A stretch of 64,000 nucleotides of DNA, taken from a virus. Taxonomy: Duplodnaviria; Caudoviricetes. This document shows, one piece after another, positions 1 to 64,000 of this stretch (position 1 is the first letter of the stretch; each line of letters opens with the position of its first letter). The translations under genes were made by a program, and so were the position numbers. The DNA lies in IMG/VR virus record IMGVR_UViG_3300021400_000130, positions 64,001 to 128,000 of that record; one strand, given 5' to 3'. Below the pieces are notes generated by a model. It saw only the letters and a program-made list of their open reading frames with translations. It was not told the DNA's origin and made no database searches.

Positions 1-4
1 GAAG

Positions 5-241
5 ATGACTCAGAATGTTAGAGACATGACAAGAGCTCTTAGAGACAGAAAGGCAAGCCAAGCAAAAATTGACAGTGCTGATGCTGAACATCAAGCAGAG
101 CTAGATAAGTTGAAGAAAGAATATGAAGATAGACTTGCAGCAGTTAAACGTAGTCAGCAGTATCGTACAGATTCAGATCGCAGACAAGTAGATTACGCTA
201 ATAAACGTATTAACAAACTCCTTAGAAAAGAGGAAGAATAA
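5..241 (+). CDS. Coiled-coil hypothetical protein (probably the 3' part of a gene truncated by the window edge)
   Basis: Charged helical ORF at the window start; stop at 241, next gene starts at 246. Confidence 0.5.
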   Translation: MTQNVRDMTRALRDRKASQAKIDSADAEHQAELDKLKKEYEDRLAAVKRSQQYRTDSDRRQVDYANKRINKLLRKEEE

Positions 242-245
242 TTAA

Positions 246-665
246 ATGTTTATATATGAAAAAGACGGAACATTAGATATTATGTTCCAGAAAACACAGT
301 TCCCAGCAACTGAAGACTCAAAAGTTGATATAATGTTAAAGAAGGTCGGGGATAAGGTTCAGATTTTAATCAATGGTGAACCCCTTAACGGCGGCAGCGA
401 GCCTGCAGCTAAGTTAAGTGTGTCTCCTACTGAAGCAAATATTACAGCAGGTGGAGACCCTGTTGTACTTACAGTTTCCAATGCAGTTGGTGCAATTAAG
501 TGTGCTAAGAAATCGCAAGGTTCGACCTCTACAGGTCTTAGCAGAGTAATTGATGAAAATACAATCACAGTAACCGCAGGTGCTGAAGCTACTGCTGGTA
601 CTTGGATCTATACTGTAAGTGATGATAACGATTCTGTAGATGTTACATTTACAGTTTCTGCATAA
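246..665 (+). CDS. Putative virion decoration protein with C-terminal Ig-like domain
   Basis: C-terminal beta-rich T/V/S segment (LSVSPTEANITAG...VTFTVSA); lies in the structural region; GAGGA RBS. Confidence 0.5.
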   Translation: MFIYEKDGTLDIMFQKTQFPATEDSKVDIMLKKVGDKVQILINGEPLNGGSEPAAKLSVSPTEANITAGGDPVVLTVSNAVGAIKCAKKSQGSTSTGLSRVIDENTITVTAGAEATAGTWIYTVSDDNDSVDVTFTVSA

Positions 666-690
666 CATTTATAAATGAGGTAAATAGAAT

Positions 691-870
691 ATGTTTATTT
701 ATGAAGGAAAGAAATTAGTTGACGATGTTGAAGTTGAATGCTTAAACATCATGTTCCAGAATACTCAAGTTCCTGCTACCGGAGATCCTGACATCTGCTT
801 ATTCGCATCAGGTGAGGGCGATAATAGAGAAATTCACGTTCAAGTGTCAGGTAGCGACATAAACGAATAA
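691..870 (+). CDS. 59-aa paralog of the N-terminal domain of 246..665 (absent from ORF track)
   Basis: GAGG RBS; translates MFIYEGKKLVDDVEVECLNIMFQNTQVPATGDPDICLF..., matching MFIYEKDGTLDIMFQKTQFPATED. Confidence 0.75.
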   Translation: MFIYEGKKLVDDVEVECLNIMFQNTQVPATGDPDICLFASGEGDNREIHVQVSGSDINE

Positions 871-882
871 TTAGTTAAATAA

Positions 883-906
883 AGGGCGGGTAAATCTGCC
901 CGCCCT
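883..906. terminator. GC-rich hairpin (terminator-like or RNA-processing stem)
   Basis: AGGGCGGG/CCCGCCCT inverted repeat; A-run on the 5' side, no + strand U-tract. Confidence 0.45.
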
Positions 907-940
907 ACATATCATGTTTAATGAAAGGTGAGTATAATAG

Positions 941-1678
941 ATGACAAATGCTGAAGTTCGTGAAGAAGTCACATTAATGCTCACAGGTAGATTACTTGAT
1001 CTAGAGCTCGAACCAAATACGCTCGACAGTATTATAAAAAGTTCTCTAAGAGAGTTACAAAGATATATTACTAGTACAAAGATTATAACAATTCCGTTTA
1101 GTAGATGTATTGATCTTTCAGATCCGACACAAACAAACGATACACAACTACATGTAAGTAATGTATTTAGAGTATATAGACCTAATGGTTACTCAGGAGA
1201 GAATACTTCTATGACAACCGTATTAGATCCAATACAAGCGTCACAGTGGCAATTGATTTCTGGTATGGGTAACATGAGAGGATTTCAAGATTACACATTG
1301 AATTATGCTTCTTGGAACACTCTTCTCCAGATGAGGAATACAAGTAGTACTGATTTAGCCTACATATTTGATAGAGACTCGCAAAAATTGTATATAAATG
1401 TTGCAAGTAATGCACCAAGTAGTATAACAATAGAATACATTCCAATATTTCAAGATGTTTCTGAAATAAATTCTGATTATTGGATTGATGTTCTAATTAG
1501 AATAGCAGTTGCTAAAACAAAAATTGTGGCAGGAAGAGTTAGAAGTAGATATACACAATCTAATGCAATATGGTCACAAGACGGAAAAGACATTCTTGCA
1601 GAAGGTACTGCCGAATTACAAGAATTAAGAGAAACATTATCCTCAAATACAGCTTTATTCTATAATGCCGTAGATTAA
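941..1678 (+). CDS. Neck protein / head-tail adaptor (T4 gp13-like)
   Basis: Size, position and motifs (LELEPNTLDSII..., FDRDSQKLYI, DGKDILAEGTAELQEL) recall gp13-type adaptors. Confidence 0.6.
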   Translation: MTNAEVREEVTLMLTGRLLDLELEPNTLDSIIKSSLRELQRYITSTKIITIPFSRCIDLSDPTQTNDTQLHVSNVFRVYRPNGYSGENTSMTTVLDPIQASQWQLISGMGNMRGFQDYTLNYASWNTLLQMRNTSSTDLAYIFDRDSQKLYINVASNAPSSITIEYIPIFQDVSEINSDYWIDVLIRIAVAKTKIVAGRVRSRYTQSNAIWSQDGKDILAEGTAELQELRETLSSNTALFYNAVD

Positions 1679-1722
1679 GGATACTAGATTATTATTCGGA
1701 TAAATAATGAGGAGATTAATAA

Positions 1723-2979
1723 ATGAATTATCTGAGTGAAGCTTTCAAGAAATTAGATTTTCTGAATGAGGATGATTTTTCACTTGACAATGCCTCCGAC
1801 ATTGATGATATGAGCCAATTTTTGTCAGTGGAGAGAGATTCCGTACAAGATGTAATTGATCCTGAAGCTGAAAGTGAAGAAGAATTAGAAGATACTTATA
1901 TTGGAAAAGTTATTCTTCATTGTCCAGTGTGCAATTCAATGATCTATAAAGATCTTGAAGATATTGAAAGAGACGATGAAGAAGAACTTGTTAATGTTGG
2001 GGAAGAATGCCCTTATTGTTACACTTCTGACGGATTTGAAGTGATTGGTATTGTAAGCCCCTTTAAAGAAGAGTCAGAAAAAGAAGAGATAGAAGCTTCT
2101 GATGAAGCTGAAGCAGACGAAAATGTCGAGGGTTCAGACGAAGTCGAAGTTGAGGATAAAGTAGTAGAAGAATCAGTTGAAGAGTCCGTTGGAGACTCTA
2201 TTTCTGAATATCAGAAGTGGGTAGACTTTGATATGGAAAAATATCATAAGATATCCGATGTTACAATGAACAAGCTAAAGGAAGCTGGATTATCAGTAGT
2301 TAAAGATCAGTACGGAGACTATGAGGTAATAGCTGACAAAAAAGAAGAATCATTAGGTGAAGATTTTGAACATGTTGAAGTTTCAACTGATGAACAAAAG
2401 TTAGTTATGGACGCTGAAGAAGATGGTAAGATTACCATTGAAAGCGAACCGGTTGCTAATGAAGCTGACGTAGCTGAGAATGAATTTATTCAGCCCGTTC
2501 CTGATCTGGTAAAAGACGAAATTGAAGCTCCAGAAGCTGAGGAAACTGCAGAAGTAGAAGCTGAAGAAGAAATCCCTTTTGAGGATGACGAAGTTGATTA
2601 TGACATTGACGATTTCGATGAAGAGTCTTTCGATGGTCTCGGTGAAGCCTATCTTAAAAAGGTTTACGACAACGTAGCTTCTTACAAAACTTCAAATGTT
2701 TCTATGAAGGACAATTCCCTTGTTGTTGAAGGTGTCATTACATTTAATTCTGGTAAGACTAGAACTACTAATTTTATCTTTGAAGCAAAAACAGCTACAA
2801 AAGGTAAGAAACTTTGCTTCATCGGTGAAAACAAACAAATTACCAGAGGTCGTAAAGCCTTTACAATTACAGGCACATTGAACGAAAGTAAATCGTTTAT
2901 CACTGAAAAATTTAACTACAATTATATGGCCAAAAATTCTGAGGGTAAATCTAAAAGACTTTACGGCACATTGAAATAA
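1723..2979 (+). CDS. Acidic Zn-ribbon protein, putative internal head/core protein
   Basis: CPVC...CPYC; very Glu/Asp-rich; repeated L/V-x-E motifs. Confidence 0.45.
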   Translation: MNYLSEAFKKLDFLNEDDFSLDNASDIDDMSQFLSVERDSVQDVIDPEAESEEELEDTYIGKVILHCPVCNSMIYKDLEDIERDDEEELVNVGEECPYCYTSDGFEVIGIVSPFKEESEKEEIEASDEAEADENVEGSDEVEVEDKVVEESVEESVGDSISEYQKWVDFDMEKYHKISDVTMNKLKEAGLSVVKDQYGDYEVIADKKEESLGEDFEHVEVSTDEQKLVMDAEEDGKITIESEPVANEADVAENEFIQPVPDLVKDEIEAPEAEETAEVEAEEEIPFEDDEVDYDIDDFDEESFDGLGEAYLKKVYDNVASYKTSNVSMKDNSLVVEGVITFNSGKTRTTNFIFEAKTATKGKKLCFIGENKQITRGRKAFTITGTLNESKSFITEKFNYNYMAKNSEGKSKRLYGTLK

Positions 2980-2992
2980 TAAGGAGAACATC

Positions 2993-3994
2993 ATGAAATT
3001 CAAACAAGTAAAGAATTCTCCAGAATTATTGAAAGAATCTCTTAGATGGCCTTCAGGAAAAGACCTTGAAAATGCTTGTGACGTGATTGAAAAGATGTTA
3101 CAAGACAGCGAAAGATTTGAGCTTACAGACGAAGAACAATCTATACTAAGTCAAGCATACGATATTATGTTCTGGATTGCTCCCAATCTTGAAGAAAGTT
3201 TGAAAGAAGCTGCTGATGAGCCTGAAAATCTTCTTGACGAATCTATAAGAAAGTATTCCGTACAAGAATGGATTGACGAACAAGGCTGGGCTCCAGATGA
3301 TGTGGACGATGATGAAGTAGCTTTCTTTGCTACAGAAAGTGGTCCTGTTTGCGGTTCAAAACATAAAGATGGAACTTATAGTGTATTTGGATTAGGACAG
3401 GATAAAGATGGGTTATCATATAAACAGATGATTAAGATTCTTAATGTCTGGGACTCATTGAACGAATCAAAAGATGTCAATCTTTCTGACAAAGAAAATA
3501 GCATCAGCGGCCTCCTTCTTGATCATAAAGATGAAATTGATTCCGCTTCGTCACAAGCTGAGTTAGTTAACGTGTGCAAGAACGCCCTTGCTGAAAAAGG
3601 CGGAGCTAAAGCACAACAGTTCTTAGCTGTACTAAACAGCAAGAAGAATCATTATGCAGCGCTTAAGTATGTGTATGATTTTATTCTTGCTGGAGAAGGT
3701 ATGAGGTCTGCTGATTCAAGAAGAAAGACTAAGCCTGCTCACATGAAAGAAGAATTAGAAGAAGATTTTTCAAATGAGCAAGAACTTATTGACGCTGGAT
3801 TTGAACAAGCAGGTCATAGAAAACAGTATGACTTTTATCGTAAACTAGTTGATGGAAAAGGTAAATGGTATGCTGTTGATACAGAAGAAGGAAAAGTTTT
3901 TCCTATAACTTGGGATCAAGCAGTTGGATATGAACCCATTGATTCTACAGAAGGTATGGCAATGAAGCTTGGTAATATGCTTCTTCCACAGTAA
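2993..3994 (+). CDS. Modular protein with repeated L-x-E-S motifs, putative internal virion protein
   Basis: LLKESL, LEESLKEA, LLDES, SLNES and MKEELEED punctuate the sequence. Confidence 0.4.
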   Translation: MKFKQVKNSPELLKESLRWPSGKDLENACDVIEKMLQDSERFELTDEEQSILSQAYDIMFWIAPNLEESLKEAADEPENLLDESIRKYSVQEWIDEQGWAPDDVDDDEVAFFATESGPVCGSKHKDGTYSVFGLGQDKDGLSYKQMIKILNVWDSLNESKDVNLSDKENSISGLLLDHKDEIDSASSQAELVNVCKNALAEKGGAKAQQFLAVLNSKKNHYAALKYVYDFILAGEGMRSADSRRKTKPAHMKEELEEDFSNEQELIDAGFEQAGHRKQYDFYRKLVDGKGKWYAVDTEEGKVFPITWDQAVGYEPIDSTEGMAMKLGNMLLPQ

Positions 3995-4021
3995 CACTAA
4001 ATAAGAAAGGAAGTTGTGTAG

Positions 4022-4558
4022 TTGATGCAAGACAATGATAATTATGGGTTGCTTGTTAATTCTAACACAACTCTTCATAGAAGATATTTCAATGAGATGG
4101 CTCGTCTTCTTGGAATAAAAGTTATCTATAGAGCTCCTACTCCCGGTAAACATTATACTACATATGCAGAAATAGAAAGTAATTATCAAGAACCAAAGTT
4201 AGAGTATTGCATCTTTGAAGATCATCCTTCACAACAAACATTAAAGAAACTTGGTTGGGTATCCGAATTACAAGAAGGAAGTTCTATCATTCATGTTAGA
4301 TACGACCTCGAGGATTTACAACAAGGAGCATTGTTTGTTGTACCAAGCGGACTTGATAAAACAAAAGGAAGGCTATTTAGAGTAATAAAGATTTCAAGTA
4401 TTATGGTCTTTCCTTCTTCTCTTTCATGCGAAATAGCTCCTGAGTATGAAGACACACTTGTTAAAACAACAATTGAAGATCACTCGAAGTCAAGTTTTAA
4501 TCTGTTAAACCAAGAAAAAGATGATATGTTTGAATATTATTCATTCAAAGAGGGCTAA
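4022..4558 (+). CDS. Head closure/neck protein (T4 gp14-like)
   Basis: Synteny between adaptor and tail terminator; size; beta-rich. Confidence 0.45.
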   Translation: MMQDNDNYGLLVNSNTTLHRRYFNEMARLLGIKVIYRAPTPGKHYTTYAEIESNYQEPKLEYCIFEDHPSQQTLKKLGWVSELQEGSSIIHVRYDLEDLQQGALFVVPSGLDKTKGRLFRVIKISSIMVFPSSLSCEIAPEYEDTLVKTTIEDHSKSSFNLLNQEKDDMFEYYSFKEG

Positions 4559-4561
4559 TAT

Positions 4562-5200
4562 ATGAGTGTATATTTATATGACGAAGCACTCGTAAGTAAA
4601 GTAAAATACTGGACTGAGAATACACAGTTACATGTTTACGGTGTAGATGAGATTAGAGATTTATTTCAAGTAATAGCCGATGAGAATGGTGACAAGCCAA
4701 TATCATTACCACTATTAACAATAAGTAGACCAAAAGGTTATTCGATAATAAACCCAAACAAGAAACCAACAACTTATAATGGAATAAGGGTTATACAAGG
4801 AGAAGACACAGCTTCGATGTTAGCTCAGATTCCAATTAACATTCAGTATCAATTTGATGTCATCTGTAGATATCAAAAAGAAGCTGATATGTATATGAGA
4901 AATCTTGTATTTAATATTATCAATTATCCAACATTAAAAATAGTAATACCTTATAGAGACATTAATTTTGAACATAATGGAACTATTAGATTAACTTCAG
5001 ATGTAATGGATACGTCAAATACTTCTGCTAAATTATTTAACGGACAGTTTACACGATTATCCGTTACAGTCAATATAGATGACGCTTATCTCTGGGATCT
5101 GCGTGTAGCAAACAATCTGTCTATTGAAGACTCAAATGTGCTATTTGTTAGAAATCCAGACGAAGTTACTTTTACTAAAGAAACAATTAACTTAGATTAA
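4562..5200 (+). CDS. Tail terminator / sheath stabiliser (gp15-like)
   Basis: Directly upstream of sheath; LPLLTISR...PINIQYQFDV pattern. Confidence 0.5.
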   Translation: MSVYLYDEALVSKVKYWTENTQLHVYGVDEIRDLFQVIADENGDKPISLPLLTISRPKGYSIINPNKKPTTYNGIRVIQGEDTASMLAQIPINIQYQFDVICRYQKEADMYMRNLVFNIINYPTLKIVIPYRDINFEHNGTIRLTSDVMDTSNTSAKLFNGQFTRLSVTVNIDDAYLWDLRVANNLSIEDSNVLFVRNPDEVTFTKETINLD

Positions 5201-5211
5201 GGAGACAATAA

Positions 5212-6552
5212 ATGGCACTCAGAATAAATATTTCTGAAAGAGATTTAACTCAATCTGTTGAAGCTCTTTCAAATACTGACATTGTTTTTATTCCTGGATT
5301 GTCTTCCGTGACAACCGTTGAGCAGTTCACTCCTATTACCTGTACAACACTTTCAGAGTTCATTACTACTTTCGGACCTTATCCCGTACTATTCAATTCT
5401 GCAATGGAGTACAGTGGTTTTGGTGAAGGTCACGGATTTGCAGAGGCCGCTATTCCAACTACTGGTAATCTATTTGATGCTGAATCTCCTGATCCTTCTT
5501 GGATTTATGCAGCAAAACTTTTATCTCAAGGCTTACAGGTAATCTATTGTAAGATTAATACTAATGCTCAGATTAATGCAAATGGTAAGTTTACTGGGAG
5601 CGTAACTGATCTTTACGGTCAGCTTGCTACATTATTTGCATCTACTTCTACAAATCTTACCAGCAAGGGAGATTTTGATTTCAAGTATCTGACCTCTGGT
5701 GGATATCCTGTCTTTGAATATGAAGGCAATAGCATCGTGATGGATATGTTAAATATCTGTGCCACAAGAGGAGACGCAGTAGCACTTATTGACCATACTG
5801 ACAATCCTGGTAGAGCACTAAATGCTTCGGATACAACTTCTGTTGTATATGCACTGAATAATACTTATGCTAATAGCTTTACTAACGGAGCTTACGCATC
5901 AATGTTTACTCCTTGGGGTATATATCCTCAGACAGTATACACCAACGATACTTATTCAACATTCCCACTTCCCGGATCTTTTGCATACCTCACATCTCTT
6001 GCACAGTCCTTACAAACTAACTACAACTGGGCAGTTGTTGCTGGTGTAAGTAGAGGTCTTGTACCTGGACTTATTGAGTTACACACAAATGAGGTGTTAA
6101 CAAATGCAATTGCTGATGCTTACCAGAACTTCGGTGTTGGTACATCTCTGAATGGTATCTATGTAAATGCTATTACTCGTATTAAGCCTTATGGATTCTG
6201 CATTTGGGGTAACAGAACACTCAGACAGAATGGTACATTAGGTCTACAAGCAATGTCGTATCTGAATCTTCGTAACTTAACTTGCGATGTTAAGAAACAG
6301 ATCTACACAGCTTGCATCAATCTGCTATACGAACAGAATACTGCTACTCTTTGGACTAACTTTAAGTCATACTTAACTCCTCTTCTTGACCAGATGGTTT
6401 CAGGAAGTGGTATTTCTGGATACAGAATCTTAAGAAATGCTTCTGACAGCCCAACAAAGATTAGTGCTTCTATTCGTATATATCCGATCTATGCTGTTGA
6501 GAGTTTTGACATTACAGTCTATATGACTGACGATGATGTCACAGTAGCATAA
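5212..6552 (+). CDS. Tail sheath protein
   Basis: Sheath C-terminal motifs AGVSRG, VNAI, IWGNRTL, YLNLRNL, PIYAVE. Confidence 0.9.
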   Translation: MALRINISERDLTQSVEALSNTDIVFIPGLSSVTTVEQFTPITCTTLSEFITTFGPYPVLFNSAMEYSGFGEGHGFAEAAIPTTGNLFDAESPDPSWIYAAKLLSQGLQVIYCKINTNAQINANGKFTGSVTDLYGQLATLFASTSTNLTSKGDFDFKYLTSGGYPVFEYEGNSIVMDMLNICATRGDAVALIDHTDNPGRALNASDTTSVVYALNNTYANSFTNGAYASMFTPWGIYPQTVYTNDTYSTFPLPGSFAYLTSLAQSLQTNYNWAVVAGVSRGLVPGLIELHTNEVLTNAIADAYQNFGVGTSLNGIYVNAITRIKPYGFCIWGNRTLRQNGTLGLQAMSYLNLRNLTCDVKKQIYTACINLLYEQNTATLWTNFKSYLTPLLDQMVSGSGISGYRILRNASDSPTKISASIRIYPIYAVESFDITVYMTDDDVTVA

Positions 6553-6574
6553 GGGATAAGGAGGATAAAATCAT

Positions 6575-7183
6575 ATGGCTATAAAATATAATCCCAGTAC
6601 AGTAGATATCTCTTCTAACTTTGCTATTGGCACATATAATCTAGCTGATAATCCTAACCTGTATGAAATAGCTCGTTCAAACAACTTCGAGTTTATCATT
6701 TCTGATTTTGATAATTTACAACCTGCAAGCAGCAATGACACTAACATGACAAAGCTGCAAAAAGGTCAAGAGATTATTAGAATGTCAGTAACTCGTACTT
6801 CTGTTCCTCACTTCTCACAAGAAGTCATTCGTGTTAGAAGAGGAAATAATGAACTTAAGTATGCTGGTGTTCCTTCCTTCGGAGAAGGTAGCCTAGTTGT
6901 CAACGACTATATTGGAGCTGGAACAAAAGATTACTTAATGGCATGGCAGAATCTTTCTTACAATGTTATCACTGAGAAGGTCGGTCTTGTTCAGGATTAC
7001 AAGAAGAACTGCACACTCATTGAGTACAGCCCAGATTACCAAGTGGTTAGAAGCTGGACACTTTATGGCTGCTGGATTAGCAATCTGTCAGAAGATGACT
7101 TTGATAGCGACAATGGAAACGCTCCAAGAAGAGTAACAGCTACTATTCAGTATGACCATGCTAAATTAGACGCTGACGTCTAA
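6575..7183 (+). CDS. Tail tube protein (gp19-like)
   Basis: Follows sheath; KYAGVP, WTLYGCWIS, ATIQYD motifs. Confidence 0.85.
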   Translation: MAIKYNPSTVDISSNFAIGTYNLADNPNLYEIARSNNFEFIISDFDNLQPASSNDTNMTKLQKGQEIIRMSVTRTSVPHFSQEVIRVRRGNNELKYAGVPSFGEGSLVVNDYIGAGTKDYLMAWQNLSYNVITEKVGLVQDYKKNCTLIEYSPDYQVVRSWTLYGCWISNLSEDDFDSDNGNAPRRVTATIQYDHAKLDADV

Positions 7184-7348
7184 TAAAAAGATATTGTATA
7201 GAATAATAGGGACAGTCATATCCTATTATGATTTCTAGAAATAGATTACCTATTTATTTTATATATCAAGATAACTAAAAAGTTGAATAGATAACATTTG
7301 AATTACTGATATATAAGATAAATTTACTTAAATTAAATATTATTTTAT

Positions 7349-8125
7349 ATGGAGAGTATTCAAATGAATCAAAAAGACTATACTATTAATCAAACATTTA
7401 CTCTACCTAGTGGTGGTAGAGTGTATAACGAATTGGTAGGCCCAGACATCACACTTCGTTCTATGACAACTCAGGAAGAGATGAAAAGATTGTCTCATTC
7501 TGATTCGCCATATAAGAACATCTGTGAAATTATTGACGACTGTATTGTATCTAACTGCAGTATTTCCAGTCGCGATATGTGTCTTGCGGACTACCGATTT
7601 TTACTTTATATGCTAAGAGTTGTTACTTATGGTAATAATTATAAACTTAGCACTACATGTCCTTACTGTGGTTGTGGAAATGTAGATACGATTGACTTGA
7701 CCAAACTTCCGATGAAAGAATATGACGAGAAAGAAGTTTCAAGTTGTCTTTCATTTGAACTTCCTATGACAAAGAGTAAGGTAGAAATTTATCTACAGAC
7801 CCCAAGAATGATTGACACAGCACAGTACAATGCAAAAGAGTATCGGAAGAAGACAGGACAGAATATTGATTATACAACAGTATTCACTATTCAAGAATTA
7901 CTAAAGAGTATTGATGGAGATCCTGTAAATCCTGTAAAGATTACGGACTGGGTAAAGAATCTTCCGATGGCAGATACAAATATGATTCTAAACTATGCGA
8001 ACAAAGCCAATACAGCTTTTGGAATAGATAATACTTTACATTGTATGTGTGATGTTTGTGGGCTTGACTATTTTGTCAACCTTCGTGCTGACAGAGAGTT
8101 TTTTCGACCCTCTTTGGATATCTGA
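7349..8125 (+). CDS. Tail/baseplate assembly chaperone (T4 gp26-like)
   Basis: FTLPSGG, LRSMTTQEE, CPYC and CDVC, C-terminal EFFRP; lies between tube and tape measure. Confidence 0.7.
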   Translation: MESIQMNQKDYTINQTFTLPSGGRVYNELVGPDITLRSMTTQEEMKRLSHSDSPYKNICEIIDDCIVSNCSISSRDMCLADYRFLLYMLRVVTYGNNYKLSTTCPYCGCGNVDTIDLTKLPMKEYDEKEVSSCLSFELPMTKSKVEIYLQTPRMIDTAQYNAKEYRKKTGQNIDYTTVFTIQELLKSIDGDPVNPVKITDWVKNLPMADTNMILNYANKANTAFGIDNTLHCMCDVCGLDYFVNLRADREFFRPSLDI

Positions 8126-8342
8126 AAAAGATAAGAAACTATATGCTCCTGTAAGGTTTAGAGATATAGTAAAGGAAAGATATTTGATATCCAAGAATAC
8201 ACATACTTCATATAATGATACAAAGGACATAACACCTACTGAAAGAGAAGTTCTGTTGCAGTTAATTGTTGAAGATTTACAACGGCAACAGGAATTGATT
8301 GAAAAGCAAAAACGAGAAGCCGCTATGAGGAATAAGAGATAG
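8103..8342 (+). CDS. Frameshift extension of the chaperone (G-T / gp51-like)
   Basis: Overlapping +1-frame ORF with no convincing start of its own; entered at TTT TTT CGA (8099-8107). Confidence 0.6.
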   Translation, partial: FDPLWISEKDKKLYAPVRFRDIVKERYLISKNTHTSYNDTKDITPTEREVLLQLIVEDLQRQQELIEKQKREAAMRNKR

Positions 8343-8361
8343 CGGATGGCAGGTGATATAA

Positions 8362-10992
8362 TTGGCATTTGATTTAGATGCTTTCTTTGAAGAATATAAT
8401 AATAGAAAACGAATAACAGCTGACAATCTTGCTTCCGAAGCCGCTTTAACTGCGGAGCTTGAAAAACAGGCTAAACACATGGATAGTTTGCAGAAAGCTG
8501 AAGTTGAAAGATCGCTCAGAGCTCGTCAAGCATATGCCCTTGCAACGATGACTCTTACGGAACAAGAAAAAGCTACAAGAAATAATATTAAGTTTCTTGA
8601 GGGAAAGAAAGAAGAGCTCGATCTACGAAAAAGGATGCTAGAACTGGCTCAAGAAGAGACAGAATCTGACGGTGAGAAACAAAGATTAGCTGAAGAAATA
8701 CAGGAAGTATATTCTGAGCAGTTAAAGAATCAAACATTACTTAATGGCTATAAAGAAAGAGAGATACAGTTACAGAGACACATTTCTAAAGGCCAAGAAG
8801 AAGGAGCAACTCTTACAGAAAGAATTGCAAATGCTCAGAAAAGATCGAATGGTTTTCTTGAAAAGCAGAAAGAAAATGAGAAATTACATCAACGTATTCT
8901 TAAAGAAAATCAGGCAATAATTGAGGACACCGCAAGCACAGAAGAAGAACGAGCAGCTGCTAGAGAGCGTATCGCTAGAGAGAAAACTGACTATAATTAT
9001 CGTTCGGAACAGAACGCGGCACAGTATGGTTTTGCTTCTGCAAAAGAAGCAAATAGGCAGAGTATACTTTCCTCATCGTCTGTTAAAGCAACGATACTCA
9101 ATAAGATCTTTGAAGTTGTCGGAAGTATTGAAAAGAAAGTTGGACAATCTATTTCCGAATCTGCAAACTTCCAGGCTCAGTATATGGGCAAAGTTGATGC
9201 TCGTTTACAGAGCGAAGAAGAACTAACAGGCTTCTTCAAACAACTAACCGATGATGTTCAGAAACAAGTAGGTGCTAACAGGTTTGTTTCTCAGAAAGAA
9301 GTTTTGACAAATATTGCAAGATTAACGGAACAAGGTGTTGCTTATAACTTAGAGCAAAGAGCATTATTAGCATCTCTTTCTGATAAGATGGTGACAACAT
9401 TTGATGTTCTTGATGACACGCTTCAAAGACTTATAAGAGTGCAACAGGCTGATCTTACAATGTCTCAACTAGGATCAGAAGCAAAGTTAACTAGATTCTT
9501 AAATAGTCAGTTTGAAGATACTTCTTTCTTAAACCAGATGTATGACAGCGTACTAGGAGCGTTAACGGATTCTATTGCTAGTATGGATAAGAATTCAGCA
9601 ACCTCTTTTACATATGCAGTTGAAAAGTGGTTGGGTTCTCTTTACAGTGTAGGTCTTTCAGATTCTGCAATACAAACAATCGCTTCTGGAATCAATGCTT
9701 TAGCAACTGGTAATGTAGCATCTCTTAGTAGTAATCAGCCATTATCTGTTTTGATGAATATGTCAGCGACAGGTGCGGGCTTGTCGTATTCAGATTTACT
9801 TACACAAGGTCTTAATGCTTCAAATGTAAATGATTTGATGCGTTCAATGGTAGACTATTTAAGTACTATTGCAGACAATACAACAGAGAACCAAGTTCTT
9901 CGTTCTCAATGGTCTGATGTTCTTGGTATAACTCTGACAGATCTAAGAGCTGCTAGTAATTTAACACAGAATGATATTTCTGCCATATATAATTCACAAA
10001 CAGATTATAGTAAGTCTGTTGAAGAAACAAGAAATCAGATGCAAACAGTTGTTGGTAGAACTCCTACTTCTGAACGTATTAAGAATATTTCTGATAACTT
10101 TATGTTTGACTGGGGTATGAATATCGCTCAGAATGGTGCTCAATATGTAACTTGGCAACTTTCTCAGATGGCTCAAGGATTGCTTGATTCCTTTGGTCTT
10201 GGTAACAGTATGGTAGGAAAGATTGTGAAGTTAGTTGCCGCAGTTCCTGCACTTGCAAGTTTATCTGAAACTCTTGGAGACATCTCTGAAGCTAACGGTA
10301 GTTTATTTGACTTCTCGTTTGACACAAGCGGAGGAGGAGTTCTCGGTATACTTGGTACCATTGGAAATCTTTTAACGCTTCCTTTCAATATATCTAATGC
10401 GATTTCTAGTTCCTTGGGAAGTGCATTAACAACAGGAATGGGAAGTAATCAAACATTAAAAGGCTTCTCTTGGGATGAGTTTACAATGAGGGGAACAGAT
10501 TACTCTCAAGGTATCGTGGGTGTAACAAGTCCTCATACATCATCTGCTTTTTCTAGTTATAATAGTGCACAAGAAGCTTATGACGGTGTTGTAATTACAG
10601 GAAGTACATTTGGAACAGAAGCTCCTGTTATAGAAGGAGTTAGCTCTAGTGCTTACTATACTACTACGGGAGCAACTAGTACAATCAATAATCTTGTTAC
10701 TAATGCAAACAATCTTGCAACTGCAGCCTCATCAATAAGCGGATTGACAGAAGAAATTACTAGTGGAGCGAATGAGATCTACAAAGAATTATTTGAAACA
10801 CAATCAACTCCAATAAGAGTAAAACTTGCAGAGTTAGAAACTTCTTCGTTCAATCAGTTAAATAATATTGTTGCTCAGTTAGATCCAGAAGGAGTTAAGT
10901 TGCTATTACAACAGATACAGTCAACAATACCAACCAATGAAAATAATGCAACATATATGATGCAGATGATGGATATGGTGAGGAGGTTATAA
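8362..10992 (+). CDS. Tape measure protein
   Basis: 876 aa, helical/coiled-coil with a Gly/Leu-rich hydrophobic segment; follows the chaperone pair. Confidence 0.75.
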   Translation: MAFDLDAFFEEYNNRKRITADNLASEAALTAELEKQAKHMDSLQKAEVERSLRARQAYALATMTLTEQEKATRNNIKFLEGKKEELDLRKRMLELAQEETESDGEKQRLAEEIQEVYSEQLKNQTLLNGYKEREIQLQRHISKGQEEGATLTERIANAQKRSNGFLEKQKENEKLHQRILKENQAIIEDTASTEEERAAARERIAREKTDYNYRSEQNAAQYGFASAKEANRQSILSSSSVKATILNKIFEVVGSIEKKVGQSISESANFQAQYMGKVDARLQSEEELTGFFKQLTDDVQKQVGANRFVSQKEVLTNIARLTEQGVAYNLEQRALLASLSDKMVTTFDVLDDTLQRLIRVQQADLTMSQLGSEAKLTRFLNSQFEDTSFLNQMYDSVLGALTDSIASMDKNSATSFTYAVEKWLGSLYSVGLSDSAIQTIASGINALATGNVASLSSNQPLSVLMNMSATGAGLSYSDLLTQGLNASNVNDLMRSMVDYLSTIADNTTENQVLRSQWSDVLGITLTDLRAASNLTQNDISAIYNSQTDYSKSVEETRNQMQTVVGRTPTSERIKNISDNFMFDWGMNIAQNGAQYVTWQLSQMAQGLLDSFGLGNSMVGKIVKLVAAVPALASLSETLGDISEANGSLFDFSFDTSGGGVLGILGTIGNLLTLPFNISNAISSSLGSALTTGMGSNQTLKGFSWDEFTMRGTDYSQGIVGVTSPHTSSAFSSYNSAQEAYDGVVITGSTFGTEAPVIEGVSSSAYYTTTGATSTINNLVTNANNLATAASSISGLTEEITSGANEIYKELFETQSTPIRVKLAELETSSFNQLNNIVAQLDPEGVKLLLQQIQSTIPTNENNATYMMQMMDMVRRL

Positions 10993-10995
10993 TAG

Positions 10996-12168
10996 ATGGC
11001 ACAGTATTTTTCAAACACTATAGAAAGTAAGTTTATAAAGAACCTTCTTTGTAATACTCCTCTCCCTACGTATGACACTGTTAGAGAAGGAGATTATATT
11101 CTTGCTCCTTTTACATATATAAATAGATGTGATATATTTAGATGTACTAAAAGTGGTATATTTACTGAAGATGCGGAAGTTGAAAGATTTAACCACTTTT
11201 CATTTGGTACATACTATCCTAAGTTTACAGAAAAGTTCATGTCAAATAATCTCTACTATGATGTAGATACCCATAAACAATTAGGACATTACTTAAGAAC
11301 TTATCGCGATTGTTTTAATATAGATCTAATGCCCTTTTATAATTGTTGGTGTAATGAGTATGTTTCAGGTTATTTTGTAACAGATAAAGGAGTAGTTGAA
11401 GGAGATAACTCACAGTATAAAGTTGCTATTGTACCTATTAAGTTCAATAAACAGTATACAATAGCAGCAGACTCAACTTCTCCTGTAATGATTGCTCCAA
11501 TATATCTTGAAAACAATCAGTTGATTCCTGCCTGGTCTGGTTCGGTGTCTTTTGATTTAACAAAAGATCTCTGTTCTAGAAATGGTTATAGTAACGTTCA
11601 TAGAGAATTATCTTGTTCTTTCAAACAACCATTTGTAGTAGAAGTTCAGAATCACGAAGGTGATTCTCATGCTGTTGTCCATCAGAGAAATGAAAGATAT
11701 CTTTACTTACTGATTCAATTTATGTCAACAGTAGACACTACATTGATTGTTCTAGAAGGGGATTACAGAAACCTTTCTTGCACCAAGATATATAATTCAG
11801 AAGAAAAACTTGATGTTGAACATGACGGAGTTGTAACCACTGAGAAAAATATTATTACTCCAAAAGAATGGGACGCTATGATGTTGAGTAATCTTGATTT
11901 ACTTCAGTTAAGTAGTAAAGAGCAGCGTCCATTTTCAAATAGATTAGTTGAATATCTCTTAGAGAATGTAATTACTTCTAGAGATGAAATTGCACTTGAT
12001 ATAAAGATTGCTCAAAGAAGTAGAATGGAACAATCTGGTATATGGAGTAACAATCTTAGAAGGTTACTCTACGAAAATTATTTACTGAGTAGACATACAA
12101 GAAAGATTGATATTACAGGGTATGTCGACAAAGATGTTGAAAATGCTATTATGAAAGGATACATGTAA
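10996..12168 (+). CDS. Hypothetical tail/baseplate protein
   Basis: Tightly coupled ORF in the tail operon. Confidence 0.5.
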   Translation: MAQYFSNTIESKFIKNLLCNTPLPTYDTVREGDYILAPFTYINRCDIFRCTKSGIFTEDAEVERFNHFSFGTYYPKFTEKFMSNNLYYDVDTHKQLGHYLRTYRDCFNIDLMPFYNCWCNEYVSGYFVTDKGVVEGDNSQYKVAIVPIKFNKQYTIAADSTSPVMIAPIYLENNQLIPAWSGSVSFDLTKDLCSRNGYSNVHRELSCSFKQPFVVEVQNHEGDSHAVVHQRNERYLYLLIQFMSTVDTTLIVLEGDYRNLSCTKIYNSEEKLDVEHDGVVTTEKNIITPKEWDAMMLSNLDLLQLSSKEQRPFSNRLVEYLLENVITSRDEIALDIKIAQRSRMEQSGIWSNNLRRLLYENYLLSRHTRKIDITGYVDKDVENAIMKGYM

Positions 12169-12170
12169 TA

Positions 12171-12824
12171 ATGGCAGTACCATTTAACAATCATTATAGT
12201 AGATATGTTATGCCAGATAACTATCTATATCTATATCATGTTCCCAATAATAGAGGAACGATGGGAGTATGTATATTACTTCCTGCATATGCAGATTCAG
12301 TTACTGATACACAGAATGTAAACTTTACTCCTTCAACTCCTCTTGCTCGTTCGGCTCCCATTTATTCATATGCAAGTTCTGGTCCTCGTTCGTTACAAGT
12401 GTCTTTCAATCTACACAGAGACATGATGAAACAGATTAATTATGGTGTTAGTACTGCTATGATAGAAAGTGAAAGTAATGATGATTATACAGATTTACTT
12501 ATCAAGTATATTCAAGCGGCTGCACTTCCTACATATGAAGTTGCTAAGAAGATGGTCAATCCTCCACAAGTAGCACTGAGATTAGGACAAGACTTGTTTA
12601 TAAAAGGAGTAATTTCTGGAGCTGTTGGTGTTACATATCGTTACCCTATGTTAAGTGATGGGAAGTATGCACTTGTTGATGTAGCTTTCAATGTAACAGA
12701 AACAGAACCTTATGATGCTTTAATAGCAGCTCAGATGGGTAGCTCAAGAGGTTTAAATACTTCTCTTGCAAGAAATCTGTATGTAGCAGCCCCGCCTTTT
12801 TCTACATATTCTAATATTTCTTAA
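12171..12824 (+). CDS. Tail tube initiator / baseplate protein
   Basis: RSAPIYSYASSGPRSLQVSF and VNPPQV motifs; position before the LysM-type gene. Confidence 0.55.
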   Translation: MAVPFNNHYSRYVMPDNYLYLYHVPNNRGTMGVCILLPAYADSVTDTQNVNFTPSTPLARSAPIYSYASSGPRSLQVSFNLHRDMMKQINYGVSTAMIESESNDDYTDLLIKYIQAAALPTYEVAKKMVNPPQVALRLGQDLFIKGVISGAVGVTYRYPMLSDGKYALVDVAFNVTETEPYDALIAAQMGSSRGLNTSLARNLYVAAPPFSTYSNIS

Positions 12825-12837
12825 GTGGTGATTAGAT

Positions 12838-13152
12838 ATGGATAAGTTAACAGATAAGACATACAAAACTTATAAAAGAGTTTCTAGATACAGTTCATTT
12901 CCGTATTATTATGATACTGTAAATAACAAATACATATACGGGACTCTAAATCATCTTGACCCTTCTACTCCTTATACTTCATATATAGTTAAGAAGAATG
13001 ATACACTTGATTCTATCTCTCTTGCTTTCTATAATACTCCTTTATACTTTTGGGTCATATGTGACTTCAATAAATTGAATGACCCGTTTGTTAAACTTGT
13101 TGAAGGTACATCAATCAATATACCTATTTTGTCAAGTATTGAGTTTCAGTAA
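12838..13152 (+). CDS. LysM-type baseplate wedge protein (gp53/gpX-like)
   Basis: YIVKKNDTLDSISLAFYNTPLYFWVICDFN...INIP. Confidence 0.8.
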   Translation: MDKLTDKTYKTYKRVSRYSSFPYYYDTVNNKYIYGTLNHLDPSTPYTSYIVKKNDTLDSISLAFYNTPLYFWVICDFNKLNDPFVKLVEGTSINIPILSSIEFQ

Positions 13153-13166
13153 GAAGGTAGATTAGT

Positions 13167-15863
13167 ATGATATATACTTCAGTTTATTCGGGTGACGGTG
13201 GAAGTGGTCGTTCAGGAGCTAGTGCTGTTACTACAACAAATCAAACAGTAGAGCAGAAAATATGGTCATTCTTTAAGGGTAAAGGATATACAGCAGCTGG
13301 CGTAGCTGGCGTGATGGGAAACTTTCAAGCAGAAAGTGGACTTAACCCTCAGAATGTTCAAGACGGTTTCGGCTGGTCAGATAGTGACTACACAAAAAAG
13401 GTAGACAATGGGTCATATTCAAAAGATCGGTTTATGAACGACCAGATGGGCTACGGACTAGCTCAATGGACTTGGTGGTCATTAAAACGCGATCTTTATG
13501 ACTTTGCAAAACATCGTGGCACTTCAATTGGCGATCTAGATACGCAACTTAATTTTGCATATAATACTATTAAAACAACTGGGTCGCTTGAAAGTATCTT
13601 AAAATCAACAAATGATGTTGGTGCGGCTTCTGATGCTGTTCTAACTCAATATGAAAAACCTGCTGTATACAACTACGATACTAGAAGGAATTTTTCTTAT
13701 AACTTTTACAATAAGTATAGTGGGTATACTGCTTCATATAGTGCCGCGGGCACTACTCCCGTGTATTCACAGCCAACAGCTACAGATAAAGCTATAGAAT
13801 GGGCTCTTGCTCAATGCGATAAAGGATACACCTATAGTATGCAGAATCGTTGGGGTCCAACTTCTTATGACTGTTCTGCTTTTATCATTACAGCGTGGAA
13901 GAAAGCAGGAGTTAGTACAGGAGCTTCATATACTGGAGACATGGCTCGGTACTTTACTAAACATGACTTTAAGAATGTTCCTAACCTTGTTAATATCATA
14001 ACAGGAGAAGGGTTAAGGGCAGGAGATGTACTTGTTTGGAATGCTCCTGGAACTTCTGGTGCTGGGGCAGACGGTCATACCTGTATGTATATTGGAGAGG
14101 GAAGAATTGTTGAGTGTACTCCTCTCGGTATAAAAACAAGAGATTATTATAGCACAAATGTACACGGAATGGCTGTTCATTGGCAGGACGTATTAAGATA
14201 TAAAGATCCCGCTACAGGCTATTCTTCTGGTGAAGAAGATACGAGTACAGAGTCCGCAGTTAAAGATGCTTTCTTGACAGGACTTTCTAACATAGGTAAT
14301 TCAATTTCTGGTGCAATAAATAATTGGAAAAACATTATTCCAAATATACTTACTCAGCAACAGTTCAACAACGATACTAATATGAATCGTCAATATGGTT
14401 CTTATGCGGAGTATGTTGCAGCTCAAAGAAAACTGAGAAGTGCCGGAGCGGTTGAAGAATCAGAAACGATAAGAAGAGTTACTATTGCAGAAACTCCTAC
14501 AAATATTTCTACACAAAGAACAACAGGCTTATTAAGTGCTGGAACATTTGTTGAGAGCCCATTTATCATTGTTAAGATCGGTGATTATACATTTGGTACA
14601 TATGGTTATAGAAAAACTGGAAATAGCGTTAGAGTAACTTATCCTAACTATATGGACAGTATAAATATAATAAAGATAAATGGAACTGTAAATCAGTACA
14701 CAATTAACATGACTTATCAAATCGAACAAGGACAAGATCCAAATCTACTTGATAAGATATTTAGTAGTGTTGGATATGGAACTATAAAGATAAGTTATGG
14801 TGATTATAGTTCTCCTTCCTTTATCTTTAGAGAAGAAGAAGCAATTATAACAAACTTAAATTCTTCAATAGATTTTTCAAACTCAAGAATTACTTACATA
14901 ATTTCATGTACTAGTAATGCTTTACAGTTAGCAGCAAGGTCATATAATTTTCCTGGTACAGTATGCAAGCCAAGTGACAAGATAATAGAAATATTGTTTT
15001 CTGAAAAGTATGGGCTAAGAGAACTGTTTACTGGGATGAAAAATAAAACAATTGCTAGAAGGCTGATTGCAGGAGACGATTGTCAGACTAAATTAGAGCC
15101 TAAAGAAGGAATGAGTCCTTTAAATTATCTTAACTATTTAGTTTCAGAGATGTCTTCTGCAGGAGAACAAGAAACTAGTATCGGTAAATCAACATATCAT
15201 CTAACAATTGTTGACGATATAACAAATGAATATAATGGACCATATTTCAAAGTTGTTAAAGTTACAGCTGATTGTACTGCGGAATCATTAAGTGGTTCTG
15301 ATGTGTATGAAGTTGATGTTGGATACTCAGGTTATGTAGGAGATACTCCTAGTAATTATGTTTTGGGGTTCCAAGTTGAAAACAATAACTCATGGGCTCT
15401 TTTGTATAAATATTCACAAGAAGTACCAACGGAAGATTATGTGTATAACATTGATAACAATGGTAATGTTACAACACAGTATTCTCCAAACGCTATGACT
15501 TCAAGTGTTCATCACAAGACGACACAAGCACAGAAGACTTGGTGGACTCAGATGACACAATTCCCTATTACAGCAAAATTAACTTTGAAAGGTTTATTAA
15601 GACCTGCAATGTTAATGAGCTATGTTAGAGTTAACGCTTTATTTTATGGTCAACGTCATATTTCTAGCGGATTGTATATAATAACAAAACAGCAGGATGT
15701 TGTTGATAGAAATGGTTATAGAACTACTCTTTCCTTAACAAGAGTTACTGGTGACAATAATCTAGTCTTTACAACTACAGAAGTAAAACCAGCTGTTGGA
15801 GGAAGTACTACACACTATTCAAGTAGTGGTAGAGAACATGGGGGCTCTAGTGGGAGCTTCTAA
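13167..15863 (+). CDS. Baseplate hub with N-terminal tail lysozyme and NlpC/P60 peptidase domains
   Basis: GVMGNFQAESG...GYGLAQWT (phage tail lysozyme); SYDCSAFI...GHTCMY (NlpC/P60 Cys/His); C-terminal SGLYIIT..GYRTTLSL hub signature. Confidence 0.8.
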   Translation: MIYTSVYSGDGGSGRSGASAVTTTNQTVEQKIWSFFKGKGYTAAGVAGVMGNFQAESGLNPQNVQDGFGWSDSDYTKKVDNGSYSKDRFMNDQMGYGLAQWTWWSLKRDLYDFAKHRGTSIGDLDTQLNFAYNTIKTTGSLESILKSTNDVGAASDAVLTQYEKPAVYNYDTRRNFSYNFYNKYSGYTASYSAAGTTPVYSQPTATDKAIEWALAQCDKGYTYSMQNRWGPTSYDCSAFIITAWKKAGVSTGASYTGDMARYFTKHDFKNVPNLVNIITGEGLRAGDVLVWNAPGTSGAGADGHTCMYIGEGRIVECTPLGIKTRDYYSTNVHGMAVHWQDVLRYKDPATGYSSGEEDTSTESAVKDAFLTGLSNIGNSISGAINNWKNIIPNILTQQQFNNDTNMNRQYGSYAEYVAAQRKLRSAGAVEESETIRRVTIAETPTNISTQRTTGLLSAGTFVESPFIIVKIGDYTFGTYGYRKTGNSVRVTYPNYMDSINIIKINGTVNQYTINMTYQIEQGQDPNLLDKIFSSVGYGTIKISYGDYSSPSFIFREEEAIITNLNSSIDFSNSRITYIISCTSNALQLAARSYNFPGTVCKPSDKIIEILFSEKYGLRELFTGMKNKTIARRLIAGDDCQTKLEPKEGMSPLNYLNYLVSEMSSAGEQETSIGKSTYHLTIVDDITNEYNGPYFKVVKVTADCTAESLSGSDVYEVDVGYSGYVGDTPSNYVLGFQVENNNSWALLYKYSQEVPTEDYVYNIDNNGNVTTQYSPNAMTSSVHHKTTQAQKTWWTQMTQFPITAKLTLKGLLRPAMLMSYVRVNALFYGQRHISSGLYIITKQQDVVDRNGYRTTLSLTRVTGDNNLVFTTTEVKPAVGGSTTHYSSSGREHGGSSGSF

Positions 15864-15878
15864 TAGGAGAGTTAACAT

Positions 15879-16124
15879 ATGAAACCAAAAATAATTAACA
15901 CTCAGTATCTTACAGCGATTCAACAACGGAAAGATAAAGTAATAGATTATGTTTACTGTCCTGCATTTACTAATTATTATTTTGATTCTAACTTAACAAG
16001 ATTTGCTGGTCAGTTAAGTTCCGATACACAATGCCAACAAATAAATAATGAATACGGAAAAGTTAAAACTGGAACAGGAACATTCTTTGTTAACAGTAAC
16101 ACTATAAAGGTAAGAACTTTCTAA
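15879..16124 (+). CDS. Hypothetical 81-aa protein
   Basis: GGAG RBS; sits between hub and spike genes. Confidence 0.55.
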   Translation: MKPKIINTQYLTAIQQRKDKVIDYVYCPAFTNYYFDSNLTRFAGQLSSDTQCQQINNEYGKVKTGTGTFFVNSNTIKVRTF

Positions 16125-16139
16125 AGGAGATACTATCTC

Positions 16140-19100
16140 ATGCTTCAAAAGGCAATTATTGAACAGAAAATAGATAAATATTCAATGAAGGTCAGGATAC
16201 CTGTATATAACAAGATAAAATCTGATCCTACAGCAACTCCTACCGATGAATTATATACAGCTATTATTCAAACACTTCCTGGTTGCAGTCCTGTTTATCA
16301 AGAGGGAGATTTAGTATTAGTTGAATTTGAAAATGATAATATTTCTCTTCCCGTAATTATTGGACTACTTTTTAGACAGAACATGCCAGAAAGTTCTACC
16401 GATATAAATGCAGATTCTTTGAAAGTAAATGTAAATACAAATCTTACAGAAAATACTTTGATTGGATCTGTTACTCCCGAGGCCATCAAAAAGTTAAATG
16501 ATAAGTATACAAACAATGTTAAGAGAGTAGTTGTTGAGTACTCTCTTTCTAACTATGAAGATCATTATGACCAGTTTAGTCAATGGTCTGAACAGGCTCC
16601 ACAGTTCTGGCCTGGAAAGTTTATGTGGCAGAGAACAACTGTTACTTATGAAAATGATCTTACAACAAGAAGTATGACTTGCATACAGGGAGCAAAGGGT
16701 GACCCTGGATCCGGTATAACAATTACTGATACTTATGTTAAGTATGCAATCAACAATAGTGGAACAACACATCCTAGTACTTCTGCACAGAATGTGTGGT
16801 ATACCAATCCTCCTCAAACAACAGATGTTAATCCATATCTGTGGTCATGGACATATGTCTTGTATTCGGATGGAACTTCAACAAACACTTTTAATGTAGC
16901 AAGAACTAGCGCCAATTCAATAATTGTTTATCTTTATAAGAGATCCGCTTCCGACATAACGCATATTGATTGGTCTCAAACACTAACATACGATTTTGAC
17001 ACTAAACAGTTTGTTGCTTTACCAACAGGATGGTCTTCTGATATTCCAGCTGGAAATGATCCGATTTACATGACAGCTGCAACTGTTAGCTCTGTTGAAT
17101 CACAAGGTGACATTACATCTTCTTCTTGGTCTACACCAATTCTATTTACAAAAAGTGGTTTCAATTCAAAAACCATTCAGCTATATAAGAGGTCGGCTAC
17201 AACTCCTTCCGCACCAACTACTTCTGTAGTTTACACATTTTCAACAGGAGGACTTTCTCCTGCATCTCCCGACGGTTGGTCACTCGGTATTCCTACTGCT
17301 GATGGAAATCCTTGTTATGTAGTGCAGGCAACAGCTATTAGTTATGAAGGCACTGACACTATTACTAGTGGTGAGTGGTCAACTCCTACAGTTATTGTTC
17401 AGGACGGAAACTCTGATTATATTGACCAGCCTGTTGTTGATTGGTATAAAGCAACAACTAATACAACAACTCCTACAACTCCTACAACTGATATTGAAAT
17501 TGCAAGTGAGTGGACAACACTTGGTTGGACAAATGATATATCTTCAATAACTTTATCAGAAACTAATAAGTATCTTTGGAATGCAGAAGTTACACACTAT
17601 AGCATTAGTGGATATGTGAAAACAAATGCTCACATTATAACAATATATGCTGAGTCAGGAGCTGGAATATTATCCTCTACAATATACTATTTTGTAGATA
17701 CTCAAGGATCTACTCCTCCGTCAGATTCTGCTGCATGGTCTACTACATTCCCAAGCTCAATACAACAAGGTCAGTACTTGTGGACAAAAACAGTTACACA
17801 GTATACTGATACTACTATTCCTGATTCTGTTGCTTATAGTGTTAGCAGAGATGGAGAAACTGGCAGTGATGGTAAAGGAATTACTAGTATTGTTCAATAC
17901 TATGCAATAAATAATTCTGATACAAACCCGCCTGCTCCTGGATCTTCGGATTGGGAAACTACTCCTATGAATCCAACTAGCGAAAAACGGTATCTATGGA
18001 GTTACCAAAGAATTAGTTATACTACTGGAAATCCAACTATTACAACACCACATGTTATAAGTATGTATGTAGAAGATGGAGCAGCAGGATCAAATGCCGC
18101 AACAGTATTTCTGTACCAAAGAGCAGAAACTTCTTCTTCTCTAAATAAACCTGCAACAGATCTTACATATACATTCTCAACAGGTTTACTTTCTGGTAAT
18201 CTTAATGGATGGTCTCAAACAATACCTGCTACCGATGGAAACCCTTGTTTTGTAATACAAGCTACCGCTATTAGTACAGGAACAACTGACATAATTCAAT
18301 CCTCGGAGTGGAGTAGTATAGTAAAACTTATTGAAGATGGTCAGAACGGAACAGGTATTACTTCTTCAGCAGTTTCTTATGCAATATCTTCTAGTGGAAG
18401 TACTGTTCCAGAATCTGGATGGTCTCCAACATTTCCTTCAAATATTCAACAAGGAGATTATCTCTGGACTAGAACCATCACTGATTATTCAGATGGAACA
18501 TCTTCTACCTCATACTCAGTAAGTAGAGACGGTACAAACGGAACTAATGGAACCAATGGATTAAATAACGCTGTTGTATATCTGTATAAGCGTTCAGATT
18601 CTGTAGCATTAGTAGACTGGACAACAACACTTACTTATAATTTTTCTAATAAGGCTCTTAATTCTGTTCCTACAGGTTGGAGTGAGTCTGTCCCGTCTGG
18701 TACGTATCCTATATATGTTACAGCGGCTACCGCATCATCTAGAACTAATACTGATACAATACCTTACACAGAGTGGTCAGGTCCTGTTATTCTTGCTGAG
18801 AATGGTAATAACGGAACTGACGGTCTTAATACTGCAACAGTATTCTTGTATCAAAGGGCAGCCAATGCAAGTAGTTTGAATAAACCTTCTTCCAACCTTA
18901 CTTATACATTCAGTACTGGAGTACTTTCCGGGACACTTGGTAATTGGTCTCAAACATTTCCTCCTGTAAGCGGAAATCCGTGTTTTGTTATTCAGGCGAC
19001 TGCTATTAGCAATACAAGTACTGATATTATTGAAGCTTCTGAATGGAGCGATATAACAAAGATTGTTGAAGATGGTGAAGACGGAGTTGGAATTACTTCA

Positions 19101-22100
19101 TCCTCTGTTATGTATGCTACTTCTAGCAACGGCTCAACAGCTCCAGAAACAGGTTGGCAGCCTACTGTACCAACAGTGTCACAAGGAGAATATCTGTGGA
19201 CTAGAACAATAACAACATATTCAGATAGTACTTCTTCAACATCTTATTCTGTTAGCCGTAATGCTATTAACGGAACTAACGGAACAAATGGTCTAAATAA
19301 TGCCATTGTTTATCTATATAAAAGAAGTAGTAGTGCCGCAACAATTGACTGGACTAATACTTTAACATACAACTTTAGTAATAAATCTTTAACTTCTACA
19401 CCTACTGGGTGGAGTCAGACAGTTCCTACAGGGACAGCTCCTGTATACATAACAGCAGCTACTGCATCTTCAAATACAAATACAGACACTATTGCATATA
19501 CTGAATGGTCTACACCAGTAGTATTTGCTCAGAACGGTACAAATGGTACGGACGGTATGAATACAGCTACTGTATTCTTGTATAAGCGTGCAGAAAGTTC
19601 TTCAAGTCTTTCAAAGCCTTCAAGTAATTTGACATATACTTTCTCAACAGGTATACTATCAGGAACATTAGGCGGCTGGTCTCAAAAGATTCCCGCAACT
19701 GATGGTAATCCTTGTTTCGTCATTCAGGCTACTGCAGTAGGAACCGGAACAACAGATACAATATCTCCTTCCGAATGGAGTAATATAGTAGAGTTAGTTT
19801 CAGATGGTCAGGATGGAACAAATGGTGTCAGTATTACAGGAGTAACTGAATACTTCGCTACCAATAATTCTGATACAACTGCTCCTACTTCTGGTTGGAG
19901 TACAAGTTTCACAGCACCAACTGCGTCTGAAAAATATGTTTGGAATTATGAGAGAATAACATACTCTTCCGGTAATCCTACAGATACAACTCCGGCGATT
20001 ATTGGTATGTATTCAGCAGACGGTAACGATGGTCGTAGCATTACCGGTGTAGTGAATTACTATTTAGCTACAAATGCTGATAGTGGAGTTACAACATCAA
20101 CACCAGGATGGACTACAACAGTTCAGTCTGTTTCTTCTAGTAAAAAGTATTTATGGAATTATGAAGTTGTTAACTATGATTCTGGAAATCCTACAACAAC
20201 TACGCCTTGTATAGTTGGTGCATATGGAGATACAGGAGCAGCTGGAACAGATGGCCTTAACAACGCAGTTATATATCTATATAAGAGATCTTCCTCTGCA
20301 GCCACTGTAGATTGGACAAACACCTTAACATATACATTTGCAACACATACATTAGATACTATTCCTACAGGATGGAATCCTTCAATACCTAGTGGAACAG
20401 CTCCTCTGTACGTAACAGCTGCTACTGCTAGTTCAAATACAGGCACGGATACAATTGCTTATACAGAATGGGCAACACCCGTCATTCTTGCAGAAAACGG
20501 AGCTACTGGTAGTAACGGTGCAAATTCTGCTACAGTATTTCTCTATCAAAGAGCTAGTAGTTCATCTTCAATTAGTAAACCTTCTGGAGCATTAACATAT
20601 ACTTTTGCTACAGGAACACTTTCAGGAACATTAGGAAACTGGACTCAAACAATTCCTACAAGTGACGGTAATCCTTGCTTTGTTATACAAGCAACAGCTG
20701 TAAGTTCTACGGCTACAGATACGATACAAGCATCTGAGTGGAGCAATATTGTTGAGCTTGTTTCCGACGGAACAGATGGATCTCCTGGTACGAATGGACT
20801 AAACAACGCTATTGTATATCTTTATAAAAGATCTTCAACAGCAGCAACAATTGATTGGACTTCTACATTAACATATGATTTTACAAATAAGTCCTTAACT
20901 TCAACACCAGCAGGATGGTCGGAAACAATTCCTTCTGGAAGCAATCCGATATATGTTACTGCTGCATCCGCATCGTCAAATACAAATACTGATACGATCT
21001 TATACACTGAATGGTCTCAGCCTGTAGTACTTGCACAGAATGGTGCAAATGGTCGTAGTATTACAAATGTAACTAACTACTATTTAGCTACAGATCAAGA
21101 TTCAGGTGTTACAAGATCTACTACCGGTTGGACAACAACAATTCAAAATGTTACAAGTACAAATAAGTATCTTTGGAACTATGAAGAAATAACATATAGT
21201 TCTGGAAATCCAACTTATACTGACCCATGTATTATCGGGGCTTATGGTGATAATGGTCAAACCGGTGTAGGTATTTCAAGCATATTAGAATATTATGCTT
21301 TAAGTACAACTACAACAAGACCTACAAGTGGATGGTCGACAGAACTTCCTTCTATGGATTCTGTTAATAGATATTTGTGGAATTATTCAGTTATTACATA
21401 TACAGATGGATCAAGCTCTGGAACACAATCCGATGCTTTAATAATAGGTGTGTATGGAGAAAGTACTCTGTCTCTTGAGATACAATCCGATAATGGAACA
21501 CTGTTTAATTCTAAGACATTATCTACAACACTATCCGCTGTTGTATATTTAGGAGTAAGTCAACTTACTGTAAATAGTAATGGATCCGTTGTTAGTGGCT
21601 CAACTTCTATTGGTCAGATTAACTGGTTTGCTAAAGAAAGACTTATTGGAAACGGAGAAGCAACTACATATGATCTAGGTCTTGATATATATGATCACAC
21701 TGGAAGTCCAAACATTCAAGTAACAATAGATGATGTAGTTACTACTGCTTTTACAGTTGTTGATGAAAATACTATTTCGTTTAATACTGCTCCTGCTGCT
21801 CAAAGTGTTGTTATTATTCAGTACTTAACTTCGACCAGCGGAACATTAGTTATAAATAGAACAGATGTTAGAAATCAGTTGCTTATAACATGTAAATTGA
21901 TTTCTGGAGCAGAAACACTTAGTATATCGGAAGTTACCATTAAAGATCTGAATGACGCAACTTCTTTACAGAGTTGGTATATGTTAACTGTTCCTGATGC
22001 TCAGTTTATATCTTTACCAACAGTTATATATAATTCTTCTGATTATACAGTTACACCGACAGGATCTTATTCATATCAGACATTAGATCCTGATACTCAT

Positions 22101-22703
22101 ACATATACCGAGCACACTGCAACATTTACTTGGGATAGTGTTGCTCCTTCAGTTGATACACAGACTGCATCAAACATTACTTGTGTCTGCTATTCATTCC
22201 AAATGATTATTTTCTACGACAACAGTTGTTCAGCTGGTACAGTAGAACGTAATGCAACATTTGATTCTGCAGTAAGTGCTTATCATCAAGCACAGAGCGC
22301 AAGTAATGCAGCTAACCAAGCTCAATCTACTGCTAATGAGGCAGCAGATGGAGTTCAGTCCAACTCTAATAAAATAACAGGAATACAATCAACATTAACT
22401 GCCATTGACGGAACACTAGCATCAAAACTAGACACAGTAGTGTTCCAGCCTTATCAAGAAAACATTGATTCCTTCATACAGTTTGATATACCTCAGAGTA
22501 CAATGACTCTAGGTAGAGGTAACTTCAAACAGCAGTTGTCCGCAACTAAGAATAGCTTTATGGAAGGCTCAACAGAAGTTGCTTATATTTCTAACCAGGA
22601 ATTGTATATAAATAATACGACAGTTAATAATCAATTATCACTAGATCAAGAATGGGTAATAACCTTTGACAGTACAAACGGATTAATAATTAAACACTTC
22701 TAA
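16140..22703 (+). CDS. Giant spike/tail-fibre (host-specificity) protein with N-terminal gp5/gpV-like OB domain and 21 tandem repeats
   Basis: N-terminal KVRIP...YQEGDLVLVEFENDNISLPVIIG; repeats joined by G-x-x-G linkers; C-terminal coiled coil and VAYISNQELYI. Confidence 0.8.
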   Translation: MLQKAIIEQKIDKYSMKVRIPVYNKIKSDPTATPTDELYTAIIQTLPGCSPVYQEGDLVLVEFENDNISLPVIIGLLFRQNMPESSTDINADSLKVNVNTNLTENTLIGSVTPEAIKKLNDKYTNNVKRVVVEYSLSNYEDHYDQFSQWSEQAPQFWPGKFMWQRTTVTYENDLTTRSMTCIQGAKGDPGSGITITDTYVKYAINNSGTTHPSTSAQNVWYTNPPQTTDVNPYLWSWTYVLYSDGTSTNTFNVARTSANSIIVYLYKRSASDITHIDWSQTLTYDFDTKQFVALPTGWSSDIPAGNDPIYMTAATVSSVESQGDITSSSWSTPILFTKSGFNSKTIQLYKRSATTPSAPTTSVVYTFSTGGLSPASPDGWSLGIPTADGNPCYVVQATAISYEGTDTITSGEWSTPTVIVQDGNSDYIDQPVVDWYKATTNTTTPTTPTTDIEIASEWTTLGWTNDISSITLSETNKYLWNAEVTHYSISGYVKTNAHIITIYAESGAGILSSTIYYFVDTQGSTPPSDSAAWSTTFPSSIQQGQYLWTKTVTQYTDTTIPDSVAYSVSRDGETGSDGKGITSIVQYYAINNSDTNPPAPGSSDWETTPMNPTSEKRYLWSYQRISYTTGNPTITTPHVISMYVEDGAAGSNAATVFLYQRAETSSSLNKPATDLTYTFSTGLLSGNLNGWSQTIPATDGNPCFVIQATAISTGTTDIIQSSEWSSIVKLIEDGQNGTGITSSAVSYAISSSGSTVPESGWSPTFPSNIQQGDYLWTRTITDYSDGTSSTSYSVSRDGTNGTNGTNGLNNAVVYLYKRSDSVALVDWTTTLTYNFSNKALNSVPTGWSESVPSGTYPIYVTAATASSRTNTDTIPYTEWSGPVILAENGNNGTDGLNTATVFLYQRAANASSLNKPSSNLTYTFSTGVLSGTLGNWSQTFPPVSGNPCFVIQATAISNTSTDIIEASEWSDITKIVEDGEDGVGITSSSVMYATSSNGSTAPETGWQPTVPTVSQGEYLWTRTITTYSDSTSSTSYSVSRNAINGTNGTNGLNNAIVYLYKRSSSAATIDWTNTLTYNFSNKSLTSTPTGWSQTVPTGTAPVYITAATASSNTNTDTIAYTEWSTPVVFAQNGTNGTDGMNTATVFLYKRAESSSSLSKPSSNLTYTFSTGILSGTLGGWSQKIPATDGNPCFVIQATAVGTGTTDTISPSEWSNIVELVSDGQDGTNGVSITGVTEYFATNNSDTTAPTSGWSTSFTAPTASEKYVWNYERITYSSGNPTDTTPAIIGMYSADGNDGRSITGVVNYYLATNADSGVTTSTPGWTTTVQSVSSSKKYLWNYEVVNYDSGNPTTTTPCIVGAYGDTGAAGTDGLNNAVIYLYKRSSSAATVDWTNTLTYTFATHTLDTIPTGWNPSIPSGTAPLYVTAATASSNTGTDTIAYTEWATPVILAENGATGSNGANSATVFLYQRASSSSSISKPSGALTYTFATGTLSGTLGNWTQTIPTSDGNPCFVIQATAVSSTATDTIQASEWSNIVELVSDGTDGSPGTNGLNNAIVYLYKRSSTAATIDWTSTLTYDFTNKSLTSTPAGWSETIPSGSNPIYVTAASASSNTNTDTILYTEWSQPVVLAQNGANGRSITNVTNYYLATDQDSGVTRSTTGWTTTIQNVTSTNKYLWNYEEITYSSGNPTYTDPCIIGAYGDNGQTGVGISSILEYYALSTTTTRPTSGWSTELPSMDSVNRYLWNYSVITYTDGSSSGTQSDALIIGVYGESTLSLEIQSDNGTLFNSKTLSTTLSAVVYLGVSQLTVNSNGSVVSGSTSIGQINWFAKERLIGNGEATTYDLGLDIYDHTGSPNIQVTIDDVVTTAFTVVDENTISFNTAPAAQSVVIIQYLTSTSGTLVINRTDVRNQLLITCKLISGAETLSISEVTIKDLNDATSLQSWYMLTVPDAQFISLPTVIYNSSDYTVTPTGSYSYQTLDPDTHTYTEHTATFTWDSVAPSVDTQTASNITCVCYSFQMIIFYDNSCSAGTVERNATFDSAVSAYHQAQSASNAANQAQSTANEAADGVQSNSNKITGIQSTLTAIDGTLASKLDTVVFQPYQENIDSFIQFDIPQSTMTLGRGNFKQQLSATKNSFMEGSTEVAYISNQELYINNTTVNNQLSLDQEWVITFDSTNGLIIKHF
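16515..21460 (+). repeat. Array of three types of protein-coding repeat within the fibre gene (approximate bounds)
   Basis: 5x VYLYKRS..DW type, 5x TVFLYQRA..GNPCF type, 11x YLW type, counted in the translation. Confidence 0.85.
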
Positions 22704-22729
22704 TATAGATTTTATGAGGTATTGAGTTT

Positions 22730-24364
22730 ATGAGTAGCGTTTCAATGACATACTATAAATATAGAGCCGGAGGTAACAACTCTTGGAATACAGATGTTGC
22801 AAACCTTACAGGCCCATATGTTTATGGTTATACAACTGGTAGCGTACTGTACGGAACACTTTATCGTCTAAGTGTAACGGTTCCGTCAGGTTATACACTA
22901 ACTAGATTAGCTTTTAACATACCTCGTATGAGAGCACTGAGTAACAGCGGCTCTACTAATCTATATGCTGTTGTTTACGATCATGACCCATCTGACGAGT
23001 TTATAGGAGCAAGTGCCTCGTCTAACTATTCATGGCGAGGCTACGCCTCTGTTTCTGTAAGTAGTAATGGACCAGATAACACTAAAGTATATGTAAATAC
23101 AAGTATTCCTTCTACGGGTACTTATTATGTATTCTTCTCCGCAACAGACGGAGGGTCAATACAACCTTACTTCAATCTTACTTTACAATCTACTCAGCTG
23201 TCATGCTCTGCAACTGATACAAAAAATGCTACACCTGCAACAAATGTTACTGTGTCAAGTTCAATGGTAATGAACAGTTCAACATCAATATCTTGGACTC
23301 CATTTACATCTGGATATACATATAAATTAACTTACAAGTTTACAGGCCAATCTTCAGAAACAACGATTGTGTCTTCTACTTCAAGTTCTTCTTATTCATG
23401 GACTCCTCCAGTTAGTTTGGGAAATAATATTCCAAATAGTGATTCAGGAACCTTAACAATATATGTATATTCATATGAAGGTGGAAGTCAGATAGGAAGT
23501 AAATGTTCTGGTAGCTTCTCACTTACAATACCGTCTTCAGGAAGAAGTCCTATTTGTGCTTCTGGGTGGGCTTCAGCGTCATATACAGCTGTTGCTAATC
23601 ACTGTGTTGCTGGATATAGCTCAATAAATGTAACATTAGATAGTACAAAGGTCTCCGGAGCATATGGAGCAACAATCAGCTCAATTGTAGCAACATGTAA
23701 TTCTCAAAGTGTTACTACAAGTGGGTCTTTAGGAAAAGCTTTACAAGGAAACAATGTAGTTTCAGTTGTTGCAACAGACTCAAGAGGCTATACTACAACA
23801 TATAGTCAAACAATTGTAGGAGAAGCCTATTCTCCTCCTTCTTTTGACTCTCTTCTTCTTATAAGATGTAATAGCTCTGGAACAGAAGATCAGAGTGGAA
23901 CTTATTATGCAGTTACTCCAAGTGTAAACTATACAGCATATAGTGGAGATAATAGTTTAACTATTAAAACTAGATGGAAAGTTGTAGATGGTACTTATAG
24001 TTCTCCCGTAACTATTTCTAACAATGTTAAATCTTCTGCTCAAGGCGGAGGAAATATATCTACTTCATATTCATATCTTGTTGAAGTTTCTGCATACGAT
24101 ACTGTTATAACATCAAGTAATCCAACAGTATTAACACGAAGGTTAGCAAACTCTACCGTTGATGCTACACTTAATTTAAGACCTACAGGTCTTGGGGCAG
24201 CATTTTTCGGATTGTCAACTGCTGATAATGAATTACAAGTATATGGAAATGTTAAGATTACTAACTCGGGAAAACTTATATTAGACCCCAGTATGTACGG
24301 AACTGCTGATCCTTCAACAAGTGGAGCAGTTATTGGTCAGATATATTTAAAACTGATTGACTAA
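22730..24364 (+). CDS. Tail protein with siphophage DUF859-like domain
   Basis: YSWTPP...IPNSDSGT, VATDSRG, AYSPPSF...RCNSSG motifs typical of DUF859 proteins. Confidence 0.65.
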   Translation: MSSVSMTYYKYRAGGNNSWNTDVANLTGPYVYGYTTGSVLYGTLYRLSVTVPSGYTLTRLAFNIPRMRALSNSGSTNLYAVVYDHDPSDEFIGASASSNYSWRGYASVSVSSNGPDNTKVYVNTSIPSTGTYYVFFSATDGGSIQPYFNLTLQSTQLSCSATDTKNATPATNVTVSSSMVMNSSTSISWTPFTSGYTYKLTYKFTGQSSETTIVSSTSSSSYSWTPPVSLGNNIPNSDSGTLTIYVYSYEGGSQIGSKCSGSFSLTIPSSGRSPICASGWASASYTAVANHCVAGYSSINVTLDSTKVSGAYGATISSIVATCNSQSVTTSGSLGKALQGNNVVSVVATDSRGYTTTYSQTIVGEAYSPPSFDSLLLIRCNSSGTEDQSGTYYAVTPSVNYTAYSGDNSLTIKTRWKVVDGTYSSPVTISNNVKSSAQGGGNISTSYSYLVEVSAYDTVITSSNPTVLTRRLANSTVDATLNLRPTGLGAAFFGLSTADNELQVYGNVKITNSGKLILDPSMYGTADPSTSGAVIGQIYLKLID

Positions 24365-24377
24365 TTGGTGATAAAAG

Positions 24378-25538
24378 ATGACAATTACAATAAATACAGG
24401 TAAAATAGGTTCTGGTCCTTCTATAACTTGGACAATAAGTTGGGATGGTAGCGGTACTTCATTTTCTATCACAGGCACAAAAAATGCAGATGGTGCTCTT
24501 TATAATTCAAACCAGAGTGCTGGATGGACATGCTATGTTGGGTTTGAAGGAGGAAGCTCCTCTAGCGTATTCTTCTACTCAAAGAACATAGGTTTTTCTA
24601 ACGGTGGTTCAAGCCAATCAAAGTCGTACACGGTATCAACAACAATTTCTAACAGACCCGAATCAGGTACGATGTATTTCTATACTACCAGTAGCTCATT
24701 TGGTAGTAGTGGTGTTATTTCTTACTCTAATAGAAAGCAAGCAACATTCTACAAAGTTACTGCACAAGACAGAGTAGGAAGTTCTTCAGGAACTCTTCTA
24801 GGTAGCGGATGGGAAAGAGTTCCGTCTGGTACAACTAGAACTGGTCGTCAAGTAAGAAGCGCTTCATATACAGGGTATACTTATTCCTCAACAACTTCCG
24901 CAACAATATATTCTAATACAACACTCTATAACTACTTTACAGGGAATTCAGTTCAAGTTAACTACTATAAAAATGATTCTGCTGGAACTGTAACAAACAT
25001 GCCTTCTAATGGTACTGTTAATTATGGATCTCCTATTAGCTCAACCGTTCCTGTAAACACATATAAAGTTACCTTTAATGCTAACGGAGGAAGTTCTTCT
25101 ACTACATCTCTTAATTCAACAAGAGCATTTTCAACCTGGAACACTTCTTCTAATGGTTCTGGTACAAACTATGCTGCTGGCGCTACAATGAATTCAACAT
25201 CAACTTTATCATTGTATGCACAATGGGGAAATGCTTCATCAATAACACTTCCTACAGCAACGAGGACAGCATATCGTTTCATGGGGTGGAATACATCTTC
25301 CACAGCAACTACCGGAATGACAGGAAGTTATACTCCTTCAGGAAATGTAACACTATATGCAATATGGCAAGCTAACGGAGTGATAAGAGTATATAACAGT
25401 TCAGGATCTTTTCATTCATACGCCGTTTGGATATACCTAGGGGATAACGGAGGACCAAATAGAAACGGTTGGCATCACGCCATGCCAAAAGTATATTGTA
25501 CTATAAATGGTAGTACAAAATATCACACAGCAGGATAA
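24378..25538 (+). CDS. Tail/adhesin protein with InlB B-repeat (Flg_new)-like domains
   Basis: YKVTFNANGG...F..WNT...LYAQW and RFMGWNT...TLYAIW. Confidence 0.65.
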   Translation: MTITINTGKIGSGPSITWTISWDGSGTSFSITGTKNADGALYNSNQSAGWTCYVGFEGGSSSSVFFYSKNIGFSNGGSSQSKSYTVSTTISNRPESGTMYFYTTSSSFGSSGVISYSNRKQATFYKVTAQDRVGSSSGTLLGSGWERVPSGTTRTGRQVRSASYTGYTYSSTTSATIYSNTTLYNYFTGNSVQVNYYKNDSAGTVTNMPSNGTVNYGSPISSTVPVNTYKVTFNANGGSSSTTSLNSTRAFSTWNTSSNGSGTNYAAGATMNSTSTLSLYAQWGNASSITLPTATRTAYRFMGWNTSSTATTGMTGSYTPSGNVTLYAIWQANGVIRVYNSSGSFHSYAVWIYLGDNGGPNRNGWHHAMPKVYCTINGSTKYHTAG

Positions 25539-25587
25539 TAAAAAATACTGTATATATATTTATTAACAGTAGGATGAGGAAAAATAT

Positions 25588-25965
25588 ATGGCAATATATT
25601 CATTAGCTTTCCCTAATATGTTTTCAAGTGAGAAAGTAAATATATATAAAGACAAAGAAGCCACAAAGACAAATTTAAAATTACTGTTATCAACTGAGGT
25701 AACTTCTTTGTTTGGAGACCCCGGTTACGGTAGCAGACTAATGCAAACAATCTATTCACAGAATAATATGATTCTTCGGGATCTAGTTATAGATGAAATA
25801 TATACATGTATAAAGACGTATATGCCTCAGATAATTGTTGAAAGAAAAAATATTGTAATTGTTGCTGATGACGATGCTTTATACGCAGAGATAAAAGCAG
25901 TGAGCACATCTGATTATAGTATTGACTTATATAGGATACGGTTAATTGACACAGATGAAATCTAA
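25588..25965 (+). CDS. Baseplate wedge / sheath initiator (gp25-like)
   Basis: NLKLLLST...LFGDPGYGSRL motif. Confidence 0.8.
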   Translation: MAIYSLAFPNMFSSEKVNIYKDKEATKTNLKLLLSTEVTSLFGDPGYGSRLMQTIYSQNNMILRDLVIDEIYTCIKTYMPQIIVERKNIVIVADDDALYAEIKAVSTSDYSIDLYRIRLIDTDEI

Positions 25966-25989
25966 GTAATAGAATTGGAGTATTAATAA

Positions 25990-28900
25990 ATGAGTGTACA
26001 AAATCCATTAGGCCCGATTAGCTATACTGATAAAGACTTTGAAAGTGTTTATGTAGAGTTACTAGATTTAGTTAAACAACTTACATATAAGTGGGACCCG
26101 TCTGTGTCAAACGAGTCAGACCCAGGTGTTATACTTTTAAAGTTGAATGCTATTATAGCAGACAAGATTAACTACAATATTGATAGTAATATTCTTGAAT
26201 GCTTCCCAGAGACTGTCTCACAGCTTCCTAATGCTCGTCAGTTATTTGCTCAACTTGGGTACAATATGAAGTGGTATCGGTCTGCTGGTACTATTGCTTC
26301 CTTAAAGTATATAGGAAATGAAACTAGTGTTCCTTCATATACTATCCCGAAGTTTACAATGATAACAGATAGCGAAAGAGAAATTATTTATTCTATCATC
26401 GGTTCGACTACAACAAATTCTACTGATGCTACTGTAAGTGATGTTCAATTACTGACTGATGGAACTGTTTCTTCTGTTCTTGTTATGGAAGGTGTTGCAA
26501 CTAACTATTCAATAAATGGTGAAACTAACATCAATGTTTCTCATCTTGACACAAAAAATAGATTGTATTTTGACACTAACATGGTAGCGGAGAATGGAGT
26601 ATTCATTACCAACTCTGACAACACAAATTATAATCAGTGGGTAAGAAAAGATAATCTGCTTGTTGAAGAGCCAGGTCAAACAATCTACAAATTTGGTGTT
26701 ACGAATGATGGTAACTACTGTTATCTAGAGTTCCCTGAGGATGCTGAGTTATTATTCAAGAATGGAATAAACATAACATACCTGAGAACTGACGGCCAAA
26801 GCGGAAATATTGCTGCCAATGTCTTGAATGATTTCTATTATTCATTTGCTCCTATTGAGGATACTTCCGTAACTATCAACTCTGACAATGTAAAAGTGAT
26901 GAACATCTACAGTGCTGTAGATGGTAGAGATCCAGAATCAATTGAAGATGGATATAAGAATTATAAAAGAGTCGTAGGAACATTTGATACTCTAGTTACA
27001 TTAAGAGACTATCTAAACTACGTCTTAACTTCTGAATTAGTTTCTAACGGATTTGTTTGTGATAGAACAAATGATTTGCAAGATACTTACAATATTGTTA
27101 CTCTAAATGATAGTATTATTTCTTCCGTACATGTGATTGAAAATGATGCACTACCAGGATACTTACATAATGGAGTATTCTATGCGGGAAAGATTGGAAG
27201 TATATACTATAATGAATATACAGAGGAAAAGATAGGAACATCTTACTGCTACGATTTAGATACTGGAAAGGTATATAATTTGGTTAACAGTTCATTTGAT
27301 GAAGTTGAAACTGTTCCAACCTTTGATGCTTTCTCATTGAAACTATACTTATTACAGTATATGCCGTCAGTAACAACAGCTGCTGGGCATCAATTAACAT
27401 TCAATATGTTAAGTAATACTCAACAAGATACTGTTAAAGATTATTTACAGGATGTTAAATCTTTACAGCATGATTTCAAGAACCTTGAGTCTCCTTCAAG
27501 TATTTCTTCTCACTTCTGTTTCTTTAAGAATAAGTTCCCTATTGACTGCAGAATAACTACACAGTACCCATTAAGTGCTGTAGAAGCAAATGATATGTTA
27601 GGAACTATAAAGAGAGCACTTTATAATAGATTAAGTTCAAAAGAAGTTGAGTTTGGGTCTGAAATAACATTAGAATATGTTAAAGAGATAGTAAAAAATT
27701 CTGATGCAAGAATTAAAGATGTGAATATGTCAAATATTCAGTTTACTACATATGCTGTTTATTATGATTCTTCATTAGAAGAAGGAACTTATCCTTTTGT
27801 TGAAGTAGAAATCAACACTCCAGAAGATGAAGTTAACATTGAGTATACATTTACAAATGATTCTGAAGCAGTAGTTGATTCTCAGACATTCATGCACAAA
27901 GCAGGTCAGATAAATTACGAGCCTATAAAATTTGTTTATAGTAATCCTAACTGGAAGATAAATAGTACAAATGTAAATATAACTGAGTATGGCATCTATT
28001 TTAGATATACCGAGTCATTCATGGCTACAGCGGGCCAGACACAATTTACTGTAAGTAACTCCATTAACAGAATTGAAAGTGTTCTCAGAAGTAAAGTAGA
28101 ACTATCCGGAGTAACATTTAGTGGTAGTACTGTTACACTTCCGTCTGCATCTTCAGTTGGAGCACCAGTTGTTATTACATATTGGTCATCAGATAATAGT
28201 GATCTTGTTACTGGCGATAGTATAACAGCTCGTATATCTTACAGAACGCAATTCAGAGACGAAATATTTGCAAAATCTGTTCTAGCAGGTAAGACTCCCC
28301 TGATTGTTTCTGGTAATAAATATACACATAGATTTGATCAAACATATAATTCAAACAGACCCAATACTTCAGAACAAGATAAGTATGAAATAAATGGTAT
28401 TAGTCATATTCAAACAAATGTAGATATTTCTGTTAGCAATCTTTCTAATGAGTATACTCTTCGTAATAATGAGAGTATTCAATTCTACTCTCCAAACTTA
28501 CTTGATATAACAAGTTATTCGAACTATGTCAAGTTTGAGTTCTATACACCGAACGCTTCTAGTAAAGTAATAAATGCTGATACTAATTATCAACTATTAC
28601 AGAATGAGTATTTATTCTTATATTGGAAAGACAGCGATAACCCTGATGCTTATTATAAGTTTGCTAGTTATGGTAAAGGACATATTATCTGCCCGACATT
28701 TGAACTAACTTCCAGCAACACTTCAGTTGGCGGAGCATATCTGCAAGCTGAAACTGATCTGAGTCCAGAAAATTATATAAGCACTGACAATCTAGGTTAC
28801 TTAGCGGATCTTTCAAGTCTTGTTAGCTTGAATGTAAACTCTGCGGCAAATATTCTTTCCGGTACAAAGACTATAACTGTAAAAGCAGTAAATGAAGTTA

Positions 28901-30564
28901 CAATTACTTCTACAGACGGTTGTTACTGTTATTGGATACTAAATGAAACTACTGATGATCTTCAGTATTATGAATTCCCAGTAAATCATGGCCAAGACAC
29001 TTCAAATGATAAACTACTAGATGCTGGTGAATATTTTATCTATTCTAATTCAGATCTAACAGAAATGTATATTATGGGAACAGGAACTAAGATCCACATT
29101 GTTGAACCAAATGTGGAAATCAATGTTTGGAGAGTTAAAGTTCTTGATTCATCTGTAATTCTAAATTCTGGTGCATCTGCATTAGCTAATTACTGGAAAG
29201 AAATTCCTACTAATGGAAGAGTAGAACTAACAGAAAATAAAATATATACACTTAACGCTGGAACTAAGTTCAGACTTGTTAACGATGAACTAACATCCTG
29301 GTCAAGAACATTTGACAGAACTGGTGTTAAGTCTGGCTCGAATATAACGCCATATACAACAACAAAGACTATTAACTCTTGGGCTGATGGAACAAGTAAC
29401 GAAATAACATTTACTCAAACATCTGTTACATCTGTTGCTTCTGTTGTTTATACTTCTGGTGGAGAAGGAACAGTTACGGTAACTAACTATACATTTGATC
29501 AGGCTACTCAGAAGTGTACGGTAGACCTGGGAGTAATTCCTAATGGAGCAACCGTAGTTGTTACTTATACATATATCGAACAAAATACCGATCCTGATAC
29601 ATTAACCTTACAAGGTTTTGCTATTTCCTATATGAGTCCTGAGAGTAAAGAGTGGGTATACTTACCACAGATGGAACTACAGAATAGCAGTGGTAATGTT
29701 GTTTCTTGGAATGCTCAGTCCTTACTTAATTTAAATATAGGACCCGACACAGAACAAGTACTTCTTGGAAATCAAACAGTGAAATTCCAGCTGTCAACTT
29801 CAGATACTTTTTCTGATTATGTAATTACTGGTGCGGATAAAGGAAGTTACAATTACTATCAAACAGCTATTATATCTTCTCTTTCTATTGATTCTGATGG
29901 TAGTAGCGATAGATTACCAACATATCTTGTTGACACAGATGGTAATAGAAAATATCTTGACCTCTTTGTATATCAGAAACAGCTTTCTTCAAATACAGTT
30001 GTTTATGGTGAAGATAATGTTAAGATAAAACTTCTGCCTGGTTCTAGCGGAAGAACAGCAACAATAGAATTTATTCTTCCAAAAGGAAACTACATAATAC
30101 CATTTAGTAATACAAATGTATTTGCTGATTCAGACAGTTTGAATATTCAGTTTGATGGAGTGAATTTAACTTCTTTAAATTCTTCTCAATCTGATTTAAA
30201 AGAACAGAGGACTTACTATCTGACACTTGAAGTAACAGATGATAAGATTACAAGTAATCATCAATTAACTGTATCAAGAACACTTGCTACAGAGGAAGTT
30301 ACTATCACGCTACAGAACCCATTCTTGTATACTCACACAGATAATATAAATGATGAGTATTTTGAAAGAATGTTATTATTAATCCCAAGATTTGATAGAG
30401 ATAATGTTTTCAACTATACATATCAAGTTGATGAAGATGAACTCATTGAAGATCCTCTAGAAGCATCATCTTTCTTGAATCCTAATCATATATTCAACAA
30501 GTTTACTATATGTGAACTTGATACATCAGATAATACTTCAATATATATTGCAGGTAAGAAATAA
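25990..30564 (+). CDS. Baseplate wedge protein (gp6/gpJ-like) with long C-terminal extension
   Basis: SYTDKDFES, ESDPGVIL, LGY, DGRDPESI, LVTLRDY motifs; follows the gp25-like gene. Confidence 0.8.
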   Translation: MSVQNPLGPISYTDKDFESVYVELLDLVKQLTYKWDPSVSNESDPGVILLKLNAIIADKINYNIDSNILECFPETVSQLPNARQLFAQLGYNMKWYRSAGTIASLKYIGNETSVPSYTIPKFTMITDSEREIIYSIIGSTTTNSTDATVSDVQLLTDGTVSSVLVMEGVATNYSINGETNINVSHLDTKNRLYFDTNMVAENGVFITNSDNTNYNQWVRKDNLLVEEPGQTIYKFGVTNDGNYCYLEFPEDAELLFKNGINITYLRTDGQSGNIAANVLNDFYYSFAPIEDTSVTINSDNVKVMNIYSAVDGRDPESIEDGYKNYKRVVGTFDTLVTLRDYLNYVLTSELVSNGFVCDRTNDLQDTYNIVTLNDSIISSVHVIENDALPGYLHNGVFYAGKIGSIYYNEYTEEKIGTSYCYDLDTGKVYNLVNSSFDEVETVPTFDAFSLKLYLLQYMPSVTTAAGHQLTFNMLSNTQQDTVKDYLQDVKSLQHDFKNLESPSSISSHFCFFKNKFPIDCRITTQYPLSAVEANDMLGTIKRALYNRLSSKEVEFGSEITLEYVKEIVKNSDARIKDVNMSNIQFTTYAVYYDSSLEEGTYPFVEVEINTPEDEVNIEYTFTNDSEAVVDSQTFMHKAGQINYEPIKFVYSNPNWKINSTNVNITEYGIYFRYTESFMATAGQTQFTVSNSINRIESVLRSKVELSGVTFSGSTVTLPSASSVGAPVVITYWSSDNSDLVTGDSITARISYRTQFRDEIFAKSVLAGKTPLIVSGNKYTHRFDQTYNSNRPNTSEQDKYEINGISHIQTNVDISVSNLSNEYTLRNNESIQFYSPNLLDITSYSNYVKFEFYTPNASSKVINADTNYQLLQNEYLFLYWKDSDNPDAYYKFASYGKGHIICPTFELTSSNTSVGGAYLQAETDLSPENYISTDNLGYLADLSSLVSLNVNSAANILSGTKTITVKAVNEVTITSTDGCYCYWILNETTDDLQYYEFPVNHGQDTSNDKLLDAGEYFIYSNSDLTEMYIMGTGTKIHIVEPNVEINVWRVKVLDSSVILNSGASALANYWKEIPTNGRVELTENKIYTLNAGTKFRLVNDELTSWSRTFDRTGVKSGSNITPYTTTKTINSWADGTSNEITFTQTSVTSVASVVYTSGGEGTVTVTNYTFDQATQKCTVDLGVIPNGATVVVTYTYIEQNTDPDTLTLQGFAISYMSPESKEWVYLPQMELQNSSGNVVSWNAQSLLNLNIGPDTEQVLLGNQTVKFQLSTSDTFSDYVITGADKGSYNYYQTAIISSLSIDSDGSSDRLPTYLVDTDGNRKYLDLFVYQKQLSSNTVVYGEDNVKIKLLPGSSGRTATIEFILPKGNYIIPFSNTNVFADSDSLNIQFDGVNLTSLNSSQSDLKEQRTYYLTLEVTDDKITSNHQLTVSRTLATEEVTITLQNPFLYTHTDNINDEYFERMLLLIPRFDRDNVFNYTYQVDEDELIEDPLEASSFLNPNHIFNKFTICELDTSDNTSIYIAGKK

Positions 30565-31649
30565 TGAGTATATTAAAAGTACAAGAATTAACTCCTTCGG
30601 TCTACACTGAAGATTCAAGAGATTTTCAATTACTAGGCAGACTGTACGACAGTGTGTTTAATGGAATGAAGTTTGATACAGATTCTATTATTTCTTTAAT
30701 AGATACAAAGGAGTGTAGAACGAGTGTCTTACAATTACTTCAAACTAAGTTAGGCTTCTTTACAGAAAGAAAAATAGATGACGAAAAACTTAGGAGTATA
30801 CTTGAATGCTTTCCAATAGTAGTTCGTAACAAAGGTTCATTGAAAGCAATCAAAGAAACATTATATCTATTTCTAAGAATGTATTCAGTAGCCTCTGATA
30901 TGGATATCTACTATCTTAAGACGCCAACAAGTCCACCTTTTTCAGAAGATGGTCCATGTGTTCTTTCAAATGGTAAGTTGCCTGATAATAATAGTTTGAT
31001 AGTAAGAATACACTCTTTCCATACAAAACCAGATACTTCTGTTTTAGAAGAATTATTTAGATATATTCTTCCTGCAGGAATTAACTACTATATAGAATTT
31101 GATAAAGGTACTTCTCTTCCGGACATTGTATTAAAGAGTGAAGATTCCGCAGAACTACTATTTCTTTCTGATAATATTAGTGCCAACTTAAGAGGGCATG
31201 ACCAGTCACAGTCTTATAAGTTAGGTTCTGCAAATACGTCATCAATTATTTCAAATACTAGTTATGTAAGTAATCGTTTCATTGGGTACTACGATTCAGA
31301 ACAAGATGCTGACGATTATCTTGAAACTTTATCAACTCAAGTTTACAGTACCGCAATTATAAACTATACTTCTGAAGATAGTACCTCAACAGAATCAAGA
31401 CCAATGATATGTGTTGCATATTCAAATAATACTCCTACTTGGTATAGAATTAATTTCTTAGGAAATATAAGTACTGAAGAAGTTAGTACAGAGGGAGGAA
31501 TTATTTCAGCTCTTGAAGAAAAAGGTATAACTGTTAATAATGGAGATCTTATATTATATAATGATGTATATCTTTTAAGAGTTGAAAATAATTGGCAAGA
31601 ATGTAATTATGCAAGATATATTCTAAATACATACTCTATAACGGGATAA
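30564..31649 (+). CDS. Baseplate wedge protein (gp7/gpI-like)
   Basis: RNKGSLKAIK, YILPAG motifs; coupled to the gp6-like gene. Confidence 0.6.
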   Translation: MSILKVQELTPSVYTEDSRDFQLLGRLYDSVFNGMKFDTDSIISLIDTKECRTSVLQLLQTKLGFFTERKIDDEKLRSILECFPIVVRNKGSLKAIKETLYLFLRMYSVASDMDIYYLKTPTSPPFSEDGPCVLSNGKLPDNNSLIVRIHSFHTKPDTSVLEELFRYILPAGINYYIEFDKGTSLPDIVLKSEDSAELLFLSDNISANLRGHDQSQSYKLGSANTSSIISNTSYVSNRFIGYYDSEQDADDYLETLSTQVYSTAIINYTSEDSTSTESRPMICVAYSNNTPTWYRINFLGNISTEEVSTEGGIISALEEKGITVNNGDLILYNDVYLLRVENNWQECNYARYILNTYSITG

Positions 31650-31658
31650 GGAGTACAC

Positions 31659-32165
31659 ATGAATATTACTAACACTTGGTATGTAGGAACAGTAAATGTT
31701 AAACTAAAGATAAAAGATAAAGTATTTTCTTATCAATCTCATAATGAAGGTCTACCTGGATTATTTGAATCATTTGCAAGAATAATGAGCGGAAACTATC
31801 GCGGAGACTGCGATATTCCTAAATATATTGATATAAGAAAATTAGTACCAGGAACAGAAGATGAATATCTTTCTTTCTTAACACTTAACAGACTTCCTCT
31901 AACAGGAGCTAACTGGAGTGTTAACGACCAAGGAGAATTTACCGCTAATTTCACTGCTACAGTATCTAGTGATATGTTATACAATCAAGTTCCTGTAACT
32001 TCAACTGACACCTTCAAATTATATCTTATTACAGATAATGAAAGTAAGACAGGAAAGAGAGATTTAGCAAGATTAGATATTCCTGCAGAACAGCTCTCTC
32101 GTATAGTTCCTGGTGTGAATGCTATCATAGAATGGTCAATGAAACTAACAAATCCGACTGAATAA
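31659..32165 (+). CDS. Hypothetical structural protein
   Basis: AGGAG RBS; end of baseplate operon. Confidence 0.55.
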   Translation: MNITNTWYVGTVNVKLKIKDKVFSYQSHNEGLPGLFESFARIMSGNYRGDCDIPKYIDIRKLVPGTEDEYLSFLTLNRLPLTGANWSVNDQGEFTANFTATVSSDMLYNQVPVTSTDTFKLYLITDNESKTGKRDLARLDIPAEQLSRIVPGVNAIIEWSMKLTNPTE

Positions 32166-32176
32166 GGAGAAAAGTA

Positions 32177-32704
32177 ATGTCAACAATAGCATCTGAAAAA
32201 ATAAGTGTTTTTCCTGCAGTTAGAAGAGCAGGAAGTAAACCATTAGCGAGACTGATGTCAGAACAGGCTCTAGTAGGTATTGTAAACAAATTAATCAACC
32301 TTGAAGGATTTGTTATTTCTAGTTCTTTATCTGACGATATTCCACTAGAGTTCAATCTCTATGGTTACTATTTTAAGATAGTTAATCCTGTAACTTCTTT
32401 AGGGTTAGGAACAACATATACTTCAGGCAGTGTATATGCCCACATTGAACTTGTTACTTCAACAGCAGGGGATAATTTACAGTACGAAGAATTGTTTGGT
32501 CAAGACGACAACGGAAACTATACAGGTCTTGTAATTGATAGTTCTCCCGATTATACTCCTGTAAATGGAGGAGTTGTTAGAACTTTAAGAATTGCAGAAT
32601 TTTCTTCTTCTGCAAGTGGCTGGCAGATTCCTTCTGAAAGTAAAATACGATTCTCTAAAGATTCTTTAGACTTATCAGTCATTGACGGTGGTATTATTCA
32701 ATAA
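32177..32704 (+). CDS. Hypothetical structural protein
   Basis: AGGAG RBS; last gene before the terminator. Confidence 0.55.
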   Translation: MSTIASEKISVFPAVRRAGSKPLARLMSEQALVGIVNKLINLEGFVISSSLSDDIPLEFNLYGYYFKIVNPVTSLGLGTTYTSGSVYAHIELVTSTAGDNLQYEELFGQDDNGNYTGLVIDSSPDYTPVNGGVVRTLRIAEFSSSASGWQIPSESKIRFSKDSLDLSVIDGGIIQ

Positions 32705-32724
32705 ATTACTAATACACTGTATAT

Positions 32725-32760
32725 AATGAGGACATCTCTTAGAGGTGTTCTCATTTTTGT
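32725..32760 (+). terminator. Rho-independent terminator ending the structural module
   Basis: 14-bp stem AATGAGGACATCTC/GAGGTGTTCTCATT followed by a T-run. Confidence 0.75.
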
Positions 32761-32871
32761 TGTTTAGAAAGTTAACAGCAAGTTCTTTACTAAGTTAAGA
32801 ACAAGATCTTTAGTAAGTAAAGACAAATAATAACAATATATAAAAATAATAAAATAAATAACAATATTAAG

Positions 32872-32900
32872 TTGATTTTTCTTAATATTTTTAATAAAAT
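32872..32900 (+). promoter_or_regulatory. Sigma-A-type early promoter
   Basis: TTGATT-N17-TAAAAT, preceded by AG and an A-rich UP-like tract. Confidence 0.65.
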
Positions 32901-32933
32901 ATAATTGAAAAACAAACAATAGGAGAATAGTAT

Positions 32934-33236
32934 ATGAAGAAAACAGTGATTGTTTGTCCGAACTGCGGAGCGGAGTATCTCCCTCAGGAGATATATATTC
33001 CGAACTCGTTTTTCGGAAAAGCTATTCACATTGAAAGAGACGAGCAAAATCAGATTACAGATATAGTTGGAAGTAATCTTGATACCGAAGAAACTTATAC
33101 CTGTAATTTCTGCAATGTTCCATTTTCTGTGACAGCTAAAATTAGTTTCAATACAAAAGTAGATTTAAAAAGAAATTTTGAAGAAGATTACGCTACTAGG
33201 ATAACAAAAGAAAAGTTCTTGTTTGACGAAGAATAA
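32934..33236 (+). CDS. Zn-ribbon (CpXC-like) protein
   Basis: CPNC...CNFC; GGAG RBS. Confidence 0.6.
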   Translation: MKKTVIVCPNCGAEYLPQEIYIPNSFFGKAIHIERDEQNQITDIVGSNLDTEETYTCNFCNVPFSVTAKISFNTKVDLKRNFEEDYATRITKEKFLFDEE

Positions 33237-33252
33237 TTAAGGAGTGCTGATA

Positions 33253-33402
33253 ATGAAAAAGATCAACATGACAGTAGTGAACATTGTCCTCTTTATCCTT
33301 ATGCTTATTTTTAATTGTGAGATTTTTTCTCTTCTTTGTCTGACGGTATTTGCTGCTCAGCTTTTGTCATGGATCTTTAAGCATTATCCAAAGAACTATT
33401 AA
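33253..33402 (+). CDS. 49-aa membrane protein (absent from ORF track)
   Basis: AAGGAG RBS; MKKINMTVVNIVLFILMLIFNCEIFSLLCLTVFAAQLLSWIFKHYPKNY. Confidence 0.6.
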   Translation: MKKINMTVVNIVLFILMLIFNCEIFSLLCLTVFAAQLLSWIFKHYPKNY

Positions 33403-33403
33403 T

Positions 33404-33661
33404 ATGAATAGAACAACACAGTATAGACGCTTCCAGGATTTTATTCATAGAAAGCGTTTGAAAAGATTGAGTGAGAATTCCCCAATGCTGGTCTGGTGGA
33501 ATAGTTTTTCTAATCCTAGATATCTGAAACGGTATTACTGTGGCAATCAATTTTTCAAACGACAATCAAGAAAGAAAACTCGTAATCTTCCACTAGAATA
33601 TAACTTGCCAAAAGGTAATATTGGTCATAAGTATTATGACTACTGGTGGACCATTATTTAA
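33404..33661 (+). CDS. Basic hypothetical protein
   Basis: ATG 1 nt after the previous stop; Arg/Lys-rich. Confidence 0.55.
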   Translation: MNRTTQYRRFQDFIHRKRLKRLSENSPMLVWWNSFSNPRYLKRYYCGNQFFKRQSRKKTRNLPLEYNLPKGNIGHKYYDYWWTII

Positions 33662-33673
33662 GGAGAACTTAGT

Positions 33674-35353
33674 TTGATAACAATTGAGGAAAAATTAAAT
33701 AAGAAGATACCTGGTATATCTTCTTTATATATAAAGTTTGATTATAACAAAGACATTGTTGAAGCACTGAAAGAGAGCGTTACTGTTGGAGAGTTTGATA
33801 GAAAGACTTTAACATGGGAAGTTCCGGCTTCTGATCTAGCAAAGATTATCGACCGTCTTTCTGTTTTTGATTCTGTTGATCTTACTCTTCTTTCTGATGT
33901 TGAAGAAAAGAAACAAAAGGAACCAACACTTCATTCTTTCAAGACTAAACCTTTCCCTTATCAAGAAGAAGGAATAAAGTATGGTCTTCAGCATGATAAC
34001 TGGTTGTTACTTGATGCTCCTGGTCTTGGTAAAACTCTTCAGATGCTTTATCTTGCGCTTGAGTTGAAGAAGGCAGGAAAGATTGAGCACTGTTTGATTA
34101 TTTGTGGAGTAAATACACTTAAGTTTAACTGGAAGAAAGAAATTGAAAAGCATACAGACGAACAGTGCTATATTCTCGGACAGCGTATTAGTAAGAACGG
34201 AAAGTTTTCTATCGGAAGTGTTAGCGACAGAGTTAAAGACCTTAACAGTAAAATTAAAGAATTCTTTGTTGTAACCAACATTGAAACTTTACGAGATAAC
34301 GATGTTGTTAAAGGAATAAACAAAGGAGCAAATAAGTTTGATTTAGTTGTTGTTGATGAGGTACACAGATGTAAGAATCCACAATCACAACAAGGAAAGA
34401 ACTTTTTGAAACTTACAGGACCAAAATATAAAGTAGCTCTGACTGGAACTCTATTGTTAAATAGCCCACTTGATGCTTATGTTCCTCTTAAGTGGATTGG
34501 TAGAGAAAGATGCAGTTTCAGTAACTTCAAATATTATTATTGTAACTATACGGGATTTTTCAATAATGAGTTTATAGGTTATAGAAATATTGATACCTTG
34601 AAAGAACAACTTTCGAGCTGTTCTCTTCGTAGAACAAAAGATCTTCTTGACCTGCCACCTAAAACAATTATTCCAGAAATAATTGAAATGAATACAGCAC
34701 AGTCTACATTCTATTCAAATATTAAAGAAGGAATTGTTGCACAAGTCGATAAAGTTGATATGTCAACAGCAAGCATTCTGTCAATGGTTGCCAGACTAAG
34801 ACAGGCTACAGAGTGCCCTTCTGTTTTAACAACGGAGCCTATCAAATCAGAGAAAGTACTTAGAGCTATAGACTTAGTAGAACAAATTGTTTCTAATAAT
34901 GAGAAAGTTGTAGTATTTAGTACTTTCAAAGAAACACTTAATATATTGAAAGAAGAACTTAAGCAGTATAATCCTTTGCTGTGTACAGGCGATGTTAAAG
35001 ATTCTGAAATCAGTAACAATATAACAATGTTTCAGAATGATGATACTCATATGGTTATGCTTGCTACAACAAGTAAAATGGGTACGGGTGTTACTCTTAA
35101 CAGAGCAAGTCACGCAATTTTTGTTAGCAATCCGTGGACGGCAGCAGATTGTCAACAGTGTGAAGATAGAATACACCGTATTGGTTCAAAAGATCCTGTT
35201 TTTATTCATTATTTAATATGCAATGGAACAATAGATCAAAGAGTCGATGAGCTAGTTCACGATAAAGGTGCTATCAGTGATTATGTTATTGACGATAAGA
35301 TTGAAGAAAGATCTATTGACAGTCTGCGAAAATATATTTGTGAGCTAACTTAG
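33674..35353 (+). CDS. SNF2-family helicase
   Basis: DAPGLGKT, DEVH, LTGT, QCEDRIHRIG motifs. Confidence 0.9.
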   Translation: MITIEEKLNKKIPGISSLYIKFDYNKDIVEALKESVTVGEFDRKTLTWEVPASDLAKIIDRLSVFDSVDLTLLSDVEEKKQKEPTLHSFKTKPFPYQEEGIKYGLQHDNWLLLDAPGLGKTLQMLYLALELKKAGKIEHCLIICGVNTLKFNWKKEIEKHTDEQCYILGQRISKNGKFSIGSVSDRVKDLNSKIKEFFVVTNIETLRDNDVVKGINKGANKFDLVVVDEVHRCKNPQSQQGKNFLKLTGPKYKVALTGTLLLNSPLDAYVPLKWIGRERCSFSNFKYYYCNYTGFFNNEFIGYRNIDTLKEQLSSCSLRRTKDLLDLPPKTIIPEIIEMNTAQSTFYSNIKEGIVAQVDKVDMSTASILSMVARLRQATECPSVLTTEPIKSEKVLRAIDLVEQIVSNNEKVVVFSTFKETLNILKEELKQYNPLLCTGDVKDSEISNNITMFQNDDTHMVMLATTSKMGTGVTLNRASHAIFVSNPWTAADCQQCEDRIHRIGSKDPVFIHYLICNGTIDQRVDELVHDKGAISDYVIDDKIEERSIDSLRKYICELT

Positions 35354-35357
35354 TTAG

Positions 35358-35386
35358 TTGATTTTGTTTGATGATTATTATATAAT
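35358..35386 (+). promoter_or_regulatory. Sigma-A-type early promoter
   Basis: TTGATT-N17-TATAAT. Confidence 0.75.
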
Positions 35387-35415
35387 TAAACTATAATAAA
35401 GAAGGAGTTACAGTT

Positions 35416-35610
35416 ATGGATGAGTTTATGGAAGCTATGAAAGAAGTACTTGTTGATAACTTCAATGCTTATGGAGCTGACCCTGGATTTCGTGAGAATG
35501 TTGAAGTAATCAAGGATTGGAGAGAATCCGGGGAGATTACAGAAGATCAGTATAGAGAACTTCGTAGTTTCAATCGTAGTACTTACTCAGATCTTCCTCT
35601 TGATATGTGA
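35416..35610 (+). CDS. Hypothetical protein
   Basis: AAGGAG RBS after promoter. Confidence 0.6.
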   Translation: MDEFMEAMKEVLVDNFNAYGADPGFRENVEVIKDWRESGEITEDQYRELRSFNRSTYSDLPLDM

Positions 35611-35801
35611 TAGAGAATTACGGAGGGACAGAAATGAAAAAGAATGTTATTATGATCACTAAAGTTTTCCCTGACGGAAAAGTCCGTATTAGTGCTATTC
35701 CTCTTCCTAAGTGTTCTTCTTTTCTTAGCTCTGTTGTCAAAGAAATGAACCAGCAGGTAAAGAAAGGGATTATCTATAGTTATGAGATTGAATTTATCTG
35801 A
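35607..35801 (+). CDS. Hypothetical protein (start may be 35634)
   Basis: Coupled ORF; GGAGG before an internal ATG. Confidence 0.5.
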   Translation: MIENYGGTEMKKNVIMITKVFPDGKVRISAIPLPKCSSFLSSVVKEMNQQVKKGIIYSYEIEFI

Positions 35802-35819
35802 GTATAAAGGAGAAAATAA

Positions 35820-36164
35820 TTGTTGGTTACAAGGGAAGAGATTTTGAAAGAAGATTTTTCAGAAGCATTTGTTTCCAAGATGAAAAGTGCTATTGAAATG
35901 TCCTACTATAAATATGGCAATGCAAAAAAGACTTACCCAAATTTGGCTCAAGCGTATAAATGTATTCAGCAGAGGTTAGATCTTTATATTAAGACTCATA
36001 ATACGGAATATCTTGTAGATGTTGCAAATTTTGCTATGCTTGAGTTTATGTTTCCTTCGTGGGAAGACGCTAAGTATAATCCTACTGACAGCGACGGGTC
36101 ACCTGGTCTTGCTGACGGTATCTCTTATAAAGAGATGATGGATAATTTACATTCTATGTGTTAA
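35820..36164 (+). CDS. Hypothetical protein, possibly MazG-like nucleotide pyrophosphatase fold
   Basis: KYG...EYLVDVANFAMLE helical motif. Confidence 0.4.
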   Translation: MLVTREEILKEDFSEAFVSKMKSAIEMSYYKYGNAKKTYPNLAQAYKCIQQRLDLYIKTHNTEYLVDVANFAMLEFMFPSWEDAKYNPTDSDGSPGLADGISYKEMMDNLHSMC

Positions 36165-36379
36165 AGGATACAAAGATGAATACAGAATATTATAATGGAA
36201 CACCACATTTCAATGATTTACGAACACCTATTAATTCATATCCTAGAACAAATTTTGAAAAATACTCATTGCAGTATTGTGAGAACTATCTCCCTTGCGG
36301 AGTATGTCGTATCACGGGGAAACTTTGTCCTAGAATGAATGATTGTCGTTATCCTAATATAACTTGGAAGTGTTCATAA
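36158..36379 (+). CDS. Small Cys-rich protein
   Basis: CENYLPCGVCRITGKLC. Confidence 0.5.
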   Translation: MLKDTKMNTEYYNGTPHFNDLRTPINSYPRTNFEKYSLQYCENYLPCGVCRITGKLCPRMNDCRYPNITWKCS

Positions 36380-36400
36380 GGTGCATAAGAAGGAAATGCT

Positions 36401-36694
36401 ATGAGAGATTGTATTGAAAGATCGTTAGCAATTGACGAACTAACAGAGAGAAATCTAGTTGTTCATATGGATTCTGTAAACGACGGCCTAGTAGCTTCCT
36501 GTCACAGAGCGGCACAAAGAATAATTGCAGGTCTTCCAGCTGTAGATCTGTCAAATGAAAGAGCTGTAGTATTCTGTAAAGACTGTCGTCATCGCGATCC
36601 TGAGGATCATAAGTGTGATTGCGGACAGCTTGAGAGGGCTGGTTGTATTTTTCCTGTTAGCGATACATACTTCTGTGCTTATGGTGAACTATGA
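36401..36694 (+). CDS. Small Cys-rich protein
   Basis: CKDCRH...FCAYGE. Confidence 0.55.
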   Translation: MRDCIERSLAIDELTERNLVVHMDSVNDGLVASCHRAAQRIIAGLPAVDLSNERAVVFCKDCRHRDPEDHKCDCGQLERAGCIFPVSDTYFCAYGEL

Positions 36695-36888
36695 AAGAAT
36701 GTTGTGCTACTTGTCGTAGACAGTATAAACTGATAAAGTTTGATTATTCTCAAGGAGGCTGTAAACATACAGATATGGACGGGTATGTCTGTATGGCTTT
36801 TGCAGATCAGAAACAGGCTGTGTGGATGGTTGGCAGCCATGAACAGTTTGACCTGTGTGAGTGTTACTTATCAAAGGAAGGTATATAA
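36691..36888 (+). CDS. Small Cys-rich protein
   Basis: CCATC...CECY; ATGA overlap. Confidence 0.5.
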   Translation: MKECCATCRRQYKLIKFDYSQGGCKHTDMDGYVCMAFADQKQAVWMVGSHEQFDLCECYLSKEGI

Positions 36889-36889
36889 T

Positions 36890-37051
36890 ATGTATGTTAT
36901 TGAAACGTGCCCGAAGTGTGGCGGAGATTTGGATCTTCTTACATTAACCTCAAACCCCCCGATACCAGCGCGAAGATGTAGACGGTGCGGATGGTACTGG
37001 CAAGGCAAGATGGAACTGCCAGTGCGTATCCCATTTCAACCGAAGGAGTGA
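36890..37051 (+). CDS. Small Zn-ribbon protein
   Basis: MYVIETCPKCGG...CRRCGW; ATG just after previous stop. Confidence 0.55.
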   Translation: MYVIETCPKCGGDLDLLTLTSNPPIPARRCRRCGWYWQGKMELPVRIPFQPKE

Positions 37052-37056
37052 AGGAC

Positions 37057-37254
37057 ATGATTGAAGTAGTAGATAGACAAGTTGTTCCTGTCTATGAAGT
37101 AGAATGTGTTGAGTGCCATTCAAAGATTAGATACACAGCATCAGATGTCTCGTGGTGTCACATTCAGTGCCCTGTTTGTGGAATTTCTTTATGTGCTAAT
37201 ACAATATGTCCTGTCAATTACAAAGAGTTAAAACATGACAAATCCGATAAATGA
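37057..37254 (+). CDS. Small Zn-ribbon protein
   Basis: CVECH...CPVCG; AAGGAG upstream. Confidence 0.55.
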   Translation: MIEVVDRQVVPVYEVECVECHSKIRYTASDVSWCHIQCPVCGISLCANTICPVNYKELKHDKSDK

Positions 37255-37492
37255 GTCTCTTTGTATAAGATGTATCAATAAAGATTCTTGCGAGATGTAT
37301 GATGAAAATCCCCCATACATTACATCTTGCTATACATTTAAAAGAGCAAAACCTACAAGAGCAGACAAACTACGGTCGATTACAAATACAGAGGAGCTTG
37401 TTAATGAAATCTATCGCCTTGTAAAGTTGGGTACGAGTTACTCAGATTCAAGGCTTGGTTTAATTGACTATCTTAATCAATATGTCGATTGA
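37235..37492 (+). CDS. Hypothetical protein
   Basis: CIRC motif; coupled ORF. Confidence 0.5.
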   Translation: MTNPINESLCIRCINKDSCEMYDENPPYITSCYTFKRAKPTRADKLRSITNTEELVNEIYRLVKLGTSYSDSRLGLIDYLNQYVD

Positions 37493-37509
37493 GCTAGAAA
37501 GGAACTCCG

Positions 37510-37767
37510 ATGTTGTGGGAGAAGCTAAAAAGATATCTAGAGAAAGCAAAAGAAGAAGATATTGAATGTATGAGACCTAGAAAAGGTGACCACGGATATA
37601 CTAAGGGATACTGGATTCACAAAGAAACAAAAAGTTATGCAGGTGGTGGAGCAACTTTCTGTTCTGAATGTGGGTATGGGTATTCCGATCAATACTTTTT
37701 TGAAGTAGATCGGTTTAATTATTGCCCGAATTGTGGCAAGAAAATGAAAGTAGCAAAATTGAAATGA
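37510..37767 (+). CDS. Small Zn-ribbon protein
   Basis: CSECG...YCPNCGKKM. Confidence 0.6.
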   Translation: MLWEKLKRYLEKAKEEDIECMRPRKGDHGYTKGYWIHKETKSYAGGGATFCSECGYGYSDQYFFEVDRFNYCPNCGKKMKVAKLK

Positions 37768-38243
37768 ATATTGGGCAGATAATATCTAATAAGATACTTG
37801 AACGCTCAAAGGGACAGAATGAAAAGATGAATGAAATTGTATACTTTGAATTGAATAATTGGTTCTGCGGAAGAGATTATCCACCGGATGGTAATTTGAA
37901 AACATGGGTAGAAAGTAGTCAATTCAACAATGATACCTGGTGTAAAGAGAATAAGATCTGTGTTAGATCAGGTATCATTGATATGTCTGAAAATTGGTGC
38001 ATCACTGCAACAAAAGATTGGGTTGAAAAATGGTGCCCGGAACTTCTTACTGACAAGAGTTATACTTATACAGTATGTATGTACTCTCGTGGAGAGCACA
38101 CTAAGAAAGAAGAACAGGGGTGTTATGCTCAGTTCTTACGACATGAAGATGAAGAGGGAGAAGTATACGGTACATTTGGTTGGCCTTTTCTTGAGTATGA
38201 AGAAGGAAACTTTGGATCTACATATTATAGTGAAGAGGATTAA
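37722..38243 (+). CDS. Hypothetical protein (true start probably downstream)
   Basis: Open frame ending just before the next promoter. Confidence 0.55.
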   Translation: MPELWQENESSKIEMNIGQIISNKILERSKGQNEKMNEIVYFELNNWFCGRDYPPDGNLKTWVESSQFNNDTWCKENKICVRSGIIDMSENWCITATKDWVEKWCPELLTDKSYTYTVCMYSRGEHTKKEEQGCYAQFLRHEDEEGEVYGTFGWPFLEYEEGNFGSTYYSEED

Positions 38244-38248
38244 TTTTG

Positions 38249-38277
38249 TTGATTGTTAAGTTGTTATACTATATAAT
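38249..38277 (+). promoter_or_regulatory. Sigma-A-type early promoter
   Basis: TTGATT-N17-TATAAT. Confidence 0.7.
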
Positions 38278-38310
38278 TATAATGTAATAACTTATTGAAA
38301 GAGTGTACAG

Positions 38311-39213
38311 ATGAACGAATTTATCATGCTTGTTGGCCCGGCAGGTAGCGGGAAGAGTACTGTTGCGAATAATCTTAGGTCTGAAAATAACAATTATGTG
38401 ATTGTTAGTTCAGATTCTATTCGCTATGAGCTTTTTGGTGATGAGTCCGTCCAGGGCAACCCCGCAGAAATTTTTGCTATCTGTAGATCAAGATGTGCTA
38501 ATCTTCTCAGTATTGGGCACAGCGTTATTTTTGATGCTACTAATCTGAATAGGAAGAAGCGGAAAAGTTTCCTTAATGATGTTAAGAGCCGAGCTGGTGT
38601 AGAGTTTACTAAACACTGTATTGTTGTTGCGATTACTTATGAAGATTGTTGTGTTCAGAATAAGAATCGTCAGCGTACTGTTCCTGACTTTGTTATTCGT
38701 AGGCACTTCAATGAGTTTCAGATGCCTCTTTATAGCGAAGGCTGGGACAAGATTACTGTTGTTCAGAGGAGTAATATTACATTAGATTCTATTCTTGATA
38801 AATGCAGAGGTCTTGCTCACGATAATCATCATCATAAGTATGATGTTTATGAACATTGTAAACAAACTCAGTCATGGATAAGTTCTAACGTAGACCCTCT
38901 TTCTGAACAGTATGGAATTCTTCTTCATCTTGCATTGTGGCATGATGTTGGAAAATTTTACACAAAAGTTTTTACTGACAAGAAGGGCAACCCCACTGAG
39001 GAAGCACATTTTTATTGTCACGAAAATTGGTCTTGTATGTATAACCTTTGTGATGATTACTATACAGGAGATTTCAAGATTAAACTTGCTCAACTTATTT
39101 CTTTACATATGATGAAGTATCAACCTGAGTATGGTAGATTTATTGAGAAGTGGGCACCAGAGTATAAAGACATTCTTGATATATTCAATAGAGCAGATGC
39201 GGAAAGTGCATAA
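38311..39213 (+). CDS. Polynucleotide kinase (AAA_33 type) fused to HD phosphoesterase
   Basis: GPAGSGKST, SSDSIR, FDATN; C-terminal H...HDVGK...HE..S...LHM...D. Confidence 0.8.
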   Translation: MNEFIMLVGPAGSGKSTVANNLRSENNNYVIVSSDSIRYELFGDESVQGNPAEIFAICRSRCANLLSIGHSVIFDATNLNRKKRKSFLNDVKSRAGVEFTKHCIVVAITYEDCCVQNKNRQRTVPDFVIRRHFNEFQMPLYSEGWDKITVVQRSNITLDSILDKCRGLAHDNHHHKYDVYEHCKQTQSWISSNVDPLSEQYGILLHLALWHDVGKFYTKVFTDKKGNPTEEAHFYCHENWSCMYNLCDDYYTGDFKIKLAQLISLHMMKYQPEYGRFIEKWAPEYKDILDIFNRADAESA

Positions 39214-39218
39214 TGTAG

Positions 39219-39247
39219 TTGATTTTTACAGAAGAATATACTATAAT
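39219..39247 (+). promoter_or_regulatory. Sigma-A-type early promoter
   Basis: TTGATT-N17-TATAAT. Confidence 0.75.
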
Positions 39248-39290
39248 TAGTAGTAAGGGCAACCTATATGTTGTTTTTACTACTATTTTT
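39248..39290 (+). terminator. Terminator-like hairpin abutting the promoter -10
   Basis: 16-bp stem TAGTAGTAAGGGCAAC/GTTGTTTTTACTACTA followed by TTTTT. Confidence 0.6.
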
Positions 39291-39303
39291 ATGAGGGAGT
39301 AAA

Positions 39304-40116
39304 GTGTTAGACGAATACAGACAAGCCTATACGCAGTCTGCTAACCAAATACCTGATTGGAAGAAAGTTAATCGTAATGAATTATGTAGAAGGTATAAAG
39401 AAGCAGAACGAGATGGTGAAACAGAATTACTGAGTTCCTATATAAGCGCTATTGTTCTAAACTTCTGGCATGTTTTGACAAAAACATATAACAAACAACC
39501 TGTTAAAGTATTGTCAGAAGAAGATTGTTATGAATGCTTGATTGAATCAATACTTTTTGTTTTAGGGCGGGCTGCTTGGGAAGATCCTACTCAGAGTATA
39601 TACAAAGATGAAAAAGGTCCAGAAAAAGCAATCAATCTAACTTTTCAACAGAGCATAACAAATCTTTTTGTCGCTGATCAAAGACATAAAAGGAAAGCTA
39701 TGAGCAATGCTTTGTCTCTTGATAATACACTGAAAGATGAAGAAGATTCACAAACATTTGTTTCTTTGTTAGCAAAGGATGAATTATCTCCTTTGCTAGA
39801 AAATCTGTTTTGGGGTAAAAAGATAAAACAATATTTTCAAAACAATGACTTTATTGCTGCATTTGTTCTAGATCTTTTAATCAAAGATCCTTCTTTGATT
39901 GAAAACAAAGATGAGAAGTATATTATCAATTCAAGAAAGATTGCAAAACAATTGAATGAACTTCCTGATAATTATGCTCGTGAGTTTTCAAAAGAGTACG
40001 GTATCTCTGTTGAAAAAGTTGAATCTGTTCTTAGTTATCTATATAATGTAAATAGTAGAAATATTGATAAGATATTATATCCTCTGATACAGGATATAAA
40101 GAAAGAGTGTGAGTAG
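39304..40116 (+). CDS. Hypothetical protein, possibly a divergent sigma-factor-like regulator
   Basis: Helical; RHKRKAMSNALSLD resembles sigma region 2-3 junctions; weak. Confidence 0.35.
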   Translation: MLDEYRQAYTQSANQIPDWKKVNRNELCRRYKEAERDGETELLSSYISAIVLNFWHVLTKTYNKQPVKVLSEEDCYECLIESILFVLGRAAWEDPTQSIYKDEKGPEKAINLTFQQSITNLFVADQRHKRKAMSNALSLDNTLKDEEDSQTFVSLLAKDELSPLLENLFWGKKIKQYFQNNDFIAAFVLDLLIKDPSLIENKDEKYIINSRKIAKQLNELPDNYAREFSKEYGISVEKVESVLSYLYNVNSRNIDKILYPLIQDIKKECE

Positions 40117-40833
40117 TTGATTACCAGTAATGATTGCTGGATGAAGGATACTTGTAAAAAATTCTTAAATCAGAGTAAAGAGTGTGAATGTAGAGATAAC
40201 GATGTGTTCTGCATAAAGTTGTTTAAGTTACAACAGCTTTATGACCTGTCTTTACTTACTGATAAACAGCGTATCCGTATTCCTCTAAGAATTGATGCAG
40301 ATGGGACAGATCGACAAGCGTTTGAGCGTTTAAGCGCTATAGAGTCTGACGGAGTTAAACATTTTGTAGATTCAGGAAGTAACTTATATATTTATTCTTC
40401 TAATGTGGGAAATGGAAAGACGACTTGGGCGATAAGACTTATACAGTCTTATCTAACAAATGTCTGGTATAAGTGTGACATTGATTGTAAAGCACTTTTT
40501 GTCAGTGTTCCTAAATACTTAATCTCAATAAAGGAGAATATTTCAGAACCAAGTGAGTATGCACAACATATTAAGAAGTATGTATACTCTGCAGATATAG
40601 TTGTGTTTGACGATATTGCAACAAAATCTGCAACAGCGTTTGAACACGAAATGCTTTTTAATATAATTGATGCTCGTGTTAATCTTGGTAAATCAAATAT
40701 TTTTACTTCTAATATGGATTATACAGGTCTTGTTAATACAGTTGGTGAGCGCATAGCAAGTAGAATTTTTAATACTTCGGAAAAAATTAGATTTGACGGA
40801 AAAGATAAAAGAGCTCTGGGGGTGAGTATTTGA
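40117..40833 (+). CDS. DnaC/IstB-like helicase loader ATPase
   Basis: VGNGKTT Walker A, VVFDD Walker B, IFTSN, RIASRI. Confidence 0.8.
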   Translation: MITSNDCWMKDTCKKFLNQSKECECRDNDVFCIKLFKLQQLYDLSLLTDKQRIRIPLRIDADGTDRQAFERLSAIESDGVKHFVDSGSNLYIYSSNVGNGKTTWAIRLIQSYLTNVWYKCDIDCKALFVSVPKYLISIKENISEPSEYAQHIKKYVYSADIVVFDDIATKSATAFEHEMLFNIIDARVNLGKSNIFTSNMDYTGLVNTVGERIASRIFNTSEKIRFDGKDKRALGVSI

Positions 40834-42089
40834 TTATTCAAGCTCAGGTTCTTAATAAGATGGTTGCTAATAATGATACTTCTCTTCTTATTGGTAACAA
40901 TCTTGACGAAGAATACTTTAGCGATTATAAAGAAGAATTTAAGTTCATAAAAGAACATTTTAATAAGTACGGGAGAATTCCTGACTTAGCGACTTTTGTT
41001 TCTCAGTTTCCTGATTTTGATGTGTTGCAAGTCGATGAACCAAATAACTATCTTGTTGATGAACTAGTAAAGGATAAGAATACAAGACTCCTCGCATCTA
41101 TTTTCAATAAAGTAAGAGATCTACTTATGAAGAATAAAGTAGATGAAGCTCTTGCGCTCTATACTACGGCTCAGGAGTCTGTTGTAAAAGCAAAGCATTT
41201 TCAGTCTGTTGATATCCTAACAGACTCTTCTCGTTATGATGCGTATGTTGAACGTTGCAGAGATTTTGAAAAGTACTATGTCAAAACAGGATTTCCAGAG
41301 TTAGATAAACTAATCGGTGGTTGGGACAGACTTGAAGAACTTGCTACTATTTCTGCTCGTCCTGGTGTTGGTAAGAGCTGGGTTCTTCTGAAGTGTGCAG
41401 TTGCTGCTCTGGAACAAGGATTAACAGTAGGTATGTATTCGGGCGAGATGTCAACGAACAAAGTCGGATATAGATTTGATACTTTGTATGGTCATCTTTC
41501 TAACTACGGAATCACTAGAGGTAATGCAGATCTACAAAATGATTACAAGAGATATATTGATTCTCTGAGCAGTAAGTTCAAGAATTCTTTTAAAGTTCTT
41601 ACTCCGAATGATATTAACGGGCCTGCTGGTGTTACTGCTCTACGAGCATTTATTGACCAAGACAAATTAGATATTCTGTTTGTCGACCAGCATTCTCTTC
41701 TAGAAGATGACCGTAAAGCAAGAACTCCTGTTGAGAAAGCAGCAAACATTTCTAGGGACCTGAAAAACTTACAAGTAATGGAAAAGATTCCGATTATTGC
41801 AGTTTCTCAGCAGAATAGGAATGATACCTCTGGCGGAGTAGATGTCAGTCATATCGCACAGTCAGATAGAATTTCTCAAGATAGCACTATTGTAATCTTT
41901 CTTGAGCATAAAGATGATATCTTAACTCTTAACTTAGCAAAGGCTAGAGATGCTGTTAATGATAGGAAGATAAAATATGCAGCAGATTTTGATAAGGGCA
42001 TATTCAGTTATGTTCCTGAAGAAAGTAATGCACTAGAAGGCGAAGGTTCTGAAGAACTTGCAAAAGAATTTGAGGAAGATGTGTTTTAA
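40830..42089 (+). CDS. dnaB: Replicative DNA helicase
   Basis: TGFPELDKLIGG, ARPGVGKS, SGEM, VSQQNR motifs. Confidence 0.9.
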   Translation: MIIQAQVLNKMVANNDTSLLIGNNLDEEYFSDYKEEFKFIKEHFNKYGRIPDLATFVSQFPDFDVLQVDEPNNYLVDELVKDKNTRLLASIFNKVRDLLMKNKVDEALALYTTAQESVVKAKHFQSVDILTDSSRYDAYVERCRDFEKYYVKTGFPELDKLIGGWDRLEELATISARPGVGKSWVLLKCAVAALEQGLTVGMYSGEMSTNKVGYRFDTLYGHLSNYGITRGNADLQNDYKRYIDSLSSKFKNSFKVLTPNDINGPAGVTALRAFIDQDKLDILFVDQHSLLEDDRKARTPVEKAANISRDLKNLQVMEKIPIIAVSQQNRNDTSGGVDVSHIAQSDRISQDSTIVIFLEHKDDILTLNLAKARDAVNDRKIKYAADFDKGIFSYVPEESNALEGEGSEELAKEFEEDVF

Positions 42090-43046
42090 TTGGAGTTAGT
42101 AATAAACAATAAAGTAATTGATGCTCCTGTTTACGATATACTCAAACAAGTACATAAAGAAACAAACGGACGGTATCTGAACACAATTATCGACAAGGGA
42201 GATAATGTATTTATCCAGTGCCCTTTTCATTCAGATGGTAAAGAAAAACATCCGAGTTGTACAGTCTTTGCTAGAGATGATGATAAGTATACAGATAAAG
42301 GAATTACTCACTGTTTTGCTTGTGGTATAAGCGTACCTCTTTTTACTCTTGTAGGTCACTGCTTTGATCAAGATGATGAGTTTGGAAAAGAATGGCTTGT
42401 TCAAAGATATTCAAATATCTTTATTGAGAAGCAAACATATCTACCTGAAATTCAAATTGGTAAGCCCAAAGAGACAGTGCTTGATGAATCTATTCTTGAT
42501 CAATTTGCATATTTTCATCCGTATCAGTTTCAGAGAAAACTTTCTCAAGAAATAATCTTGAAGTATAAAGTTGGATATGATAAAGAGACTGATAGTATAA
42601 CATTTCCTGTGTGGGATGAACATAATAGATTAAAATTTATAACTAAAAGATCTGTTAAGACAAAACAATTTTTTATACCACAAGGAGTTAAGAAGCCTGT
42701 TTATCTTCTTAACTTTATGCTAAAGGAAAACAGAGATACAGTATTTGTTTGTGAGAGTCAAATAAACGCTCTCTATATGAATACTCTTGGTTATCCTGCA
42801 GTAGCCCTTATAGGAACAGGAACAAGAGATCAATATGAAATACTCAACAAGTCTCCCATTCGTCATTACATACTAGCATTTGATGGGGACGAAGCAGGAG
42901 ATAAGGGCATAACAAGATTCTTAACTAATATAAGAAAAGATGTATTTGTAGACATCATGTTATTACCTAGAGGAAAGGACTGTAATGATTTAACTGGTGA
43001 AGAAATAGCAAACCTACCTTTGGTTTCTCAGTATTCAATTAGTTGA
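42090..43046 (+). CDS. dnaG: DNA primase
   Basis: CPFH...CFAC Zn finger; CES and FDGDEAG TOPRIM motifs. Confidence 0.9.
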   Translation: MELVINNKVIDAPVYDILKQVHKETNGRYLNTIIDKGDNVFIQCPFHSDGKEKHPSCTVFARDDDKYTDKGITHCFACGISVPLFTLVGHCFDQDDEFGKEWLVQRYSNIFIEKQTYLPEIQIGKPKETVLDESILDQFAYFHPYQFQRKLSQEIILKYKVGYDKETDSITFPVWDEHNRLKFITKRSVKTKQFFIPQGVKKPVYLLNFMLKENRDTVFVCESQINALYMNTLGYPAVALIGTGTRDQYEILNKSPIRHYILAFDGDEAGDKGITRFLTNIRKDVFVDIMLLPRGKDCNDLTGEEIANLPLVSQYSIS

Positions 43047-43071
43047 TTTTTTACAGTATTTTCTATATATT
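43043..43071 (+). promoter_or_regulatory. Sigma-A-type promoter overlapping the primase stop
   Basis: TTGATT-N17-TATATT. Confidence 0.6.
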
Positions 43072-43124
43072 ATATGTGTAAAAAGCCAAATCTAGAAAAA
43101 TGAAATTTAAGGAGTAATGAAATT

Positions 43125-43973
43125 ATGGCAAGAGTAACTTTTGAAGAAGCAACTGAAATGCAGAATGCAATTAACCCGAATTATGTAGAATCCTTTGCAC
43201 TGAAGAATGATGGCGATGAAGCGCTTGTTCGTTTCATGCACGATGACGTTTCTTCCTTTGATATTGTAACCACTCACAATGTTACTATCAATGGTAAGTT
43301 CCGTTCCGTGAACTGCCTCCGTAATCCTCGCGATCCTATGGAAAATTGTCCTCTTTGTGCTACTGGTGCGAATACTCAGAATGTGATGTTTATTCATCTT
43401 ATTGAGTATCGTGTTGGTGAAAATGGTACCATTGTTCCTGTTCCTAAGGTGTGGGCAAGAGGTCTGAGCTATGCGACCAGAATCAAGAGTCTCATCAATG
43501 AGTATGGTCCGCTGTCCCAGTGCCTGTTCAAGATTCACCGTAATGGAGCAGCGGGTAGCAGAGATACTAGTTATGATATTCTGTTTGCCCCTGACCGGAT
43601 CTATCCTTCTCAGAACTATCCTATTCCTGAAGGAGCGTTCAAAGACTATAGCGCTACTGGAACGATTGTTCTTGATAAGAGCTTTGAAGATCTGACCATT
43701 TTTGTTAATACTGGTAGAATGCCTGAAGCCAGTCAGGAAACCACTCCTGCTTATGGTGCTCAGCAGAATTATGTCCCGCAGACGACTCAGTTTGTGCCGA
43801 CTGGAGCTTCTGTTGGTGCCCCGCAGGCGTATGCTCCTCAGGTAACTGCACCTGCACCGAATCCCCAGCAGCAAGTGACCGCGTATAATGCTCCTCAGCA
43901 GACTTTTATTAATCAGTATCCGCCGGCAGCACCCGCTGGCAATCCTGTTGTAGCAAGACCCGTTCGTAACTAA
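43125..43973 (+). CDS. Single-stranded DNA-binding protein (gp32-like)
   Basis: H...C...CPLC Zn site, KIHRNG..DTSY; low-complexity P/Q/A tail; strongly biased codons. Confidence 0.7.
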   Translation: MARVTFEEATEMQNAINPNYVESFALKNDGDEALVRFMHDDVSSFDIVTTHNVTINGKFRSVNCLRNPRDPMENCPLCATGANTQNVMFIHLIEYRVGENGTIVPVPKVWARGLSYATRIKSLINEYGPLSQCLFKIHRNGAAGSRDTSYDILFAPDRIYPSQNYPIPEGAFKDYSATGTIVLDKSFEDLTIFVNTGRMPEASQETTPAYGAQQNYVPQTTQFVPTGASVGAPQAYAPQVTAPAPNPQQQVTAYNAPQQTFINQYPPAAPAGNPVVARPVRN

Positions 43974-43992
43974 GAGAAGGAGATCTGTTTAA

Positions 43993-45603
43993 ATGTCCCT
44001 ATGGGGTGAAGATTTTGAAATAAAACCTGTCAAGAAGGAAGTTAAGAAAGTTACAACAAAAATTAACTCTCCAAAGAAGCCAAAGGTTGAAACTCAGAAA
44101 GTTATTAGCTCTAAGAGTGTTTCTGTATATGATAAACTACAGTTAATCTATGCAGAAGTAGACCGTATCCTTGGCAGGTATAAAGAGAATACTCAAGTTA
44201 TAAGGACAAAACAAGATCTTGTTGATTATATTGATGCCTCCATCAGTAATGGTGCAATTGCAATCGACACCGAGACCAACAATAGTCTTGATCCGATTAC
44301 TTGCCTTCTGATGGGGGCATGTATTTATACTCCCGGTAAAAAGAGCGCCTATATTCCCGTAAATCATGTAGATTATGTTTCTCATAATAAGTTAGAAAAT
44401 CAGCTTACAGAAGAAGAAATAAAAGAACAATTTGATAGGCTGAAAAATACTAAAATCATTATGCACAACGGCAAGTTTGACTATGAAGTTATCAAGTGCA
44501 CTTGTGGTTGTGTTTTAGATATATACTGGGATACAGAAATTGCAGCCCGTATCCTTGATGAGAATGAATTAGCAGCTCTAAAGAAACAGTACATACTACA
44601 TATTGATAGTACTCAAGAGAAGTACGATATTGAGCATTTATTCCAAGGTATTGAATACGAAGTTGTTGACCCTGATGTTTTCGCACTATATGCAGCTACT
44701 GATGCTCTAATTACATATCGGTTATATGAATGGCAGAAGGAACAATTCAGTAAGCCTGGAAATGAAAATCTTTATAGTGTGTTCATGAATGTTGAGATGC
44801 CAGTTGTTCAAGTTTCTGCAGAGATGGAACTTCTTGGTGTTGAAATTGACAAGGATTATGCGTCAAGATTAAGTACTAAATATCACAAGAAAGTTGAAGC
44901 AGTTGATAAAGAGATTGACGAAGAACTTTCTAAATATTCTGATAAGATTGCTGCATGGAGACAAACAAAAGAAGCTAATTATAAAGAGTTAAATTCTAAA
45001 CAAAATAAATCAGGAGAGTATACTTACAAGAAGTCAAAGAATGAACAACTTGCAGATCCTCCTCAGTTAAATAGCCCAACACAGTTAGCAATTTTGTTGT
45101 ATGATATATTACAAGTTCCTATACAAGATAAGAAAGCGCCAAGAGGAACAGGAGAAGAAATTCTCAAGAAAATAAATATTCCTCTTTGTGATCTTATTCT
45201 CAAGAAAAGAGGGCTTGAGAAGTTAATAGGAACATATATTGATAAGATTCCTGCTTGTGTAAGTCCGAAAGATAACAGACTTCATGCTCATTTCAATCAA
45301 CTAGGGGCAGGTACTGGACGATTTAGTTCTAGCGACCCTAATCTTCAAAATATCCCTTCAAAGAATAAAGAAATTAGATTGATGTTTAGAGCTGGGCATA
45401 CTGAACGAGAAGTTTCTAGTGAATATAACAGCTATACATTTAGTATGAATGAAGAAGTTCTTACGAGTACGGGTTGGAAAGCTGTTTCCGAACTAGTACC
45501 CAACGATGTACTTGTTTCTGATGAAGGAGAACAGGTTATTAGCACAGTAATGAAGATTGATAACTCTATTGTAGCATATGTTTCAGAGGAGGTGATTGAG
45601 TGA
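43993..45603 (+). CDS. polA: Family A DNA polymerase, N-terminal subunit (3'-5' exonuclease + thumb) ending in a Hint-like segment
   Basis: AIDTET, HNGKFD, YAATD exonuclease motifs; TGRFSSSDPNLQNIP; ends before motif A. Confidence 0.9.
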   Translation: MSLWGEDFEIKPVKKEVKKVTTKINSPKKPKVETQKVISSKSVSVYDKLQLIYAEVDRILGRYKENTQVIRTKQDLVDYIDASISNGAIAIDTETNNSLDPITCLLMGACIYTPGKKSAYIPVNHVDYVSHNKLENQLTEEEIKEQFDRLKNTKIIMHNGKFDYEVIKCTCGCVLDIYWDTEIAARILDENELAALKKQYILHIDSTQEKYDIEHLFQGIEYEVVDPDVFALYAATDALITYRLYEWQKEQFSKPGNENLYSVFMNVEMPVVQVSAEMELLGVEIDKDYASRLSTKYHKKVEAVDKEIDEELSKYSDKIAAWRQTKEANYKELNSKQNKSGEYTYKKSKNEQLADPPQLNSPTQLAILLYDILQVPIQDKKAPRGTGEEILKKINIPLCDLILKKRGLEKLIGTYIDKIPACVSPKDNRLHAHFNQLGAGTGRFSSSDPNLQNIPSKNKEIRLMFRAGHTEREVSSEYNSYTFSMNEEVLTSTGWKAVSELVPNDVLVSDEGEQVISTVMKIDNSIVAYVSEEVIE

Positions 45604-46685
45604 GTAAAGTCAAAGCCCGAAAGAAAAATATTTTTTGTGGAGCTGACTTTTCTTAGTCTCAACAAGAGCCTCGACTCTTGTCAGCTTATTCTCAAGATGA
45701 GAGAATGATAACTGCATATAAAGAAAATAAAGATTTATATGCAACTATTGCTTCTGGTGTATATAAGAATGATTACTGGGACAATATGGAGCATCATCAA
45801 GACGGGTCTCCTAATCCGGATGGTAAGAAAAGAAGAAGTAATTGTAAAAGTCTTCTATTAGGAATTATGTACGGAAGAGGCGCTCCCAGTATTGCGGAAC
45901 AGATACACTCTTCTGTTGAGGAAGCTCAGAAGATTATAAATGATTTTTATTCTCAGTTTCCAAAAGTGAAAGCGTGGACGGATAAAACAGAGCATGATGC
46001 TAAGGTTACAGGATATGTAGAAGACCTTTGGGGTAGAAGAAGAAGACTACCAGACATTCTTTTACCGAAGTATACAATAAAAACAAAACAAGCGTCTACA
46101 GAATTTAATCCGTTACTTTATACATTAGGAAAAGTAAATAACTCCTCACAAGATCTTGTTGAAAATTATAGGAAGAAACTTGACAAAGTAAGGTCAAGAA
46201 AAGATTATCAAACAATACAACAGGAAGCAGAAAAGAATGGTGTTACAATTGTAGACAACGGTGCTTTTATAAGTCAGGCTGAACGACAGTGTGTAAACGC
46301 TCGTATTCAGGGCGGAGCAGCTTCGATGACAAAAGTGTGCATGAGAAAGATTTTTGATGATAAAGAATTGAATGATCTACAGGCACACTTAGTATTACAG
46401 ATACATGATGAAGTAATTGTAGAGTGTCCCGAAGAAAATGCAGATAAAGTTATTGATAGGTTAACTTATGTAATGAAGAATTCCGTTACTGATAAAGTAA
46501 ATGTACCTTTCAAGTGTGACGGATACAAAGTAACAAGATGGTATGAAGATGACTTTGGAGATATTTTAAGAGAAAAATATCAAGCGTTGTTAGATGAAGG
46601 AAAAACAGAATCTCAAGCGTTTGATATTATGCTTGAAGAAAATAGCGAACTGACGAAAGAAGAGCTTTCTTCTTTCTTAAGTTGA
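45600..46685 (+). CDS. polA: Family A DNA polymerase, C-terminal subunit (motifs A-C) with an in-frame TAG at 45654-45656 that must be bypassed or removed
   Basis: GGAGGT RBS then GTG at 45600: MSKVKARKKNIFCGADFS*SQQEPRLL...; motif B RSNCKSLLLGIMYG; NARIQG; motif C QIHDE. Confidence 0.85.
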
Positions 46686-46710
46686 TTTCCTTTGTTAGAT
46701 ATTATATTAT
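46682..46710 (+). promoter_or_regulatory. Sigma-A-type promoter overlapping the polA stop
   Basis: TTGATT-N17-TATTAT. Confidence 0.6.
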
Positions 46711-46771
46711 ATATTGTATATAAAGGAAGTGATTGCGTGCTGTAGCAAGTGTACACTTTAGGAGGTTATTG

Positions 46772-47023
46772 ATGATTATAGATAACATATTCATTAGAGA
46801 GGTATTTGGACTTTCAGCTTCAGTCTTTGTCCTTCTCTCTATGATGATTAAATCAAATGACCGTAAGGGTAATATTAGAATGAGATTACTGAACTTAACA
46901 GGAAGTGTCCTGATGATAATCTACGGATTTTGGATCGGTTCTTTTAGTACAATATTTCTAAATATTATCTGTTTGGTCGCACATATTTATTATTTAATAA
47001 CTTTGTTTAGAATAAAAGACTGA
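46772..47023 (+). CDS. Small three-helix membrane protein (YgjV/PQ-loop-like)
   Basis: GGAGG RBS at 46761; hydrophobic helices; MRLLNLTGSVLMIIYG motif. Confidence 0.6.
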   Translation: MIIDNIFIREVFGLSASVFVLLSMMIKSNDRKGNIRMRLLNLTGSVLMIIYGFWIGSFSTIFLNIICLVAHIYYLITLFRIKD

Positions 47024-47027
47024 TTTA

Positions 47028-47091
47028 GTGGGCCGGGTTGTTCGAAAGTCCCACCAACCCGAACCTTACAATAAAATAAAAATAATAGGAG
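47028..47091 (+). promoter_or_regulatory. Structured 5' leader, candidate preQ1-class riboswitch
   Basis: CGGGTTG/CAACCCG stem, loop TTCGAAAGTCCCAC, A-rich tail, TAGGAG RBS; upstream of a YhhQ-like transporter. Confidence 0.45.
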
Positions 47092-47100
47092 TAATTTACT

Positions 47101-47865
47101 ATGATTGAAAAATTAAAAAGAGAATGGGAAGAAACAAAAGTACTTTTTAACTGTATGCCAACAATTCCGTTTGCATTTCTTGTTTGCTCTCTGATTGCAA
47201 TGAACTTTCTTGCAAATAGAGGAGGAGCTATTGGTCCTGTAGCATTTGATTGCGGTATTGTTGTTTCTTGGGTAGTGTTCCTTGCTTCTGACATGCTTGT
47301 TAAGAGGTTTGGTGCTAAAGCAGCAATTAAGATTAATATTGCAGCAATTATTCTTCAGTTAGTTTCAGTTGGTCTAATGACTCTTGGCGCAGTTATTCCT
47401 TGGGCAACTTATGGTTCTACTCCTGAAGAGTCTGCAGTATTTACTATGATTTTCAAAGCGGCTCCTTGGCCTCTGTTTGCTAGTGCAGGTGCTGCCCTGA
47501 TTTCAAATGTTATTAACTCTCTTATTTCTAAAGGCATTCTTTTGAGATTTAAAAATCGTACATCAGGTAAAGCGTATGTAACAGCCTCTTGGATTTCTAC
47601 TACTGCTGGTCAGTTCTTTGACAATTTCTTGTTTGGTCTGTTTTTCAGTATCTGGCAGCCTTGGTTCCCTTGTTACGGAACATGGAAGGCTATTCCAATG
47701 CTAATTCCAATGGCCTTTGTCGGTGCACTTCTTGAACTCCTGTGTCAAGTAATCTTCACTCCGGTAGGTTTTAAGATTGCTGAGACCTGGAGAAAGAAAG
47801 GTGTAGGACAAGAATACGTAGATATGGTAGCTGAAGCTCAAGAAGTAAATACAAATCTTGCCTAA
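47101..47865 (+). CDS. Queuosine-precursor (preQ0/preQ1) transporter, VUT/YhhQ family
   Basis: Multi-TM protein with MNFLANR, FLASDMLVKRFG, ISTTAGQFFDNFLF motifs. Confidence 0.75.
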   Translation: MIEKLKREWEETKVLFNCMPTIPFAFLVCSLIAMNFLANRGGAIGPVAFDCGIVVSWVVFLASDMLVKRFGAKAAIKINIAAIILQLVSVGLMTLGAVIPWATYGSTPEESAVFTMIFKAAPWPLFASAGAALISNVINSLISKGILLRFKNRTSGKAYVTASWISTTAGQFFDNFLFGLFFSIWQPWFPCYGTWKAIPMLIPMAFVGALLELLCQVIFTPVGFKIAETWRKKGVGQEYVDMVAEAQEVNTNLA

Positions 47866-47904
47866 TCACATTAATAGAAGAAGGATCTTTTCAAAACTAC
47901 GTAT

Positions 47905-48525
47905 ATGAATATTCTATGTTTTGGCGATTCTAATACTTGGGGATTTGATGCGGATAATCTGTGTCGATTCCCCAAGGAGGTCCGTTGGACCGGTAAACTA
48001 TGTGAGCATCTTGGTCCGGAATATCAAGTATCTGAATTCGGAATATGTGACATGACATTTGGGACAGACGATCCTTTTTATAAATCATGTAACGGAATTC
48101 AAAATATTATTCCAGCAATAAGAGCAAACTCTCCTCTAGATTATGTTATTGTATCTCTTGGCATAAATGATTGTAAGAGATATCATTGTAATAGTGTAGA
48201 GAAGATTTTAGATGATGCTGGAAGATTAATATATCTAATACAAGGATATTCCGACCTTAATACAGAAAGAGCACAGGTGATTGTCTGTGGTCAATGTGTT
48301 CCTACTATCGACATTCCTCGTTGTTATCCGAGAGAATTTGATAGTGCTTCTATTTGCAAGATATATGAATTAAACAGAGAACTACGAAGATTTTGTAAGA
48401 CGATTGACGTTCCTTTTATTGATCCTCCTGGAGAAATGAAATTCTGTAAAGACGGAGGGCATTACTCTAAAGAAGGTCATGAAATTTTTGCAAGAAATGT
48501 TGCACAATATATAAAATCTTTGTAA
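47905..48525 (+). CDS. SGNH/GDSL hydrolase
   Basis: ILCFGDSNTWG (block I), LGIND (block III), DGGH (block V). Confidence 0.85.
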   Translation: MNILCFGDSNTWGFDADNLCRFPKEVRWTGKLCEHLGPEYQVSEFGICDMTFGTDDPFYKSCNGIQNIIPAIRANSPLDYVIVSLGINDCKRYHCNSVEKILDDAGRLIYLIQGYSDLNTERAQVIVCGQCVPTIDIPRCYPREFDSASICKIYELNRELRRFCKTIDVPFIDPPGEMKFCKDGGHYSKEGHEIFARNVAQYIKSL

Positions 48526-48559
48526 AGATTACTCATCAATAATCTCCTAAAGTGTATAG

Positions 48560-48588
48560 TTGAATTTGAATTGTTTTTATATTATACT
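48560..48588 (+). promoter_or_regulatory. Sigma-A-type promoter
   Basis: TTGAAT-N17-TATACT. Confidence 0.6.
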
Positions 48589-48619
48589 ATAGAACAAATA
48601 CGAGCAAAGGATCTTTGGA

Positions 48620-49543
48620 ATGAAAAACGAAAAAACAATCTACTATTTTTCTGGTATGTCTTACCAGGATATGAAGAGACGGTTGAATGTTGATCAGCTA
48701 TTTTCTCAGTGGCACGAGCGTAAAGGAATTGAATCTCTGATTGAGTATAAGAAGGAGCATCCAGAGCATACAGGTCGTATTATGGTGGACTCTGGATCCT
48801 TTACTGCTTATACAAAAGGCGTCCATATTGATATTGATGACTATCTGAAGTTTATTGATAAGGTTGGAGACTATGTTACTGTGTTTGTTGCAGTTGATGA
48901 TGTTCCCGACCCAATGAACATGGATTATACAAAAGCGGAAACTACTTGGAAGAATTATCTTTATATGGTTGAAAGAATCAGACCAGAGTTACGCGATAAG
49001 CTCATTCCGGTATTTCACTACGGCGAGGACTTCAAGTGGCTCCGTAATATGTTGGAGTATACACATCCTGACGGGTCTCATATTAAGTATATTGGACTTG
49101 CTATTTCTCTTGAAGGAACAAAAAGAGTTAGAGTTAACTGGGGTAGAGAGTGTATGCGAGTTATCGCAGAAAGTTCTAATCCGAATGTAATGACTCATGC
49201 TTTTGGTGTTGGAGTTAAATCTGTTCTTGATAATATTACAGTAACTTCTACGGATGCTACAAGCTGGGTAAAAAGAGCGGCTTACGGAATGATTAGTATT
49301 GATGACCAGTCGATTCATGTCTCAGAAGTTATGAAAAATCGTGCAGACGACAGATATCTTGGTCAGCAAAATGTAGCACTTCAAGAAGAAGTAATGAAGC
49401 GTATTAAAGAAAAAGGATTTACTTTTGAAGAGTTAGAGCAAGATTCAGGTAAACGAGCAGAGTTTAATATTCTTGATACTCTTGACTGGGTAGCAAAACT
49501 TGAACCGCACAACACAACTTTTAAGAACGGATTAGGGTGGTAA
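48620..49543 (+). CDS. TGT-fold guanine transglycosylase, phage DpdA-like (7-deazaguanine insertion)
   Basis: MVDSGSFTAYTKG, IPVFHYGE, HAFGV, STDATSW motifs; close to a preQ0-type transporter. Confidence 0.7.
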   Translation: MKNEKTIYYFSGMSYQDMKRRLNVDQLFSQWHERKGIESLIEYKKEHPEHTGRIMVDSGSFTAYTKGVHIDIDDYLKFIDKVGDYVTVFVAVDDVPDPMNMDYTKAETTWKNYLYMVERIRPELRDKLIPVFHYGEDFKWLRNMLEYTHPDGSHIKYIGLAISLEGTKRVRVNWGRECMRVIAESSNPNVMTHAFGVGVKSVLDNITVTSTDATSWVKRAAYGMISIDDQSIHVSEVMKNRADDRYLGQQNVALQEEVMKRIKEKGFTFEELEQDSGKRAEFNILDTLDWVAKLEPHNTTFKNGLGW

Positions 49544-49544
49544 T

Positions 49545-50252
49545 ATGTCAGTACTTATTACAGGAACTAGTTATGGTGTAGGAAGAGCAACTGCTCTTAA
49601 GTTTATGGAAGAGGGTTATTCTGTAATCGGGCTTGATTGGAAGCCTGCTACTATTCCTCTTTCCAATAGTTATATTCATCATCAATGTGATGTAAGTGAT
49701 TTCAATTCTCTTCCTGATCTGATTAACATTGAATATATTGTTAATAATGCAGGAATTGTAACCCCGAAGGCTAATGCTATTGCTGTAAACCTCATTGGCT
49801 ATATGAATATTATAAAGAAGTATAGCGGAGACCCCGCACTGAAATCAATTGTTCAGATTGGTAGTACAGCTTCTATCAAAGGTTATGACAATATGGAATA
49901 TTGTTGCTCTCAGGGAGGTCGTGATGCTCTTACTAAGTGGGCCGCGAACAATCTAGGTCACGATAGTCGTCACGTATTAGTTAATTCTTTGAATATTGAT
50001 GGCATTGTTCCCGCTCCTGAAGGTAGTCTTGATGGAACGGCACTAGAGCCAGAGCTCTACGCAGACCCCGAACTTATGAAGGCAATTCAAGACCTGAGTA
50101 TTACAGGTCGTCTGTCTACTGTTCATGATATTGCAGAATGGATATTCTTTGTACTTACTAAGAACAGAATTATGACAGGTGAAATTATTAAAATTGACGG
50201 CGAACTTATGAACTGTTATAAGTTTATCCCCTATCCTGGATGGGATACTTGA
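49545..50252 (+). CDS. Short-chain dehydrogenase/reductase with atypical active site
   Basis: TGTSYGVG, NNAG, GSTAS; YCCSQ in place of YxxxK; TGEIIKIDG. Confidence 0.85.
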   Translation: MSVLITGTSYGVGRATALKFMEEGYSVIGLDWKPATIPLSNSYIHHQCDVSDFNSLPDLINIEYIVNNAGIVTPKANAIAVNLIGYMNIIKKYSGDPALKSIVQIGSTASIKGYDNMEYCCSQGGRDALTKWAANNLGHDSRHVLVNSLNIDGIVPAPEGSLDGTALEPELYADPELMKAIQDLSITGRLSTVHDIAEWIFFVLTKNRIMTGEIIKIDGELMNCYKFIPYPGWDT

Positions 50253-50274
50253 TTATTATTAAGAAGAGGTATAT

Positions 50275-51390
50275 TTGATGAAAATTAGGCTTGATACTAT
50301 CCAGAAGCCCTGTTCGACTATTTCAAATGCAGTTGATGCAAAATCAATTTCTCAACTCACAGAGGTTCTTGAACTTGAAGTTGTAGAAAATGTTCTTCAG
50401 ATTTCTGTAACTAACAAAGAATATTTTGTTACTGTTAATGTTCCAGTAGATGATCCTGAAGAGTTTCATGCTACTGTTGATGCTGAGCTGTTTACTAAAC
50501 TTATCTCAAGGATTACTACAGAATATGTAGAGCTTTCTGTTACAGATAAGTTCCTTGTTGTTCAAGGAAATGGTACTTACAAACTTCCGTTGATCTTTGA
50601 AGATTCTGTTATGATGGTACTTCCAAAGATTGAAGTTAATAATGTCACCTCCGAATTTGATGTTTCTTCTGACCTGTTGAATAGTATTATGAGTTCAAAT
50701 AGCAGACAGCTTGAAGTTGGTGTTATCTCTAATGCTGTACAGAAATATTTCTATATTGATAAGAACGGAGCAATCACTTTCACCTCAGGTGCAACTGTTA
50801 ATTCTTTTGAACTTGGTGATGATGTAAAGCTACTTCTTAGCGCTCGTATTGTTAAGTTATTCAAACTATTTGAAAATGAACAGGTACATTTTAGATATGG
50901 TTCAGAGAAGCTAAGCGACGAAATTATTCAGACTAGAATGTCTCTAACTACTCCTACGGTTTCTCTTTCTGCTATACTTTCTTGCGACGATACGATGTTA
51001 AAGAGTGTTCCTGTTGATAGAATTAGAGGTCTTGCTTCAGGCGAGCTTCCGTATACTGTTTCTATTCAGAGGGCAAATCTTCTTGAGACTCTGGAACGTT
51101 TTTCGTTATTCTCACAGGATGCTATGCTTTCGTCTGCTTGTCTTGATTTCCATAGAGAGTATCTTGCAGTTAGTGATAGTAAGAAAAATAGCATCGAAAA
51201 GGTTCAGTATGAAAATCCGAATAATGAGATTTCCGAACCTTATTCTACAATGATTGATATCATTGAATTGACAAAGATGTTAGACAGTAATAGAACAAAG
51301 AATGTGCGTATTTCTTTCGGAAATAACTCAGCTATTCTTCTTGTGTCCAACAATGTTACTAATGTAATTCCGGAGATCCGAATTCAGTAA
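50275..51390 (+). CDS. dnaN: Beta sliding clamp
   Basis: About 370 aa, three-domain alpha/beta pattern, C-terminal VIPEIR; clamp loader genes nearby. Confidence 0.7.
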   Translation: MMKIRLDTIQKPCSTISNAVDAKSISQLTEVLELEVVENVLQISVTNKEYFVTVNVPVDDPEEFHATVDAELFTKLISRITTEYVELSVTDKFLVVQGNGTYKLPLIFEDSVMMVLPKIEVNNVTSEFDVSSDLLNSIMSSNSRQLEVGVISNAVQKYFYIDKNGAITFTSGATVNSFELGDDVKLLLSARIVKLFKLFENEQVHFRYGSEKLSDEIIQTRMSLTTPTVSLSAILSCDDTMLKSVPVDRIRGLASGELPYTVSIQRANLLETLERFSLFSQDAMLSSACLDFHREYLAVSDSKKNSIEKVQYENPNNEISEPYSTMIDIIELTKMLDSNRTKNVRISFGNNSAILLVSNNVTNVIPEIRIQ

Positions 51391-51858
51391 ATGCCAAATT
51401 ATGGCAAACAGTTTGAAGTAAAATTCAAACAAGATTGGCTCAAGTCATTTCCCGAATCATTTTTACTTAGGTTGAACGACCAAGTATCTGGTTACAAATA
51501 TACTTCCTCTAACATATGCGACTTTATTGGGTACACAGACGGGAAGTTGTATCTACTTGAGTGTAAGAGTCATGCTGGGGCTTCGCTTCCGTTTAGCGAT
51601 GTCCCTCAGTATGATAGATTGAAAAGATATGTTGGACTTACAGGAATTCGTGCGGGCGTTATTGTATGGCTATACGATAAAGATAAGTGTTTCTATGTTC
51701 CTGTTAAGACTATAATGGAATTAATAAAAGACGGGCAGAAATCCGTAGGAATTAGAAATTTAGATAGTGATAAAATAAAAGAAATACCCTCTGTTAAAAA
51801 GAGAGTGTTTATGGATTCTGATTATTCAGTATTAAGAGACTTACCCGAAGGTTGGTAA
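51391..51858 (+). CDS. RecU-like Holliday junction resolvase
   Basis: GKQFE...CDF...LECKS PD-(D/E)xK motif. Confidence 0.7.
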   Translation: MPNYGKQFEVKFKQDWLKSFPESFLLRLNDQVSGYKYTSSNICDFIGYTDGKLYLLECKSHAGASLPFSDVPQYDRLKRYVGLTGIRAGVIVWLYDKDKCFYVPVKTIMELIKDGQKSVGIRNLDSDKIKEIPSVKKRVFMDSDYSVLRDLPEGW

Positions 51859-52436
51859 AGGAGATAACAATGCAGATTACTTTAGAAGATATCCAAAGTG
51901 TTGTTAAAGAAACAGAAGAAAATTATGATGTGTATTCAAGTGTTGCTGACGAAGTAGTAAACAGATATACAAAAAGTCTAGATGATATAATGCAGAAAAT
52001 TCATGATGAAATTATTGAAGTAGCTGATCCTTCTATTTCTACATTTGAAAAATATCATCTTGAACTATCTAACTGTTTGTATTTCATGCAAGAAAGATTA
52101 GAGAAACTTGGCTCTCTTGATTATCTAAGCAAGACAAAATATAAGGAAGTTTACAATCAAGCATATCTTGATAGCCAGTTGCCTGATGCAACAAGCAACA
52201 AGAAAAAGACTGTTAATGAGTTGATAGCTATTAGCGAGGAAGCTTCAAAAGCAGAAGCTGTTACAAATGACATCTATGCAAGGGCTTATAAGATCTTGAA
52301 GAATAAGATCGATGCAGCTAATACGATGATTTCTACGCTTTCAAAGTCTATTAGTAGACGAATGAGCGAGGAGTATCTACCCTCAACTCCTGTAACAGGA
52401 ACAAGGCAGATTCTTAATGAAGAAATAACTCTTTAA
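51852..52436 (+). CDS. Helical protein, possible UvsY-like recombination mediator
   Basis: Coiled coil directly upstream of recA. Confidence 0.4.
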   Translation: MVKEITMQITLEDIQSVVKETEENYDVYSSVADEVVNRYTKSLDDIMQKIHDEIIEVADPSISTFEKYHLELSNCLYFMQERLEKLGSLDYLSKTKYKEVYNQAYLDSQLPDATSNKKKTVNELIAISEEASKAEAVTNDIYARAYKILKNKIDAANTMISTLSKSISRRMSEEYLPSTPVTGTRQILNEEITL

Positions 52437-52459
52437 GCAGATAGAGAAAGGTATAGTTT

Positions 52460-53644
52460 ATGGCAGATAGTAAAAGTCTGAATGAAGTTCTAAAATCAAT
52501 TTCAAAGAAGTACGGAGATTCTGTTGTTAAGTTTGGTGTAGATGACCTGTGTGTTGACGGCGTGCTTTCGCTTGGTAGCCCGGGTCTTGATTTTGCAATC
52601 TACGGAGGAATTCCTGAAGGAAGAGTAGTAGAGTTTTCTGGTCAAGAAGGAAGTGGCAAGACCACCAATGCGTTTCTTGCAGCTGCATCCTATCAGAAGA
52701 TTGAGCTACAGCGTAATCCTGATAACCCGAGAGCTATTGTATTCCTTGATAATGAAGGAACTGCTGACCCTGTTTGGGCTGCAAAACTTGGCTACGACAT
52801 GAGTGAGGATGCTCCTGTTAAGACTGTCTGTATTCGTCCTGAAGCACAGTCTGCTGAAGAGATTTTTGATATGGCACTTGATATGTTAAAGACAGGCGAA
52901 GTAGGCCTGCTTATCTTTGACAGTATTGCTACTCTTGTTCCAGCTCAGATTGCTGACGAGTCTATGGAAAAGCAGCAGATGGGCGGAATTGCAAAAGCTC
53001 TTACTAGATTTGCTAATACAGCTATTGGTCTTCTGAGGAAGTATAAAGCTACACTGATTGCAATCAATCAAGTTAGAGAGAACATGACTGGATATGGTGA
53101 CCCTCTGACTACTCCTGGTGGTCGGGCATGGAAACATGCTTGTTCTATGAGACTTATGTTTAAGAGAGGAGACTTCTTTGACGAGGACGGAAATGTTTTA
53201 ACTAAGAAAGCAGAGTCTCCTGCAGGTCATATTATTGAGTGTTACGTTCTTAAGACGAAGGTCTGCAAGTGGGACCGTAAACTTGGGATGGCTCATCTAA
53301 ACTATACAAAGGGTATTGACTGGTTACAGGATACGATTGATATTGCTACGCATCTAGGACTAATTGATAATTCTGTTCAAGGATCTTTTAAGATTATTGA
53401 TCCTGATACTGGAGAGCTTGCTCACGATGAGGAAGGTAACGAGATTAAGATCCGAGGGAAAAAGAATGTGTATACATACTTCCAGACCCACCCAGTAGAA
53501 GCTCGTAAACTCTACGACAGATGTTATGACAGACTTCGTCAGAAAGAAGATCCATTCATTAAGAGCTTCGAGTCGCTACTTTCCATTGACCTTAGCGAGA
53601 AGCTGGGAGTTGATATTGCAAATACAAACCTTGAGGAACTGTAA
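52460..53644 (+). CDS. recA: RecA recombinase
   Basis: GQEGSGKTT, FDSIA, INQVRE, TPGGRAWKH. Confidence 0.92.
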   Translation: MADSKSLNEVLKSISKKYGDSVVKFGVDDLCVDGVLSLGSPGLDFAIYGGIPEGRVVEFSGQEGSGKTTNAFLAAASYQKIELQRNPDNPRAIVFLDNEGTADPVWAAKLGYDMSEDAPVKTVCIRPEAQSAEEIFDMALDMLKTGEVGLLIFDSIATLVPAQIADESMEKQQMGGIAKALTRFANTAIGLLRKYKATLIAINQVRENMTGYGDPLTTPGGRAWKHACSMRLMFKRGDFFDEDGNVLTKKAESPAGHIIECYVLKTKVCKWDRKLGMAHLNYTKGIDWLQDTIDIATHLGLIDNSVQGSFKIIDPDTGELAHDEEGNEIKIRGKKNVYTYFQTHPVEARKLYDRCYDRLRQKEDPFIKSFESLLSIDLSEKLGVDIANTNLEEL

Positions 53645-53997
53645 TGACAAGTAACAAAGAAGCGACGAGATATTATAGCGACTTGCATGAGAAGTCTGTT
53701 TGTAGAGCTCTTGATGCTACACAGACTCCAAATAGCGGAGCAACGAAATGGAGAAAAGGAGACGTTGTACAAAAACAAGCGTCTCTTTTGATTGAATGTA
53801 AAACAGTTATGACAGAAAAGCAATCCGTTTCTATTAAAAAAGAATGGATTGATAAAAATAGAGAAGAGGCTTTCTCTAATCGTCTTGATAATAGTTGTCT
53901 TTGTATTAATTTTGGACCCAACACTGACAACTACTATGTCATTAGTGAAAAGTTAATGAAATTTCTTGTTGAAAAACTTCAAGACGAGAATAGTTGA
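53644..53997 (+). CDS. Hjc-like Holliday junction resolvase/nuclease
   Basis: E...PNSGA..KGD...LIECKT. Confidence 0.65.
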   Translation: MTSNKEATRYYSDLHEKSVCRALDATQTPNSGATKWRKGDVVQKQASLLIECKTVMTEKQSVSIKKEWIDKNREEAFSNRLDNSCLCINFGPNTDNYYVISEKLMKFLVEKLQDENS

Positions 53998-54022
53998 AAT
54001 TTAGTCAATTATACTATATAAT
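53994..54022 (+). promoter_or_regulatory. Sigma-A-type promoter overlapping the upstream stop
   Basis: TTGAAA-N17-TATAAT. Confidence 0.7.
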
Positions 54023-54057
54023 ATAAGTGTAAATAAAAATTGACGGAGGTCTTAGTT

Positions 54058-54477
54058 ATGAGTTACGATTTCGAGTTTGATTTTGATTCTTTCGGCAACG
54101 TCATCATGAATGATGTTGATTTTGAAGAGACTGAGTTTGACGATGCTGACCCGTATGATATGGAATGGGATGACCATTATTATGATTATGCGGATTGGAA
54201 CTCTGACTACTTGGACGATGGTTGTCCCATTGACGATGATTATGAGGATGATGATCTGTTCTATGAGGATCAGCTTCACGATTACGAGCGTAAACTTCGT
54301 TCTCGTATCGCTAATAACGAAACTATCTATTCTTCGGAGATCGACATGTATTCTGACCTCTTTAAAGATGCTTTCGGATTTCGTCCTCATGGTCTTATGG
54401 GCTGGCTTACTGAGTATGAAAACATTATTGATGACTATGCTGAAGCCCGTGCAAAGATTGAAGCTAATAGGAAGTGA
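54058..54477 (+). CDS. Highly acidic/aromatic protein, candidate DNA mimic
   Basis: GGAGGT RBS; N-terminal half almost all D/E/Y/F/W. Confidence 0.7.
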   Translation: MSYDFEFDFDSFGNVIMNDVDFEETEFDDADPYDMEWDDHYYDYADWNSDYLDDGCPIDDDYEDDDLFYEDQLHDYERKLRSRIANNETIYSSEIDMYSDLFKDAFGFRPHGLMGWLTEYENIIDDYAEARAKIEANRK

Positions 54478-54483
54478 CCCTGT

Positions 54484-54639
54484 TTGAGATATATATTAGC
54501 AAAAGATCTTATACCTTTATTAGAGCGGAAGCCTAATAGAAAAATATCCGAAAATATTGTACATTACTGGTTTGTAATGTATGGACAGAATAGTTCAGTT
54601 CAGGATCCTATTCCTGAACAACCTCCCACAAATAGTTGA
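54484..54639 (+). CDS. Possible 51-aa protein (absent from ORF track)
   Basis: TTG-initiated open frame filling the gap; weak RBS. Confidence 0.3.
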   Translation: MRYILAKDLIPLLERKPNRKISENIVHYWFVMYGQNSSVQDPIPEQPPTNS

Positions 54640-54664
54640 ATTAACTGAATATTTATTATATAAT
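54636..54664 (+). promoter_or_regulatory. Sigma-A-type promoter followed by a 12-bp hairpin (54662-54690)
   Basis: TTGAAT-N17-TATAAT; AATACTACTATA/TATAGTAGTATT. Confidence 0.7.
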
Positions 54665-54712
54665 ACTACTATATCTAATATAGTAGTATTTCTGTATTGA
54701 GGAGATTATAAT

Positions 54713-55438
54713 ATGATTACAGATGAACAGATTCAGAAGAATAAAGAGCGTTTCCTTGAGTTGGTGTCTTCTATTGAAAGACCAAATTCCAACCTTGAAG
54801 GTTTGATTAATTGGCTACAGAATTCTGACTTCTTTGTAGCTCCTGCAAGTCATAAATATCATTCAGCTTATAAAGGAGGTCTTTGTGCACACTCCTTGAA
54901 CGTTTATGACAACCTTGTAGCTCTTGTAAAGGATTTTGGTATGGAGGGAATTATCTCCGAAGATACTTGCAAGATTGTTGGATTGTTGCACGATCTTGCA
55001 AAGATTAATTTCTATAAGATTGATTATAGGAATAAGAAGATCTATAGCGATACCGGTAGCAAACGCGACGAGCAAGGCAGATTTGATTGGGTTACTGTTA
55101 AAGAGTATGCTTGTCTGGAGGACACCGAAAGGTTTATTTACGGCAATCATGAGACGACATCTGAATATTACATTAGATCCTTCATTCCTCTGACGTATAT
55201 TGAATCTATCGCAATTATTCATCATCATGGAAATATGTCGTGGGATAGCATGCAGGATAATGTAGCCAGCGTCTGGAATACATATCCGCTCTCTACTCTT
55301 ATCTTTATTGCAGATCTTGAAGCGGCGTTTATCAATGAGAATACAAACGGAAATATCTTCTTTAGGGTGAATAGAAATGAACAAAATAATACAGAAGCAG
55401 TTGGAGAAGTTGACAATACCGAACAAACCTCAGTATGA
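54713..55438 (+). CDS. HD-domain phosphohydrolase
   Basis: APASHKYH..GGLCAHS, LLHDLAK, HH, AD motifs. Confidence 0.8.
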   Translation: MITDEQIQKNKERFLELVSSIERPNSNLEGLINWLQNSDFFVAPASHKYHSAYKGGLCAHSLNVYDNLVALVKDFGMEGIISEDTCKIVGLLHDLAKINFYKIDYRNKKIYSDTGSKRDEQGRFDWVTVKEYACLEDTERFIYGNHETTSEYYIRSFIPLTYIESIAIIHHHGNMSWDSMQDNVASVWNTYPLSTLIFIADLEAAFINENTNGNIFFRVNRNEQNNTEAVGEVDNTEQTSV

Positions 55439-55766
55439 TGAAAATACAACACATCTAGTATTCCCGAAAAGAGATTCCACTTCTAGACCTGTTGATACTG
55501 GGTTAGTTGTAAATGGTGTTTATAAGATTGTCCTAGCAAATTATATTGTTAATCCTCCTCCTGACTTCACGCTGGATATAGATTGGAACAAAGGAAAGAA
55601 AATTTTGGACACAACTTTGTTTGTTCAGATAAATCAGATCGCTGGTAAGATGATTCGGTTTACGGGTAGAGGATATAATTTCAATACGGACGAAACAAAC
55701 AATAACTTCTATGATAGCATGTGGGTACCAGCGAAATCTATTATAAGTTATGAGAGGGCAGAATGA
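55377..55766 (+). CDS. Hypothetical protein
   Basis: ORF ends immediately before dnaX. Confidence 0.55.
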   Translation: MNKIIQKQLEKLTIPNKPQYDENTTHLVFPKRDSTSRPVDTGLVVNGVYKIVLANYIVNPPPDFTLDIDWNKGKKILDTTLFVQINQIAGKMIRFTGRGYNFNTDETNNNFYDSMWVPAKSIISYERAE

Positions 55767-56780
55767 ATGTCGCTAGCAACAAAGTACAGACCAAAAACTC
55801 TTGAAGAAGTAATCTCACAAGGTTCTATTGTAAAGATTCTTAACAGGCAGATTGAAACAGGGCAGATCAAAAATGCTTATGTATTTTCAGGCGCTAGTGG
55901 TTGTGGTAAAACCACCTCTGCTAGAGCATTTGCTTCTGCTATTAACAAAGGCCAAGGATCTCCTATTGAAATAGACGGAGCATCTAACAATGGTGTTGAT
56001 AACATCAAGGCTATTATAAAATCTGCAAGTGAGAGAGCTCTTGATAGCGAATATAAAGTTTACATAATTGACGAGGCTCATGCTCTTACAAATGCTAGTT
56101 GGCAAGCCTTGCTTAAGACATTAGAAGAACCTCCTCTGTATACTATATTTATTTTCTGCACTACAGATCCGCAGAAGATTCCGGCAACTATTATGAATCG
56201 TGTAATGAAGTTTAACTTCAATAGAATTGGTTCAAAACAGATTCGAGATCGCCTAATGTATATTTGTAAACAAGAAGGTTTTACAGATTACGAAGAATCT
56301 TGTGATTACATAAGCCGTATATGTAACGGTGAGATGCGAGCAGGTATTGCTTATCTTGAAAAGTGTGCAGATTATAGTAAGAGTATTACTATAGAAAATA
56401 CACTTCAAGCGATTGGAAATTATTCTTATGACATCTTTTTCAATCTTCTAAACGCAGTTATTGATGCTAATGAATCAGATGTTTTAATGAAGATCGACGA
56501 AGTTTATAACTCAGGAAATGATCTAAAACTATTTGTTGAGCAGTTTTTATCTTTCTGTTTAGATGTCGATAAGTATGCTCTATTTAAAGATTATACTCTA
56601 ACTCAGATACCTTCAAGTATGCAATCAAAGTTAGAATATTGTGTTAATTTTGAAGGAGCACCAAAGTATTACAGCTACATTGTTGATAAATTATTAGTTC
56701 TAAAGAATATGTTAAAGAATGATAACAACCCTAGAACTTCTATTGATGTTGTCTTTCTTCAGATGTGTAGGTTGGTGTAA
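55767..56780 (+). CDS. dnaX: Clamp loader gamma/tau subunit
   Basis: LATKYRP, GASGCGKTT, IIDEAH, LLKTLEEPP. Confidence 0.9.
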   Translation: MSLATKYRPKTLEEVISQGSIVKILNRQIETGQIKNAYVFSGASGCGKTTSARAFASAINKGQGSPIEIDGASNNGVDNIKAIIKSASERALDSEYKVYIIDEAHALTNASWQALLKTLEEPPLYTIFIFCTTDPQKIPATIMNRVMKFNFNRIGSKQIRDRLMYICKQEGFTDYEESCDYISRICNGEMRAGIAYLEKCADYSKSITIENTLQAIGNYSYDIFFNLLNAVIDANESDVLMKIDEVYNSGNDLKLFVEQFLSFCLDVDKYALFKDYTLTQIPSSMQSKLEYCVNFEGAPKYYSYIVDKLLVLKNMLKNDNNPRTSIDVVFLQMCRLV

Positions 56781-57571
56781 TGTCAGGACAAGAGTTACTA
56801 CTAGAAAGAATTGATAATTATACACTTGATTCCTTTCCTCGCTCTGTAATACTTCTTGGTCAGAAAGGTTCGGGAAGACATCTACTAGCAGAGTATATTT
56901 CTATGAAACTTCATGTTGAGAAAGTTGAGATAAAAACTTCTGTCTCGTACGAAGATATAGAACAGTTTATAACAAGACCTCAACCGTATTTATATCTTTT
57001 TGATGCTTCTTTGCTATCAATTAAACAACAGAATGTTATTCTTAAGTTTCTTGAAGAGCCTCTAAAAAATTGTTATATCATCATTGTATGTGAAACAAAA
57101 CAGCAACTTCTGGATACAATTCTAAATAGATGTCAGATATGGACACTAGCAACATATACCCCACAATCACTTAAAAGTATGTTTCCGGAAGTAACTGAAT
57201 TCCAGCTAACTATTGCTACTACACCTGGTCAAGTAATTGATATTCTTAAAATATCTGACCAAAAGCTTCAATATATGAATGAGTTATCTGAAAAGATTGT
57301 TCACAGTATTTCAAGGGCGGGAATTGCAAACACACTTTCTGTAGCAGATAGATTCTATTATGGAGAAGCTGAAGACGGAAAATATAGTTTTGAAATCTTT
57401 ATAAAAATTCTTCTTAAGTGTATTAAGAAAGCAATTGTTGAAAATACAGATCCGGTATTTTATAACATATATTGTTTAACTTCCGAGCTGTATAATCAAA
57501 CATTTATTCCGAACATTAACAAGAAACAACTGTTTGAGTGTTATCTCATGAAACTGAAACTAGGTGTTTGA
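56780..57571 (+). CDS. holB: Clamp loader delta' subunit
   Basis: Degenerate P-loop GQKGSGR; QNVILKFLEEP; TILNRC. Confidence 0.75.
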   Translation: MSGQELLLERIDNYTLDSFPRSVILLGQKGSGRHLLAEYISMKLHVEKVEIKTSVSYEDIEQFITRPQPYLYLFDASLLSIKQQNVILKFLEEPLKNCYIIIVCETKQQLLDTILNRCQIWTLATYTPQSLKSMFPEVTEFQLTIATTPGQVIDILKISDQKLQYMNELSEKIVHSISRAGIANTLSVADRFYYGEAEDGKYSFEIFIKILLKCIKKAIVENTDPVFYNIYCLTSELYNQTFIPNINKKQLFECYLMKLKLGV

Positions 57572-58495
57572 ATGGATCTACAACAGATAAAGGCTTCCGT
57601 AGAGAATAAGAATTTGATAAAAGGTCTTGTAGTGTTTGTTTGCAAGAATGGTACTTTTATTCCTTTACAGTATTTAAGTTGGTACAGAAAAAATAACATA
57701 GAAGTTGAATATGTTGAAGATATTTTAAAACTTAAAAATAATTCAAATAGTCTGTTTGGATCTTGGGACGATACTTCTGATAAACAGTATGTGTTCTCTT
57801 GTGAATTGTTTGAACTTCCTGACGATTGTCTTTCGTATTTTCAAACAACAGATAAAAACATCTGGGTCATTTGTAATAAAGTATCTGATTCTGTTTCAAA
57901 GCAACTTAAAGAAAATATTGTTGTAGTTCCTAAGTTAGAAAAGTGGCAAATTGAAGATCTTGCATATTCAATGGCAGACGGAGCTGATACGGGAGACATT
58001 GAATATATATTAAAAGTTTGTGGTAATGACATAAATCGTCTTTATTCCGAACTTGAAAAGATTTCTTTATTTACTTCACAAGAAAGAAAGTCTGTTGTTA
58101 AGGATTTCATATATGATGGTGTTTTCAATGATCTTAGCCGATATACTATATTTGATATATCAAGTGCAATTATCAAAAAAGACATTCCATCTTTGAAAAC
58201 TGTGTATACAGAAATTGAAAATATTGATTGTGATCCTCTTGGCCTTGTAGCAATATTAATCAAAAATTTTCGTGATGTTATTTCTGTTCAGTGTACAAAC
58301 AATCCTTCAGCTCAATCTTGTGGAATGGATAGTAAGAAGTTCTGGGCAGTTAAGTATTCTTGTGGTTTCTATACAAGAGATCAACTAGTAAAGATTTATA
58401 GTATGTTAACTTCTGTTGACAGGCGTTTAAAGACAGGAGATATAACTACTGACATTATTATAGATTACATAATTACATATATTCTAAGTGTATAA
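57572..58495 (+). CDS. holA: Clamp loader delta subunit
   Basis: SLF motif, SELEKISLF, TIFDI, DRRLKTG. Confidence 0.7.
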   Translation: MDLQQIKASVENKNLIKGLVVFVCKNGTFIPLQYLSWYRKNNIEVEYVEDILKLKNNSNSLFGSWDDTSDKQYVFSCELFELPDDCLSYFQTTDKNIWVICNKVSDSVSKQLKENIVVVPKLEKWQIEDLAYSMADGADTGDIEYILKVCGNDINRLYSELEKISLFTSQERKSVVKDFIYDGVFNDLSRYTIFDISSAIIKKDIPSLKTVYTEIENIDCDPLGLVAILIKNFRDVISVQCTNNPSAQSCGMDSKKFWAVKYSCGFYTRDQLVKIYSMLTSVDRRLKTGDITTDIIIDYIITYILSV

Positions 58496-58506
58496 AGGAG
58501 AAGTTT

Positions 58507-58824
58507 ATGGATAAAATCGCTCGTCATGAAGAAATTACTAAGGGTCTAACAGAGTTGTATTGCTCAAAGAATGCAGATTACGGGGACAGTGTTCACAATA
58601 CATATAAGAGATACGGTCTAACTTCTTTTCTTGTTAGAATGGAAGATAAATTAAACAGAGTTTATTCTCTTACTAGAAAGCCTCAGGAAGAACAAAAAGT
58701 AAAGGATGAATCTATTCGGGACACTCTTCTTGATCTGGCAAACTATGCTATTATTGCTGTTGTTGAATTAGACGAGGAGAAAGCAAAGCTCACAAGTTAC
58801 GGTTCCGATATTAATAAGGAGTAA
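58507..58824 (+). CDS. DUF1599 / nucleotide-modification-associated domain protein
   Basis: KNADYGDS...RMEDKLNR...ESIRDTLLDLANYAI. Confidence 0.75.
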   Translation: MDKIARHEEITKGLTELYCSKNADYGDSVHNTYKRYGLTSFLVRMEDKLNRVYSLTRKPQEEQKVKDESIRDTLLDLANYAIIAVVELDEEKAKLTSYGSDINKE

Positions 58825-58825
58825 T

Positions 58826-59893
58826 ATGCGTATTCTTCTATTTAGTGATGTTCATTGGTCCACATATTCTTCTATTGTAAGAGCAAGAGGACAAAAATAT
58901 TCACTCCGTTTAGAAAACCTCATAAATTCTATGAACTGGGTAGAGGAGTGTGCAAAAGAATACGGATGTAAACAAGTAATCTGTTTAGGTGACTTCTTTG
59001 ATAAAGCAGAACTTGATGCAGAAAGTATTACCGCACTTAATGATATTCAGTGGAGTTCAATTCCTCATACATTTCTTGTGGGAAATCATGAAGTAAATTC
59101 TGCTGATTTGAAATACAGTACTGCTCATCTGTTTAATCTAAAAGACAGTAAAGTTATAAATACTCCTTGCATTGAAGAACTCGCAGATTGTCAGATTTTA
59201 TATCTCCCTTATTATCTTGAGAAAGATAGACCTAGCCTAACAGAGCTGTTTAAAGATAGAGACCCTTCTGCAAAGAAGCTCCTGTTGAGTCATAATGATA
59301 TAAAAGGAATAAACTACGGAAAGTTTATTTCTAAAGAAGGGTTTTCTGTATCAGAAATAGAATCTGTCTGTGATATATGCGTTAATGGTCATCTTCATAA
59401 TGAAAGTCAGGTTACTAGTAAGATTAGAAATATCGGTAATCTGACAGGGCAGAATTTTTCAGAAGATGCTTTTCACTACGGTCATAAGATTGTTATTGTT
59501 GATACTTATGAGTGGAAGTTTTATATATTGCAGAATCCATTTGCTTTCAATTTTTATAAGTTAGAACTTGTGGATGATTGGAATATAGATGACTTGAATC
59601 GTCTTTGTGCTAGTCTTAAGAATAATTCTATCCTGACGGTGCATTGTAAACAAGATGACGGTTACCAATGTTTAAGGGCAAGGTTTGATCCTAAGTGGCC
59701 TGACAATGGATTTCCGAAATGCTCGAATGTACTTGTTAGTAAATTCATTGTTGAGAGGCCAAGAAGTGAAAACAGTCCTACTGAGGAAATATCATTTTCA
59801 GTTGACCACTTGAACCAGTTCAAGGAATATATACTTGAAAATATTGGTTCGGACGATGTTACGCTATCTGAACTTCAGGAGATTTGTAAATGA
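58826..59893 (+). CDS. SbcD/Mre11-like nuclease
   Basis: SDVH, GDFFD, GNHE, SH, GHLH metallophosphoesterase motifs. Confidence 0.85.
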   Translation: MRILLFSDVHWSTYSSIVRARGQKYSLRLENLINSMNWVEECAKEYGCKQVICLGDFFDKAELDAESITALNDIQWSSIPHTFLVGNHEVNSADLKYSTAHLFNLKDSKVINTPCIEELADCQILYLPYYLEKDRPSLTELFKDRDPSAKKLLLSHNDIKGINYGKFISKEGFSVSEIESVCDICVNGHLHNESQVTSKIRNIGNLTGQNFSEDAFHYGHKIVIVDTYEWKFYILQNPFAFNFYKLELVDDWNIDDLNRLCASLKNNSILTVHCKQDDGYQCLRARFDPKWPDNGFPKCSNVLVSKFIVERPRSENSPTEEISFSVDHLNQFKEYILENIGSDDVTLSELQEICK

Positions 59894-61773
59894 TTATTAA
59901 ATTCAATAGTATTCGTCTGAGTAACTTTATGAGTTTCAATGATGAGACTGTTAAACTTGACGATCTTGGATATACTCTTGTTTCTGGAAGAAATGAAGCT
60001 GTAGAAGATTCTGCTTTAAGTAATGGCTCAGGAAAAAGTTCTCTTTGGGAAGGAATTGTATGGGCTTTAACTGGAGAAACTATTAGAGGAAATAAGAATG
60101 TTGTAAACATCTTTGGAAATGACGGTGCAGTTGTTGCACTTGATTTTGATGTTGATTCAAACCACTTTACTATTCAGCGGTCAAAAGATCATAGTAAGCT
60201 AAAGAGTTCTCTAACAATCTTTTTGAATGGAACAGATGTTTCTGGAAAAGGAATTAGAGATAGCGAAGCAATTTTAAAACAGTATCTGCCAGATTTAACT
60301 AGTTCTTTATTGAGTAGTGTTATTATTCTTGGTCAAGGTCTTCCTCAACGATTTTCAAATAATACCCCTTCGGGAAGAAAACAAGTACTTGAAGAGCTTT
60401 CAAAATCTGATTTCATGATTGAAGATCTAAAACAGCGTATCTGTAGCAGAAAGACTGTTTTGTCTGATTCTGTTCAAGATATACAAAAGAAGGCTTTATC
60501 TGAGAATACCAAGAGGGACATTTTCGTTAAACAGCTACAAGAAGCAAAAGAAAAACTTTCAAGTTATTCAGACGATAATATTCACTCTTTTGAAAAAGAT
60601 GTTCTTGATCTACAAAAAGAAAAAGAACAGGTTGAAGACAAACTAGAAAAACTTAGTAAGATAATCGACTCAAAAGAGAAAGACATTTCAGCTCTTCATG
60701 AAGAATTCTATGCAAAGAAGTCTGAAAGTACTTCAAAAGTAGCAGAAGTTACTTCTAAATATTCTGAAAAACTTACAGAAGTTACAGTTAAGATTTCATC
60801 CTTGCAACTGAAGGAAACTTTGGAAAAGAAAGAACTTTCTAGGCTGGAAAGCATTACTGATGTATGTCCTACTTGTGGGCAGAAATTAGTTGGAGTTACA
60901 AAGCCCGACACTACTTCTATCAAAGAAAGTATAAAACAGATAAGCGAAGAACTTCAAAAACTAAATAGTGAAAAAGTTTCTATAACTAATGATAAGCAGA
61001 AAAAGCAACAGGAAGTAGAATCCTCTTTTTCAGAAGTACTGAAAGAGATACAAAGGAAAAAGGATCTACTGTGTGAAGAGTTAGCAGAGGAAGAAAGAAA
61101 CAATCGTTCACTACTCTCAGAAAGAGAAAATGTTTATAAAAGTCTCCAAGAGGCAGAATATTTCCTGAGTGCTGCAGAAGCAGAAAGAAAGAATATAGAG
61201 CAGAAGATTAAAGAGCTTGTTTCTCAGATTGAAACTACTGAGGCACAGTTATTGTATTATAATAACGAAGAGGAAGATACAAAGAACCACCTCGCTGTAG
61301 TTAACAAGATGGAAACTGTTGTCAAAAGAGATTTTCGTGGATGCCTACTTAAGAATGTTATTGATTTCATTAATAACAGAGCTAAGATATACTCGGAAGT
61401 TGTTTTCGGAAATAACCTAATTGATTTCAAACAAGAAGGAAATAATATTTCAATCTCATTTGACAACAAAGAATATGAGTCTTTAAGTGGCGGAGAACAG
61501 AAGAAGCTAGATGTAATTATACAGTTGGCTATCAGAGATATGTTGTGTCGTCTAATGAATTTCTCAAGTAATATTCTTGTTTGTGACGAAATATTTGATG
61601 CTCTTGATATAACTGGATGTCAAAAAATTATAGATTTAGTCTCTACTAATCTTGAGGATGTTAGTAGCGTATTCATTGTTACACACCGAGATAATCTTTG
61701 TATTCCTTGCGATAATCAAATTACTGTTGTCAAGGATGTAAATAAGATTAGTCATGTTATACAGGAAACCTAA
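59890..61773 (+). CDS. SbcC/Rad50-like ATPase
   Basis: NGSGKSS, CPTCG zinc hook, LSGGE, DEIFDALD. Confidence 0.9.
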   Translation: MIIKFNSIRLSNFMSFNDETVKLDDLGYTLVSGRNEAVEDSALSNGSGKSSLWEGIVWALTGETIRGNKNVVNIFGNDGAVVALDFDVDSNHFTIQRSKDHSKLKSSLTIFLNGTDVSGKGIRDSEAILKQYLPDLTSSLLSSVIILGQGLPQRFSNNTPSGRKQVLEELSKSDFMIEDLKQRICSRKTVLSDSVQDIQKKALSENTKRDIFVKQLQEAKEKLSSYSDDNIHSFEKDVLDLQKEKEQVEDKLEKLSKIIDSKEKDISALHEEFYAKKSESTSKVAEVTSKYSEKLTEVTVKISSLQLKETLEKKELSRLESITDVCPTCGQKLVGVTKPDTTSIKESIKQISEELQKLNSEKVSITNDKQKKQQEVESSFSEVLKEIQRKKDLLCEELAEEERNNRSLLSERENVYKSLQEAEYFLSAAEAERKNIEQKIKELVSQIETTEAQLLYYNNEEEDTKNHLAVVNKMETVVKRDFRGCLLKNVIDFINNRAKIYSEVVFGNNLIDFKQEGNNISISFDNKEYESLSGGEQKKLDVIIQLAIRDMLCRLMNFSSNILVCDEIFDALDITGCQKIIDLVSTNLEDVSSVFIVTHRDNLCIPCDNQITVVKDVNKISHVIQET

Positions 61774-62590
61774 TAACCTAAAATATACGACAATGGCGAT
61801 GTATATTGATGAGAATATATATAAGCCTGAGCATAATCAAGAAATAATCTATAAGTATTTATATTTCTTAGCAATAATGCTTTCGCACAAAGGGAATCTT
61901 TTTAATATAGAAGAAGAATACGAACAGTTTGCGATCTACTATGCTTCTCAGCTGTATTTGAGATTAACAAACAAGAAACAGTTTGAATATAATGATAACG
62001 GCGAGCCCAAACTGAAAAGAATAAAAAGTATTCTTAATTATATGAAGAGTACAATAAGTCAAAGGGCAGCTGAATTTGACAAGTATGAATATGAAAATAA
62101 TTCTGGTCAGTTACCTGAAGACGTTATTGGTGAATATTCGTTTCGTCAGTTAGTTTCAGAATCTACTGACTCGCTTAGTAGAGTAGAGTTTGAATCTTGT
62201 TTAGGAGATATTATAACGGGATTAAGAGCATATCTAGAACACATTCCGTATAAGAAAAATAGCGTATTATACACTAATATATATTTAAGTTGTCTTTTAA
62301 GTTTTTTAAATTCCATTGTTCTTGATAACAAGAGTTTACGAAAATTTTGTTCCGCATCTTCTATATCTCCAGATCAATTAGAAATGTTGTATAGGAAGCA
62401 AAATAAAGATTTTGTTATATTGTTTCATCTTCCAACAGAGATGAAGGGTTATATTCAAACTTTAACAAATGGTATGAAACATTTTATAGCGGAAGATTTA
62501 TCCTGGCAAGGAAGGGACTATATATCATCTCATTCAAATATGTTATCTCTACTAGCAAATAGTATAAACAATAATGAAGGAACGGAATAA
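61754..62590 (+). CDS. Hypothetical protein (possible transcription regulator)
   Basis: Coupled ORF; no motif recognised firmly. Confidence 0.5.
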   Translation: MLYRKPNNLKYTTMAMYIDENIYKPEHNQEIIYKYLYFLAIMLSHKGNLFNIEEEYEQFAIYYASQLYLRLTNKKQFEYNDNGEPKLKRIKSILNYMKSTISQRAAEFDKYEYENNSGQLPEDVIGEYSFRQLVSESTDSLSRVEFESCLGDIITGLRAYLEHIPYKKNSVLYTNIYLSCLLSFLNSIVLDNKSLRKFCSASSISPDQLEMLYRKQNKDFVILFHLPTEMKGYIQTLTNGMKHFIAEDLSWQGRDYISSHSNMLSLLANSINNNEGTE

Positions 62591-62964
62591 TGCGTGTAAA
62601 AGAAGATCTAGCAAAACTAAATGAAGTAGACACTTATTCTCTTATTCTGTTTGTGCTATACAGATTAAGAGGTGTTCCTGAGTACTCTGCTATAAGTGAA
62701 TTAGCTTATGTACTTGACAAAAACAATCTATTAAGACTACTTGAATATTTTGGTGGACTTACAATTACAATTCCAACAGTAGAAGAATTAGAGGAAATTG
62801 TTCAATCTTTATTACTGTATCAATACATAGATATTGATGGTAAATCCTTTGAAGAAGCTCTGAAGTTAGTTGGTAAGAAAACAACTGACATCAGAATTGT
62901 AAAGAGAAATTACAGTAAGATTAAAGAAATACTAGAACAATATAGTTTTATCAATGGATCTTAA
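62590..62964 (+). CDS. Possible Mor/C-like transcription activator
   Basis: LLEYFGGLTITIP resembles the Mor-family FGG..IYIP motif. Confidence 0.4.
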   Translation: MRVKEDLAKLNEVDTYSLILFVLYRLRGVPEYSAISELAYVLDKNNLLRLLEYFGGLTITIPTVEELEEIVQSLLLYQYIDIDGKSFEEALKLVGKKTTDIRIVKRNYSKIKEILEQYSFINGS

Positions 62965-63145
62965 TATAATACTTAAAGATTTACAAAAGTATAAAAGAAG
63001 TAAGGATACGTTACTTCCTATGTATATTCAACTAAGGTTAGACAAATCGTTAGTAACATATTACAAACAATTAGCTTCAAGTATTAAGTACTATGATAAG
63101 AAAGACGAATTAAAGATACTAAAGAACTTAGGGGGCACAAAATGA
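62954..63145 (+). CDS. Hypothetical protein
   Basis: Overlap-coupled ORF. Confidence 0.5.
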   Translation: MDLNIILKDLQKYKRSKDTLLPMYIQLRLDKSLVTYYKQLASSIKYYDKKDELKILKNLGGTK

Positions 63146-63468
63146 CTGACCTTATTGAAGATCTAAAAACACTGACCACTATACCAAGATCCGCACTAGA
63201 ACAGTTACAAGAGAAGTCTGAATCTATTATTTGTCATTCCTTATTTGAGTCAAGACAGAATGGTGAATCTATTACAGAAATTGATCTTGGTATTGGTTAT
63301 TTAAATATACTTAATGAAGGGGATTACATAAAGTATAAGTTTATACCCTCTTCTAGGCTCGAAAAGAAGCTCATTGAAGCTACAAAATCAGATTATAGCC
63401 CGTTAACTACAGAAGTAGAATCTGCACTCAAGTCAAAGGTAATGGATGTGTATAAAAATCTTTTCTGA
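63142..63468 (+). CDS. Hypothetical protein
   Basis: ATGA overlap; GGGGG RBS-like sequence. Confidence 0.55.
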   Translation: MTDLIEDLKTLTTIPRSALEQLQEKSESIICHSLFESRQNGESITEIDLGIGYLNILNEGDYIKYKFIPSSRLEKKLIEATKSDYSPLTTEVESALKSKVMDVYKNLF

Positions 63469-63478
63469 GGACATTGTT

Positions 63479-63976
63479 ATGAATGAAGAACCAAAAGAGC
63501 AAGAAATAACTGAAAAGTTTTTAACTGAGACTGACCCGAAAGAGTTGCAATCTATTGTTGATTTGTTCAATCTTAACTTACGCAAAAAGAATATGTTAAG
63601 AACAACACGAATCAGCGAGATTCAAGATAACATTGTAAATCAGATATTTGAACGGGTCAATTCAAGACCAGATGAATTTAGTAATACTGATCTTATAAAT
63701 TACTTTAAAGTAATGCAGGAAACTCTACTTAAGAATCCAGCCGAAGGGGAACTACCTCAGATACACATCAATCAGAATAACCAAGTAAATATCAGTGTAG
63801 ACAATGAAGGTCTTGATAGAATGTCACGAGAAAGAGTTGCTAATGCAATCCGTAATATTCTTAATCAAGCTAAAGGAGAGTTGATTTCTACTGATAATAA
63901 CGGTATAATTAATACTGATGAGCCAGAAATTATAGAATCGGAGGATATTCCTTTTGAGTTACAACACGAAGAATGA
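63479..63976 (+). CDS. Hypothetical protein, possible terminase small subunit
   Basis: GAGGA RBS before ATG 63479; helical core followed by IHINQNNQVNI. Confidence 0.35.
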   Translation: MNEEPKEQEITEKFLTETDPKELQSIVDLFNLNLRKKNMLRTTRISEIQDNIVNQIFERVNSRPDEFSNTDLINYFKVMQETLLKNPAEGELPQIHINQNNQVNISVDNEGLDRMSRERVANAIRNILNQAKGELISTDNNGIINTDEPEIIESEDIPFELQHEE

Positions 63977-64000
63977 TAACAACCAGATAAACGAATTTAT

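Follow-up and report, generated by a model that had tools for sequence, protein, structure and literature searches.

How an active DNA polymerase could be made from a gene whose catalytic motif A is interrupted by a stop codon is the question raised by the polA locus in the window, the 64,000-nucleotide stretch of phage DNA analysed here. The window belongs to the complete 153.6-kb genome of a gut phage, in which this family A polA is the sole DNA polymerase gene; a megablast search with the gene found no match among GenBank phages. The phage also encodes a DnaB-type helicase, a DnaC-like loader and a primase. The gene is split into two open reading frames, ORF-A and ORF-B, with the following features:

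43993–45603, plus strand: ORF-A, the N-terminal polymerase piece with a C-terminal extension, ending in TGA (Pfam DNA_pol_A_exo1 and DNA_pol_A positions 19–159)
45397–45600, plus strand: C-terminal extension of ORF-A, 68 aa (HTERE...EEVIE), missing in uninterrupted relatives
45588–45596, plus strand: Shine-Dalgarno (SD) sequence GGAGGTGAT of ORF-B; a near-identical sequence lies 5' of the leader in every relative
45600–45653, plus strand: ORF-B segment 1, from the GTG start to the catalytic Asp-Phe-Ser of motif A (homologous stretch in uninterrupted alleles: EGNVFAGADFS)
45651–45653, plus strand: proposed take-off codon TCT, the Ser of DFS
45654–45656, plus strand: TAG stop, the entire coding gap between the take-off and landing codons
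45657–45659, plus strand: proposed landing codon TCT, immediately before the resume codon CAA
45660–46685, plus strand: ORF-B segment 2, with QQEPR and the rest of motif A, motif B (KSLLLGIMYG) and motif C (QIHDE), ending in TGA (Pfam DNA_pol_A positions 160–381)

ORF-A (536 aa, TGA at 45601–45603) contains the 3'-5' exonuclease, the thumb and the start of the palm up to IRLMFRAG. Its tail is weakly conserved among split relatives, with a GW.....L..GD pattern, and a Pfam search of the 68 aa at E up to 10 found no meaningful family, Hint included. An intein test likewise gave no match of the tail to a Hint or intein family, even at a threshold of E 10; an intein or split intein was rejected on the missing Hint domain, with HTERE following MFRAG in the tail and a leader without His-Asn.

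The GTG of ORF-B at 45600 overlaps the ORF-A stop (GTGA). From it the leader reads MSKVKARKKNIFCGADFS, followed by TCT-TAG-TCT (45651–45659) and QQEPR; segment 1 comprises a basic N-terminal extension, SKVKARKK, and then the palm strand NIFCGA. The frame as a whole reads VSKVKARKKNIFCGADFS-TAG-SQQEPRLL, with the junction codons GAC at 45645, TTT at 45648, TCT at 45651, TAG at 45654, TCT at 45657, CAA at 45660, CAA at 45663 and GAG at 45666. The initial annotation had described a motif A interrupted by TCT-TAG-TCT behind a strong ribosome-binding site and GTG 45600, and every element was found again in its place when the sequence was re-read. Translation confirmed its further claim that the listed open reading frame, which starts at TTG 45678, lacks the motif A Asp. 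Uninterrupted relatives read ...GADFSQQEPR, and therefore the window allele carries exactly 6 nt extra; they have precisely the spacing that skipping 6 nt had been said to restore.

A pattern scan of IMG/VR, in which the pattern demanded the take-off Ser and the stop, recovered 37 distinct polA junctions; these are related to one another, and their counts are not counts of independent events. They have a common layout: their own SD and start, a leader of 17–19 codons ending in D[FY]S, a stop, a second Ser-type codon and CAR-CAR-GAR. As the pattern required, the stop stands right after the take-off codon in all 37 (TAG 27, TAA 6, TGA 4). The gap between the Ser codon and the second Ser-type codon is 1–13 nt long, eight of the 36 other junctions sharing the window's 3-nt gap, and of the 37 junctions 14 keep the frame, 18 shift it by +1 and 5 by +2. 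Just 5' of the Gln codon stands UCN in 32 of the 37, AGU after an AGU take-off in one and a near-cognate triplet in four. The only allele with an AGU take-off codon, L248, thus lands on AGU; this covariation rests on one allele, because a search of metagenomes for further AGY take-off alleles turned up 59 chance matches and no polymerase. Each of the four landing exceptions (UUG, GCG, CCG and GCU) retains two of the three base pairs with the take-off anticodon. A codon other than Ser stands at the landing position in 4/37 gap alleles versus 0/46 uninterrupted alleles (Fisher p = 0.036), an excess that fits a codon that would be paired with and not decoded.

Individual alleles vary this design. 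L129 and L141 carry a further stop inside the gap, and in L141 this second stop is in frame. The gap of L029 lies two codons later, with unmatched triplets. In L015 the gene is split and the gap is absent; it reads ...MVLVGSDFSQQEPR, and so shows the sequence predicted for the hop product. Relatives recoded to read TAG as Gln have TAA or TGA as the gap stop, not TAG. In an insert scan, any 3–20 nt were allowed between D[FY] and SQQE, with coverage limited to the GAACC form and not extending to the broader GACTWYN{3,20}TCNCARYARGARCC; a Ser codon and a stop open every true polymerase match listed, and in this form there was no stop-less polymerase insert among the matches listed. Scanning genome contigs gave 97 matches, only four of them polymerases (L179, L194, L223, L234) and the rest chance; host assignment of these matches from MAG bins is unreliable. 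The alignment across related polA genes that the initial annotation had proposed thus finds an insert that starts with a stop, has a matching Ser-type codon nearly always and varies in length (1–13 nt). An insert private to this contig, without junction peptide or spliced RNA, was to have refuted its reading; the insert is not private, 37 distinct junctions sharing the design. Coming from independent assemblies, they suggest that the break is more than chance and unlikely to be an assembly error, the reads of the window being unexamined.

The reason the gap exists is probably a homing-endonuclease cassette, which splits polA 17 codons upstream of the gap; the initial annotation had not made this connection. 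Relatives carry ORFs of three endonuclease families (GIY-YIG, LAGLIDADG or HNH_3) between ORF-A and the leader, L010 2746–3465 and L007 2856–3944 being examples of the GIY-YIG or LAGLIDADG enzymes; in the window phage the endonuclease ORF has been lost. Comparison with an uninterrupted allele shows 97% identity outside the cassette, and the match picks up again precisely where the gap ends on its 3' side. The boundary of the cassette falls at the gap, and the cassette gives ORF-A its C-terminal and ORF-B its N-terminal extension. Alleles that have the cassette exist alongside close relatives that lack it, and in other relatives the site is taken by group I introns, from 244 nt to about 1.1 kb in length. 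By analogy with T4 MobA/gene 60, we infer that the insert may exist because it breaks the target site of homing endonucleases or intron endonucleases at this spot.

The inference of the initial annotation, a UCU-to-UCU hop over UAG that would give DFSQQEPR, gains support from the gaps in all three frames, the stop in first position, the Ser-type codon 5' of Gln and the lack, in 32/37 junctions including that of the window, of any in-frame start codon from the stop to the landing codon. It is supported as the only single mechanism that would fit the comparative data. We hold it likely that the polymerase is made by such a Ser-to-Ser ribosomal hop over the stop, which would parallel T4 gene 60/MobA across a far shorter gap; no product has been shown. 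The further idea of the initial annotation, that the hop may throttle polymerase output, is conjecture. A homing-endonuclease-type cassette would have made two genes of the family A polymerase, ORF-A with its 68-aa tail and ORF-B with its own SD and GTG. Seventeen codons into ORF-B, a ribosome would have peptidyl-tRNA-Ser on UCU 45651 and UAG in its A site. A fraction of ribosomes would not terminate; codon–anticodon pairing would be released, the mRNA moved by 6 nt and the same tRNA re-paired on UCU 45657, with decoding resuming at CAA. Nine nucleotides would yield one Ser and motif A would be restored as DFSQQEPR, the hop product of ORF-B being predicted at roughly 41 kDa and its tryptic peptide as NIFCGADFSQQEPR. 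The layout, its conservation and its variation are observed; the hop and its efficiency are inferred only, in the absence of protein, RNA or read data. In 1987 Weiss et al. reportedly found short stop-hops in E. coli constructs to be inefficient. It is fairly probable that the window polA belongs to a natural family, the first of its kind, of programmed stop-hops over very short gaps (1–13 nt), in which the ribosomes of ordinary gut bacteria would routinely make the jump to complete the catalytic motif of the sole phage polymerase, with the gap carried by, and protecting, a mobile homing-endonuclease cassette. Non-programmed hops have been described as of low efficiency (PMC5009743).

The in-frame gap of the window, as of 14/37 junctions, is what plain readthrough would need: a near-cognate tRNA would decode UAG and leave a two-residue insertion, DFS-X-S-QQEPR, in motif A. 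Readthrough is excluded as a general mechanism because of the frame distribution given above, 23/37 junctions being out of frame and the downstream ORF not being in frame in all members. L141 would in addition present a second in-frame stop, and the insertion would range from one to five residues in the most conserved motif, where 46/46 plain alleles have none. Nor is TAG recoded in the window phage, whose genome has 18 tRNAs, no suppressor tRNA among them and only GCU for Ser. Readthrough is accordingly an account that we consider quite unlikely. General recoding of TAG in the phage was also rejected: no TAG other than that of the junction breaks a real gene, two genes end in TAG and a suppressor tRNA is lacking. 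The window gap being in frame, readthrough (DFS-X-S-QQE) cannot be excluded for the window allele by sequence alone.

Stops may also act as stops. Under true termination, translation would end with an 18-aa peptide, and the C-terminal piece would have a start of its own at the landing codon or close to it; the enzyme would then consist of three pieces, or re-initiation would take place. There are known phage enzymes that are split and assemble from their pieces (PMC2677866), and an in-frame GTG, TTG or ATG adjoins the landing codon in four junctions (L010, L105/L108, L123 and L129), where re-initiation is possible. However, the window and 32/37 junctions offer no start codon there, the 18-aa peptide would need to supply the catalytic Asp strand in trans, and the QQEPR codons are conserved as coding sequence right after the gap, which makes this route improbable.

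There is similarly little chance that the junction is a tolerated selfish lesion, the polymerase being inactivated, or nearly so, and replication being left to a host enzyme that the clamp and clamp loader of the phage would recruit. The phage's own helicase, loader and primase would suit this arrangement, as would the coexistence of close alleles with and without the cassette. Against it, dN/dS is about 0.08–0.10 in the flanking ORFs on both coding sides (where dS was measurable), indicating strong purifying selection, and motifs B and C are intact in 29/29. The initial annotation, too, had argued from intact polymerase motifs against a decayed pseudogene. A quick tree contains an 18-member clade of diverged polymerases with gap alleles only, and the complete genome holds no other polymerase gene.

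Removal of the insert from the RNA, as a micro-intron or by another form of excision and ligation, is extremely unlikely. Real group I introns do use the same site in relatives, and in one register the insert ends in G and follows U. However, an Rfam search of 44800–46200 at E up to 10 found no ribozyme in or around the insert and gave only chance matches in the window, such as mycoplasma_FSE at E 0.24; the same search recovers the true group I intron of L001 at 76.5 bits. Across the family the inserts are 4–16 nt long and have no conserved ends. We know of no mechanism in bacteria or phages for excising RNA inserts of 4–16 nt. The 6-nt micro-intron that the initial annotation had offered as an alternative to the hop therefore fell away, with no Rfam ribozyme in the window, inserts as short as 4–5 nt and introns at this site no shorter than 244 nt. 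An assembly or sequencing error in the window contig can practically be dismissed, uninspected though the reads of its assembly are, since it would need an exact 6-nt insertion recreating the design of 36 other distinct junctions, eight of them with a 3-nt gap.

Programmed bypassing, to which the preferred Ser-to-Ser hop would belong, is an established phenomenon in T4 gene 60 with its homologues and in a single lineage of yeast mitochondria. As in T4 gene 60/MobA (10.1101/2022.08.31.505936; PMC5009743), an essential replication enzyme is split at its catalytic metal-binding site by an endonuclease cassette, the first ORF gaining a C-terminal and the second an N-terminal extension. The take-off codon and stop likewise come soon after the start of the second ORF and are followed by a matched landing codon; the longer gaps contain SD-like purine-rich runs, and a take-off hairpin is a possible further parallel, with moderate evidence only. 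The two systems also share loss of the endonuclease with the gap kept, loss of the gap with the split kept (L015) and a swappable endonuclease family. They differ in the host gene (polA motif A, not a topoisomerase), in the gap (1–13 nt versus 50 nt) and in take-off, on Ser UCN at codon 17–19 in polA versus Gly GGA at codon 46 in gene 60. A further contrast with MobA is that GIY-YIG, LAGLIDADG or HNH_3 endonucleases are involved, that Firmicutes are the probable hosts and that experimental evidence for polA is lacking. Judged by these differences in host gene, gap and nuclease, the polA junction family is an analogue, not a member, of T4 gene 60/MobA. The 2022 MobA preprint (10.1101/2022.08.31.505936) states that no similar bypass has been reported in other phages.

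Other precedents resemble the junction in part. TCT-TAG-TCT has exactly the layout of the synthetic E. coli stop-hops (Weiss et al. 1987, reviewed in PMC5009743); unlike those laboratory constructs, the polA layout is natural, conserved and in an essential gene. According to the 2016 review, no natural in-frame stop hopping was known (PMC5009743), and our literature search found no publication on a polA stop-hop. In the byps of Magnusiomyces capitatus mitochondria (PMC5009743), too, essential genes carry short mobile inserts that ribosomes skip, and the match of the landing codon is imperfect in some cases; byps, however, are mitochondrial, GC-rich and 27–55 nt long, have an unused sense codon in the A site and lack a link to endonuclease cassettes. 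Fractured genes such as Aeh1 nrdA and T4-like gp43 (PMC2677866) similarly have a free-standing endonuclease between the halves of a replication gene, the element supplying an overlapping stop and start, whereas polA lacks a recognisable functional split intein and has an extra, stop-containing gap in its second half. If the hop is real, dozens of natural variants in gap length, stop identity and landing codon, within a compact 60-nt context, would make this a minimal tractable hopping system. Bypassing would then have been recruited more than once by homing-endonuclease cassettes, and a recurrent annotation failure, in which phage polymerases are called broken or without the catalytic Asp, would be explained.

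Around the proposed take-off codon the window contains one further feature:

45640–45660, plus strand: weak inverted repeat, GACT 45645–45648 / AGTC 45655–45658, predicted at -4.7 kcal/mol

In 33/37 junctions the sequence around the take-off codon folds into a hairpin with 4 bp or more. Its mean energy over the family is -5.17 versus -3.03 for random gaps (z -5.8); an allele-swap control (81/1000) was not significant, nor was the longer stem of the window (45640–45647/45680–45687, z -1.19). Evidence for a take-off hairpin is hence only moderate. As for a nascent-peptide signal such as a T4 gene 60-type bypass would have, the basic leader (MKKSIRVRK-type) is conserved in relatives, yet it is present also in the gap-less L015.

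The parent virus record is a complete genome of 153.6 kb with terminal repeats, and its bases 64001-128000 make up the window, which has a G+C content of 35%, carries all genes on one strand and is read cleanly by code 11. Its family A polymerase (polA) is split between two genes, ORF-A and ORF-B.

43993-46685, the gene-bearing strand: family A polymerase, three collinear coding stretches
43993-45603, same strand: ORF-A, covering exonuclease, thumb and the first part of the palm as far as IRLMFRAG, then a 68-aa tail

The TGA of ORF-A is overlapped by a GTG at 45600, preceded by GGAGGTGAT. The frame opened by this GTG reads VSKVKARKKNIFCGADFS, meets a TAG (45654-45656) and continues with SQQEPR and the remaining enzyme. 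Re-reading the sequence confirmed all coordinates of the initial annotation and its observation that the other polymerase motifs are intact: motifs B and C are present in the window and kept in 29 of 29 alleles with enough sequence. The ORF-A tail (45397-45600) has an intein-N-like pattern (..GWK....EL...D.L) that is only loosely conserved among split relatives; it had no Hint match in Pfam and lacks the N-terminal nucleophile. TAG terminates just two real genes in the window, 33674-35353 and 39304-40116, the latter followed directly, without a change of frame, by the TTG of a DnaC-like ORF (40117-40833). Downstream of the polymerase lies a YhhQ/Vut_1 family transporter gene (47101-47865, Pfam E 1.6e-19).

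An unbroken IR.MF....G.h.hGxD[FY]SQQEPR occurs in Streptococcus phage MS1, Clostridium phage phiCTP1 and many IMG/VR contigs, with Ser preceding QQE in 46/46 distinct uninterrupted alleles. Compared with these, the window differs by two lesions: MFRAG and NIFCGADFS are separated by an insertion that ends one ORF and opens another, and motif A contains six extra bases between its Ser and Gln codons. The nearest relatives (polA loci L001, L007, L008 and L014) are split as in the window, with the junction GAC TTC TCG TAG TTG CAG CAG, and more distant ones read TCT TGAG TCA, TCG TGAGT TCG or TCT TAGT TCC. Judged by these alignments, the motif A break is a family trait.

Parsing an IMG/VR pattern scan, which itself required a take-off Ser codon and a stop, gave 37 distinct, though related, polymerase junctions. 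In all of them a strong SD and a start codon introduce a leader of 17-19 codons with a basic N-terminus, ending in a hydrophobic strand and D[FY]S. The stop after the take-off codon, demanded by the pattern, is TAG in 27, TAA in 6 and TGA in 4. The take-off codon and the landing triplet, directly 5' of CAR-CAR-GAR-CC, are 1-13 nt apart, this gap keeping the frame in 14 junctions and shifting it by +1 in 18 and by +2 in 5; within the gap, L129 and L141 hold an extra stop in the very frame that would need to be read. The initial annotation had asked whether the insert after DFS always opens with a stop, varies in length and ends in a matching Ser codon. The length does vary, and a freer scan permitting any insert of 3-20 nt after D[FY] and before SQQE found, among the matches listed, no polymerase insert lacking an initial Ser codon and stop. 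The matching codon held in most: the landing triplet is UCN in 32/37 junctions, and L248 pairs an AGT take-off with an AGT landing triplet overlapping the stop (no further AGT take-off was found in the metagenome scan), but four are non-Ser, namely UUG, GCG and CCG (take-off UCG) and GCU (take-off UCC). All four still form two of the three base pairs with the anticodon used at take-off, and non-Ser triplets at this position occur in 4/37 gap alleles against 0/46 uninterrupted ones (p = 0.036). L015 is split without a gap, reading ...MVLVGSDFSQQEPR. Two further irregularities were seen: in L029 (2440-2520) the gap with its stop lies two codons further on (DFSQQ, TAG CTCTT, EPR) and the take-off and landing triplets are unmatched, which is unexplained, and in L079 (2440-2480) the frame breaks by one base a little 5' of motif A, between LFGATK and GYILMSSDFS, through a sequencing error or else at a +1 site.

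The complete genome yielded no second DNA polymerase of family A, B or C alpha. Comparing gap alleles over their C-terminal part gives dN/dS values of 0.08-0.10, counting only unsaturated dS. In a quick ML tree, one clade mixes gap and uninterrupted alleles, its starred branches forcing at least five changes, and a diverged clade of 18 consists wholly of gap alleles. The leader's strand region shows both synonymous and conservative changes, and QQEP[RK] directly 3' of the gap is conserved with synonymous variation, indicating that this region is translated, yet by its sequence translation cannot start there in most alleles. On sequence evidence, with none from a product, gap-carrying polA is alive.

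The initial annotation had proposed a UCU-to-UCU ribosomal hop over the stop giving DFSQQEPR, and this remains the sole reading that covers all frame classes of the 37 junctions, an inference without product data. Peptidyl-tRNA-Ser would leave the codon preceding the stop and re-pair on the next triplet that is cognate or near-cognate, yielding DFSQQEP in every junction class. We consider that such a Ser-to-Ser hop probably accounts for all of them, though product, efficiency and regulatory use have no direct evidence. Non-Ser landing triplets would be tolerated, as expected if the codon is paired without being decoded; near-cognate landing triplets, tolerance at the landing position and gap-less L015 would all fit. 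Readthrough of the stop is improbable, being unable to serve 23/37 junctions. Re-initiation downstream of the stop is possible where an in-frame start lies near the landing triplet (L010, L105/L108, L123 and L129 only), but we hold it no likelier, as a start codon is missing in 32/37 junctions and the catalytic Asp would be stranded on an 18-aa peptide. The micro-intron offered as an alternative by the initial annotation is very hard to sustain: no ribozyme was found, the insert ends are unconserved and we know of no precedent at 4-16 nt. For single +1 or +2 frameshifts, three different mechanisms would be needed and 1-5 variable residues would be added to a never-varying motif.

In the relatives L009/L124, L025/L106 and L054, TAG is a sense codon, in-frame polA TAGs aligning to Gln in 8/9 cases, and the gap stop is TAA or TGA; as sequence support for the hop this is suggestive at best and comes from one lineage only. 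The 18-gene tRNA cluster of the complete genome (G000 C1 4417-15725, outside the window) contains no suppressor, and its sole Ser tRNA carries the anticodon GCU; reading of the UCN codons at take-off and landing must therefore fall to a host tRNA.

A small hairpin can be folded in most alleles, pairing the region of the Asp codon (GAC, often GTGACT) with the gap end and first landing-codon bases (GTC, AGTCAC), and the longer gaps show complementarity to the take-off region of their own allele (e.g. L115, L120, L131, L141). Mean hairpin energy was better than a random-gap null (z -5.8), and swapping arms among alleles was not significantly worse (81/1000), both among related sequences; the predicted take-off hairpin is suggestive. 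The window's local hairpin is weak (-4.7 kcal/mol), and its longer stem (45640-47/45680-87) is unconserved and no better than shuffles (z -1.19). Longer gaps also carry purine-rich, SD-like runs 5' of the landing codon.

Relatives have GIY-YIG, HNH_3 or LAGLIDADG endonuclease genes in the stretch separating ORF-A from the leader; this gene has been lost from the window and from about ten others. L004, which is uninterrupted, and L007, which carries such a cassette, are 97.3% identical in exon 1, 95.7% in the C-terminal part and only ~80% in the short piece of coding sequence within the cassette region, with perfect identity (60/60) from the first base 3' of the gap. The T4 gene 60 insert of 50 nt shields its element's own DNA from MobA, outlives nuclease loss and can vanish while the split stays (10.1101/2022.08.31.505936). 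The polA family shows a similar life history (nuclease lost, gap kept; gap lost, split kept) but differs in host gene, gap length, take-off codon and nucleases. With the hop itself inferred, the polA system functions like T4 gene 60/MobA and is not a member of that element; by analogy, the gap may confer self-immunity against the endonuclease, an untested inference. The window also shares the classical layout of the synthetic stop-hop, nine nt specifying one residue, of which no natural counterpart is known (PMC5009743); no account of a polymerase stop-hop came up in our full-text literature searches.

Group I-type insertions occur exactly between the motif A Ser and Gln codons in L026 (2258-2500, 244 nt) and L038 (about 1400-2500, ~1.1 kb), with a group I-style P1 in which exon ACTTCAGT pairs with guide GCTGAAGT, at scores under the Rfam gathering threshold. 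Together with the cassettes, these introns mark motif A as a homing hot spot. Bona fide group I introns, absent from the window, interrupt polA of L001 (1060-1335) and L054 (1161-1431, 2708-3016) at two sites, NL|QN and one near residue 547, with Rfam RF00028 scores of 76.5, 65.2 and 56.7 bits. The LAGLIDADG ORF is intact in L007 (2856-3944) and broken by an in-frame TAA in L001 (1641-2675), which from the sequence looks like nuclease decay as described for MobA.
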